DNA from: Octopus vulgaris
Lineage: Eukaryota
Direction: 5' to 3'
Length of the DNA stretch: 64,000 nucleotides
Assembly: GCA_951406725.2 (NCBI GenBank)
Contig: OX597839.1
Coordinates: 9,920,001-9,984,000 of the forward strand
Below, piece by piece: positions 1 to 64,000 of this stretch. Position 1 is the stretch's first letter, and every line of letters starts with the position of its first letter. The notes under the pieces are model-generated. The model was given only the letters and a program-made list of their open reading frames with translations, did no database searches and was not told the DNA's origin. Position numbers and translations under genes: made by a program.

Positions 1-63
1 GGCTCCTTGAATGCTGTTTCCTCTGAATGTGCTTTTATGACCCTTACTTTTAGGCATATACCT
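1..63 (-). CDS. Candidate downstream exon of the ZCWPW-like gene (continues beyond window start)
   Basis: aaacag|AGG TAT ATG is a phase-0 acceptor matching the phase-0 donor at 2017; open frame RYMPKSKGHKSTFRGNSIQGA; weak polypyrimidine tract. Confidence 0.4.
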
Positions 64-163
64 CTGTTTGACAATGTAATAAAATAAGTTATAAATACAA
101 ATATAATAAAATAAAATATAAATACTAATATAAGAAGGGAAATTTTAGATTGTTTCTCATATA

Positions 164-396
164 TATTTCTTTACTGCCCACAAGGGGCTAAACATAAAGG
201 GGACAAACAAGGACAGACAAAGGGATTAAGTCGATTACATCGACCCGAGTGCGAAACTGGTACTTTATTTATCGACCCCGAAAGGATGAAAGGCAAAGTC
301 GACCTTGGCGGAATTTGAACTCAGAACGTAACAGAAGACGAGATACTGCTAAGCATTTCGCCCGGTGTGCTAACGATTCGGCCGGCTCGCCGCCTT
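164..396 (-). mobile_element. tRNA-derived SINE family A (monomer)
   Basis: Head GGCGAGCTGGCAGAA..GAGTTCAAATTCC (A/B-box-like), body GCCTTTCATCCTTTCGGGGTCGATAAA, tail AAAGAAATA. Other copies near 5783-6014, 20139-20260, 33988-34430, 40700-40914, 41455-41686, 53141-53378, 61022-61254, 61540-61665. Confidence 0.85.
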
Positions 397-639
397 ATTG
401 TTTCTCATATAGTCACAAGACCAGATATTTAGATGCAGGATAATTTGTCTATTGAACTGACTCCAGTATGTACTGGTGTTTCATTTTATAGAACCTGGAA
501 GACTGAAAGCAAAGTGGACCTCAGTATGTAAAGAATTGGAGCAAATAAAGCAAGGCATTTTGCCAGACACGTTAGCAATTCTACCAATTCACTTCTTTTA
601 TAACAAGCCACAGGTATATATAAATATGATAAAATAAAA

Positions 640-945
640 CGACACAGTTCTATATTTAAGAGATGAGGAATCATGTACATTATTTACATTTGATGGATAT
701 TTGTCCTCATCTTGGCGTAGTGGTTAAGAACGTGGGCTACTAAACCCAAGATTCTGAGTTCGGTTCCAGGCAAGGAGGAGGAGAAGATGAAGAAGAAGAA
801 TGCTGCCGCCACTGAAAAATATCTAGGAATGAGACCCGAGGTTCGAAATTTCCCCAAGATACCTGATGAAGGCTGGAGGGTATATCAGCTGAAATGTTGT
901 GTTAACAAACAATATGCGGACAAATATCTGTCCAATGTAAATTTA
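640..945 (+). mobile_element. SINE-like element with tRNA head, hammerhead-like motif and an inverted copy of its 3' segment upstream
   Basis: tRNA-like GGCGTAGTGGTTAAG..GAGTTCGGTTCC at 713-770; CTGATGA..GAAA at 863-894; about 680-712 is the reverse complement of about 910-942. Confidence 0.6.
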
Positions 946-1495
946 ACTAGTCCGGGAATTTTTTGATACACCTTGCACATTTACTTTCAATGCTGGCTTG
1001 GGCTGGACAGGTAATTTCTGCCCATCTAGATGGGTTGTAGGGCCACATCTTGCTCCTAAGTTTCATTTTGGTTTCTGTTCTACAACTACATACACTTCCT
1101 AACACCAATCATTTTACAACATGCACTGGATGCATTTTTGTGCACTAGAAAGGTTATCACATTTTCAACAAGACTCTAGGGAGACTTTTAAAATGCTAGT
1201 CCTTCATTGGAAGTTTATAGAAATAAAAGAGGAGACTGACAGAGAAAGTGGCTGGAAAGAGATAAAAAGAACATCTTCCAACCTGAGTCTTAACTCCTCT
1301 CTTTCTCTACTGAAGAGAGAAGCGAGGTATATAAATATTATGTTAAGATTGGAAAAGTCTGATCTTTGTTTTCAAATAAAAATGAACAACTGCAGACATA
1401 GTCTACTCAACCTCCATTGATCAGTTTAGCAAAGACTTTTACTTAGAGAAAACAAATGACAAATAATTTTGAGCCAATATAATTTGAATAAATAA

Positions 1496-1929
1496 GAATC
1501 TTTTCGGTTTGAACAGCAGTTTTTAAAAATAATTTCCACGTAACTAAACACTTTTAAACTTCGTATACTGGTAGAATGTGTTTATAAAACATCTTTTTCT
1601 CTTGGCTTTATTGAGAAAATTCTATAGTTTGTAAGATATTTGTTGTTTTTTTTTCTTCAATTTCTGCAATTTCAACCAATCATTGACGTCTATTGAGGTA
1701 AAAAACATTCTGTGCCGTATGAATATGTCCCTCGTTTAAGAAACAGATTGGGTTTATTTACATTTGTGAAGAAAAAAAGATACCCTTCCCCCCCCCAACC
1801 CTAACCCTACCCCTAACCCTAACCCTAAAACAGATTGAAATGCAATAGATCGATACTAGTGTCATAATTATGGGTGACAATCTCATATGACACCGCTAGA
1901 AAAAACTGCCGTTGAAACCGAAAAGATCC
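1496..1929. mobile_element. Merlin-type MITE family D carrying (CCCTAA)n
   Basis: TIR GGATCTTTTCGGTTTGAACGGCAGTTTTT; near-perfect 8-bp TSD ataaataa/atagataa; internal ccctaaccctaaccctaa. Confidence 0.85.
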
Positions 1930-2016
1930 ATAGATAATAAAAAATGATGGGAGTTATAGAAAATAACCCAAATGTTTTCCTTTCTGTTGTATTGTTGTTA
2001 CTGTTGTTTTTCTTAC

Positions 2017-2221
2017 CTTTGAAACTAATGATTGAGGGTTGCTATCTAACAAGTGAATACAACTGCTTGAAATCCAAGCATGAGAGTGAGGAGTGCCCAA
2101 GAACTCCACATGGTAACTGTCTACAACAATCTCTTCCATGTCCTTGTGTTTCCTTTGCTCTTCTTCCTGGTACTCAACGTATGTGTTATAGAATGGATCA
2201 AAACTTACAACAGCTGGCCAC
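2017..2221 (-). CDS. ZCWPW-like gene, PWWP-domain exon
   Basis: tttcag|G TGG CCA GCT completes GYCW-WPAVV across a phase-2 intron; encodes WPAVVSFDPF...YHVEFLGTPHSHAWIS (PWWP strands); ends AAG|gtaaga. Confidence 0.9.
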
Positions 2222-2294
2222 CTGAAATAATAACCCAGAATAAGAAAAGTTTTCATCCTTGCACTCCATCAATTAGCACAGCTATCACTTCACA

Positions 2295-2640
2295 CTCGCT
2301 CACAACATCATAAGCGGAAAGTGTAACCTCTCGAAAGAGCTGTTCTTCACTCCCGCTCCAGAGCGTGGGGTGCAGGGTCACTCCGAAAAGTTCTATCTAT
2401 GACGATTTCATCTCAATCGAAGGAGAGAGGCTTTCTCCGTCTGGGTTGCGGATCCATGGAATAAGCTGCCAGACAAGATAGTCAAGATGCCGACGACCGA
2501 TCAGTTCAAAGTCTCTCTTGACCAGAAATGGCCTGAGCTCTTTATATGACCGTCCTTCCTGTACATAACTCCCTGTCCCCTTACATGGCCTTGCTTTTGC
2601 TTTTTGAACCAATAAAAATTAAATTAAATTAAAAATTAAA
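2295..2640 (+). mobile_element. CR1-type LINE 3' end
   Basis: Degenerate GHSEK..F..NRRREAFSV.VADPWNKLP C-terminus, 3' UTR and (AATTA)n tail; further copies near 19197-19395 and 54900-55345. Confidence 0.8.
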
Positions 2641-3263
2641 AGACATTTCAATAAACTTCAGTACCATTTTGATAAATTCAAGTTCCACTTCAATAAATAT
2701 GAGTCAGTTCAATAAACTAGTGTCTGTTATATTGGTAAACAGGAACACCACTTCAATAAAGAAAGCACCATTTCAATGAATATGGGTGCCTAAATTTTGA
2801 TAAACTTGAGTGCCAATCCAAAAGACATAAATGTCAACTTCTGAGTATCAGTAAGTACCCCAGTTGTACATCCACATCCACACTCAAATGTACACAAAAT
2901 ATTGCATACACAGATACATAAACAGCAAACACAAAAATTGGATACACATACAGAAACAGTAAACAAGTGTTGAAAATGGATCGTTTTGAAGGTAAGAACT
3001 ATTAAGTAATTTGAAGTAGTGCTTTGTCCAGTATCTACACTAAAGTAATAAGAAGCACATTGTTTACAAAGTACATTTTACAATTTTTACGATGTTTATA
3101 GCCTTATTTTGAACTTTTTATTTTACTATCGTTGATATAATTCATTAACTGAATAATTGACATCATCTCACACCTCACAGCTTAAATACACAGATATATA
3201 TATATGTAATGTAATATGGTATACTACATTACGTGTGATTGTCTTTAAATTGGGCATGACACA

Positions 3264-3748
3264 AAATCGAAATCGATCAACATCAATGGAAATTGTAGCT
3301 GTGATACCAGTGCCGGTGGGACGTAAGAGAACCATCCGAACGTGGCCATTGCCAGCACTGCCCCGACTGGCCTCCGTGCTGGTGGCATGTAAAAAGCACC
3401 ATCCGATTGTGGCCGTTGCCAGCCTCGTCTGGCCCCCGTGCCAGTGGCACATAAAAAGCACCAACTGATCGTGGCCGTTTGCCAGCCTCGTCTGGCCCCC
3501 GTGCCGATGCCACATAAAAAGCACCAACTGATCATGGCCGTTTGCCAGCCTCGTCTGGCACCTGTGCAGGTGGCACGTAAAAAGCACCCACTACACTCAT
3601 GGAGTGGTTGGCATTAGGAAGGGCATCCAGCTGTAGAAACACTGCCAGATCAGACTGGGCCTGGTGCAGCCTTCTGGCTTCCAAGACCCCAGTTGAACCG
3701 TCCAACCCATGCTAGCATGGAAAACAGACGTTAAACAATGATGATGAG
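3264..3748 (+). mobile_element. Retroposon family C with internal ~55-bp tandem units and (GAT)n tail
   Basis: Repeated GTGGCA(C/T)(G/A)TAAAAAGCACC units, then GGAAGGGCATCCAGCTGTAGAAAC and a GATGAT tail. Other copies near 4005, 5010, 16712, 19897, 24851, 30917, 32880, 35170, 48020, 49725, 62872. Confidence 0.85.
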
Positions 3749-5349
3749 GATCCTCTGAGTTTTAGCTGATGGTACTGTAGAAATTGAAGTTTGTTGGTCT
3801 TGTTGCTGTCTCAGTTGGTCTTCATTATTTTTGCTTTTGCCTGCCTTTCTAGTTCTTTTGAGCAAGAGCTCTGAGGGGATTCTTACAACAACAAGACTTT
3901 TTGTACTCACATGTAATTGAAAAATTTAAGTATTATGGCTTTACCGTTTGTGAGGAAAAGTGAATTTTCTTACCAGAAATAAGATATCTAGGACATAAGA
4001 TATCGGGAGAGCCAGCAGCTGCACCAGGCTCCAATCTGTTCTGGAAATGTTTCTACAGCTGGATGCCCTTCCTAATGCCAACCACTCTGAGAGTGTAGTG
4101 GGTGATTTTTACATGCCACTGGCACAGGAGCCAGTCAGGCATGTCTGGCATCGATCATGTTCGGATAGTGCTTTTTACATGCTACCGGCACAAATGTGTA
4201 TAAATGTGTTCCAATATGGCTTTATGGCTTTCAGCATTATTAATTTGTAGTGTAATGGAGGAAAGGGACAACAGAAAAAGAAGCAAATGGGAGAAAGAAA
4301 TACAAAAGGCCTTACCTCGGCGAAATCAGCAGTCTCTTTCACCAATTCAACACGTCTTGTCGCTCTACCGTCTGTGCTGGAACTGACCACACTTCCTCGC
4401 TGACCACATGTGCTTCCTCCCACGCATGCGCCTTTCACTCTTCCGCCGGCCCCTGCAGACCTTACTTCCACCCACCTCATCTGTCATCCTCTCCACCAAC
4501 ACCACATAGCTCATCACAGCCCATAACACTGCCAACACCACATAATTCTTGCAAATTCATTCTGTCACCCCCTCTTAGCCCTATTTTAACCACTCACCTA
4601 TACGGCAATACAAAACTTATTACTAACCAAAGATTTACATGGTTTCTGATCTCTCTTATCATCACTCTTCTATTTCTTTGTACCATGTATTGGGACACAA
4701 ATGTATAGAGGGAGGTATTCAGCTTAATCTGGTGAAAAATCTAGATCCTGTTCATTTACTCTAGTCATTAAGCTGTCTCACTGCATATCATGGAATGGTT
4801 GCTCTATGTAATATGCATTAAGAGTGCTTAATGATTGAAGTAAACAGTCTTTGGTTTTTATGCCAAAGTAAATGTCTCTTTAACATGAAACTAGAGTTGC
4901 TGTTTAAATTACCAAGTTATTGTATTTAAGACACACACACATTTAATACATATTGAAAACAAATATCACACACGCATATTGCACTTTCTTACAAATGTCA
5001 CACATGAAATATCATCATCATCTAATGTCCGTTTGCCATGTTGGCATGGGTTGGACGGTTTGACTGAGGTTGGGAGAGCCAGTAGCTGCACCAGGCTCCA
5101 ATCTGATCTGGAAATGTTTCTACGGCTGGATGTCCTTCCTAATGCCAACCACTCTGAGAGTATAGTGGGTGCTTTTTACATGCCACCGGCACAGGAGCCA
5201 GTCAGGCAGGCCTGGCATCGATCATGTTCGGATAGTGCTTTTTACATGCTACCGGCACAAATGTGTATAATGTGTATGTGTGTGTGTGTGTGAGTGTGTG
5301 TGCATATTTATACATACATGCATGATATATAATACATTTTAAACCTTAC

Positions 5350-5609
5350 CAACAGTAGCCTGCCATTATGGCCATCACCATATCTCCTGGGGTTAAATAT
5401 GGATATACAAACACAATTCCCTTTTTCCACATAGTTTTCTCAATGGATTCAAAATTATCTTCTTCGATATTGCAGTTATTCTTTGTCTGATCTTTGTTGA
5501 ATTTGCAAATCCACTTCTTGTCATCATCACACCATCTGCGAACTTCCTGCTTGCTCACACATCTCCATTTTAAGCAGCTATCACACTGGATCCAAGACAT
5601 TCCTATGAT
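5350..5609 (-). CDS. ZCWPW-like gene, zf-CW exon copy 1 (CW zinc finger plus start of PWWP)
   Basis: aacccag|ATC ATA GGA ATG (phase 0); WIQCDSCLKWR...W.C..N......C is the zf-CW pattern; GDMVMAIMAGYCW starts the PWWP; TG|gtaagg (phase 2). Confidence 0.9.
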
Positions 5610-6046
5610 CTGGGTTGGTAAATGACAAACAGAGATGACGGTTAATTAGCGACATAAATGATAGTGTTGGTGGAGGATGTGTTAGTGATAATGGGGATGG
5701 GAATGATGGTTGTATGTGAAGGTAGTAGTGCCGTTGTAATTGTTGTTGTTAGTGGTGGTGGAACAACATTAATACATATTGGGTGGCGAGCTGGCAGAAA
5801 CGTTAGCACGCCAGGTGAAATGCTCAGCGGTATTTCGTCTGCGGCTACGTTCTGAGTTCAAATTCCGCCAAGGTCGACTTTGCCTTTCATCCTTTCGGGG
5901 TCGATAAATTAAGTACCAGTTACGCACTGGGGTAAATATAATCGACTTAATACCTATGTCTGTCCTTGTTCGTCCCCTCTGTGTTTAGCCCCTTGTGGGT
6001 AGTAAAGAAATAGGAACAATATTAATACATATTTCATCAAACATAC

Positions 6047-6249
6047 CTCTTTTTCTTCCAACCCTTTCAGAGATAATTGTCTTCTCAGCTTTAATCCAGA
6101 ATCTTTATCATTCTTACTTGAGTTTTTGACAATTGGGGCATCACTCCAAGCCACATTTTCGCTTGATTTTTCAGCAGCTGGAAGCAAATTAAGAATCTGT
6201 TCCTGGAGCTCATTGTTGAGATTTTCAAATATTTTCGGACTAGATAAGA
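6047..6249 (-). CDS. ZCWPW-like gene, N-terminal linker exon
   Basis: Long T-tract then caag|TC TTA TCT (phase 1); open frame VLSSPKIFEN...GLEEKE; GAG|gtatgt (phase 0) matches the CW copy 1 acceptor. Confidence 0.8.
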
Positions 6250-6365
6250 CTTGTTTCATGAAAGAAGAAAAAAAAAGAAATAATAAAAATGATTAGTCCA
6301 AGAGTAGTACAAGGGAGAGGTGTTTAGTCATACATGCATGATATATAATACATTTTAAACCTTAC

Positions 6366-6615
6366 CAACAGTAGCCTGCCATTATGGCCATCACCATATC
6401 TCCTGGGGTTAAATATGGATATACAAACACAATTCCTTTTTTCCACATAGTTTCCTCAATGGATTCAAAATTATCTTCTTCGATATTGCAGTTATTCTTT
6501 GTCTGATCTTTGTTGAATTTGCAAATCCACTTCTTGTCATCATCACACCATCTATGAACTTCCTGCTTGCTCACACGTCTCCATTTTAAGCAGTTATCAC
6601 ATTGGATCCAAGTAT
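6366..6615 (-). CDS. ZCWPW-like gene, zf-CW exon copy 2 (duplicated; alternative exon or pseudo-exon)
   Basis: 284-bp duplicate of 5313-5596 with 7 substitutions; intact frame; ctgtcag|AT ACT TGG (phase 1) and TG|gtaagg (phase 2). Confidence 0.6.
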
Positions 6616-6741
6616 CTGACAGGTGTTTATTGTATTGACCATCAGATCCCAAAGAAAGGGTGAGGGATAAAAAGGTGATGTTGATTTGAACTTAAAACAT
6701 GACAGAAAGAAAGTAACTAAATACTGTAATGTATTTAGTGC

Positions 6742-7142
6742 AATTCTTTTCGGTTTGAACGGCAGTTTTTAAAAATAATTTCCATGTAACTAAACACTTT
6801 TAAACTTCGTATACCGGTAGAATGTGTTTATAAAACATCTTTTCTCTTGGCTTTATTGAGAAAATTCTATAGTTTGTAAGATATTTGTTGTTTTTTCTTC
6901 AATTTCTACAATTTCAACCAATCAATGACGTCTATTGAGGTGAAAACATTCTGTACCGTATGAATATGTCCCTCGTTTAAGAAATAGATTGGGTTTATTT
7001 ACATTTCTGAAGAAAAAAAATACCCTTCACCCAACCCCTAAAACAGATTGAAATGCAATAGATCGATACTAGGGTCATAATTATGGGTGACAATTTCATA
7101 TGACACCGCTAGAAAAAACTGCCGTTCAAACCGAAAAGATCC
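6742..7142. mobile_element. Merlin-type MITE family D
   Basis: Same TIRs and internal sequence as 1496-1929. Confidence 0.85.
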
Positions 7143-7905
7143 CTTATCTAGAAGGGAAGCTGCAGGCTGGACATAGACATAATGTTATATGAAATGACAA
7201 GTGAAAATGATGATAAATGAGGGCAACAAGCAATGCCTGCCAATTGCTGCTTATCCAAGAACATTGCTCTTTTATATTTCATTTACAAGGCAACAAACCA
7301 CTTACATTTTTCCCAATTCAATAACAAAAATGAGGCACTAAGCCTCTTACCTTTATTTTGAACTTTCATGCCTGACCAGGCTCCTCCTCTCATTCAAACA
7401 CCTGGACAGTGCCAAGTCGGGCCACTTTAACATAAATCTAAAAGTGTCCTCGGGGAAGGAATTCATCACTCTGCACAAATCGATCTCCCATATGACCTCC
7501 GCAGCCACCTATGAAAGCCAGTCAGGGTCGTCAGTGCAGGATAGAATCCCTTCCCTCCGGCCTTTCTTTTTAAACTTCCTAACGAAGCTTTCTAACGACC
7601 CTCCCTTATGGCAGAGGATCACAAATTCCTCATCCTTAGCATGGGAATGGCCTACAGTTTCTACCTTCGGTGGCACAACTCCTACCAAAGGTGCCATGTG
7701 GCTTCTACCAACCTGCAGCTACTAGCATGGGAAGGGCCTACAGTTTCTACCTTCGGTGGCACAGCCATATTAGTTTGTGATAAAAAAGTGTTTTGAATAT
7801 TTTTTAAACACTTAAGTATTAATATTAATTAACATAAACCTGGAACTAACTTAATTTTTCTTTTTCTTTAAGGACTAGTCAAGGGAGGAAATATTACAGA
7901 CTTAC

Positions 7906-7988
7906 CTGTTTTCTTCCAAAATCGAGTGACAACTTTCTGAAGATCCATATGTTCACAGTTCACTGTACTATAATATCCTGACTGATCT
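7906..7988 (-). CDS. ZCWPW-like gene, upstream exon (may carry the start codon)
   Basis: ttctttgtag|AGATCAG...AAAACAG|gtaagt strong splice sites; open frame DQSGYYSTVNCEHMDLQKVVTRFWKKT, ends in phase 1. Confidence 0.75.
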
Positions 7989-8393
7989 CTACAAAGAAAT
8001 TGAGTGAAATATTAAGATATCATCATTGTCATTGAGATCAGATTCACCGCCATCATCACTACTATCTATTTCTTTACTTCCCACAAGGGGCTAAACACAG
8101 AGGGGACAAACAAGGACAGACCAACAGATTAAGTCGATTATATCGACCCCAGTGCGTAACTGGTACTCATTTAATTGACCCCGAAAGGATGAAAGACAAA
8201 GTCGACCTCTTTTACATACATATTGACAGCATACAGCCCAAACTCTCTGACTTGAAGATAACTCAAAAACTTCAAGAAGAACTTCCTATTGCATTGACCT
8301 ATGAATCATGGTGTCTCTCTTGCTCTCTCTCTCTCTCTCTCTCTCTCCTCCACCACACATCACCCTGTCACAGAGGTTCAATAAAAGAGTTCA

Positions 8394-8938
8394 TGTTAAA
8401 GCGACGGGTGAAATGCTTTGCGGTATTTCGTCTGCCGCTACGTTCTGAGTTCAAATTCCGCCAAGGTCAACTTTGCCTTTCATCCTTTCGGGGTCGATAA
8501 ATTAAGTACCAGTTACGCACTGGGGTCAATGTAATCGACTTAATCCGTTTGTCTGTCCTCTCTGTGTTTAGCCCCTTGTGGGTAGTAAAGAAATAGGTAT
8601 TTCGTCTGCCGTTACATTCTGAGTTCAAATTCCACCGAGGTCAACTTTGCCTTTCATCCTTTCGAGGTCAATAAATTAAGTACCAGTTACGCACGTTTGT
8701 CTGTCCTTGTTTGTCTCCTCTGTGTTTAGCCCCTTGTGGGTAGTAAAGAAATAGGTATTTCGCCTGTCGTTACGTTCTGAGTTCAAATTCCACCGAGGTT
8801 GACTTTGCCTTTCATCCTTTCAGGGTCGATAAATTAAGTACCAGTTATGCACTGGGTTCGATGTAATCGACTTAATCCTTTTGTCTATCCTTGCTTGTCC
8901 CCTTTATATTCAGCCCCTTGGGGGCAGTACAGAAATAA
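8394..8938 (+). repeat. Tandem trimer of SINE family A
   Basis: Three units joined at AAAGAAATA|GGTATTTCG (8595/6, 8753/4). Confidence 0.85.
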
Positions 8939-9064
8939 GAAATAAAAGGTCATGTGATGATACATGACCCCTATTCCTTCGCTTACTCTTTCTACATCAC
9001 AAACAACAATGAAATCTCCTTTAAATCGCACTGTTTCCTCTGAAAATATTAAATATTTTTTTTT

Positions 9065-9872
9065 TAACCGAAAAGGTTTCTCTCATGTTTTTTAAGTGCA
9101 TAGTGCAAAAAATAAATAAATTGTTTGTCAATGCGGTGTCTACTCGGTTTGTGAGTTATTTATGAGAAAAAAGATACCTTCCCCCCATCCCTAACCCCTG
9201 ACCCTAACACCACATATATAAAAAATTAAAATTTTACGGAAAGTGACAATCTTCTTCAAATGTAAACAAATACGTGTGTGGCCATAAACTGAGGGGTCAC
9301 TCGTAAGCAGAGATAGATAAAACCGTTCCCTCATTTAGTGTCCACCCATAATTATGACCCTAATATCGATCTATTGCATTTCAATCTGTGTTAGGGTTAG
9401 GGGTTAGGGGTGGAGAGAAGGGTATCTTTTTGCTTCAGAAATGTAAATAAACCCAATCTGTTTCTTAAACGAATATATAATATGTAATGCGTGTATCTGT
9501 GCAACAGAGAGGAAAATTAAAACTGCATATGTTGTGAACTTAGACTATGTGTTTATTAATAAAAGTTTAATAACGATAATCTTTTATTCATACGAACGTA
9601 ACTGATATGAAATATGTCATAAATAACAGTGACAAACTGAGTAGACACCGCATTGACAAACAACTGCAGAAATTGTATACACCTCAATAGACGTCATTGA
9701 TTGGTTGAAATTGCCGAAATGCAAGAAATAGCTTACAAACTACAGAATTTTCTCAAGAAAGCCAAGAGAAAAAGTTGTTTTATGTAACACATTCTACCAG
9801 TATACGTAGTTTAAAAGTGTTTAGTTACAAAGAAATTATTTTAAAAATCTGCCGGTCAAAGTGAAAAGATCC
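9065..9872. mobile_element. Longer, rearranged relative of MITE family D
   Basis: Ends CTGCCGGTCAAAGTGAAAAGATCC; contains both CCCTAA and TTAGGG blocks; a related remnant lies near 56000-56362. Confidence 0.6.
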
Positions 9873-10039
9873 CTTTTAACTTCTGTCATTTTTGTTTTTT
9901 AGTTCATTATGCCCAGGAAATCTTTGTAAAAAAAATAAGTACAAGGTTAATACTAATTACTGAATGCATATTTCTTTCATCATTTTTATGGATGAATGGA
10001 TGGCACATCGGAATTTATGGAGTCATGGATTCCTGCATT

Positions 10040-10240
10040 GTGTCATTTGTGAATGAAGTCACAGGTGTCCACACAAATCACATGGAAGCAATGTTAGCTC
10101 ACGCCAAACGAAAGTATCGCCAGCTTTATGGTACCACCTCAGATTTGTTTCCTACATATATGAGTTCATGTGTCAGATGAGGTTCTGCAATATTGAAAGC
10201 ATTTGAAAATTTACTCGTTCACATAGCTGAGCAAATATAA
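10040..10240 (+). pseudogene. Merlin (IS1016/IS1595-like DDE) transposase C-terminal remnant
   Basis: [38 protein letters not shown], then frameshifted EFM...FENLLVHIAEQ; fits the FVDPxTGVHTNxIE..K..G...YLxEF motif. Confidence 0.8.
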
Positions 10241-10301
10241 ATTTCAAATTCATAACGTACACTTATGCATTGACACTTCTTTTTTTTAAATTTAAATTTT
10301 C

Positions 10302-10720
10302 GGCGATCTTTCGTCTCTAGTAGACCTTTCCGTCGATTTCCGTAAAAAATTTTTTTTTACATATGGGCTTGCGGGAACTTTTGAAGTAATATACATACAT
10401 ATATACATACACCGAGTAAAAAATTTCAGTTATCTCTTTCTTTCACACATTACTCTGTCTCTTCACACATACTAACAGAAGCACTTCACTTACACAACAT
10501 ACTGTCTGTCTTCCACACCCCATCAAACACACACACACACACACATGTACATCAATGCTTCCCATGCACGGTAACTTCAAAAGAATTTCCTCGTCATACA
10601 ATCGCTTTCTCTTAGTTTCTTTCGCTCTCATTACTTCAAAAGTTCCCGCAAGCCCATATGTAAAAAAAAAAAATTTTTACGGAAATCGACGGAAAGGTCT
10701 ACTAGAGACGAAAGATTGCC
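10302..10720. mobile_element. MITE family E with ~90-bp TIRs (Merlin-type)
   Basis: GGCGATCTTTCGTCTCTAG...CTAGAGACGAAAGATTGCC; perfect 8-bp TSD aaattttc. Confidence 0.9.
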
Positions 10721-11451
10721 AAATTTTCATTTTTGGGGGGAAAATATCATTTTCAAATGTAAAAATCACACCTTTGCTTTCAACTTATTTGTTTGTACCA
10801 CCTTGTGCCTAGGAAATCTTTGTAAAAAGTTAAGTACAATGCTAATACTGAATATGTATTTCTTTCATTATTTTATCGCAGACTTAATCTCTCTCTTTTT
10901 AACAAACTCAAAAGGTAACGCATCCTGTACGCAGTCATTTCACACGCTAGAAATAGAAAGGAACACATGGTTATATTCTAAAGGCCTATAGCGTATCAGA
11001 AGCAGACCATACCAACCAATTCATCTCTGGTCTTTTTTCACATTATTCTAATAATGGTACAGTTTACTTCTTCCAGTCACTGAACTGTGGCCATGCGGAG
11101 GCACCAACTTTTAGTCGAACAAATCAACCCAAGGGTTTATTTGTTTTTAAAGACCGGCACTTTAGATCAGATCAGGAAGAATAACTTCCAGAAATGGTTG
11201 AGTTCTCCTACAAAGAAGAGATGCAACCAGTGAAAATTTGACAAATAGTTCAAGGATTCTCCATTTGAGTATCCTGAGTAATCATGTGCACACAACCACA
11301 TATACATATGGAATCTTTATTACGATCATGACGATCTTATATAGAATGGGACAATACAGGACAAACACAAGACAAAAATGTTAGATGAGTTCGAATGAGT
11401 TACATGTTAAAAATTTATTTTAAAAATATTTTATATAACGATTAAATTTTC

Positions 11452-11874
11452 GGCAATCTTTCGTCTCTAGTAGACCTTTCCGTCGATTTCCGTAAAAAAA
11501 TTTTTTTTTTTACATATGGGCTTGCGGGAACTTTTGAAATAATGAGAGCGAAAGAGACTAAGAGAAAGCGATTGTATGACGAAGGAAGTTCTTTTGAAGT
11601 TACCGTGCATGTGAAGCATTGATGTACATGTGTGTGTGTGTGTGTGTGTGTGTTTGATGGGGTGTGGGAGACAGACAGTATGTTGTGTAAGTGAAGTGCT
11701 TCTGTTAGTGTGTGTGAAGAGACAGAGTAATGTGTGAAAGAAAGAGATAACTGAAATTTTTTACTCGGTGTATGTGTATGTATATTACTTCAAAAGTTCC
11801 CGCAAGCCCATACGTAAAAAAAAAAAATTTTTACGGAAATCGACGGAAAGGTCTACTAGAGACGAAAGATCGCC
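11452..11874. mobile_element. MITE family E, inverted second copy
   Basis: Near-identical reverse complement of 10302-10720. Confidence 0.9.
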
Positions 11875-12210
11875 TTTTTTTTTTTTTTACAATAAAACGA
11901 AAACAAAGAAAGAAAAATGAACAAAAAGTTTAAAAGATCGAACCCGGCAGCGTATAAGGCCCAGCAACGATCTTTCCCTTTCATCAATGATTAAGCTGGG
12001 TTACTAACACCCACCTTTCTCATCACACCCTTCCATCATTTCTCGTATTCTCTCGGTAGTAGGGTCCTCCTCTCCAACCCCATCTTGCTCTTCAGGAGTT
12101 ATCTGAAGTAAGATAGTAAACCGGGGCGAGAGATGAAGGACCCTTTCACCGAACCTTCCATTCTCATTCTCTAAACACACTCTTTCAGTACTGCAACCGT
12201 ACAGTAATAT
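11875..12210 (-). mobile_element. L1/Tx1-like LINE 3' end with poly(A)
   Basis: Minus frame VAVLKECV*RMR...LLSYFR*LLKSKMGLERRTL...W resembles a Tx1 ORF2 C-terminus; poly(T) on + strand at 11875-11888. Confidence 0.6.
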
Positions 12211-12559
12211 AAATAGTAAAGCACATTTGTTCTCTCATGACATGCACACCTAGGACCACGATATATCAATCAGTTCAGATAAGAACAAACAATAAGAGCT
12301 GTTTTCATTTAAACAAAACAGCCTTGCAACTTTGTTAGTGACTGGCGTCAATATTGCAAAAGGGAAAACTTTGGGAAAATAAATCCCAAAGAAACATATT
12401 ATACGCGCAGGAGTGGCTGTGTGATAAGAAGCATGGTTCCGGGTTCAGTCTTCCTGCGTGGCACCTTAGGCAAATGTATTCTACTACATAGCCTTGGGTC
12501 AGCCAAAGCTTTGTGAGTGGATTTGGTAAACGGAAACTGAAAGAAGCCGTGTATATATA

Positions 12560-13272
12560 CAGGGTGATTGGAAAGTAACTCCCTATTTTAAAATGCTTAT
12601 AATTTATTTATTAACTATAATTTTTTTCTCAAAATTTTTGTGTATGTTCTTTAATGTATGGGAATTGATTCCGTGTTGTTTTTGTTTTTTTTTTTCAGAT
12701 TGATTATTTTGTTTGAAATTTAGAAGCCCTACAAACATGGCTGGATGTTTTACTGTGCAGGAGCGTGCCTAGCTAGCTGCACATTACGAAGTTTGGAGAT
12801 CAGTTGTTCAAGTGCAAAGATGGCGGAGGACCATTAGAGGAAAACATGCTCAAGTTGATGCAAAGATAATCAAGAATTGCCATGCAAAATTCATGACTAC
12901 AGGATTTGTAGCTGGTACTTGAAGTGGTCGTCCTTCCAATTCATCAAGGTCCGCATGACTGGCTGGCCAGAAGCCCTGATTTAACACCCTGCAAACTATT
13001 TTCTTTGGGGTTGGTTAAAGGAAGAAGTCTTCTCTACCAAACCAATGACTTTGGAAGAAGTTATGTCTTTCATTCCACAAGACTTCCTGATGAAATCAGT
13101 TGATGTGGTTCCCAGGTGGTTTGAGAAGCTGGTGGTGAATGCTGATGCCTATATCAAATTTTAAATAAAATTCCATGCTACACACTTTCTTTACATATTC
13201 GTTTTTTCTAAAAATTATAGTTAATAAATAAATTACTAGTATTTTAAAATAGGGAGTTACTTTTCAATCACC

Positions 13273-13275
<3 letters not shown>
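12560..13275 (+). mobile_element. Internally deleted Tc1/mariner-superfamily element
   Basis: TA-flanked ~60-bp TIRs CAGGGTGATTG(G/A)AAAGTAACTCCCTATTTTAAAAT; remnants SGRPS and WLARSPDLTPC..FLWGWLKEEVF. Confidence 0.85.
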
Positions 13276-13335
<60 letters not shown>

Positions 13336-13671
13336 ATCGAGTAGCCGGCGAGTAAACCAATTAAGGAAAACATTAACACAAGGTATCTAATTTTTTCCTG
13401 TATGTATAAAATACCTTATAATATCTAGGGCTATTACTATTTATTGAAGTAGTTTGACTTTTAAGTCCCATTAAAGTGTGTGGCTTTTAAGTAGTAGCCC
13501 TCGATATTATAATAAACCGAAGAGATGGTGTTGTGGATTTCCATTTCGGCATCTGAAACTCAGAGTTTTATCTTGACTATCGAGTAATGTAACATATTAT
13601 TGTATAGATAAATTTCCTCTATTTACATAATGTTGAGGTCTCTTTCTTTCTTTTGTTATCTTACAGTTTTA

Positions 13672-13737
<66 letters not shown>

Positions 13738-13751
13738 CATACATACATACA

Positions 13752-13785
<34 letters not shown>

Positions 13786-13904
13786 CACACATACATACAT
13801 ACATAGGAGAATAGGAATTAAAGTTAACTCTTATTCAATTGGCTTTTCCAAAGATGCATTTATTAAAACATAAGTAAATATTTATATAAACACTACGAAC
13901 TTAC

Positions 13905-14330
13905 TGCGGTCGTCTGCAAAATTACCCGCCATTTGCCTTCAATAACACACGCACGCATTCCCGCTCTTTCTCTCTCAACTTCACTCTCTTCCTCTCTTCT
14001 CTTACCCACCTACATTCATTCTCAATTTGCTTTACTCTCTTTTCCTTTCTATTTTCAATACACAGTATTTACCTCACCCTCTCTCTATCTCTCTCTTCAT
14101 CTCACACGCGCGCGTACACCTTCTCTCTACTTCTTTCACTTTTCTTTCTCTTTGTCTCTTTTACTCTCCATTTTATTCTCTTCCATTTTCAATCACCAAC
14201 TCCTCTTTCTCGTTTTCTCTTCATTCTCTTTTCCTTTTCTTTCGACTTCCATCACCGACACTTCCCCTCCTGCTCTTTTCTTATCATCTCTTTCTTCCTC
14301 TATCTGTAACTCACTCAGAATCGTTTGTAT
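13905..14330 (-). promoter_or_regulatory. Candidate first exon/promoter of the ZCWPW-like gene
   Basis: CAAATGGCGGGT (YY1/start-like) followed by GCA|gtaagt donor at 13905/13904; upstream GA-rich tract. Its ATG is out of frame if spliced directly to 7988, so it is a uORF or an exon is missing. Confidence 0.4.
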
Positions 14331-14334
14331 GCCC

Positions 14335-14915
14335 GAAAAAATGCTTCCTGCCGAGGTCGACTTTGCCTCTCATCCTTTCGGGGTCGATAAATTAAGTACT
14401 AGTTACGCACTGGGGTCTATGTAATCGACTTAATACCTATGTCTGTCCTTGTTTGTCCCCTCTGTGTTTAGCCCCTTGTGGGTAATAAAGAAATAGGTAT
14501 TTCGTCTGCCGATGGCCACGAGCTGGCAGAATCGTTAGCACACCGGGCGAAATGCTTAGCGGTATTTCGTCTGCCGTTACGTTCTGAGTTCAAATTCCGC
14601 CGAGGTCGACTTTGCCTTTCATCCTTTCGGGGTTGATTAAATAAGTACCAGTTACGCACTGGGGTCGATAAAATCGACTTAATCCGTTTGTCTATCCTTG
14701 TTTGTCGCCTCTGTGTTTAGCCCATTGTGGGTAGTAAAGAAATAGGTATTTTGTCTGCCGTTACGTTCTGAGTTCAAATTCCGCTGAGGTCGACTTTGCC
14801 TTTCATCCTTTCAGGGTCAATTAAATAAGTACCAGTTACGCACTGGGGTCGATAAAATCGACTTAATCCGTTTGTCTGTCTTTGTTTGTTTCCTCTGTGT
14901 TTAGCCCCTTGTGGG
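14335..14915 (+). repeat. Tandem array of SINE family A
   Basis: Junctions at 14495/6 and 14744/5. Confidence 0.85.
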
Positions 14916-15984
14916 CTGAACTGCTAAACTACGGGGACGTAACACACCAGCATCGGTTGTCAAGCGATGTTGGGGGAGGGGGGACAAACACAGACACACA
15001 AACGTATACATACACACATACATATTTACAATGAGCTTCTTTCAGTTTCCGTATACCAAATCCACTCACAAGGCTTTGCTCAGCCCGAGTCTATAGTAGA
15101 AGACACTTTCCCAAGGTGCCACATAGTGGGACTGAACCCAGAACCATGTGGTTGGTAAGCAAGCTACTTGCCACACAGCCACTCCTACGCCTGTGAAGTT
15201 TATATTTACAAAACATTTCAGTGAAGCTATCTTGGAAAACATGAAAACCAATAATGTTGCAAATCAACATGAGATCATTCAACAATTGCAAAATAAAAAA
15301 TTGTTGTTCACTCTGGCTAGTATTCAACTCCAACTTGCTGTTGGAGATGTCCCAGCATGTGGCGTCCAAGATGAGGTGGGCTACCACCGTGGAATGTGAA
15401 AACTGTCATACAGTCTGGACTTTTACCATGCCCTCTGTCTAGCCATGCTGGCTCAAGCTGGGAAGGAAACCCTGTGGTGTCTAAGCTTTATGACCTTGTT
15501 TAAGTGCAGGGCTGTGTGGAGGCTGAAAGAATCCACTGTAGATCTGCGCTGGCATTCAGGGGGCTTGTATATCTGGAGACCATACCTCAGGGGAAACACC
15601 AATGTGCAGGCAGTCACTAAGAAGCTGAGTACGTGTTGCAAGTGATGGCACCACATTGAGCTATGTTCTGCTGTGTGGCTCAAACATTCCAGACTGTGCT
15701 GTTCAAGTCAGCACACTAGCTCATCCACAGTTATGCTACACTGGATGGTATCCTACTTCCTTTGAGAGGACCAGACGTTCACAGAAGAGGGTGGACATCA
15801 GCTGAGTGCAGGGCGAGTTGGTTCCATGTTGTGTCGGCCACCTCACATTCCCCAATCGCAGATGTGAAGAACCCTATTAATGAGGACATGGCAAGAGGTC
15901 ACTGACAAGAGAAAAGGTGGTAGGGCCAGTGAGACCGGAGATCAAAGGTTGAGGCTGCAATATTTGATGGATAAAGTTTTCTGT

Positions 15985-16620
15985 TGCCACAAAAACACCA
16001 ACGAAATCACAATTATCTTCAAAACCAGCAAAAAGTAAAAACATACTCAGAATCATCATGAAAAGTACAAATAAACACCAACAAAATCATAATTATCATC
16101 AAAAACCAGCAAAAAACACCATCACAATTATAGTCATAACTACAAAAACACCAACAAAATCATAATTATCATCAAAACCACTAAAAACACTAAAACACCC
16201 ACCCCCAAAAAACCCCAGCAGCAACACAATCAAGATCACCATAAAACCACTAAAGACACCAACATTATCATAATCATTATCGATACAACCACAAAACAGC
16301 AACACAACCATAATCAACACCAATACCAACACAATCGTAATTATCATGAAAAGTACCTAAAGACACCAACATTATCATAATCATTATCAAAGCCACCAAA
16401 AAGCTTTTAAGAAAATCATAATTATCATCAATACTGTTGAAAACACCAACACAATATTAATCATAACCAAAACCATACAAAATAAAAAGAAAAACAATAA
16501 CATACCCATAATCATTATGAAAACCACCTTAAGATAATCATAATCAACAAAACCACCAAAAACCACTGACACAATGGTAATCATCATCATAATTACCAAA
16601 ATCCCATTCACAATCATAAT
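15985..16620. repeat. Degenerate ~35-bp minisatellite (AAAACACCAACAAAATCATAATTATCATC-like), resumes near 17890-18070
   Basis: Recurrent motif with strong A/C strand bias; interrupted by a mariner and a palindromic element. Confidence 0.7.
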
Positions 16621-16622
16621 TA

Positions 16623-17570
16623 TTGGGTTGTCCGGAAAGTTCGTGCCGATTTTTAAAAGAAAGAGAAAGGTCAATAAATACGTGCCATTACATTTTTAAT
16701 CAACCAGATATGAGGCATGTAAAAAACACCATCTGAACGTGGTCGATGCCAGTGCCACCTTGACTGGCTTCTGTGCCAGTGGAACGTAAAAAGCACCATC
16801 CGAACATGGCTGATGCCAGCGCTGCCTTGACTGGCTTCCGTGCCGGTGGCATGTAAAAAGCACCAATCTGATCGTGGCCGTTGCCAGCCTCGCCTGGCAC
16901 CTGTGCCGGTGGCATGTAAAAAGCACCCACTACACTCACAGAGTGGTTGGCGTTAGGAAGGGCATCCAGCTGTAGAAACACTGCCAGATCAGACTGGGGC
17001 CTGGTGCAGCCTTCTGGCTTCCCAGATCCCGGTTGAACCATCCAACCCATGCTAGCATGGAAAACGGACGTTAAATGATGATGATGAAATATGAACTATT
17101 TTGTTGCACAATGCATCTCCAGCATTCCTTTAACTTGAAAAATACCCTCTTCCCAGAATTGGGGTGGTTTCATGGCAAAGAATTCATCAAGGTATCTTTT
17201 TACGTCATCCAAGAAATTGAAATTTTTACCATTAAGATTATTCTGCAGAGACCTGAATAAGTGGAAATCCGAAGGAGCAATATCTGGTGAATATGGAGGG
17301 TGGGGTAACACATCCCAGCCGAGCTGCAGCAATTTTTGTCTGGTTTCCAAAGCATCAAGTGCCGAAAATGAACTTTCTTATCTTCCATTTTAAAGGGTTA
17401 CAGAATTAACACAGGTTATAGGAACATAAACATTCTTCCGCAAAAAGATAGCTTAAACTGTGCTCTAAATAGAGGTGTAGTCAAATCCTATTTTATGGAC
17501 TCGACCATGTTCTAAAATAAGTCGAAAGGTAAGCTACTATAAATCGACACAAACTTTCCGGACAACCCAA
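16623..17570 (-). mobile_element. Internally deleted mariner transposon with nested family C insertion
   Basis: TA TSD; TIR TTGGGTTGTCCGGAAAGTT; ORF 17096-17350 contains LGWDVLPHPPYSPDIAPSDFHLFRSL (mariner YSPDLAP motif); another end near 25320-25460. Confidence 0.92.
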
Positions 17571-17577
17571 TATAATT

Positions 17578-17890
17578 ATTATGGAGATGTACTTGCATAG
17601 TGAGTGACTTGATCTGAGATTGTATGCTAGAATGAAAACAATTGCAGCGTGGAAGGTGTTTATAAGCCATTTAAGAAACACACAAAAACCGTTAGATTCA
17701 CTTCAACATTTAAATTTAATTTGTCAAAATATGTTCGTTGCTTTGAGACCGCAGTATGAAGTTTTGTCAGTGAACAGGTCGTGGTCTCAAAGCAATGAAA
17801 ATATTTTGACAAATTAAATTTAAGTGTTGAAGTGAATCTAATGGTTTTTGTGTGTTTCTTAAACGGCTTATAAACACCTTCCATGCTCCA
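17578..17890. mobile_element. Palindromic repeat family H (Penelope-like inverted terminal structure)
   Basis: ~105-bp inverted arms 17645-17750 / 17783-17888; second copy near 56868-57150. Confidence 0.7.
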
Positions 17891-18103
17891 ATATAATTAG
17901 AAACAAACAAAAGAAATCAACATACTCATGATCCTTATCAATACCACCATAAACCATGAACACAATCATAATCATTATCGATATCACCAAAAAACACCAA
18001 CATCATCATAATCATCCTCAAAACCACAGCAATGCAATCCTGATCACCATCAAAACCACCAAAACCAGCAGAACTGAGAAAAACATCACAGATGTGCTTG
18101 AAT

Positions 18104-18720
18104 TTTTTGTTGTTTGTTCCTTCACGAGCCATACCTGGCTCATTAGGGCCGTTTCCTTGGCGTATAGGTTCCCCACCTGGACGGGACGCCGGTCCGTCGC
18201 AGGTGAGCTGCAAGATGCAGGAGGAAAGAGCGAGAGAAAGTTGTGGCGAAAGAGTCAGCAGAAGTTTTGCCATTACCTTCTGCCGGAGCCGCGTGAAGCT
18301 TGGGTGTTTCGCTCATAAACACACACATCACCTGGTCTGAGATTTGAACCCGCGATCCCTCAACCGCTGCTCTAACCACTAGGCCATGTGCCTCCACAGA
18401 TGTGCTTGAATTTTTTGTTGTTTGTTCCTTCTCAAGCCATACCTGGCTCATTAGGGCTGGTTTCCCAGTTTCCTTGGTGTATAGGTTCCCCACCTGGACA
18501 GGACGCCGGTCCATTGCAGGTGAGCTACAAGATACAGGAGGAAAGAGTGAGAGAAAGTTGTGGCGAAAGAGTCAGCAGAAGTTCACCATTACCTTCTGCC
18601 GGAGCCGCGTGGAGCTTAGGTGTTTTGCTCATAAACACACACATCGCCCGGTCTGAGATTCAAACCCGCGATCCCTCGACCACGAGACCGCTGCTCTAAC
18701 CACTAGGCCATGTGCCTCCA
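18104..18720 (-). mobile_element. Two tandem copies of tRNA-derived SINE family F inside a mariner remnant
   Basis: Head GGAGGCACATGGCCTAGTGGTTAGAGCAGCGG..GGTT(C/T)GAATCTC; other copies near 50352-50655 and 52440-52580. Confidence 0.85.
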
Positions 18721-19200
18721 CAGATGTGCTTGAATCACCATCCATGAGTTATCAGAGGATGTGCAGATTAGTTATGGCTCTGTTCAGTCCATTATCACTG
18801 TAGATTTGGGTACGAGACACGTATCTGCCTTGATTGTGCCAAAACTGCTTTCAGCTGATCAAAAAGACACTTGGGTTTCAGTTGCACAAGATCTTGATTG
18901 TGTCAAGAATGATGAAAACATTTTGAAAACTTTGCGTAGGCCTCTGAGCAGGTATTGCAAAGCTTTTGGTAAAATTTGATGCAGATTCTCCACTCAACTT
19001 TCTCTGTCATGGTTAATGTCACGATTATGTTACACACCTTCTTTCCAAGTGCTGCTGTAAACAGCAGAAGTGAGCTAAAATGTTAAAACTTAGTGCACAT
19101 GCACAGCAGAGTTCAACATGACTCTACGCCAATCAGCTTCACTCTGTGTGCTTTAGCTTTGTTACTATGGCAACAGTCCGGATACTTATTGATCAAACAG
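18721..19200 (+). mobile_element. Mariner transposase remnant
   Basis: ITIHELSEDVQISYGSVQSII..LGTRHVSALIVPKLLSADQK (HTH plus WVPxxL-like motif). Confidence 0.75.
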
Positions 19201-20279
19201 GGTTGCAGATCTGTGGAATAAGCTGCCGGACGAGATAGTGAAGATGCCGACGACCACTCAGTTCAAAGTCTCTCTTGACCAGAAATGGCCTGAACTCTGT
19301 GTATGAACACCCTCCCTGTACATAACTCCATGTCCCCTACATGGCCTTGCTTTTGCTTTTTGAGCCAAAAAGTTAACTTAACTTAACTTAACTAAGTCCA
19401 TGTATATATGTGTGTGTGTATGTATGTATAAACATAAACACTCATTATAAATTTTGATTTGTTCCTGTAATTATCAGTAGAACCCCTACCTATATTTAGT
19501 CAAGTCTTCCTCCTTTGCCTCACACTGCTATATCTACTGTTATTCAAACCTGACACAGACTTCACCACCATCGCCCCAGCTAATCTGTGGGATTGCATGA
19601 GAGAGACCATCTGCTGTTTCACCATTCTCTATATACAGTCAATAAGTGAGGACATATTTTTACCATGTAAGTTGTTACAAGTATTTGCTCTTGCTTTATA
19701 TACATATATGAATGTGTGAGTGTGTGTGTGTGTGTGTATACAGGTGTGATGGTGATTCTGGAATATGGCTTTGTTCAGGGGTTTTGATGTTCAGGGGTTT
19801 TGATGTATAATTACATGTTTAAGTAAAAGAAATGGTGGGTGTGTGTATCATATGTAAATGTAGTCTATAACCTCTTTTAATATAAAATTCATATATCATC
19901 ATCATTATTATTGTTTAACGTCCGTTTTCCATGCTAGCATGGGTTGGACAGTTCGACCAGGGTCTGGGAAGCCAGGAGGCTGCACCAGGCTCCAGTCTGA
20001 TTTGGCAAGTGTTTCTACAGCTGGACGTCCTTCTTAACGCCAACCACTCTGTGAGTGTAGTGGGTGCTTTTTACATTTCACCGACACAGATGCCAGTCAG
20101 GTGACGCTGGCATCAACCACGTGTTCATATATATATATAAGGCGGCGAGCTGGCAGAAACGTTAGCACGCCGGGCGAAATGCTCAGCAGTATTTAATCCC
20201 TTTTTCTGTCCTTGTTTGTCCCCTCTATGTTTAGCCCCTTGTGGGCAATAAAGAAATATATATATATTTTTTTTTAATG

Positions 20280-20715
20280 TTGGGCATGCAAGGAAAGGAA
20301 ACCATTAGGTTGTGCCTATTGAACAAACATCCTTAACTGTGTTTCTGCCTGGAGTGCTTGTCTACTATCCTAAGGAATATCCTTCCCACACTAGTTTTAA
20401 CATTGAGGGAGAAGGGTGGGGCAAACGAAATGACCTTCCAGTGGCACTTCTTTTGTGAGTGCTAGGGCCTGGTATATAGGAGATGCAGCCCTTAAACCCA
20501 CTGGATGATAGGGCTTTGTTATATTAGGGAGTCTTGATATCAAAAATTTCTTGATTTGAGGACAGGTTTGAAGTCCACTTGTTAACATTCTTCTCTAGGT
20601 TCCTGAACAAGATCAGTGGGCAGCAGAAGGCAGTGTTGATGTAGGGTAGCCTCTCGTTTGGTTTGCAATAGGCCAGTATGGACTGGAGCCCCAGTCTAGC
20701 ATGATGTTCCCACTA
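20280..20715 (-). mobile_element. Penelope-like retroelement ORF remnant
   Basis: Degenerate YCKPNERLPYIN...NLSSNQEIFD...YNKALSSSGF and VKTSVGRIFLRIVDKH...LFNRHNLMVSFPCMPNI (RT-thumb/linker of Penelope-like elements). Confidence 0.75.
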
Positions 20716-20816
20716 ATTTGCTACCACTACCATCACTACCATCAAATCCCTATCCACCACACTCTCTATTCTTGTCTGTTTTCTTTTTTTGTTTCTCTCT
20801 CACACAGCCACAAGGT

Positions 20817-21093
20817 ATGACAGTTCTACCTGTCATCTGCAGTCTTCCATTTGGTTGGCAGAGGTCATCTTTCATGCTGCCACCAGCTCCACCATCACCA
20901 TCGCAACCATTCCAGTTGGTACTTACAGTATTGCTGCTGCTGTTACCGCACATGTCTTGGTGCCAAACAAAAGCAGCAGAAGACCACTTAATTTCTGAAC
21001 TGGTACATTCTATAGAGAAAGCATCAGTTTTCTTTGACGAATACCAAAACAATATCAACGTAGACGGTTTATTTGGAATTCAAGTAGGACAAG
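20817..21093 (+). CDS. UPF0764/C16orf89-like secreted protein, coding exon 1
   Basis: Acceptor cacacag| at 20807; ATG at 20817 (alternative 20874); hydrophobic LVLTVLLLLL signal; INVDGLFG motif; CAAG|gtgagt (phase 1). Confidence 0.85.
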
Positions 21094-21344
21094 GTGAGTA
21101 TAAACTATTTTATACTCAGTAATTATGCTGAATATATTCATAGTTAAAAGCATCCTTAACCTTCAGTACAAAACAATGGCAATGTAACGTAGTAATCAAA
21201 CTTTCGCATAGGTACAGGCATAGCTGTGTAGTTAAGAAGCTCGCTTTGCAGCCATAAGGGTTTGAGTTTAGTCACACTGTACAGCATCTTTGGCCAGTGT
21301 CTTCTGCTATAGTCCTGTGAATTTCATATCTATTTTTATTTATA

Positions 21345-21707
21345 ACTATCAGTATCTCCCGGCATTGCTCGGGTTTGTTTCGACCCTTTAGAATTGAAAA
21401 TTTTGAAAAGTAAAAGTTTTGCATTATGTAGCTTGTTGTTCTCTTTAAGTGAACATTTTTCTGGTTGAAATGCACCGAAATATGGTGACACAGCAGTCAA
21501 AAAATCGTAAAAAATAGGGATTTTCATAGAAAAAAAGCACCTTTTTGATGTAAATGATTTTTGGTGTTAACATGGTCTGAAGAGCAAGCCTTCTTCTATC
21601 ATACTCTCAATTTTGGTCAACTTGCGCCGCAGGGTCTCGGAGGAGATAGTGTTAGTAGAAGGCTACGAAACCTGCCACACACACACAGATAAATTCAGCC
21701 TTGTATA
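21345..21707 (-). mobile_element. Non-autonomous Helitron-like element (second family)
   Basis: CCCGGCATTGCTCGGG hairpin next to a degenerate CTAG end; CA repeat near the other end. Confidence 0.5.
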
Positions 21708-22115
21708 CTCTTTACTCTTTTATTTGTTTCAGTTATTTGACTGTGGTCATGCTGGAGCACCGCCTTTAATCGAGCAACTCGATCCCGGGACTTAATCTTT
21801 TTGTAAGCCCAGTACTTATTCTATCGGTCTCTTTTGCCGAACCGCTAAGTAACGGGGACATAAACACACCAGCATCGGTTGTCAAGCAATGCTTGGTGGA
21901 CAAACACAGACACACAAACATACACGCACACACATATATATATACATATATACGATGGGCTTCTTTCAGTTTCCGTCTACCAAATCCACTCACAAGGCTT
22001 TGGTCGGCCCGAGGCTATAGTAGAAGACACTTGCCCAAGGTGCCACGCACTGGGACTGAACCCGGAACCATGTGGTTGGTAAACAAGCTACTTACCACAC
22101 AGCCACTCCTGCGCC
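21708..22115 (-). mobile_element. tRNA-derived SINE family B (CORE-like) with internal microsatellite
   Basis: GCAGGAGTGGCTGTGTGGTAAG..GGTTCAGTCCC..CACCTTGGGCAAGTG, GTAAAAGA tail. Other copies near 12405, 14917, 27124, 29608, 31985, 40058, 45820, 47309, 48721, 51160, 54195, 62551, 63100. Confidence 0.88.
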
Positions 22116-22158
22116 TATATATATAGATTTGTTATTTATTTATTTATTCATTGTGCAG

Positions 22159-22471
22159 GTCAATTGCTCAGTATTGATAAATTATTATCCAAGATTCATG
22201 CGGATGAGAAACTGAAAGAGAAGATCCAACAGATCATAGCAAGGATGGAAGTGGTTATCAAGTTGATTAACAACAGAAACCAGAAGAGCATGACATCCTA
22301 CAGCCAACGTTTCAAGCAGCTGGTTACAGAACCAATGGAAATACCCTGGGTACCACGGTGGCTGGTTGACAACCAAAAACCGATATCTTTTGAAAAGCTG
22401 CAGGTTTACAATGAAGAATTTGGTGACACTTGCTTGGCTCGTGTGTTAGGTAGCTATGTACCGGAAAATGA
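22159..22471 (+). CDS. C16orf89-like, exon 2
   Basis: tgtgcag|GT CAA TTG ... YNEEFGDTCLARVLG ... GA|gtgagt (phase 1 to 2). Confidence 0.9.
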
Positions 22472-22499
22472 GTGAGTTTTTGTATGTTGGGTGTTCTTG

Positions 22500-22880
22500 T
22501 CATCACTGACAAAACCACTTTTTTTACTATTCTCATCATCACCTTTGCCATCATCATCATCATTGCCATCTTCATCCTTTTTTCTTCTCCTCTTGCCCCT
22601 CATCATCATCATGCCTATCATCACCACCATTATCACTGTTGTCATTGTTATTGAGCTGCCACTGTCATCATCAACTTGTCCACTTCCTTTGTCCTTCTTA
22701 CCCACCACCTCAATTGTCATCATCATCATTATCATTCCTATCATCGTTACCATTGTCTTTGAGCTGCCACTTTCATTGTCATCATCATCATCATCATCAT
22801 CATCATTCCTATCATTCATTACCATCACCATTGTCATTAAGCTGCCAGTCATCATCATTTACATTATCATTGATACTATT
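22500..22880. repeat. Degenerate (CAT)n intronic tract
   Basis: catcat-rich low complexity; explains the overlapping ORFs in the track. Confidence 0.85.
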
Positions 22881-22961
22881 GTCGGTGTTATTAGTGTCAG
22901 TGTGTTCACAACACCCTTTGATTCCAACCGTTTCACAATAGCATTCTTTTGTCCATTCCAG

Positions 22962-23076
22962 GGATCAACTACCAAAGTGCAACGTCACAAAAGAATGTCT
23001 GGACTTTATGACCAAACCAAACACCACCGGTTATTACCTTTCACACCAACTCCTATATTTCAATTGTATTCAAATG
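22962..23076 (+). CDS. C16orf89-like, exon 3
   Basis: ttccag|G GAT CAA; KCNVTKECLDFMTKPNTTGYYLSHQLLYF (family GYxLxHQLLYF motif); ATG|gtacat (phase 2 to 0). Confidence 0.92.
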
Positions 23077-24414
23077 GTACATTGTCTCTTCTATTTCTTA
23101 CTGTTTTTTCTCATTTAGATAAAATAACCAGCAGTTTTTGAGGGGAGGGGTTCAGTTATTTCACTGTTTTTATTGGCAAGCTGGCAGAGTTGTTACAATG
23201 CTGCACAAAATGCTTCGCAGCATTTTGTCCATCTTTATGTTCTGAGTTCAAATTCCACTGAGGTTGATTTTGCCTTTCATCCTTTCGGGGTCAATGAAAT
23301 AAGTATCAGTTGAGCACTGGGGTTGATGTAATCGACTTACCCCATACCCCCAAACTGCTGGCTTTGTACCAAAATTTGAAACCATTATTATTTTATTGTC
23401 ATTATTATTATTATTACTATTATTATTGGGTGAGAGAGCAGTGCATGCCATCAAAGTGACACAGGGGTACAAATATACAAAGCCCAGTATACACATCTTG
23501 ACAACCTGTTTGATAAGGGTACACTAGGCACATGCATCACAACCATATGCGTGTGACATGGTGATCTCATATCAAGATAAACAGCACATGACCTTGCAGG
23601 TGGGGCCCAGTTAGAATTTTCTTCAGGCTGAATAGCCCATCTCATTCAAAAGGTTCCTGAATAAGGGTTGTTTAAGGATGTTGAATGAAACACCCATGTT
23701 TCCAAAGGTGAATTATCCAAACCCCAAAGAATTTCTCTCAACACATGGTTATGATGCTCCCCCACTACTTCTGCTCGTGATCAGAGATGCACATATTGTC
23801 AGCCACTAAGGGACATGGTCAACTGGTTAAGTCAAACAACTGACAAGCAAATCCATGGTACTGAGCAGAATATTTGCTGTAGCCCATCTTTTATACCAAG
23901 ACAAAACAATGTACATGATGACACTTCCAATCAGTTAAGATCAGAAGCCATGAAAGCCACTGCATTATTATCATTATTATTATTACTACTACTACTACTA
24001 CTACTGCCGCTGCCACCACCGCCACCATCACCACTGCTGCCACCACCACCACTACTTAACTCTCAGCTTATTTGCTGGGTATGATGGAAAGTGTCAGCTG
24101 ACCCAGCCAGCAGACTAAAGACCTCACTTGTGCCTCATCCTTGCCATACCAATAAAAGAGACCGATAAAATAAGTACTAGGCTTACAAAGAATAAGTCCT
24201 GGGGTCGATTTGCTCGACTAAAGGTGGTGCTCCAGCATGGCTGCAGTCAAATGACTGAAACAAGTAAAAGAGTAAAAGAGTAGGTGCATGTTTGAGATAG
24301 CATTGTCCTTTTAGTACCATCAACGAGAATCAGACAGAAGGAGGAAGTGAGACAGACAGACAGAGCAAGGCAGAGAGACAGAAAGATTCATTATTGTTGC
24401 TTATTGTGTTTCAG

Positions 24415-24574
24415 AATGACTGTGCTGGCAGAGCAGGCTTTGAAGAATTCCAAGAGCGACCAACTGTAGTGGACATCCAAAGACAACTATGTGGCAAGAT
24501 GTACAACGAAGCAAAACAACTAGCCATACATGGCTACGTGGACCTCTCCTTCCAGGATCTCTTTGCTGAACACA
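24415..24574 (+). CDS. C16orf89-like, exon 4
   Basis: tttcag|AAT GAC TGT ... LCGKMYNEA...QDLFAEH; A|gtgagt (phase 0 to 1). Confidence 0.92.
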
Positions 24575-25911
24575 GTGAGTCACTTCATATTGTTGTTGTT
24601 TTTGTTTTACTCCAAGTCAGTCTTTCACTCGCAAGAACGCTGTCTTTGCTTTAGGAATATTCTTCTACTTGTTTCAGTCTTTGAACTGCCACCATGGTAG
24701 GGCACCACCTTGAAGAGTTTATTTGAACAAACTGACCCAGTTTAGTACTTTATTTGATTGTTCATTGTTGCCAAACCCCTAAGTTACAAGTACATAAACA
24801 AATGTGATGCTGGTTGTCAAGCAGTGTGGAGACAAACGCAAAGTACACACATCATCGTCGTCGGCGTTTAACGTCCGCTTTCCATGCTAGCATGGGTTGG
24901 ACGGTTTGACTGTGGGCTGGCGAACCAGATGGCTGCACCAGGCTTCAATCTTGATCTGGCAGAGTTTCTACAGCTGGATGCCATTCCTAACGCCAACCAC
25001 TCCGAGAGTGTAGTGGGTGCTTTTACGTGCCACCGGCACGGGGACCAGTCAGGCGGTACTGGCAACGACCTCGCTCGAATTTTTACACATATATATACAT
25101 CAATTACGTCTGTTAAAGATTTTATTATATTTACAGTCCTTTGAATGTTTCATGGAATTAATAGTAAACCTGCAGGGTTATTCCTGTAAACTTTATCCAA
25201 AAAACCTGAAATCGTAGCCTGTGTTATATCTGTATCAAAAGATAGTTACTTGTCTGCTATTCATAAAAAAATGGAAATTGTATTAAATGATTACTTAATG
25301 CACTTTATATATATATATATTGGGTCGTCCGGAAAGTTCGTGCCGATTTATAGTAGCTTACATTTCGACTTATTTTAGAACATGGTTGAGTTCATAAAAT
25401 AGGATCTTGGCTTCATCTCTATTTAGAGCACAGTTTTGGTGGAAGAAGGTTTATGTTGTCCATAGTGGAATTGACCAAAGTCCAGCCTTCCCTATAATTG
25501 GTCAATTAAATTTAAAACAAGGGCAGGCTTAGACCGTTATAGGGGTAGATATGAATAAGGAAATAAATAAAAGTGTGGGGGAAGTGGCCGCTTGTGTCAT
25601 TATAAACCATCCTAACATGAAAACAAACACCATACGACAGTAACTAACAGTTAAAGGGAGACTACTGTTAGGGGATGTAGTTGCTAGGGCATTTACCTAC
25701 AAATTATAATACTAGATCTATCTCCTTAAGTAGCCACCACAGTCTCAGGTGGTGGTTATACTAGACAACCAGTAATTGTCGAAACACTCCTGAGTACATT
25801 CTACCTAGTAGACATATGAAATATTAAAAAAAAAAAATGAAGTAGTCCCTAGAAGCACTCTTAAAGCAATTAACTTAAAAGCCAAGAATATTATGTTTCA
25901 GTATAATATAG

Positions 25912-26328
25912 GAATCTTTTCGGTTTGAACGGCAGTTTTTAACATAATTTCTAGGTAACTAAAAAATTTTAAACTTCATATACTGGTAGAATGTGTTTAT
26001 AAAACATCTTTTTCTCTTGGCTTTAGTGAGACAAATTCTATGGTTTGTAAGATATTTGTTGTTTTTTTTCTTCAATTTCTGCAGTTTCAACCAATAAATG
26101 ACGTCTATTAAGGTGAAAACATTCTGTGCCATATGAATATGTCCCTCATTTAAGAAACAGATTGGGTTTATTTACATTTGTGAAGAAAAAAAGATACCCT
26201 TCCTCCCACCCCTAACCCTAACCCTAAAACAGATTGAAATGCAATACATTGATACTAGGGTCATAATTATGGGTGACAATTTCATATGACACTGCTAGAA
26301 AAAACTGCCGGTCAAACCAAAAAGATCC
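25912..26328. mobile_element. Merlin-type MITE family D
   Basis: Same TIRs and body as other family D copies. Confidence 0.85.
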
Positions 26329-26396
26329 GCATAGACTGTTTTACCAATATCTGCTATCTGTGTATATAAATATATGTAAAATATCTCTTTTCATAG

Positions 26397-26526
26397 ACTT
26401 TCTCTGTGCTCCTCTTGGCTTCCAGAACTTTCTACATGCTGATTGGATAAAAATGGTTATTACATGGCAGAGTCCCATTGGTTGCTTTGCTGAGACAACG
26501 GTTGATAATACTCTTTACAGCACACG
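26397..26526 (+). CDS. C16orf89-like, exon 5
   Basis: tttcatag|AC TTT; LCAPLGFQNFLHADWIKMVITWQSPIGCF (family WQxxxGCF motif); CG|gtataa (phase 1 to 2). Confidence 0.9.
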
Positions 26527-26544
26527 GTATAAATCTTTGTTAAT

Positions 26545-26961
26545 TATTTCTTTATTGCCCACAAGGGGCTAAACATAGAGGGGATAAACAAGGACAGATA
26601 AAGAGATTAAGTAGATTATATCGACCCCAGTGCATAACTGGTACTTAATTTATCGACCCGGAAAGGATGAAAGGCAAAGTTGACCTTGGCGGAATTTGAA
26701 CTCAGAACGTAGCGGCAGACGAAATACCTATTTCTTTATTACTCACAAGGGGCTAAACACAGAGGGGACAAACAAGGACAGACACACGGATCAAGCCGAT
26801 TACATCAACCCCAGTGAGTAACTGGTACTTATTTAATCGACCCCAAAAGGATGAAAAGCAAAGTCGACCTCGGCGGAATTTGAACTCAGAACGTAGCGGC
26901 AGACGAAATACCGCTAAGCATTCCGCCCGGCATGCTAACGATTCTGCCAGCTTGCCACCTT
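26545..26961 (-). repeat. SINE family A dimer
   Basis: Junction at 26728/9. Confidence 0.85.
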
Positions 26962-27802
26962 AAATCTTTGTTACTAATACTAGTCTCCACTTGTTCTTCA
27001 ATCACACACACACGAATATTTTCTCTCAATTAAAGAAATTCTGCTGTATTTCCAGTAAGGAACTCTGTCATTACTGTTCACTGTGATAAATTAAACTAGT
27101 TGTTCTCAGCCATATTTTATCGCTTTTACTCTTTTACTTGTTTCAGTCATGTGACTGTAGCCATGCTGGAGACCGCTTTTAGTTGAGCAAATCGACCCCA
27201 GGACTTATTCTTTGTAAGCTTAGTACTTATTTTATCGGTTTCTTTTGCCGAACCGCTAAGTTACGGGGACGTAAACACACCAGCATTGGTTGTCAAGCAA
27301 TGCTAGGGGGACAAACACGGACACACAAACATACACGCACGCATATATACGATGGGCTTCTTTCAGTTTCTGTCAACCAAATCCACTCACAAGGCTTTGG
27401 TCGGCCCGAGGCTATAGTAGAAGACAAGGTGCCACATAGTGGGACTGAACCCGGAACCATGTGGTTGGTAAGCAAGCTACTTACCACAGCCACTCCTACG
27501 CCTATCTATGGAAACCTTTCATTCCTATTTCACTCTGATGAACCTCCCAGCCATTCAGTGTTTAGGATAGGAAAGCCTTCTTTTTTCTGTTGTGGGCTTA
27601 TATGCCCCTTTATTAGACTATATGCCCCTTAGTCATTGCACGGTGATCGCCATAAGCTTTAAGCTTATATAAAAATACCATTATTATTATTTACAGTATT
27701 GTAAACTCAACGCCATATAAAAAGACCATTCACACTGTAATATATATATATATATATACACACATACATATATACATATATGCTTACAATATCTATTTTC
27801 AG

Positions 27803-27849
27803 TTCATCGCCCACAATGCGGAAGTTAATGCGGGAAGAATTGATGCCAA
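27803..27849 (+). CDS. C16orf89-like, exon 6 (47 nt)
   Basis: ttttcag|T TCA TCG; SSPTMRKLMREELMP; A|gtaagt (phase 2 to 1). Confidence 0.88.
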
Positions 27850-28216
27850 GTAAGTGGTCTTCCTCTTGAAATATATAAGTCAAGCATAAAGGCATCCACA
27901 CACACATATACACAAATATATGCATGGGTGGAAATGATGGTCTCCATGCAAAAATACTTTACCGATTAATCACTGATGCCAAGTTCAGTAGACTGTCTCC
28001 GAGCAGAGTGATTTGGACTATGTATCAAGGCTTGTTTGTGTGTTCTACATTTTCTGAGGTCCATACCACTTGTGGCACCCCCACTAGTCTCCTATTCATT
28101 AGTGTACCCTCATGTATAAAGTGCATTCACCCAATGTAAGATTGTGTTACGGGTGGGAACAGCCTGATTTTGGTGAATATTGAAGTGGCACCAAAACTGA
28201 CACCTCATTTTAGCAG

Positions 28217-29013
28217 ATATATTTACTAAAATTTCATAAAAATATCTTGAAATACTAAAGAGTAAATTCATTCAATAAAATCACCATTGGCTTCAACCAC
28301 AACCTCCAGATGACTTCGGAATCTCCTGCAACTCTTTTGGACGGTCTCCTTGTTTAAGTTGGTGAATGCTGCCATGATCCTTGCCTCCATTCCATCTTTG
28401 GTGTTACAAAGAGTTTTGTTGGTCTCTCACTCAATTGCACCCCACACATAATAATCAACAGGGGCTGCAATATGGTGAGTTAGATGCCCAGATGTTAGGA
28501 GTGACGTGATCGTAGAAATTGTCTGTCAGTCATGACTGGGTTCTCCTGCTTGTGTGGCATGGTGCAGAGTCCTGTTGCCAGACATAGGGTCTTCCAGCAG
28601 CCAACTTCTTCATCCAGGGCAGCGCTACCTCCTCCAGGTACTTGATGTAGGCCTCCATGTTGAGTCTGAGGCTGTGTGGGAAAATGAATGGAGGCATAAA
28701 GTCACCATCACTAGTGATCACTCCAAACACCATAATGTTGACTGGGTGTTTGATTTTTATCACTCTTGGTACATGTCCTCAGATTGACACCCAAACACTC
28801 TGAAATGTTCGTATTGGAGCTTCCGGCACGAATGCCAAGCAGTACAGCATGTCATTTCCAAATTTCTGGCAAATTGAATTGCATCATGGTGCTGTTTTAC
28901 TCACTGGCTGTGCCCAACTGACCCTACTATACTGTGCAGTCGACAAAATCAAAAACAATGCACATGCGTGAAATTATAAATATAAAATGACACCAATTTA
29001 CCCATTGCTCTCT
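28217..29013 (-). mobile_element. Internally deleted Tc1/mariner-superfamily (maT-like) element
   Basis: KHPVNIMVFGVITSDG..PPFIF...YVWQQDSAPCHTS and a degenerate W..NSP..P.DYYVWG motif. Confidence 0.85.
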
Positions 29014-29133
29014 GTATATATATGTATATGTATGAATATATATATATGTCCAACCCATGCCAGTATGGAAAATATACTTTAAATGACAATGATAATGATA
29101 TCCTCATCTTTAATTAGTTATCAATTATTTCAG

Positions 29134-29225
29134 ATGGCTGTCTCTCCCACAAGTCTGGTCTCTGTTATGGAGTACTAACCACTTATTTAAATGGAATTTT
29201 GCGAAGGCAACTTTACCACAGTTAA
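29134..29225 (+). CDS. C16orf89-like, last exon
   Basis: atttcag|AT GGC TGT; NGCLSHKSGLCYGVL...HS* (family GCxxH motif); AATAAA near 29427; total CDS 1134 nt. Confidence 0.92.
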
Positions 29226-30149
29226 GAGTTCCTGCCAGTGACCCATCAGTGTTGATGCCATTCTAGTGTATTAACCATTTATTTATAAATGGACTTCTGC
29301 AGAGAAGTAAGTGTTCCACAGTTTACCGAATTCCTAACTGTGGCAAGCAAGTCTGGACACTGTTTCACACTCCAGTATTGGGATTAACACCAACTAAAAT
29401 ACCATATCTTTCTGTTGTCAATATGAAATAAACAAACAAATAATAATAATAATAATAATCCTTTCTTCTATAGGCACAAGGCCTGAAATTTGAGGGGGGG
29501 GATAGTAAATTACATCGACCCCAGTATACAACTGGTACTTATTTTATCGACCTTGAAAAGTAAAGCCGACCTCAGCAGAATTTTAACTCAAAATGTAAAG
29601 ATGGATAGGCGCAGGAGTGGCTGTGTGGTAAGTAGCTTGCTTACCAACCACATGGTTCCGGGTTCAGTCCCACTGCGTGGTATCTTGGGCAAGTGTCTTC
29701 TGCTATAGCCCTGGGCCGACCAATGCCTTGTGAATGGATTTGGTAGACGGAAACTGAAAGAAGCCTGTCGTATATATGTATATATATATGTGTGTGTGTG
29801 TGTTTGTGTTTATCCCACTGGCATTGCTTAACAACTGATGCTGGTGTGTTTACGTCCCTGTCACTTAGTGGTTCGGCAAAAGAGACCAATAGAATAAGTA
29901 CTGGGCTTACAAAGAATAAGTCCTGGGGTCGATTTGCGCGACTAAAAGGCGGTGCTCCAGCATGGCCACAGTCAAATGTCTGAAACAAGTAAAAGAGAAA
30001 GAGAGTATGGATGAAATGCCACTAAGCTTTTTTATCTAGCATGCTAACAATTATACCAGTTCATCATCTTAATAATAATAATAATTCTTTCCACCGAAAG
30101 CACAAGGCCTAAAATTTGGAGGAGGGGATAGTTGATTTCATCAACCCCA

Positions 30150-30652
30150 GTATTTCACTAGTACTTAATTTATCGATCCTGAAAGGATGAAAGGCCAAGT
30201 CGACCATGGCAGAATTTGAACTCAGACGAAATACCTATTTCTTTATTGCCCACAAGGGGCTAAACATAGAGGGGACAAACAAGGACAGACATAGGTATTA
30301 TGTTGATTACATCGACCCCAGTGCGTAACTGGTACTTAATTTATCAACTCCGAAAGGATGAAAAGCAAAGTCGACCTCGGCGGAATTTGAACTCAGAACG
30401 TAACAACAGACGAAATATCTATTTCTTTATTACCCACAAGGGGCTAAACATAGAGTGGACAAACAAGGACAGACAAACGGATGAAGTCGATTACATCGAC
30501 CCCAGTGCGTAACTTGTACTTAATTTATCGACCCCGAAAGGATGAAAGGCAAAGTTGACCTCGGCGGAATTTGAACTCAGAACGTAACGGCAGACGAAAT
30601 ACCGCTAAGCATTTCACCCAGCATGCTAACGATTCTGCCAGCTCTCCCACCT
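30150..30652 (-). repeat. SINE family A tandem array
   Basis: Junctions at 30235/6 and 30419/20. Confidence 0.85.
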
Positions 30653-30914
30653 TAATAATAATATTGACATCAATGTGGTTGTTTGCTTTTCCTCTCCTAT
30701 CACTATTTTGTTTCCTAGCCCTTTTGATACTAACTTACCTGAGAGGTAATATTAATCCACACTTCAATGTGGATATTCTGTTAGAACAAAACTATACGAG
30801 AGAAACTCTTATTTTGGCTTCAGGTGCAAAACGCAGTCTTATATATCAGGTTGGTGCAAAAATAATGTCCAATTCAAAGATCTAAGGTAAAAATGAATAA
30901 GCCAATGACTATGG

Positions 30915-30945
<31 letters not shown>

Positions 30946-31604
30946 TTAGCGTCCGCCCTCCATGCTAGCATGGGTTGGACGGTTCAACTGGGGTCTGGGA
31001 AGCCAGAAGGCTGCACCAGGCCCAGTCTGATCTGGCAATGTTTCTACAGCTGGATGCCCTTCCTAACGCCAACCACTCCGTGAGTGTAGTGGGTGCTTTT
31101 TACGTGCCACCGGCACAGGTGCCAGACGGGGCTGGCAAACGGCCATGGTCGGATGGTGCTTTTTAAGTGCCATCGGCACGGGGGCCGGCGAGGCTGGCAA
31201 CAGCCACGATCGGATGGTGCTTTTTACATGCCACCGTCACGATTTATTCATTAACCCTTTCGATACCAACCTGGCTGAAACCGCCTCTGACTCTGTAGTA
31301 CTGTGAGCACTTGTCTTCTACAATTGCCCCAGACTGACCTTGTAAGGGGATTATTTGGGAGATGGAAACTGAAAGAAATCCATCGTGTGTGTGCATGTGT
31401 GTTTGTTTCCTCTTGTCTTGTCATCATATAATGGCTGTAATTGAGAATCACTATCATACAGGTGTTGTTGCGCATTGCTAGTCTTTCATGAAAATATGCC
31501 TAGCCAAAAGGGTTGATGACAGAAAGGGCTTCCAGCTGTAGAAAATTCACCGCAAGGATTTCCACTGGACCCATGCAAGCATGGGAAAAGTGAATGATGA
31601 AACA

Positions 31605-31636
<32 letters not shown>

Positions 31637-31767
31637 AGTTGTAAAGTGTTCTTTTTTATTATTTTTATTATCAAATTATCATCTTCAGAACTGTACATCA
31701 TTTATCATTTCATTCACCTCTTACAGTTTTTGTCCGAAATTGTATTTAAAAAAAAAAAATGTAATTT

Positions 31768-31892
31768 CTATAGCTGGTCCTGCACAAAGAATGCCAAATG
31801 CTCACACAGTTTCACCTCATTTTCATCTTTTTGAAAGTCGTATTTTATAATAAAAATGGTTTCTTTTTTGGTTGTTGGGGTGCTGGTACATT
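31768..31892 (-). CDS. Unknown gene, last exon (phase-0 stop at 31845; phase-1 stop at 31768)
   Basis: tgttatttcag|AATGTACC; reads NVPAPQQPKKKPFLL* or ECTSTPTTKKETIFIIKYDFQKDENEVKLCEHLAFFVQDQL*. Confidence 0.65.
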
Positions 31893-32407
31893 CTGAAATA
31901 ACACAAGAAACTCTTTTATGTAAAATCAAGAAATCATTTTAAAATATCAGTTTTAAAACTTTAAAATATTAATTTTCATTTTATAGGCACAGGAGTGGCT
32001 GTGTGGTAAGAAGTTTACTTCCCAATCATATGGTTCTGGGATCATTCCCACTATGTGGCACCTTGAGCAAATGTCTTGTACTATAGCTTCAGGCCAACCA
32101 AAGCCTTGTGAGTGGATTTGGGAGAAGAAAACTGAAAGTAGCCTAACATATATATAAATATGTGTGTGTGTGTGTGTGTGTTTGTATGTGTCTGTATTTG
32201 TCCCTCCATCACTGTTTGACAACTGATATTAGTTAGCATAACTTAGCAATTCTGCAAAAGAGTCCGATAGAATAAGTACCAAGCTTTAAAAAATAAATAT
32301 AAGTACTGGGATTGATTCATTCAACTAAAATTCTTCAAAGCAATGCCCCAGCATGGCTGCAGTCTAATGACTGAAACAAGTAAAAGAAGATTAAATCTTA
32401 GCCTTAA

Positions 32408-32750
32408 CTAGCACAATGACCCGGCGTTGCCGGGTCATAGTGCTAGTGCATACATATACAGCTGCGTGCGTGTGCACATACATGCGAGTACTGTCCAAAT
32501 CTCCGACCAATCACTTGGCGTATCAAGTTTTGGGCATTTTGATTGGGTTTTGGATAGAAAATTCACAAAAAAGTCACTTCTATTGATATTTTAATGGCTT
32601 TGTGGGGTGACTGGGGAAATGTAAAGATGTGCACGACCACCCTTGGACGGTTTTGAATGACCATTGAAAGTGCGAGCCCTCTAACTAAATAATTGTGGAT
32701 TTGTATAAAGGACACACACACAGACATTTTGCCGTTTATATATATAGAGA
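32408..32750 (-). mobile_element. Non-autonomous Helitron
   Basis: 5'-TC...CTAG-3' between A and T; subterminal hairpin CCCGGC-AAC-GCCGGG; second copy at 58508-58872. Confidence 0.85.
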
Positions 32751-33548
32751 TGAACAAGCAGATTACTTTACAGATGGAATTGGATGGTAACAGACAGTCA
32801 TTGGAATCCATGAAAGCAGTGAAAAAAAAATTCAGTAGGATGTAAGGGCCTATGCCAGGAACATAACCAGCCTGCTTATGTGTAGCTTTTCTTTCTTTGG
32901 TCACTAAAATTTGCTTGCAAAGACCTGTTGAGGCAAGTGAAATCAAAATCAAAATCATTTCGATGACTGGCATCTGTGCTAGTGGCGTGCAAAGAGCACC
33001 TTACGAGTGTGATCGTTGACAGAGCGGCTATTCGAGTATGATCGTTTCCAACGTCACCTTACTGGCACTTATGCTTGTGCTAGTAGGGAGCCAAGAACAC
33101 CATCCGAGCATGATCGTTGCCAGAGCAGCCAACTGGCTTCCGTACCCATGGCATGTAAAAGGGCACCATTCGAGCATGATCGTTACCAACGTCGCTTCAC
33201 TGGCACCTGTGCTAGTGGCACATGTAAAAAGATTCAAGCGAGGTCATTGCCAGCCTGACTGGCCCCCATGCAGGTGGCACGTAAAAAGCACCCACTACAC
33301 TCTCAGAGTGGTTGGCGTTAGGAAGGGCATCCAGCTGTAGAACCTCTGCCAGATCAAGACTGGAGCTTGGTGCAGCTATCTGGTTGCCAGTCCTCAGTCA
33401 AAATCGTCCAACCCATGCTAGCATGGAAAGCGGACATTAAACGATGATGATGATGATGATGTAAGCAATGTGAGAGATGAGAAGGGTGAAAGGTCAATGT
33501 GTTTAATATAAATCAAATAATAACCTTTTTAGTGGGAAATAGTGATAC

Positions 33549-33892
33549 CTTTCCCTTCCTAGTTGCCTTCAGCACTTGATTCAGGTCAAACAAGCTGTTA
33601 TCCTTCTTATTATTATTATTAAAACAAACTGGTTTAGATTTGCTGACAGCCGGTGGTGGAGGAAGGACATTGCGGTATATCCTTTCTGTTTTATTGGAAT
33701 CGTTGAGATAAAAGTCCTGACCGTTAATCCACCAAGACAGGCCCCCATTTCTTTGGATGTTTTTATTATAACTCAGATCTTGTTTGTCAGTCTGGCTGGC
33801 CTTGCCACATGGAGGTTTTATTGATACTGATGACTTCTCTGTGTTCCTGCTTGTGTTCTTATTTTGTTTGATTCCATTCGTAGAACATTCCC
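33549..33892 (-). CDS. Unknown gene, exon (344 nt)
   Basis: ttcttttttag|GG GAA TGT; 114 open codons GECSTNG...LSWWINGQDFYLND...VLPPPP...TRKGK; AAG|gtatca (phase 1 to 0); absent from the ORF track because it has no early start codon. Confidence 0.8.
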
Positions 33893-34995
33893 CTAAAAAA
33901 GAAAACGAAAGGTTCGGATTAAATTTCAGTCATTTTGATTGGGTCAAACCCTTTGGATGGTTATATCACAGCAGGTCAAGACACACAAGGCGGCGAGCTG
34001 GCAGAATCGTTAGCACGCCGCGCAAAATGCTTTGTGGTATTTCGTACGCCGCTGCGTTCTGAGTTCAAATTCCGCTGACGTCGACTTTACCTTTCATCAT
34101 GGTGAAGGAACCTGGTAATCATATATGAGCACAAGTAAATAACCAAACACAAATACCAGCAACTGTTGAAGACAGAAACAATAAGCCAAGATTGTAAAGG
34201 CGGTGAGCTGGCAAAAATGTTAGCACGCCGGGCGAAATGTGTAGCCATATTTCGTCTGCCGTTACGTTCTGAGTTCAAATTCCGCTGAGGTTGACTTTAC
34301 CTTTCATTCTTTCGGGATCAATAAATTAAGTACCAGTGACGCACTGGGGTTGATGTAATCGACTTAATCCATTTGTCTGTACTTGTTTGTCACCTCTATG
34401 TTTAGCCCCTTGTGGGTAATAAAGAAATAGGTTAAGACACTCACTTTGCAACCATGTAGTTATGGGTGCAACACCTTGGGCAAGAGTCTTCTACTATAGC
34501 CCAAGGATAGCTGTGAATTTAGCAGATGGAAACTGTGTGGAAGCCTATCATATATATGTATGTATGTGTGTTTCTTTGTGCTTGTGGTTGTCTGCTCCAT
34601 CACATGACAACCAGTGTTGGTTTGTTAAAATCCCAGTAACATAGCAGTTCAGCAAAAGGGACTGATAGAATAAGTGCTAGACTTAAAAAGTAAGTACTGG
34701 GGATCAGGCCTTAGGCAAGTACCTTCTACTACAGCCTCAGGCCAACCAAAAGCTTTGTGAGTGGATTTAATGGACAGGAAACTGTAAGAAGCCCATCATA
34801 TATCTGTCTGTAGGGCTGGCACTAGGAAGTGTAGGACCCAATTAGGGAATTGTCGAGGGCTTGAGTCGCCACCTTTAGCCACAATAATATACTAGAAATT
34901 CATCACAGTTCCTCCACTCGAGCATGTGCACAGGACCCTCGCTTGGCGTGGAGCCCAATTTGAACAAATCTGGTTAATTGGCTTAAAACTGGTCC

Positions 34996-35026
<31 letters not shown>

Positions 35027-35631
35027 GTATGTGCGTGCACACGCATATGTGTGTATGAGTGAGTGAGTTCTTGTATCTGTCTGGGCATCATTTGATAGTT
35101 ACAAACAATGCATACCTTTTCTTCTTGGGACACAAAACTCTACTTGTGAAGACGTGTTGAGGCAAGTTAAAATCAAAATCAAAATCAAAATCGATCAACA
35201 TCAATGGAAATCGTAGCTGTGATATCAGTGCCGGCGGCACATAAGAGAACCATCCAAACGTGGCCGTTGCCAGCGCCGCGCCGACTGGCTTCCGTGCAGG
35301 TGGCACACAAAAAGCACCATCCGATCGTGGCCATTTGCCAGCCTCGTCTGGCACCTGTGCCGGTGGCACATAAAAAGCACCCACTAGACTCATGGAGTGG
35401 TTGGCATTAGGAAGGGCATCCAGCCGTAGAAACATTGCCAGATCAGACTGGGCCTGGTGCAGCCTTCTGGCTTCCCAGACCCCAGTTGAACCGTCCAACC
35501 CATGCCAGCATGGAAAGCGGATGCTAAATGATGATGATGAAACAAGCATACCCTGTCATATAAGAGATCAATATCTATGGTTCCAAAACAAGGCATCATA
35601 ATTTCTGAGTGAGTGTAACTGTGGTCTTTAC

Positions 35632-35842
35632 CTTTGTTTAATACTGGAACAACATCTGATGGTAAGTAGCAGTAGAGCACAGGAGGCCCAGAGTCAGAGC
35701 TGGCATCAGAGGAAGCAGCTGCATTGCTTTTGTGTGTAGTTTGTTTGGAGTTCATTACTTCACATGCTGATACCTGTTGCAATAATTCACGTACAAGACA
35801 GCCTATTTTCTTTCCTTCATTGGCTTTCACAGGGACTCCTAA
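35632..35842 (-). CDS. Unknown gene, exon (211 nt)
   Basis: tttctatag|TTA GGA GTC; LGVPVKANEGKKIGCLVRELLQQV...PPVLYCYLPSDVVPVLNK; AAG|gtaaag (phase 0 to 1). Confidence 0.8.
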
Positions 35843-35978
35843 CTATAGAAAGTATTCATTTTTAGGGTTCATGTTGGAAATGTACAACAAAAACCATATG
35901 GTCTCAATTAGATAAAATTTATATTCATTACTACTAAAGAATATAATCATTCTTAAAAAAATCCTGTTAGCAAATATT

Positions 35979-36387
35979 GGATCTTTTCGGTTTGAACGGC
36001 AGTTTTTTCTAGCGGTGTCATGAAATTGTCACCCATAATTATGACCCTAGTATCGATCTATTGTATTTCAATCTATTTTAGGGTTAGTGGTGGGGGAAGG
36101 GTATCTTTTTTTCTTCACAAATGTAAATAAATCCAATCTGTTTCTTAAACAAGGGACATATTCATACGGCACAGAATGTTGTTCACCTCAATAGACGGTT
36201 ATTGATTGGTTGAAATTGACGAAATGCAAGAAATTAAAGACCAAATATCTTACAAACTATAGAATTTTCTCAATAAAGCCAAGAGAAAAAGATGTTTTAT
36301 AAACACATTCTACCAGTATACGAAGTTTAAAATTTTTTAGTTACCTAGAAATTGTGTTAAAAACTGCCATTCAAACCGAAAAGATCC
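35979..36387. mobile_element. Merlin-type MITE family D
   Basis: Perfect 8-bp TSD caaatatt; GG...CC termini. Confidence 0.92.
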
Positions 36388-36689
36388 CAAATATTCGCCA
36401 TGGATTTAATCAATCCATTTGATATCAACTTGACTGTGAACACCCCTGGTTCTATGATTCCCAACTCTTCAACATTTAAACCAGTCATACTCAGCCAAAA
36501 TATTCAACCTATTTTATATTCAAACCAGTCAGATCCAGACTCTCACACCTATCGTTACAATGTCATCATAGAAACAAGAAATCACATCACTGAAATCTCA
36601 AAGTTACGAAATAATGCATGATTAAATTCAAAACAATGTGTTAGATTTGACAGAGTAATCCGAATGCTGAAGGGTTAAACCAACAATAT

Positions 36690-37190
36690 CCAGCTCAAAA
36701 CCAAACTGCATCTCATCTAGATCTCTCCTGTCACAAATCAGCTTTACAATGACTCCCTCTATGATCTTCATACACACAAGGCGGTCACCTGGCAGAAATG
36801 TTAGCACGCCGGGCGAAATGCTTTGTGGTATTTTGTCCACCGCTGTGTTCTGAGTTCAAATTCCGCTGAGGTCGACTTTACCTTTCATCATGGTGTAGGA
36901 ACCCGGTAATCACATATGAGCACAAGTAAATGACCAAACACAGATACCAGCAACTGTTGAAGACAGAAACAATAAGCCAAGATTGTAAAGGTGGCGAGCT
37001 GGCAGAAACGTTAGCACGCCGGGCGAAATGTGTAGCCATATTTCGTCTGCCGTTACGTTCTGAGTTCAAATTCCGCCGATCTCTCCTGTCACAAATCAGT
37101 TTTACAATGACTCCCTCTATGATCTTCATAACCTGATCCAGTAAATTATTTCCTCTACTTCTCTCTAAGGCGTCTCCTTTGCCTTCGTAG
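36690..37190 (-). mobile_element. RTE-like reverse-transcriptase remnant interrupted by a templated insertion
   Basis: LLDQVMKIIEGVIVKLI....DEMQFGF. Confidence 0.65.
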
Positions 37191-37269
37191 CAGTTTGTAA
37201 TGATACTGTTATGACAGTCATTGGGTGTAGCTCTGTCTTGTATGACTTAATGTATTATATCAAGATAGT

Positions 37270-37831
37270 AGAATCGTTAGCACGTCGGGCGAAGTGCTTA
37301 GCGGTATTTCGGCTGTCGTAACGTTGTGAGTTCAAATTCCGCCGATGTCGACTTTGCCTTTCATCCTTTGAGGGTCGATAAATTAAGTACCAGTTACGCA
37401 CTGGGGTCGATGTAATCGACTTAATACCTATGTCTGTCCTTGTTTGTCCCATCTATCTGGGTAATAAAGAAATAGGTATTTCATCTGTCGCTACGTACTG
37501 AGTTCAAATTCAGCCGAGGTCAACTTTGCCTTTCATCCTTTCGGGGTCGATAAATTAAGTACCAGTTACGCACTGGGGTCGATATAATCGACTTAATCCG
37601 TTTGTCCCCTCTATGTTTAGTCCCTTATGGGTAATAAAGAAACAGGTATTTCACCTGTCGCTACGTTCTGAGTTCAAATTCAGCCGAGGTCGACTTTGCC
37701 TTTCATCCTTTCGGAGTCGATAAATTAAGTACCAGTTACGCACTGGGGTCGATGTAATCGACTTAATACCTATGTCTGTCCTTGTTTTTCCACTCTATGT
37801 TTAGCTCCTTGTGGGTAATAAAGAAATAGGT
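37270..37831 (+). repeat. SINE family A trimer
   Basis: Junctions at 37474/5 and 37644/5. Confidence 0.85.
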
Positions 37832-37976
37832 ACTATCCGCTACCCTACCTCACTAGATATTTTGCACATCTCTGCCACTATCCCTGTTGGATCTGTAGCT
37901 TTCCCACACTTATCTTATATAAGGTAATACCGGTATCTCCACAACTTAAAATTAGTTCACTTTTATTAAATCAGTA

Positions 37977-38392
37977 TGTAGTGATGCTACTGTGTAAGTT
38001 TCAGTGCACATGCGCAGAATTGGATTACATCCGGTTGGCCACCGGAAGTTTTCCTCATGCGCATGTGCAGGAACTGGAACCTAAAAGCCTGACCGCTAAA
38101 TCGGTCTTTCTGGCATGAGCAGTGCTAGCGGTTGGACGTGGCTTGACTTTCTTTCAGGGAACAACCCTACACTCAAAGAACCTCACCCCAACGAAGCGGG
38201 AGTGAACCAACGAATTGTCTTGACTCGCACGAGAAAGCATCGCAACCAGTCCTGCGGATTCGGCTGCCAGTTTCCCTACTAGAGATACATGTGCACTAGT
38301 TCTTACCTGTAACTGCAGAATAAACCACCACTTACTGTTATCGAAGACCACCTGACTTTGTCTCCGTTTATTCAACTTAAATTGTATGTGAC
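37977..38392 (+). mobile_element. Candidate solo LTR
   Basis: TGT...ACA termini, GC-richer interior, CCGGAAGT and TGCGCATGTGCA motifs, AATAAA near 38319; no clear TSD. Confidence 0.45.
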
Positions 38393-38521
38393 AGGATCAG
38401 ATTGGACACCCCTCCAGTGTTCCTGAACTCTCATCCTGTTACAAGTATATAGTTGACATGTTCTTTAACTTCAGTTGCCCCCACCTTAATTACCAGTAAA
38501 TTCCATTTGATCAATTTCCAT

Positions 38522-39270
38522 TGAGAATTCATGGAAGAAGTTTCATGCGAATATGTGGATTTCGCAAGCAGTCCCCAACAATCCTGCATGTAGAGACATC
38601 CTGTTTGCCGCAGATTGTCTGCAGACGCAGGGACAGAACGACCGAGGAGCCGCCGGTTGCCGAAACAGACACCCCAAGAATTTTCACCAGAGCCCTGTCT
38701 GCCGGTTTGTGGCCCCGCATGTAGAGACATCCTGTTTGCGCAGATTGTCCGCAGATGCAGAGACAGAACAACCAAGGAGCTGCCGGTTGCCGAAACAGAC
38801 ACTCCGAGGATTTTCACCAGAGCCCCGTCTGCCGGGTTGTGGCCCTAATACCACTTGGTGTCAGACCAATCCGCCTTGGGTGGCCCTACCAGGAACCGAA
38901 GTTCCCAACGGCATAGCTCTGACACTACCCGTTGCCAGCATGTCCACCATGGTGAGGAGGGGATGGACTTGTAGGCTTCTGGTCGGTGAACTGAGCCGTG
39001 ATGTCCTTCTCCTAACTCCACTTCCCAACTGGCGGAAACGCGCGGGCGGGCAGCTGAAGACCTGGGTTACGACGATCAAGGAGGACCTCTCTGTGCTCAC
39101 GGGACCGCAGGTGGTTGGCCTGTGCCGATGGAACCGTGACTGGCTCGCTATCTCCAGTGAACTGGCGCAGGACCATCATGCGTGGGCTGCCATGGTTTGA
39201 GATGCCTCGAGGGTGGTAGAAGAAGCCGACTCAACCCGCCAAGGGTGAATGTCGCCACAAGTACAAGTAA
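38522..39270 (+). mobile_element. Short internally deleted RTE LINE derivative
   Basis: 13-bp TSD gatcaatttccat; 5' region with a ~120-bp tandem duplication; C-terminus WRKRAGGQLKTWVTTIKEDL...LAQD..AW; (CAAGTA)n tail. Confidence 0.85.
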
Positions 39271-39577
39271 GATCAATTTCCATGGAAACCATATAATAAG
39301 TTAATATTTTAGATAAGTAATAAGTATATAAATATTAATCTATTTCTTTGCAATTTCCTTGAAGAATTTTAGTCAAACTCATCAAACCCAGTGCTTATGT
39401 TTTGTAAAGCCTAGTACTTATTCTGTTAGTCTCATTTGCTGAACTGCTAAGTTATGAGAGCATAAACACACCAACACAGGTTGTCAAATGGTGGTGCAGA
39501 CAAACACATACACAAAGACACACACATATGTAATATAGAAGAAGAAGAGTAGCAGTAGTAGTAGTAGTAGTGTTTAC

Positions 39578-39645
39578 CTTCTCTTGACTGGGAAATTCAT
39601 CATAATGTAGATCAGAATTCTGGAAACCAGTGATGTAGATGACTT
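39578..39645 (-). CDS. Unknown gene, exon (68 nt)
   Basis: ttcttacag|AA GTC; EVIYITGFQNSDLHYDEFPSQEK; AAG|gtaaac (phase 1 to 0). Confidence 0.78.
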
Positions 39646-41074
39646 CTGTAAGAATAACATAAAATAAAAATAGTTTTTTGAGATGCAAAACATGTTGAGA
39701 CAAGGTCAGGTGAATGTGCCTGAATATCACATCTGGGTATCCATCACATACACTTGTGTTGTATTACGCTACACACCCACAGACACTTATTTTAATAATG
39801 GATTCAGCCCCCGATCAACCAAAGAGAGGATTTGATAGTCAGAAACTAAAAGAAGCCCCCTGTATATATATTTATTAATATTTTGCAGAAGCAACAGAGT
39901 AACTCAAAGGCCAAGAGTTTCATGCATTGGCACGTGTGTTGGCACTCATCAGACTGTTTGATAAATGCTAATGTGCTCTTGGTCCTTGAGTCGCCTGTTG
40001 CTTCCACTAAATATTAATGAATATGTGTGTGTGTGTGTTAAGTTCTATTTTTCCTGTATACTCTTTTACTTGTTTCAGTTATTTGACTTTGGCCATGCTG
40101 GAGCACCGCCTTTAGTCGAGCAAATCAAACCCAGGACTTGTTCTTTGTAAGCCTAGTACTTATTCTATCGGTCTCTTTTGCCAAACCGCTAAGTTACAGG
40201 GATGTAAACACACCAGCATCGGTTGTCAAGCAATGTTGGGGGGACAAACACACACATATATACATATATACGATGGGCTTCTTTCAGTTTCCGTCTACCA
40301 AATCCACTCACAAGGCTTTGGTCAGCCTGAGGCTATAGTAGAAGACACTTGCCCAAGGTGCCACGCAGTGGGACTGAACCTGGGACCATGTGGTTGGCAA
40401 GCAAGCTACTTACCACACAGCCACTGCTACGCCTATGTTACAAACATATTTCAACTAATCTAAGGTTTGCATTATGCGTGTGTGTGTGTGTGTGTGTGTG
40501 TTAGTGTCTCCTTGCCTTGACATCACGTTAGTTGCAAATTAAGTGCCACCATCATGCATGTAATGTTCTTTGTTTCAAATCTTCCATGAAAACGTCTGGC
40601 CTTGGGGAAAATATTGCTTGAAACCAGTAGTGCTGATGATGGTGATGGTGGTGATGCTGATGATGGTGATGATGCTTATGGTGGTGGCGATGATGATGAT
40701 ATTTGTTTCTTTATTACCCAGAAGGGGCTAAACATAGAGGGGACAAACAAAGGACTACAGACCCCAGTGTGTAACTGGTACTTAATTTATCGACCCCGAA
40801 AGGATGAAAGGCAAAGTCGACCTTGGTGGAATTTGAACTCAGAACGTAACGACAGACGAAATACGGCTACGCATTTTGCCCGGTGTGCTAACAATTTTGC
40901 CAGCTCGCCGCCTTGATGATGATGATATTGATGACGGTGGTGGTGGTGGTGGTGGTTATGATGTTGGTGATGATGATGTACACTCACTGAATCACTTCTC
41001 ACCACTCATCTGTAAAACTCTAAGGAATACTATTCGTCCTGCCAGACACAGAAAATAATTTTCCAGTCTTTTAC

Positions 41075-41177
41075 CTTTGTTGTTCACTGCATTCTTGTTG
41101 GACTCTTTGACAGGCATTGACATCACACAACAGACCATCTTTAATTTAGGTGAATTATTACTAATATCCTTCTTTGC
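41075..41177 (-). CDS. Unknown gene, exon (103 nt)
   Basis: ctcgttctcatcag|GCA AAG; AKKDISNNSPKLKMVCCVMSMPVKESNKNAVNNK; AAG|gtaaaa (phase 0 to 1). Confidence 0.78.
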
Positions 41178-41842
41178 CTGATGAGAACGAGAGAAACATT
41201 TTAAAGTTAGACAAGGTAAACTTTATGAAGTGGTGATGGGGATAAAGCAGGTAGTGGTAACCGAGTGAGGATATAATCAAAGATGTCCTAGCTATGACCA
41301 TCCTGAATTTCAGTTGTGGTATATCTAATTTACTTTATCTTTTATCTTTTACTTAGTCAATAGACTACAGCCAAGTCGGGGCACCGCCTTGAGGAATTTT
41401 AGTCAAATGAATTGAACCTAGTACTTAATTTTTGTTAAGTTTGGTAATTATTCTTATTTCTTTATTACCCACAAGGGGCTAAACATAGAGGGGACATACA
41501 AGAACAAACAAACGGATTAAGTCGATTACATCGACCCCAGTGCATAACTGGTACTTATTTAATTGACCCTGAAAGGATGAAAGGCAAAGTCAACCTCGGC
41601 AGAATTTGCACTCAGAACATAACGGCAGACGAAATACTGCTAAGCATTTCGCCCGGCGTGCTAAAGATTCTGCCAGCTCACCACCTTTGGTAATTATTCT
41701 ATCAACACAATGGTTATCAGTGGGGGACAAAACACAAACACACATAATGGTCTTCTTTCAGCCTCTCTTTACCAAATTGACTGATAAGGCTTTGGTCAGC
41801 CTGAGGCTATAGAAGACACTTGCCCAAGGTGCCACTCAATGG

Positions 41843-42236
41843 CACCTTTGCGTCCCCAAAGTCCATCCCCTCTGGGACGCTGGCAACGGGTAGTGTCAGA
41901 GCTATGCTGTCGGGAACTTTGGTTCCTGGTAGGGCCACCCAAGTCGGATTGGTCTGACACTGAATGGTATTAGGGCCACAACCCGGCAGCCAGGTCTCTG
42001 GTGAAAATCCTCGGAGTGTCTGTTTCGGCAACCAGCGGCTCCTCGGTCATTCTGTCCCTGCATCTGCGGACAATCTGCTGCAAACAGGATGTCTCTACAT
42101 GCGGGATTGTTGGGGACCGCTTGTGAAATTCATATTCCCATGAAACTTCTTCCACTGCCGTGGTTCGAGATGCCTCGAGGGCAGTAGAAGAAGCCGACTC
42201 AACGCGCCCAGGGTGAATGTTGCTACAAGTACAAGT
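41843..42236. mobile_element. 5'-inverted RTE derivative inserted in a family B SINE
   Basis: 9-bp TSD actcaatgg; about 41843-42153 is the reverse complement of the RTE 5' region, the remainder is the 3' end with CAAGTA tail. Confidence 0.85.
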
Positions 42237-42540
42237 ACTCAATGGGACTGAACCTGAAACCATATGATTGGGAAGCTAACTTCTTACCACATACAGCCAT
42301 ACCTTTATGTATATATATATAGTTTAGTTATAAGGATTCAATAGAATCTAGGCACATCAACATGTAGGATACCAGAAATGGCTAGGTATGATAATACAGA
42401 GTTTACGGTGAAGTAAACAACAATGAAGGTATCAAGTGTTGGTAGGATATGTAAGTAGATATGTAAGTATCAAATCCAATTTAAACCATAGATCTGACTC
42501 TGGGGTTGGTTCTTTGTGTAGTTTAAGTATAAAAAGCAAA

Positions 42541-42968
42541 CACAAATGGCATTTAAAATTTACAAAATCTGTTCTGGGAAAATTTTATTGATGTAGTCAT
42601 GGATTACATCATAAAATTTAATACAGAGATTAAATGTTATGATGTAATCTCAACATAAATATTAGCCATAAACTAATTTAGATAAGGGAATTTAAATAAT
42701 AAAGTCATTTGATCTCTTTGCTTCCTGCAACACCATTCAAGTCACACCTTCTAAATTTCCTATAAACTTGAATGTCAAATTTTGGAAGAACCACTTCTCC
42801 AACAGTGTTGGATTCATCATGTTCAATTTATGAAATCTCACATGTTTCAAATCTTACCTGTTTAAAATTTTACCTGAAGATGATAGATTATATTTTATGA
42901 TGTAATCTATGACTTCATCAATAAAATTCTACCAAAACAGCTGTGGTAAATTTTAAACCCCATTTGTG
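42541..42968. mobile_element. Old MITE-like element
   Basis: ~80-bp diverged inverted arms 42541-42622 / 42887-42968. Confidence 0.6.
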
Positions 42969-43024
42969 GTCCACCCGTCCGTCTGTCCATCTGTCCGTCC
43001 ATCCATCCATCTACTTCAATCAAT

Positions 43025-44758
43025 CAGGGTGGCCCAAAAAACCCAAATTTGAGAAATGTTGAACTCTCACCCCATCAATTTGTGAGGTTTGACATATAAA
43101 CACTCTGCTTGAAATTCGAAGAAAATTCCACAGAATTTAATGTTGCCACTAAGCGATTCAATATTTTATTTTTAGCATGAAATGAAACTTATCATAATAT
43201 TTTTTTTTTCTTTACTGCCCACAAGGGGGTAAACATAGAGGGGACAAACAAAGACAGACAAAGGGATTAAGTCGATTATATCGACCCCAGTGCATAACTG
43301 GTACTTATTTAATCGACCCCGAAAGGATGAAAGGCAAAGTCGACCACGGCAGAATTTGAACTCAGAACATAGCGACAGACAAAATACCTATTTTTTACTA
43401 CCCACAAGGGGGTAAACAAGGACAGACAAAGGGATTAAGTCGATTACATAGACCCCAGTGCATAACTGGTACTTATTTAATCGACCCTGAAAGGAAGAAA
43501 GGCAAAGTCGACTTCGGCGGAAATAGCTTGTTATTGAGATATAGTAAAACTATTTCATTTATCAATGTATGAAATACTTAGTACAGTGACCAAATCATTT
43601 GAACAATACAGCAGACACATATACATATATATTCTATATGTCAGCCAAATGAGCTTCTTCTCTCCCTGCTTGGGTGAGGCTGCACTTCACTCCATGCCAC
43701 AGGCTGTATTCACAAAACAATATTGTTACAGCTTTGTTGATGTGCCAGTGCTCCACAGCTGTAGTGTTTTAACCCTTTAGCATTTGAACTGGCCATATCC
43801 GGCCAAAAGTATTCTGCCTGTTTTATGTTCAAACTGGCCAGATCTGGTCTCTCACACCAACCCTACAATATCGTTTTAAAAATTAACAGCTACCTCATCA
43901 AAATCTCATAGCTACAAGATAATGCATGATTAGTTCAAAACAATGTAGATGAAGAAGCATTCATTTTGGCAGAATAATGCGAACATTAAAGGGTTAAGCA
44001 AACATGTCTATTTTAATGATAAGAAGTGAAAGACAAATTTGACTTATTGGATATATGGATGAAACGATTAGTAATAAAAAAAAAACTCCCATCAATTGGA
44101 GATGTATTACGATGCCTTTTCTATCTCACACATGATAAGAAAATGATATCAAACACAGATCATTTATTTCTCAATGCTCAGAGAGAAAAAGGAAGGCAAG
44201 GTTATACGAATGCTATTAACAGGAATTATGTTGCAAAGCAACAGAGGAAATACAGCCGGTTAGAAGAAGAGAATAGAAAAAAATCAGAAATTCTTTGCAC
44301 AAAAGAGCAATCAATTGTTACTTTGGAAAGTAACAGTGATAACAGCAGTCGTCGGTCTAATGATGAGCCACGACCTAGATCATCAAAAACTCCTCCTAGT
44401 AAGAGATCAAAAACTCATGAGCAAATAATATCAGCTGATTTGGCATTGGATAAAGTTGAAATAAGCTATTGGAGTGCAATGTTAGTAGTATCTGCTACTG
44501 CTTTGACCTGTGGTAAAGATATTCCACATGCATATGTACATAACAAGTAATCTACATATATATATATGTTTGCTGATATATATGTATATAAGTATATATA
44601 AATGACCATAATATATCAGCTTTGAGGCACAACCAAATATTGATCAATCATACTGAAAATTCACTAAGAACATTTTTATACCTAACCTCATAATTTGCAG
44701 GGGTGTGATCTAAAATATAAAAAATGTAAAAGTCACTCTTATAAAATGGGCCACCCAA
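43025..44758 (+). mobile_element. Decayed DNA transposon (hATm-like) with nested SINE dimer and MITE
   Basis: Termini GGGTGGCCCA / TGGGCCACCC; ORF 44026-44550 has KLPSIGDVLRCLFYL and FLNAQREKGRQG, typical of this transposase N-terminus; subfamily assignment is from memory. Confidence 0.6.
43773..43993. mobile_element. piggyBac-like MITE
   Basis: TTAA|CCCTTTA...TAAAGGG|TTAA; a related copy lies near 36410-36677. Confidence 0.75.
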
Positions 44759-45154
44759 ATACATACATACATACACTCATACATACATACATACATACAT
44801 ACATACTTACATACATACATATACTCATACATACATACTATATATTATTAATATATTGATCCTAAGTTGAAAGGAGTTCCACGTGTATACCATATTTTTA
44901 GCTTTCTCTGAGAGAGGGTTTTAACAGTGGTAAGCAGCAAGAAGCATAGCAGCTTTTAAGAGTGCATTATGAAGCTTTTATCCAAAACAAACTAAAAGGT
45001 ATATCGTAAGAAGTTTGCTTCTCAACCACATGCTTCTGAGTTTGGTCCCACTGTGCGGTAACTTGGGCAGGTGCCTACTACTATAGTTTTGGGTTGACCG
45101 AATGTTTGTGAGTGGATTTCATAGAGAGAAACTGAAAGAGGCTTATTGTGTGTG

Positions 45155-45156
45155 TG

Positions 45157-45223
<67 letters not shown>

Positions 45224-45262
45224 TGAATACATATATATATACATATATACACACACACATAT

Positions 45263-45314
<52 letters not shown>

Positions 45315-45383
45315 ATATACATACATATATATATGAATATACATACATATACATACATTTATATATACATACACATATATATG

Positions 45384-45430
<47 letters not shown>
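45155..45430. repeat. Compound (TA)n/(CA)n/(TAA)n microsatellite
   Basis: Direct inspection; similar tracts at 13276-13331, 13675-13805, 44760-44840, 46170-46320. Confidence 0.95.
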
Positions 45431-45770
45431 TGTGTACAGTGCTCAGGTGCACTACAACTCATCTAAAGTGTATATATAATCAGGTGTAGTTTCGACGGAT
45501 TTCGGGAAGCATGAGGGCCTTAAAGGATGCAGTGTCATGGCAGTCAACAACTGATGCAGGCAGTTTATTCCACGCTTCAGCAACCCTGAGCGTGAAAAAA
45601 TGTTTCCGAAAGTCATGGGAGCTGTGCTGTTTTCTGACTTTGTAGGCATGTCCACGTGTGTTAGACACATGGAGATCAAAAAGGTGTTCAGTGTTGTTGT
45701 TGGTGAGGTGGTTGATAACCTTGTGGGTGTTTACCAAGTCTGTCGCCAGACGCCGGAGCTTCAGTGAATC
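45430..45770 (-). mobile_element. CR1-type LINE 3' end (second family)
   Basis: LKLRRLATDL...TRGHAYKVRK...RKHFFTLRVAEAWNKLPASVV; second copy near 59340-59760. Confidence 0.88.
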
Positions 45771-46210
45771 CATATGTGTGTGTATATATATACACACACA
45801 CATATATATGTATATTAGTGTAGTAAGTAGCTTGCTAACCAACCACATGGTCCTGGGTTCAGTCCCACTGCATGGCATCTTGGGCAAGTGTCTTCTACTA
45901 CAGGGCCAACTATAGACTTGCAAGTGGATTTGGTAGATGGAAACTGAAAGAAGCCAGTCGTATATATATATATGTATGCATGTATATATTTCTGTGTGTG
46001 TGTGTTTGTCCCCCACCACCACCACCATTGCTTGACAACCAAAACTAGACCATTAGAATAAGTACTAGGCTTACAAAGAATAAGTCCCGGAGTCAATTTC
46101 TTCGACTAAAGGAGGTGTTCCAGCATGGCCGCAGTCAAGTGACTAAAACAAATAGAACAATAAAAGAATAATACACATATATATATATACATATATATAT
46201 ACATATGTAT

Positions 46211-46241
<31 letters not shown>

Positions 46242-46274
46242 TATATACATATACATACATATATATGTATACAC

Positions 46275-46319
<45 letters not shown>

Positions 46320-46621
46320 CCAACTCCTTTCAGAAAACATTATCAGAAAGAACTTCCTCTATCAGATCTTTGCTGGACCTACACTTACTCTCTGATAAAA
46401 TGGGAAACATTTACTCTGTGTCTCTGGAAATGTACTTTGGTTTGATATCAGAAGAATTGAATCTCAGTAATAAGCATGCGAAAAAAACAGCCCTGGACAA
46501 AATCAACGACAATCATTACCACATTACCATATTATCTCACAGTTGGACCTGTTGGATAGAACCCAAACCTAATCGCCAAAGACTCCTCACTGTTTATTGT
46601 ACACATATTTGTACATATATG

Positions 46622-46661
<40 letters not shown>

Positions 46662-46663
<2 letters not shown>

Positions 46664-47045
46664 GAGGCGCAATGGCCCAGTGGTTAGGGCAGCGGACTCG
46701 CGGTCGTAGGATCACGGTTTCGATTCCCAGACCGCGTGTTGTGAGTGTTTGTTGAGTGAAAATACCTAAAGCTCCACGAGGCTCCGGCAGGGGATGGTGG
46801 TGATCCCTGCTGTACTTTTTCACCACAACTTTCCCTCACTCTTACTTCCTGTTTCTGTTGTACCTGTATTTCAAAGGGCCGGCCTTGTCACTCTCTGTGT
46901 CACGCTGAATATCCCCAAGAACTACGTTAAGGGTACACGTGTGTGTGGAGTGCTCAGCCACTTGCACATTAATTTCACGAGCAGGCTGTTCCGTTGATTC
47001 GGATCAACCGGAACCCTTGTCGTCGTAACCGACGGAGTGCTTCCA
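46662..47045 (+). mobile_element. tRNA-derived SINE family G
   Basis: GGAGGCGCAATGGCCCAGTGGTTAGGGCAGCGGACTCGCGGTCG..GTTTCGATTCC; related head near 61840. Confidence 0.8.
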
Positions 47046-49142
47046 TAATCCATATGTATGCATGCATAGTTATATTTTTTGACATGTATATTTGTGAATT
47101 TATTTTGTACGTATGTCTATTACACAATAAATATACCTAAATGTATAAGATAAAATCAATTAACAAAATTACGTTGGCCAAATTATTTATCTATTTATTT
47201 ATCATTATGATGAATGATTTACAATTTACTTATTCTAACTGAATTTTGTTGTTTTAGGAAAAATAAGTTTATATTTATATTTCTATATTCAATCCCTTGT
47301 AAGTTTCTCACTCTTTTACTTGTTTCAGTCATTTGACTATGGCCATGCTGGAGCACCGCCTTTAGTCGAGCAAATCGACCCCGGGACTTATTCTTTGTAA
47401 GCCTAGTACTTATTCTATCGGTCTCTTTTGCCAAACCGCTATGTTACGGGGACGTAAACACACCAGCATCGGTTGTCAAGCGATCTTGGGGGGACAAACA
47501 CAGACACACAAACATATACACACATACATATATATATACATATATACGACAGGCTTCTTTCAGTTTCCATTTACCGTATCCACTCACAAGGCTTTGGTCA
47601 GCTTGAGGCTATAGTAGAAGACACTTGCCCAAGGTGCCATGCAGTGGGACTGAACCCGGAACCATGTGGTTGGTAAGCAAGCTACTTACCACACAGCCAC
47701 TCCTACGCCAATAGAGACTTAAGGTTTGTTATTTTAATTCCTATAATAATGTGAACAAATAAAGAAAAAAATTTTAGTTGATTTTTTTCAAAATATTTCG
47801 TATTAAGTTCCAGTCAAAATATTTGTACTGACTATTAAATAAATCTTTATACTTGTATACATATAATCAAAATAAGCAACAAGTATATCCGAGGTTGCTT
47901 ATTTTGATTATAATCACCCCATGGATTTATATGGATAATACCATACAAATTTTCTGGTGCCTTTGACTTAAGTACCATATTCATCTGAATCTAAATTTTG
48001 CTGAACTTATATATATATATCATCATCATCATCATCATCGTTTAACGTCCGTTCTCCATGCAAGCATGGGTTGGACGGTCCGACCGAGGATCTGGGAAGC
48101 CTGAAGGCTGCACCAGGCTCCAGTCTGATCTGGCAGTGTTTCTACAGCTGGATGCCCTTCCTAACGCCAACCACTCCGTGAGTGTAGTGGGTGCTTTTTA
48201 CGTGACACCTGCACAGGTGCCAGGCGAGGCTGGCAACAGCCACGATCAGATTGGTGCATTTTATGTGCAACCGGCATATATATATATATCCACACACATG
48301 CATATACATATACATGTCCATATATGTATTATTAAAGAATTAAAAAATGAGATTGGAGAGTTAAAAATTTTAAAATTAAGACATTGGAAAGTGTGGAGAT
48401 GTAGATTCCATGTGCTGTTCATTCAAAGGGGTTTTGTAGTGTGGAGATGTAGATTCCATGTGCTGTTCATTCAAAGGGGTTTTGTGGTGTGAATGAAATT
48501 TTGAGAATGTAGTGGTAGCATTAAGTAGCTTGACAACTGGAGGTGGTGTGTTTGCATTCCCATAACTTAGTTGATCAGCAAAAGAGACTGATAGAATAAG
48601 TACCAGGCTTAGAAAATAAGTCCTGGTGTTGATTCATTTGACTGAAAATTGAAGGCAGTGCCCTAGTATGGCCACAGACTAATGACTAAAACAAGTAAAA
48701 TATTAAAGATTTTATATATAGGCGTAGGAGTCGCTGTGTGGTAAGTAGCTTATGAACTGCATGGTTCCGGGTTCAGTCCCACTGCATGGCACCTTAGGCA
48801 AGTGTCTTCTACTGTAGCCTCGGGCCGACCAAAGCCTTGTGAGTGGATTTGACAGACGGAAACTGAAAGAAGCCCGTCGTATATATGTATATATATGTAT
48901 ATATGTACATATATATATATATGCGTGTGTGTGTTTGTGTGTCTGTGTTTGTTCCCCTGACATCGCTTGACAACCGATGCTGGTGTGTTTACGTCCCCAT
49001 AACTTAGCAGTTCGGCAAAAGAGACCGACAGAATAACTACTAGGTTTACAAAGAATAAGTCCTGGGGTCGATTTGCTCGACTAAAGGCGGTGCTCCAGCA
49101 TGGCCACAGTCAAAGGACTGAAACAAGTAACAGAGTAAAAGA

Positions 49143-49176
<34 letters not shown>

Positions 49177-49216
49177 GCACACATATTTCCTATATCAAAA
49201 CAAATATAACACCTAC

Positions 49217-49269
49217 CTCTGACATATTCTTTACATTGGTGTTAGGTGGAGGAGCTTTGTTGGTGCAAC
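49217..49269 (-). CDS. Unknown gene, exon (53 nt)
   Basis: cttttgtcttag|GT TGC; GCTNKAPPPNTNVKNMSE; GAG|gtaggt (phase 1 to 0). Confidence 0.78.
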
Positions 49270-51376
49270 CTAAGACAAAAGACATATCAAGAATTCTCTA
49301 AAAAAAACCCTGAAGAGTTTTTAAACACGTTACTATAGTTACTTATAATACAAAGAGATGCAACTAAATACCATTTGGTATTTTTGTCTGGAACCATATT
49401 GATCCTCTCATCTATTGTTCTAAAGATCCCTTTATAAATAGTGATCAACTACAGTCCTAATAAACAGATATAATTACATACAGTCCAGATCACACATGAT
49501 TAAAACATGTGTTACCATATTTCTGAGGAAATACACTGATTTATCTTTCAGTGAACTTTGGAAATATTTTTTGACTGGAGACTGTTGGTGCTGCCACCTA
49601 CTGTTGCTTTCACAGTAAGAGAGGCAAAGAGAGTTTACTAAGGAATAAAAGAGAGGGTGAAGGTTTCCTTTAAGGAGAGAGAACTATTTCAGAGTTTCTA
49701 ATTTTTATTTATTATTATTACAAAATCAAAATCGAAATCGATCAACATCAATGGAAATTGTAGTTGTGATACCAGTGCTGGTGGCACGTAAGAGAACCAT
49801 CCAAACGTGGCCACTGCCAGTGCCGCCCCAACTGGCCTTCGTGCTGGTGGCACATAAAGAGAACTATCCGATCGTGGCCGTTGCCAGCCCCGTCTGGCAC
49901 CTGTGCTGGTGACACGTAAAAAACACCCACTACACTCATGGAATGGTTGGCGTTAGGAAGGGCATCCAGCCGTAGAAACATTGCCAGATCAGACTGGGCC
50001 TGGTGCAGTCTTCTGGCTTCCCAGACCCAAGTTGAACCGTCCAACCCATGCCAGCATGGAAAGCGGATGCTAAACGATGATGATGATGATTATGAGAGGT
50101 CTTTTTCTTATGAGAGCACATAAGAATTATAACCCATTTTTTTCTTTTTAGGTGTGCTAGTAGTTATAGATAATGCTATTTCACCTTTCTTATGCACTCC
50201 TCAGTACAACACAGTTGTATCATTATTAAACCAGAAACATAAGTTAACATGAAAATTGATGGAAGGTTCTAATTTATTTTACTTTTAAATAGGAAGCTTG
50301 TATCATAGAATGAGGTGTAATCTCAAATGGGCTGGTGTCAAAATGATTAATGTGGAGGCACATGGCTTAGTGGTTCAAGCAGCGGACTCACGGTCGAGGG
50401 ATCGCGGGTTCGAATCTCAGACCGGGCGATATGTGTGTTTATGAGCGAAACACCTAAGCTCCACGCGGATCCGGCAGAAGGTAATGGCGAACTTCTGCTG
50501 ACTCTTTCGCCACAACTTTCTCTCACTCTTTCCTCCTGCATCTTGCAGCTCACCTGCGACGGACCGGCGTCCTGTCCAGGTGAGGAACCTATACGCCAAG
50601 GAAACCGGGAAACCGGCCCTTATGAGCCAGGCATGGCTCGAGAAGGAACAAACAAAATGATTAATAACACATTCCAGTCATTCTTGCAAATATTATTTAA
50701 AACTGGATTATCACACGATAACAAACATACTCAGAGGTGGGCATGTAGCCATGGATGGAGGGTGGGGTATGGCATGCTTCAGACACTTTAGGGACAACAG
50801 GTTGCTTTCATCATCTGAGGCTGCTAAAGAGGCTTTAGACTATTTCCTTTGATTTAGTGGTATGTGAAAACATATGGGTTATTAGAAACATGTGTGTGCA
50901 CATGTGTACGTACTATAGAACTGGTCAGTATTGAAAGCAATGCCTTCTTAATTTCCTACGGAGAAATAAACTGGAGACAAATTTATGTGTGGGGGGGGTG
51001 TCTAAAAGCATTGACTACTTTATCTCTGACAACAAAAATCTTTTAAGTACACATTTGTGTGTGTGTGTGCATATACACACACACACATATATATAGAGAG
51101 AGATTTACGGTACTGGTAATGCACACACACACACACACACACACATGTATATATACTCTTTATTCTTTTACTTGTTTCAGTCATTTGACTGCGGCCATGC
51201 TGGAGCACTGCCTTTAATCGAGCAACTTGACCCCGGAACTTATTCTTTTGTAAGCCCAGTATTTATTCTATTGGTCTCTTTTGCCGAACCGAGTAACAGA
51301 GACATAAACACACCAGCATCGGTTGTCAAGCAATGCTAGGGGGACAAACACAGATCCACAAACACACACACGCATA

Positions 51377-51418
<42 letters not shown>

Positions 51419-52149
51419 TACGACGGGTTTCTTTCAGTTTCTGTCTACCAAATCCACTCACAAGGCTTTGGTTGGCCCGAGGCTATAGTAGGAGACACTT
51501 TGCCCAAGGTGCCATGCAGTGGGACTGAAACCAGAACCATGTGGTTGGTAAGCAAGCTACTTACCACACAGCCACAAACAGAGATGAAAATTAACAAGTC
51601 ATTTTATTCCCACCAATCAGGAATTATTATTGAGTTTGTGAATTCAGGAAAATGGTAAGGAAAAATTTCCATCATTGGTATTTTGAGCTTACAATTTGAA
51701 TTTTTCTGAAATATACATTCAGAAAGGCTTTTTCAGCTGAGAAAATTCACAGAATAATTTTTGTTTCTATTTGAACATATTATCCAAAAGTTTATACTGA
51801 AATCTTTTTGTGTTTTATTAAAAAGGCACAAAATCTAAAGAAATTGTCGAAAAAATTTGCTTGAACAGAAATTGCTTTGAGTTTAATTCATAAATACATT
51901 AATTTTAAGAAATTGTTACACTTACTATGATACTCTGCCTTAGAATTATTGCAGATTTCAATGCTCACGCAAACTGTTTTGAAGCCACCCTAAGCATCAA
52001 AGTCTGGTAACAAACCCAAATACAGAACCAGAGTACTGACCCTAAAATTTACAAATTTATAAAGCTTGGTTTCTTATGCCACACACAACTCACTTTGTCA
52101 TTACATATATATAAACCTTTGAGCCATTTAGTTAATTGGCTAAATCAGT

Positions 52150-52950
52150 TGCTGTCTGAACTACATGTGTAAGCATACATTTCCAAACAGAATATGATGA
52201 GACTCAGGATACTTGGATGTTTATTATTGTACTGCCTTTCCAAATATGTTGTAAAGCAGTCATTCTTGAATTTTCAATTTGATTCATCTAATGCTAAACA
52301 GAAGGGAATTGCAAACAAAGAAGTTTCGCAGCTCAAGGAAGATAGTATCAGTTTTGCAGTCTTTGACTCCCTCATTGGATGATCAGTGCAGCCAGTTCTA
52401 GCAAAGCTTGATCCAAAGATTTATGGAAATCAGAAATGTGACTTACTCTTTCCTCCTGCATCTTGCAGCTCACCAGCGACGGGCCGGCGTCCTATCCAGG
52501 TGGGGAACTTATACGCCAAGAAACCGGGAAACCGGCCCTTATGAGCCAGGCATGGCTCGAGAAGGAACAAACAACAAACAACAGTTTTGTTATCCTCAAA
52601 AGGTTGGATCGTTATAACATCCACTCAGTATCACAATATAATTACTATAAAGGGAACAACAACAGCATTTATCAACAGTCTGTCTTCAATTTTGCAAAAT
52701 GATCAATTGAGCAAAAACTGTAACTATATCAATCTAATTGTTGATATTGTGCATTTTCTTTGGACAAACGAATTGCCTTTTTGAAGAATTGTAAATGAAG
52801 CTTTTGAGGATCTTTTTTTGAAAGGTGAGATGCAGCCTTGTGGTCTTTTTATGAAATTATTCCAATACGCATTAGAGAAAGACTCAAAGCTAATGGAATG
52901 TTACAGCATGATTCCAAAGAATGTGACCTATACCTCAGCAGCAACACTGA
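52150..52950 (+). pseudogene. hAT (ZMYM1/DUF4371-type) transposase remnant interrupted by SINE F
   Basis: YINLIVDIVHFLWTNELPF*R...GLFMKLFQYALEKDSKL...PKNVTYTS. Confidence 0.7.
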
Positions 52951-54635
52951 AAAAAAAAAATGTTCAAAAAAACAGATTATCTCTCACACTATGTGTAAAT
53001 TTTACAGATCCATCTCAGCTAACCTGATAAAAATGGGAGCCAAATCAATCTTGAATCACACCCGGCCATTTTAAAACTGAAAAGGAGTAGTCAGAAAATG
53101 TACACTGAAGTATACCAACTAAAAAGACAGGATGGTCATACCTATTTCTTTACTACCCACAAGGGGCTAAACACAGAGAGGACAAACAAAAACAGACAAA
53201 CGGATTAAGTCGATTATATCAACCCCAGTGCGTAACTGGTACTTATTTAATCGACCCTGAAAGGATGAAAAGCAAAGTTGACCTCAGCGGAATTTGAACT
53301 CAGAACGTAGCGGCAGATGAAATACCGTTAAGCATTTTGACCGAGGCGCGATAATGTTTTTGCCAGAATGCCGCCTTAAGATGGTCATACCTAGCCTCTG
53401 CTCACAACAGCAAAAAATATAATCATTAGTCTTTAGTCCTTTGTCTTAAATATTTAGTCTTCTTAGATTCATTTTTAATCCTTAGTACAAAGATTTTAAT
53501 TCTTAGTCCATCAGCCATCGGTCCATCCAAGCTCACCATATGTGTCTCTGAGTTGCAAAGGTTTCCTTTGGTTTCTTTGACAAGTTTTTAATATTTTTTT
53601 ATGAGAAGCCACTATCCCTTAGTTCAACCATTTCCTTCTTATCCAGGCTTGAGAGTAGCAGGTGTCCATTTCAATGACCAGGTGAAGATACTGATGATAC
53701 AGGTGAAGATACTGATACCGATTGGGAGAGAGAGAGAGAGATCCCTTAGCATTATCATCTTGTTTCATTAATCTCAGAAGGATCAAAGACAAAGTTGACC
53801 TCACACAGGATCCGAACCTGTAACGTAAAAGCTAGAACAAAAACTACACGGGATTTGTGGAATGCTTTAACATGTTGGCCAGCCAATCACTTCCAATGAA
53901 TAAAAAAGCCTAAAAGAGAGAAAACTAGAAGGAGAAGGAGAGGAATCAACTTGAACACAAGGAAGAAAAACAAAGTTGACTTCACACAGGATTTGAACTC
54001 AGAACATGTAGAGCATTTTGGCACAAGGCAAATTTTGAGGGAGGGGCTAAGTCAATTAAATCAACTCCAGTGCTCAACTGGTACTTATTTTATCAACCTT
54101 AAGAGATTGAAGGGCATAGTCAATCTCAGTGGAATTTGAACTCAGAACAGATGAAATGCTGCTATGCATTTTGCCTGGTATTTTACTTACTTACTTACTT
54201 GTTTCAGTCATTTGACTGTGGCCATGCTGGAGCACCACCTTTAGTCGAGCAAAATATTCTTTGTAAGCCTAGTACTTTTTCTATTGGTCTCTTTTGCCGA
54301 ACCACTAAGTTACGGGGACGTAAACACACCAGCATCGGTTGTCAAGTGATGGTGGGGGACAAACACAGACACACACATATACATATATACAATGGGCTTC
54401 TTTCAGTTTCCGTCAACCAAATCCACTCATAAGGCATTGGTCGGCTCGAGGCTTTAGCAGAAGACACTTGCCCAAGGTGCCATGCAGTGGGAATGAACCT
54501 GGAACTATGTGGTTGGTAAGCAAGCTACTTACCACACAGCCACTTCTGCGCCTATTTATATTATATATTTTTAGAATATATAATATATATATGGCAGTGG
54601 CAGCAGCAGCAGCAGTAATAGTAATAATAATGATA

Positions 54636-54685
<50 letters not shown>

Positions 54686-55452
54686 CGTTTCTACTATATG
54701 TACAAACCCTGAAATTTTGTGTGGAGGGATTGATTACACTGGCCCCAGTACTCAACTGGTACATATTTTATCAGCCTGAAGGGTTGAAAGGCTAAGTCGA
54801 CCTCGGTGGTGTTTCAACACAGAACATAAGGACGGCTGAATTGCTACTAAACATGTTACCTGACATGCTAATGATTCTGCCAGTTCACTGCCTTAGCTAG
54901 GACCAAGCATGCAAGCAATTTCTCCAACATGAATATTTGTCTTATGAAGAAAGGCTGAAGACGCTCGACCTTTATTTTTCTTGAAAAACGCCGCCGCCGT
55001 TGTGATCTCATTCTTGCTCAGAACATCATAAGCAGAAAGTGTAACCTTCGAAAGAGCTGTTCTTCACTCCTGCTCCAGAGCGTCGGCTGCGGGTCACTCC
55101 GAAAAGCTCTATCTGCGACGATTTCATCTCAATTGAAAGAGAGGGGCTTTCTCCATCCGGGTTGCGGATCCGTGGAATAAGCTGCCGGATGAGATAGTGA
55201 AGATGCCGACGACCGCTCAGTTCAAAGTTTCCCTTGACCACAAGTGGCCTGAACTCTTTACATGAACACCACCCTGTAGATAACTCCATGTCCCCCTACA
55301 TGGCCTTGTTTTTTGCTTTTTGAGCCAAAAAATTAACTAACTAACATTTCAGTTAATTAACCATCTTCAAAAATTAAAAAGCCAAAAAGAGAATGAGAGA
55401 GAGAGAGAGACAGACAGAGACAGAGAGACAGACAGAGAGAGAAAATATTTAC

Positions 55453-55723
55453 CTAACATTTTTGGAGTGTCTGATAGATATCCACTGTCTGGAGAACAAC
55501 CTGATTGTAAGGTAAGCCCTGTCTCTGATGTCTTCTTTGACAAAGAGGGAGAAGATCTGTCAACAACTTTACTGCCTGAATTTGAACTTTCAGCACCTTT
55601 CTGGGGTGTTTTCTTTAAAATGGGATTGCCAACCTTCTTTGAGGCATATGCATTTTGAGACTGTCCTACTTTCGACACTGGGGTCGTATTCAAGGAGACA
55701 AAACTCCAGTGCTTTGCCGGTTG
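55453..55723 (-). CDS. Unknown gene, exon (271 nt)
   Basis: tttgttgtag|CAA CCG; QPAKHWSFVSLNTTPVSK...SPDSGYLSDTPKML; TAG|gtaaat (phase 0 to 1). Confidence 0.82.
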
Positions 55724-57405
55724 CTACAACAAACAAAAAGATATAAATCTGCTATATGCAATTGAGTTGGTACTTTCTTAAAACAGCCAGCTATGTACCA
55801 TATTTAATGTATATGAAGGGGTGCTAAAAAGTTCCTGGTGTCGGGTGAAAGAAAATACAGGAGGATCAGTTAATTATGATTTTACAACATGTTGCTCTCT
55901 CAGATTCACACACTTATTGCAGGAACAAAACCCTTACATTAATCTTTAGCACGCTGAAGGAGAAAGTTTTCTCCCCTCTCAATGTGATACCACATGCCTG
56001 AAGCACGAACAATTATGGTGGTGCCATGAAGTAAACAAGCTTCAGGTACACTTGTTTATTGAAACAAACGTAACTGAGATGAAATATGTCATAAATAACA
56101 GTGACAAACGAAATATACACCGCTGGAAGTTGTTGTTGACAAACAACAGCAGTAATTTTATTCAGCTGAATACACATCATTGATTGGTTGAAATTACCGA
56201 AATACAACTTTAACAAAAAATAACTTCCAAAATATAGAATTTTCTCAACAACGCCAAGAGTAAAAGATGTTTTATGTGACACATTCTACAAGTATATGAA
56301 GTTTGAAAGGGTTTAGTTACAAAAAATTTTTTTTTTAATCTGTCGGTCAAAAGGTAAAGACCTATATTTTCATTAAAAATTTTTTAAATATTACTTATTA
56401 AAAAGCAGTAATGACATAAAACAATGAAGAAATTTTCGTTTTTAAATCAAGGAAATTTATATTAAATCTCCTTTTTAATTTTATTTTAGAAATTTACATG
56501 ATGGGGTTTATAAGTTTCCAATGATTCCATGAAGGAGTCAATAATAGAAATCTTCTTGACTCATCTTAGAAAGCTTATTAACCCATATATGCCCCTGGTT
56601 GCATTTTCACAACTCAAAAACCTGCTCCTGCTTGTTTGGATATGAACTCACTGGGAAACATCTGACTGAGCATATGAAATGTTCAGTAGGTAGCCAACAC
56701 TTGTAGCTACTAAAATTTGCATAATGTCCTTCTCTTCCAGATTTAGGGAACTGTTTTTTAACTTTATAAAAATTGTTTATAGCCATGTCATTTCTTTAGA
56801 TTTAGTATTTTAACTCTGTCAGTAAGGTGTTTTACCACATAGTTTTGAAATATTTCGATTTTGAAATTATGGAGATGTACTTGCATAGTGAGTGACTTGA
56901 TCTGAGATCGTGTGCTGGAACGAAAACAATTGCAGCATGGAAGGTGTTTATAAGCCATTTAAGAAACACACAAAACCATTAGATTCACTTCGACATTTAA
57001 ATTTAATTTAAATGCAGCACAAAGTTTTGTCAGTGAACAGGTCGTGGTCTCAAAGCGATGAAAATATTTTGACAAATTAAATTTAAATGATGAAGTGAAT
57101 CTAACGGATTTGTGTGTTTCTTAAATGGCTTATAAACACCTTCCACGCTGTAACTGATTTTGAAATTGTTTTCAGACAAGGAAACATATATAATCATATA
57201 CAAGTGCAGGGTTAGGGGTAGGGACAAATAAATGTGATGTACTTTAACTATATATCAAACTGTGAAGTTTTAATTGGTAGCACAAACCTAAAATAAGGCC
57301 TAGTATTATATTACAACTTCCCAAGATCTGCAAGCTATAGGCTTCAACTTGCCTCTACTCATTACATAAGGCATACAGCATATGATGGAAAGTAAAATTA
57401 CTTAC

Positions 57406-57434
57406 TGGTGGTTTTCTGATCCAGGGTGAGTAAT
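57406..57434 (-). CDS. Unknown gene, 29-nt microexon
   Basis: tttttctttatag|AT TAC TCA CCC TGG ATC AGA AAA CCA CCA|gtaagt (phase 1 to 0); needed to keep the frame. Confidence 0.78.
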
Positions 57435-57479
57435 CTATAAAGAAAAATAAAATATTTGTTATAGAACTTGGTAGAACAA

Positions 57480-58500
57480 GTTGTTTAATGGTTCAATATT
57501 GGTTCTGATTGGGTTAGTGTTGGCTACGACTGGACAGTGGCTGGATTACAGTTTGGTCATAACTGGATTGTGGTAAAATTATTATTGGTTATAGTAGGAT
57601 TGTGGTTGTGGGATCTTTTTGGTTTGAACGGCAGTTTTTTCTAGTGGTGTCATATGAAATTGTCACCCATAATTATGACCCTAGTACCAATCTATTGCAT
57701 TTCAATCTGTTTTAGGAATTGGGTTAGAGTTAGGGTTAGGGGTGGGGGGAATGGTATCTTTTTTTCTTCACAAATGTAAATAAACCCAATCTGTTTCTTA
57801 AACGAGACACATATTCATACGGCACAGAATGGTTTCACCTCAATAGACGTCATTGATTGGTTGAAATTGCAGAAATTGAAGCAAAAAAACAACAAATATC
57901 TTACAAACTATAGAATTTTTCTCAATGAAGCCAAGAGAAAAAGATGTTTTATAAACACATTCTACCAGTATATGAAGTTTAAAAGTGTTTAGTTACGTGG
58001 AAATTATTTTAAAAAACTGCCGGTCAAACCAAAAATATCCTAATTGTGTTCATATTAGAACAGCATTACAACTGGATTAATGTTAGTTATACAAAGACTG
58101 AGATTATGGTAGTATTAACTGATCTGTGATTGGATTATAGTTGGCTATAATTGAATTGTGATTGGATATCTATTGGTTACAAGTAAAGTGACTGGGTTAG
58201 TGTTAGTTATAAACTGGACTATGATATAGTTTCTCTTAATCCTAAAAGAATTTCAACCACTGGGTTAAAACTGGTCTTTAATTGTTATACTGTCAGTTAC
58301 AACTGATATGTGACTTAGTTACAGCTATGACTGGGTTACTGTTGGTTACAACTAAACTGTGAATAGGTTATTGTGGATTAAAACCAGATGGTGATTGAGT
58401 TACAGTAAGTAAATCTGGAAAGTGATTGGGTTAATGTTCATTATAACTAGAGTATGACTGATTTAGTCTTGCTTATAACAGGAATTTTACTGGTATTCTA
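57480..58500. repeat. Degenerate minisatellite (GGTTACAACTGGACTGTGATT-like) interrupted by a MITE
   Basis: Recurrent ~30-bp motif; echoes near 60690-60770. Confidence 0.65.
57611..58040. mobile_element. Merlin-type MITE family D
   Basis: Family TIRs; degenerate TSD tggttgtg/taattgtg. Confidence 0.85.
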
Positions 58501-58507
58501 TTAGTTA

Positions 58508-58872
58508 CTAGCACTATGACCCAGCAACGCCAGGTCATAGTGCTAGTGCATGCATATACAGCTGTGTGCGTGCGCACATACACGCGAGTACTGTCCAAAT
58601 CTCCGACCAATTACATACAGCTAGCTGGCATTCAATTGGCGTGTCAAGTTTCGGGCATTTTGATTGGGTTTTGGATAGAAAATTCACAAAAAAGTCACTT
58701 CTATTGATTTTTTTAATGGCTTTGCAGGGTAACTGGGGAAATGTAAAGATGTACACGACCACCCTTGGACGGTTTTGAATGACCATAGAAAGTGCGAGCC
58801 CTCTAACTGAAAAATTGTGGATTTGTATAAAGGACACACACACAGACATTTTGCTGTTTATATATAGAGAGA
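58508..58872 (-). mobile_element. Non-autonomous Helitron
   Basis: Same family as 32408-32750. Confidence 0.85.
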
Positions 58873-59962
58873 TTACTATCATTGGGTTACTACTGTGAGT
58901 TGCCTTTTAGTCAGGTGAGACAGGCTCTTTACAAAACCTCTGAGACAGGTGGGACAGAGGAAGGAGGACAGTATCTTCAAACGAGAGACTTTTCTTGAAT
59001 ACTTGTAACAGAATGGACTTCCCTAAAGACACCTAAGAATTAGATGGTGGTGTTCGACTGGGTAATGAATTATCTACCACCCACATAAGACATAGTGGAA
59101 TTAGAACTTGGAATACAAACAGCCAGAATAAATACCATCAGGGGTCTCCTCTAATGAACTAACACTTCCATCAATCCACAACTTTAAACTTTACTTATCA
59201 ATCCTGTAGGAATGATATTCAAAGTTGACCTCAGTAAGATTTGAACTCAGAATGCAAAGTACTGGAATAAACATTGCAAGGTAATTCATCCAACACACCA
59301 ATGGTTCTGTAAATTTCCACCTTATTATAATATAATATAATGAAATTATTGTATACAGTGCTCAGGTGCACCACAACTTTTCAAACAGTGCGTATAAAGT
59401 GTATGCAGTAATGTACAAATGTCTGGAAAGCAAACAGTGTATGAGTCAGATACATGCTTGCGTGTGTATGGAGGGGAGAAAATCAGGTGTAGTGTTGGCG
59501 AATCTCAGGACGTGTGGAAGTTTTGAAGGATGCAGTGCTCCGACAACTAACAACTGATGCCGGCAGTCTGTTCCATGCTTCAGCAACTCTTAGCGTGAAA
59601 AAATGCTTCCAAAAGTCATGGGAGCTGTGCTGTTTTCTGACTTTGTAAACATGTCCACGGGTGTTAGACAGGTGGAGTTTGAAAAGGTGCTCAGAGTTAT
59701 TGTTTGTAAGATGGTTAATAATTTTATGGGTGTCTGCCAAGTCAGCTGCCAGACGTCAGTAATCAGATTAAGATTAAGTGGAAAATGATTACATCAGTCT
59801 CAGTTACAGATGGACAGACGTTGGGTCACACTTTGTTATAACTGAACTTGTTTAATCAAAAGCAAGACCATAATTTAAATTTTTAGCGATGTCACTTACA
59901 ACAGAAATTTTATGCAGAGGTGATTATTTCATCATCATCATCAACAACATTTAACATCTGCT

Positions 59963-60368
59963 GGATCTTTTCGGCAGTTTTTAACATAATTTCTAGGTAA
60001 CTAAAAAATTTTAAACTTCGTATACTGGTAGAATATGTTTATAAAACATCTTTTTCTCTTGGCTTTATTGAGAAAATTCTATAGTTTGTAAGATATTTGT
60101 TGTTTTTTTCTTCAATTTCTACAATTTGAACCAATCAATGATGTCTATTGAGGTGAAAACATTCTGTGCCGTATGAATATGTCCCTCGTTTAAGAAACAG
60201 ATTGGGTTTATTTACATTTGTGAAGAAAAAAAGATACCCTTCCTCCCACCCCTAACCTTAACCCTAAAACAGATTGAAATGCAATAGATCGATACTAGGG
60301 TCATAATTATGGGTGACAATTTCATATGACACCGCTAGAAAAAACTGCCGGTCAAACCGAAAAGATCC
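59963..60368. mobile_element. Merlin-type MITE family D inserted in an old family C copy
   Basis: Perfect 8-bp TSD catctgct. Confidence 0.92.
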
Positions 60369-61477
60369 CATCTGCTTTCCATGCTGTCCTGGACTGGACA
60401 GCTTGACAAGAACTAGTAAGACCAGGGGCTACACCAGGATTCCACAGTCTGTTTTGGTTTGGTTTCTATGGCCTGATTCCCCTTCCAAATGCCAACCACT
60501 TTACAGTGTGTACTGGGTGCTTTTTATGCGGCACCAGCACCAGTGCTTTATACATGGAACCTTGATTTTAGGATCTCAATTCTGTTGTAGTAAAAAACTG
60601 CCAGATAGATATGCAGCTAATTATCATCATTGTGTATATTGCATGTACTCAAGCCTTCTGTCAGTCATTCAAATGCTGATCTGTCTATAAGTTATAACTG
60701 GACTGTGATTGCATTAGTGTTACTTATAACTGAACTGTGACTGGAATAGTGTTGGTTACAGCTGGTTGATGAGTGTTTTCTTACCAATTCTTTACTTCTT
60801 TCTACTACAAGTACAAGAATTTTTACTCTAACAGACCTCAGTAATTTTTTTCTTTTTAAAGCCTGGTAATTATTCTATCGGTCCCTTTTTCCATGTTGCT
60901 GTTATAGGAGTATAAGCAACCTAGCACTGGTTGTCAAGCGATTGGAGTAGGGGACAAATACTAAACCACACACACACACACACACATGTATATCTAATTG
61001 GGCACTCCATCAGTTACAACATATTTCTTTATTACCCACAAGGGGCTAAACATAGAGGGAACAAACAAGGATAGAAATAGGTATTAAGTCGATTACATCG
61101 ACCCCAGTGTGTAACTGGTACTTAATTTATTGACCCCGAAAGGATGAAAGGCAGAGTCGACCTCGGCGGAATTTGAACTCAGGATGTAACGACAGACGAA
61201 ATACGGCTATGCATTTTGCCCAGCGTGCTAACGTTTCTGCCAGCTCGCTGCCTTAACAGTTGATCCAACCAATGGAACAACCTGCTCGTGAAAATAATGT
61301 ACAAGTGGCTGAGCACTCCACAGACAAATATACCCGTAATGTAGTTCTCAGGGAGATTCAGCATGACACAAGTCACTTTCAGCAGCTGAGTGGACTGGAG
61401 CAACGTGAAATAAAGTGTCTTCTTCAAGGACACAACATGCTGCTGAATACCCTAACCATTAAGCCACGCACCCTCTA

Positions 61478-61508
<31 letters not shown>

Positions 61509-62287
61509 TTATCTATCTATCTCTCTATCTATCTTATTTCTTATTTCTTTATTACCCTCAAAGGGCTAAACATAGAGGGGACAAACAAGGACAGACAAAG
61601 GAATTAAGTCGAGTAGATCGACCCCAGTGTGTAACTGGTAATTAATTTATCAACCCTGAAAGGATATTTATCTAACACAAACACGATCCTATTGTAATCA
61701 ACAGTAATTTAATTACAGTCCAGTTATAGCCATGGCTACAACTTTGGTGTAGGTATACTAGAACACTTGATGGTCATCAACAGAATGCTTTGGATGGTCA
61801 TGACTAACCTGAACATTAAAGATGAGCAACAACAGCAGTGGAAGTGCAATGGCCCAGTGGTTAGGGCAGCAGACTCACGGTCGGAGGATCGCGGTTTCGG
61901 TTCCCAGACTGGGCGTTGTACTCTTTCGTTCCAACTTTCTCTCACTCTTTCTTCCTGTTTCCTGTCCCTGGCTTCCTACGCAACTGCTAAGCCTGGATAC
62001 GCATTCATCCAGCCGTCGATGCTCTTGGTGTCGGGGGTTGACCTGCTTTCTCTTCTGCGGGTCTTATGAATAGCAAAGGACCACGTTTTGGACTTCTCCC
62101 ACTAGAGAGGCGCGATCTTGCAAGGTCTGGGACGAAGACCGCTTCGCTCAACAGCAACCGCTCGCTCAACAGCAACAACAACACTCTAGCACACACACAT
62201 AATACCATTCAACTGCAGCAATAGGTAATCAAAGGAGTCTATAGAAGAAAGGTGACAAGGTGAAAAGATAAAAGTTCCATGCCATAC

Positions 62288-62487
62288 CATAATGAGGTTC
62301 TGCAGCTTCATAGTTATCCGTATGAAAGTGTTGAGGGTTGTTATAGAAACCTTTTGAAAATGATCGAGTGTGAGAAGGATTTGTGTAAGAGCTGGTGTAA
62401 ATAGATTCATAGGGTTCGGCATGTCTGTGGTCATTGTGGTGGCAATGGTGGTGGTCCTGTTTGATGAAAGAGAAGGAAGTGTGAGAC
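62288..62487 (-). CDS. Unknown gene, His/Tyr-rich exon (most 5' exon found)
   Basis: tacttgccag|G TCT CAC; SHTSFSFIKQDHHHCHHNDHRHAEPY...AAEPHY; ATG|gtatgg (phase 2 to 1). Confidence 0.72.
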
Positions 62488-62515
62488 CTGGCAAGTATAG
62501 TTAAGCACACATGTA

Positions 62516-62551
<36 letters not shown>

Positions 62552-62716
62552 GGCGCAGGAGTGGCTGTGTGGTAAGTAGCTTGCTTACCAACCACATGGT
62601 TCTGGGTTCAGTCCCGCAGAGTAGCACCTTGGGCAAGTGTCTTCTACTCTAGCCTCGGGCCGACCAAAGCCTTGTGAGTGGAGTTTGTAGATGGAAATTG
62701 AAAGAAGCCCATCGTA

Positions 62717-62767
<51 letters not shown>

Positions 62768-62774
62768 ATATGTT

Positions 62775-62813
<39 letters not shown>

Positions 62814-63379
62814 TTACGTTCCTGTAACTTAGCGGTTCGGCAAAAGAGACCAATAGAATAAGTACTGAGGTTTCCAGCCTCCTCTGGCCCCTGTGCCGGT
62901 GGCATGTAAAAAGCACCCACAACACTCACAGAGTGGTTGGCGTTAGGAGGGGCATCCAGCTGTAGAAACATTGCCAGGTCAGACTGGAGCCTGGTGCAGC
63001 CTCCTGGCTTCCCAGACCCTGGTCGAACCGTCCAACCCATGCTAGCATGGAAAATGGATGTTAAATGATGATGATGATGATGATATATATATACATATAT
63101 ATTCTTTTACTTGTTTCAGTCATTTGGTTGCAGCTATACTGGAGTATCGCCTTTAGTCGAATAAATCGATTCTAGGACTTATTCTTTGTAAGCCTAGTAC
63201 TTATTCTGTCAATCTCTTTTGCTAAACTGCTAAGTCACGGGGACGTAAACACACATCGGTTGTCAAGCGATGGAGTGGGGACAAATACAGATACAGACAC
63301 ACAAATATATACATATATATATATATGATTGAATAAGTTGGAGTCAACAAGAAGGAGTACTGTTGGACATTTATTTGCA

Positions 63380-64000
63380 ATCACTACAATTGTTTCCATG
63401 CAACATAGTTCTCCAGGCTTGCAGGCATTTGGCTATGTAACTGTTTCCCTGCATTATGAGATCTAGTTGTGTTTCTTCAGGCCATGTATAAATATTGCCT
63501 CTGTAAACTCAAATTCTCACCTTCAAGTGCATCCTACCTGTCTGTTGTAGCCTGCGAGTTAGTAGTAGCCACTGAATATGTATGTAAACGTATGGGTGTG
63601 TATAAATGTAGATATATACAAAACGATATATGTGTACATGTAAGCCAACCATCTGAATTCTTAAAGGTCAGCCAAGGACAATCACAAGTGTAGTCCACCA
63701 TGAGGAATAAATCAACAGTACAAAGAAATCAAATGCCAATCTCTTTCAAATGATAATCCCTGTTAAAGTAGCAAAACCACCATCCCACTCCATCCATACA
63801 TTCAAAGAGGTTTACCAACAGACTTTCAGCCATGACACATTTCTTGATACATTCAGTGGCTACTACTAACTTGCAGGCCACATAAGACAGATAGGATGCA
63901 CCTGAGGCTGAGAATTTGAGCTTACAGAGACAATATTTATATATCGCCTGAGGAAATACTTGATTTCATAATGCAGGAAAACAGTTACATAACTAAATAC
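63380..64000. mobile_element. Long diverged inverted repeat, probably Penelope-like or MITE termini (runs off window)
   Basis: About 63425-63580 is the reverse complement of about 63849-64000. Confidence 0.65.

What the first reader, a model, noticed from the sequence alone, without database searches (positions are those of the whole stretch)
5313..7988. Duplicated CW zinc-finger exon whose splice phases allow isoforms with one or two CW domains
Seen: a 284-bp segment (CW exon plus 37 nt of downstream intron) occurs twice, 1016 bp apart (5313-5596 and 6329-6612). All 7 differences are transitions inside the exon and change 4 residues (S/N, C/R, R/H, K/E); the Zn-binding Cys, the Trp residues and the donor site are intact. 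Copy 2 lies upstream of the linker exon and has its own phase-1 AG in what looks like decayed SINE sequence. Three in-frame paths exist: exon 7988-linker-CW1-PWWP; exon 7988-CW2-PWWP; and exon 7988-CW2-(alternative TAG acceptor, exon from 6240)-linker-CW1-PWWP with two CW fingers. Inference: a young exon duplication diversifying an H3K4me reader.
Basis: partly seen in the sequence, partly recalled or inferred. Interest (0 to 1): 0.72.

Follow-up and report, generated by a model that had tools for sequence, protein, structure and literature searches.

The report
Stray exon copy in octopus ZCWPW2
An octopus gene for a predicted histone-mark reader carries a real, young second copy of one exon inside a neighbouring intron, but the copy lacks its own splice acceptor and is likely a silent leftover rather than a switch between one- and two-finger proteins.

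Summary
The duplicate is real: 284 bp, 7 transitions, two copies in the genome, at twice the linker exon's depth in a public DNA run. Its 3' junction also occurs in two other organisms, so it is no assembly artefact. The host is a ZCWPW2-like CW-PWWP-ARID gene. All three paths are open frames (alternative exon starts at 6239, not 6240), but that is chance-level: 39% of intron positions offer an open in-frame AG within 25 nt. The 6615 acceptor scores below all 12 real acceptors; a stronger SINE-derived AG at 6690 was missed. Spliced contigs from two relatives and 4 of 4 O. sinensis isoforms show only the one-CW path. Other individuals' contigs show a new out-of-frame AG near the copy's acceptor and (depth 3.6, weak) a stop at a conserved Trp; at least two of the four residue differences are not fixed. 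A public O. vulgaris model already predicts the two-CW form. Verdict: likely an unspliced pseudoexon, inserted into a decayed SINE with a 12-nt target-site-like repeat. RNA of this species was thin and no gonad data were identified. The scan had not noted this copy; it noted a second stray copy in this gene.

The parts
7906..7988 (-). Exon with the only ATG (7948), matching the start of P0002-P0005; ends in phase 1
   Evidence: bin depths of X11 and X18 fit exactly 7906-7988
6613..6745 (-). Decayed SINE, same sense as the gene, into which the copy is set; supplies AGs for exon starts at 6716 (out of frame), 6690 and 6615 (both in frame)
   Evidence: score 47 against null 19.8 +/- 3.0, 0 of 500 shuffles; one full-length place in the genome; AG list
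6691..6692 (-).
   Evidence: score 2.19, 94th percentile of 1472 background AGs; path is contained in P0001
6616..6617 (-).
   Evidence: score -1.9, 74th percentile, below 12 of 12 real acceptors
6618..6629 (-). Left copy of a 12-nt target-site-like repeat (11 of 12 letters equal)
   Evidence: 28 of 3000 random pairs reach it (flanks chosen after seeing it)
6329..6612 (-). Copy 2: CW exon without its first 13 nt and native acceptor, plus donor and 37 nt of intron; likely pseudoexon
   Evidence: zf-CW E 1.2e-10
6315..6326 (-). Right copy of the 12-nt target-site-like repeat
6047..6249 (-). Linker exon; acceptor at 6249 used in a spliced contig and in P0002-P0005; internal TAG gives a possible start at 6239
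5753..6012 (+). Young SINE in the intron between linker and CW1
5350..5609 (-). CW1: the true exon; CW finger plus the first 13 residues of PWWP
   Evidence: spliced to the linker exon in X11 and X18 contigs; Pfam
5313..5596 (-). Source of the duplicated block (copy 1)
2017..2221 (-). Exon with the rest of the PWWP core
   Evidence: PWWP E 4.3e-6
1..63 (-). Start of the next exon; the gene runs on about 15.5 kb beyond the window's first base and includes the ARID exons

Best explanation
The 284-bp block is a genuine second copy of most of the CW exon of a ZCWPW2-like gene, sitting in the upstream intron without its own acceptor, and it is likely skipped, so the gene likely makes only the one-CW, PWWP, ARID protein. 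Shown: two copies, loss of the first 13 nt and the native acceptor, a decayed-SINE flank, an intact single-CW reading frame of 724 codons, and linker>CW1 splicing in contigs of two relatives. Inferred: the block was copied from about 1 kb away (from the gene's own pre-mRNA or DNA) into a staggered break in the old SINE, leaving a 12-nt target-site-like repeat, at about the time that organisms A, B and C separated; since then it drifts. Inferred: the spliceosome normally joins 7906 to 6249 because the copy's nearest AG is weak; if the copy is included and joined to the normal 6249 acceptor the frame ends at codon 113, which would feed nonsense-mediated decay. Inferred from the vertebrate orthologue: the normal protein reads H3K4me3 with CW and H3K36me3 with PWWP in meiosis.
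For: Real and shared: in DNA run X2 the block has depth 25.3 against 12.7 on the linker exon, and both 5' flanks are present; the 3' junction 6329/6328 is crossed by contigs in 4 of 4 DNA runs laid, of organisms A, A, B, C. One-CW splicing: an X11 contig joins 6047>5609 and starts the linker at 6249, an X18 contig joins the same two exons, and in both runs the bin depths fit the same contig going on into 7906-7988 (inferred by arithmetic; that joint is not listed because tables 5 and 8 were cut). 4 of 4 O. sinensis isoforms have one CW; 18 of 18 scanned homologues have one zf-CW stretch. Weak acceptor: 6615 scores below 12 of 12 real acceptors. Chance-level frames. Drift: X2 reads a letter at 6621 (depth 13.4 of 13.4) that makes a new AG 4 nt upstream, out of frame with a stop after 34 codons; X8's contig with the copy-2 junction and the copy-2 Arg has TGG>TGA at the third invariant Trp. 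X2 has Cys at 6577 in 3 of 3 contigs, and X15 has His in CW1, so C/R and R/H are not fixed differences. A second, inverted, unspliceable 613-bp exon copy of similar divergence (96%) persists in the same gene.
Against: The reference copy has no stop or frameshift, and keeps every Zn and cage residue and its donor (but 7 neutral transitions would leave no stop 68% of the time). The 6690 acceptor scores inside the range of real ones (94th percentile), is in frame, is unaffected by the X2 letter at 6621, and the public model P0001 uses it together with 6239 (87th percentile). RNA evidence is thin: contigs of depth 3-10, tissues unknown, contigs drop rare forms, and only a 218-nt contig of organism A could be assigned to a copy; presence of the copy in organism E's DNA was not tested. 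The X8 stop rests on one contig of depth 3.6 and may be an error; collapsed contigs can be chimeric (X2 record 2 is). The acceptor score is my own model from 12 sites. X4 and X5 contigs show the junction with a native CW1-type 5' flank, which fits a longer original duplicate instead of a 284-bp insertion. C>R in copy 2 moves to the commonest residue of the family (R in 13 of 26).
Confidence: 0.72

Rival explanations
1. Functional alternative exon: in some tissue (likely gonad) a SINE-derived acceptor, more likely 6690 than 6615, brings copy 2 in, giving a short one-CW form without the linker or a two-CW form through 6239.
For: All paths open; 6690 at the 94th and 6239 at the 87th percentile; P0001 models the two-CW form; copy kept across organisms A, B, C; intronic exon copies in human show raised read support in some tissues (PMC9013439, passages).
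Against: No contig with a copy-2 joint among those listed in 4 runs; P0001 also skips four ARID-region exons that are intact and in frame, so it is a poor model; the two-CW form would hold an orphan first PWWP strand and cage Tyr; possible stop allele in X8; frames are chance-level.
Confidence: 0.1
2. Poison exon: copy 2 is included at a low rate and joined to the default 6249 acceptor, which shifts the frame, so it would lower ZCWPW2 output through decay rather than make a new protein.
For: 6615>6249 stops at codon 113 and 6615>5609 at codon 110; the donor is identical to a working one; the 116-nt intron to 6249 is of spliceable size (inference).
Against: No such joint seen; no sign of conservation of the acceptor (X2 letter at 6621).
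Confidence: 0.12
3. Different origin (compatible with the dead-copy reading): a longer tandem duplication that kept the native acceptor survives in organisms B and C, and organism A later lost its 5' part by a deletion into the SINE.
For: One X4 contig runs 6021-6612 and continues with 209 nt of CW1-type flank; X5 does so for 108 nt; neither run shows 6613-6740; X5 has two linker versions and about 2.7-fold depth on the block. 6328-5313 is exactly one 1016-nt unit.
Against: The 12-nt repeat flanks both ends of the block; X2 shows that these contigs merge the two copies and drop branches, and the tool warns that holes prove nothing.
Confidence: 0.3
4. Assembly or haplotype artefact.
For: Copies are only 2.5% apart.
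Against: 2:1 depth and both 5' flanks in X2; the 3' junction in 4 of 4 DNA runs from 4 studies. Any one of them could be the source sample, but not all.
Confidence: 0.02

Closest known systems
Vertebrate ZCWPW2 (PDB 4o62; PMC8892340 and bioRxiv 10.64898/2026.05.22.727067, passages read)
   Same: CW finger followed by PWWP; best solved match is the ZCWPW2 CW domain (E 1.3e-8; ZCWPW1 E 0.0097); both cage Trp and the EEDNF Phe align; groups with named ZCWPW2 proteins in the tree.
   Different: The octopus protein, like 15 of 18 scanned homologues, adds a C-terminal ARID domain that the bat ZCWPW2 lacks; binding and meiotic role are untested here.
Tandem duplicated exon substitutions / mutually exclusive exons (PMC9741552, abstract and outline)
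   Same: A homologous exon copy within the same gene, with key residues kept.
   Different: Those are mostly ancient and highly expressed; this copy is 2.5% diverged, lacks the native acceptor, starts in another phase, lies on the far side of an unrelated exon, and has no expression evidence.
Unannotated intronic exon duplicates (PMC9013439, passages)
   Same: An intronic copy of a neighbouring exon at high identity; the paper lists 4,027 such human targets, some with tissue-specific read support.
   Different: Nothing of substance; this is one octopus case, with a SINE-derived candidate acceptor.
Local precursor mRNA co-inserted by L1 (PMC10191854, passages)
   Same: A piece of nearby exon-plus-intron sequence re-inserted close to its source, with a target-site-like repeat.
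   Different: No retroelement body and no poly-A tail accompany this block; a DNA-templated repair insertion fits as well.
Public model CAI9741206.1 (P0001)
   Same: Matches the window and already contains both CW copies, through acceptors 6690 and 6239.
   Different: It omits the ARID exons; its RNA support is not known to me.

Membership tests
ZCWPW2 orthologues | zf-CW followed by PWWP | tested here: met
   Pfam PF07496 and PF00855 over cut-off
ZCWPW2 orthologues | Groups with ZCWPW2, not ZCWPW1 | tested here: met
   Quick IQ-TREE tree of 127 of 153 proteins: P0002 lies in a 47-row clade (SH-aLRT 99) with bat, stingray and hagfish ZCWPW2; 6 rows named ZCWPW1 or ZCWPW1-like lie in the other clade. 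P0002 is a long branch; no bootstrap; the careful search did not finish.
ZCWPW2 orthologues | CW cage and Zn ligands, PWWP cage aromatics | tested here: met
   4 Cys and 3 Trp invariant in 28 of 28; alignment to 4o62; Tyr302 column aromatic or His in 26 of 26
ZCWPW2 orthologues | Binds H3K4me3 and H3K36me3; acts with PRDM9 in meiosis | not testable with these tools
   SSXRD search of the genome found nothing and its control did not ring either, so it is uninformative
Mutually exclusive tandem duplicated exons | Two homologous exons in one gene | tested here: met
Mutually exclusive tandem duplicated exons | Both copies have own splice sites and the same phases, so one replaces the other | tested here: not met
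   Copy 2 lacks the native acceptor and enters in phase 1, CW1 in phase 0; a 203-nt unrelated exon lies between
Mutually exclusive tandem duplicated exons | Both copies found in spliced RNA | tested here: inconclusive
   Only CW1 seen; 4 shallow contig sets of unknown tissue
Mutually exclusive tandem duplicated exons | Both copies under purifying selection | tested here: inconclusive
   4 of 7 changes non-silent, neutral expectation 0.70, p 0.44; possible stop allele at depth 3.6
Retrotransposon-mediated insertion | Target-site duplication | tested here: inconclusive
   12-nt repeat, 11 of 12 equal, 5 and 2 nt off the block ends; 28 of 3000 random pairs; empty site not seen in any run
Retrotransposon-mediated insertion | Poly-A tail or element body | tested here: not met
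   Neither at the block ends

The most novel reading that the evidence does not exclude
A retroelement's reverse transcriptase copied a piece of the gene's own unspliced RNA into an old SINE 1 kb upstream, and that SINE now supplies the acceptor (6690) that lets germ cells make a second form of ZCWPW2 with two H3K4me3-reading fingers or without the linker: an alternative exon of a recombination-hotspot reader caught at birth and still polymorphic among octopuses.
Probability: 0.1. Interest if true: 0.55.

Novelty: new member of a known kind. Interest (0 to 1): 0.2.

Why it matters
As a likely dead intronic exon copy it is ordinary, and its main use is practical: the public O. vulgaris model with two CW fingers and no ARID is probably wrong, and the gene is better modelled as a 724-codon single-CW, PWWP, ARID frame. 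If the copy were spliced in germ cells it would be a rare view of a new alternative exon forming in ZCWPW2, whose two reader domains are each needed for hotspot placement in mice, and a natural test of whether extra H3K4me3 avidity changes where recombination starts. The side finding that invertebrate ZCWPW2 relatives carry a DNA-binding ARID domain may matter more than the duplicate.

Tried and rejected
RNA cover of copy 2: depth was 0 over 6409-6684 in 4 of 4 runs laid (X15, X11, X16, X18), but an uncovered part proves nothing, X16 covered no exon of the gene, records that fit both copies are laid at one place (a second X15 contig lies in the near-identical 3' part and cannot be assigned), and a trace of 0.91 in bin 6317-6408 of X18 is unexplained. 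The SINE in that stretch swamped the joint tables (114 joints not shown). I laid 8 of the 24 runs listed; the two raw-read DNA runs were left out because under 3% of each would be read. Structure: AlphaFold2 on P0001 gave pLDDT mostly 77-95 (ten-residue means, 64-95) for CW1 and the start of PWWP and under 50 for residues 90-159, with no strand in the orphan PWWP piece; this is confounded because the homologues align to CW1 only, so I do not count it. DEUBAD/ASXH reading of the linker exon: E 0.011 and 0.043, below cut-off, and absent in 18 of 18 homologues; rejected as a family call, though abalone and limpet proteins show a similar N-terminal stretch across the 7906/6249 joint. Continuation of the SINE across the empty site: score rose only from 47 to 49 and the 3' flank alone was not above shuffles; inconclusive. 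My first reading, a longer duplicate truncated only in organism A, was demoted to a rival once X2 showed that such contigs merge copies. No other cephalopod orthologue was found to polarise the changes. PRDM9 partner: SSXRD search uninformative. Literature: one search returned only ecology papers; ('ZCWPW2' + 'ARID domain') returned 0; ('octopus' + 'exon duplication') listed 6 papers, none on this gene by title or abstract start; some searches gave the listings from which I read passages. No supplement was read; the cnidarian preprint's supplementary table (closed) may show domain layouts that bear on the ARID remark. In one search one exon end and one column index were off by one; one search corrects both. 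My note of '14 of 18' ARID proteins was a miscount; one search gives 15 of 18.
Full report
Observation. The block 5313-5596 recurs at 6329-6612: 284 nt, 1016 apart, 7 transitions, all in the exon. They give S/N, C/R, R/H, K/E and three silent changes. The genome holds only these two places. The flank 6613-6745 is a decayed SINE in the gene's sense (score 47, null 19.8 +/- 3.0, 0 of 500 shuffles). None of the finer patterns beats chance: 0 of 7 changes in the intron part has P = 0.38, 4 non-silent of 7 has p = 0.44, and an open in-frame AG lies within 25 nt at 2430 of 6251 intron positions of this gene and within 100 nt at 3815.

The gene. The CW1 exon matches P0001 (named O. vulgaris by its source) at 100% and P0002 (O. 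sinensis) at 95%. P0002 has zf-CW, PWWP and ARID. Twelve exons on the minus strand, running about 15.5 kb past the window's start, give an open single-CW frame of 724 codons, 96.5% identical to P0004 over all 717 residues. The closest solved structure is the ZCWPW2 CW domain (4o62, E 1.3e-8; ZCWPW1 E 0.0097). In a quick tree of 127 of 153 proteins P0002 falls in a 47-row clade (SH-aLRT 99) with bat, stingray and hagfish ZCWPW2, apart from the named ZCWPW1 rows; it is a long branch and the careful search did not finish. 15 of 18 scanned homologues have CW, PWWP and ARID, and 18 of 18 have one CW stretch; among 153 proteins a CW motif occurs in 120 and twice in only 2, P0001 and an unnamed protein matching over the CW part only. 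In mice CW reads H3K4me3, PWWP reads H3K36me3, and loss of either blocks meiosis (bioRxiv 10.64898/2026.05.22.727067, passages; PMC8892340, passages); ZCWPW2 is reported in cnidarians (bioRxiv 10.64898/2026.09.07.749791, passages). That function is carried over to octopus by inference only.

Is the copy real? Yes. I laid contigs of four DNA runs from four studies on 6020-6740. In X2 (organism A) the block has depth 25.3 against 12.7 on the linker exon, and both 5' flanks appear: one record goes on into the CW1 flank, another bridges 6583-6740. The 3' junction 6329/6328 is crossed in 4 of 4 runs (A, A, B, C). A spliced contig of organism C differs from CW1 at 5 of 262 letters, close to the 7 of 284 between the copies, so the duplication is about as old as the separation of these organisms (inference; no date computed).

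How it arose. A 12-nt word (11 of 12 equal) stands 5 nt before and 2 nt after the block; 28 of 3000 random pairs reach this, with flanks chosen after the fact. That suggests a 284-bp copy of exon plus intron start set into a staggered break in the old SINE. There is no poly-A tail or element body, so an RNA template (as in the L1 case of PMC10191854, passages) and a DNA template in break repair both fit. Against this, the X4 and X5 contigs join the junction to a CW1-type 5' flank (209 and 108 nt) and do not cover 6613-6740, which would fit a longer duplicate truncated only in A. But X2's main record carries CW1 letters with the copy-2 junction, so these contigs merge copies. I leave the origin at about 70:30. 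X5 has about 2.7-fold depth on the block and a further branch 11 nt after the donor that matches an interspersed repeat (18 genome hits, 0 in the control).

Is the copy spliced? The only spliced path seen is the one-CW path. An 814-nt X11 contig covers 6047-6249 and 5348-5609 in adjacent record positions, and a 2243-nt X18 contig joins the same exons; in both runs the depths of the last two bins equal that contig's depth over exactly 7906-7988, which implies a joint 7906>6249 across copy 2 (inferred; tables were cut). In X11 the depths around 6133-6316 leave no room for a second contig entering at 6239. An X15 contig (organism A, depth 3) begins at CW1's own start. 4 of 4 O. sinensis isoforms have one CW. 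This evidence is thin: depths 3-10, unknown tissues, rare forms dropped, and copy 2 not shown in organism E's DNA. With a simple model from the gene's 12 acceptors (leave-one-out -0.34 to 5.0; 84th-99th percentile of 1472 background AGs), 6615 scores -1.9 (74th), 6239 scores 0.32 (87th) and 6690 scores 2.19 (94th). P0001 thus already predicts the two-CW form, but it also skips four intact exons around the ARID domain, so I give it little weight. Joined to the normal 6249 acceptor, copy 2 ends in a stop at codon 113.

Is it diversifying? No sign. The cage Trp, third Trp and Zn Cys are invariant and unchanged. The four changed positions are variable columns among 26 homologues; Arg is the commonest residue at the C/R column (13 of 26). 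They are not fixed: X15 has His in CW1 and X2 has Cys at 6577 in 3 of 3 contigs. X2 reads a letter at 6621 that creates an AG 4 nt upstream of the 6615 acceptor, out of frame with a stop after 34 codons; it leaves the 6690 route open. X8's contig with the copy-2 junction and the copy-2 Arg has a stop at the third invariant Trp, but at depth 3.6 it may be an error. The exon also codes residues 292-304 of P0001, the first strand and one cage aromatic of PWWP, so a two-CW protein would carry an orphan PWWP piece.

Comparison and verdict. It works like the unannotated intronic exon copies surveyed in PMC9013439 (passages). It fails the test for a mutually exclusive exon pair, since the copy has neither the native acceptor nor the same entry phase (PMC9741552, abstract and outline). 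Searches found no paper on this gene's duplicate or on ZCWPW2 with ARID; most subscription papers and all supplements were not seen. Best reading: a real, young, likely skipped pseudoexon (0.72); poison exon 0.12; functional isoforms 0.10; artefact 0.02. New member of a known kind, interest 0.2.

Noticed in passing
L003:1672-7915 (G000:C26, ARID exons) and homologues P0006-P0026: Invertebrate ZCWPW2-clade proteins (scallop, abalone, sea slug, annelid, nemertean, acorn worm, brittle star) carry a C-terminal ARID DNA-binding domain: 15 of 18 scanned, not the bat ZCWPW2. A search for 'ZCWPW2' with 'ARID domain' found 0 papers.
   Followed up: partly
L003:446-1062 (G000:C26:9910446-9911062): Inverted 613-bp copy (96%) of part of an ARID exon and its intron, 1.5 kb from its source in the same gene; already noted as e1-9583509.
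   Followed up: partly
P0001 against L003: The public O. vulgaris model jumps from residue 526 to the exon at L004:8347, skipping four exons that are intact and in frame; its first exon (window 17925-17975) is unconfirmed.
   Followed up: yes
window 6355-6384, run X5: In organism C one branch leaves 11 nt after the CW donor into an interspersed repeat, and the block has about 2.7 times the linker depth: possibly a third copy or an element insertion.
   Followed up: partly
window 6072-6215, run X5: Two linker-exon versions differ at 5 of 144 letters (depths 6.4 and 4.9); alleles or paralogues not resolved.
   Followed up: no
window 7906-7948 and 6200-6249: The N-terminal stretch across this joint resembles that of abalone and limpet homologues and weakly hits Pfam ASXH (E 0.011, below cut-off).
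   Followed up: partly
window 10302-10726 and 11444-11874: Inverted pair of about 430 nt at 94% identity, 718 nt apart, probably a repeat element.
   Followed up: no
G000:C24:15381774, C1:86432466, C25:16533381, C3:175399018: Four other zf-CW matches in the genome, not identified; one may be ZCWPW1.
   Followed up: no
L004:4663: The last exon starts at a NAGNAG-like acceptor, fitting the one-residue differences among O. sinensis isoforms X1-X3.
   Followed up: no
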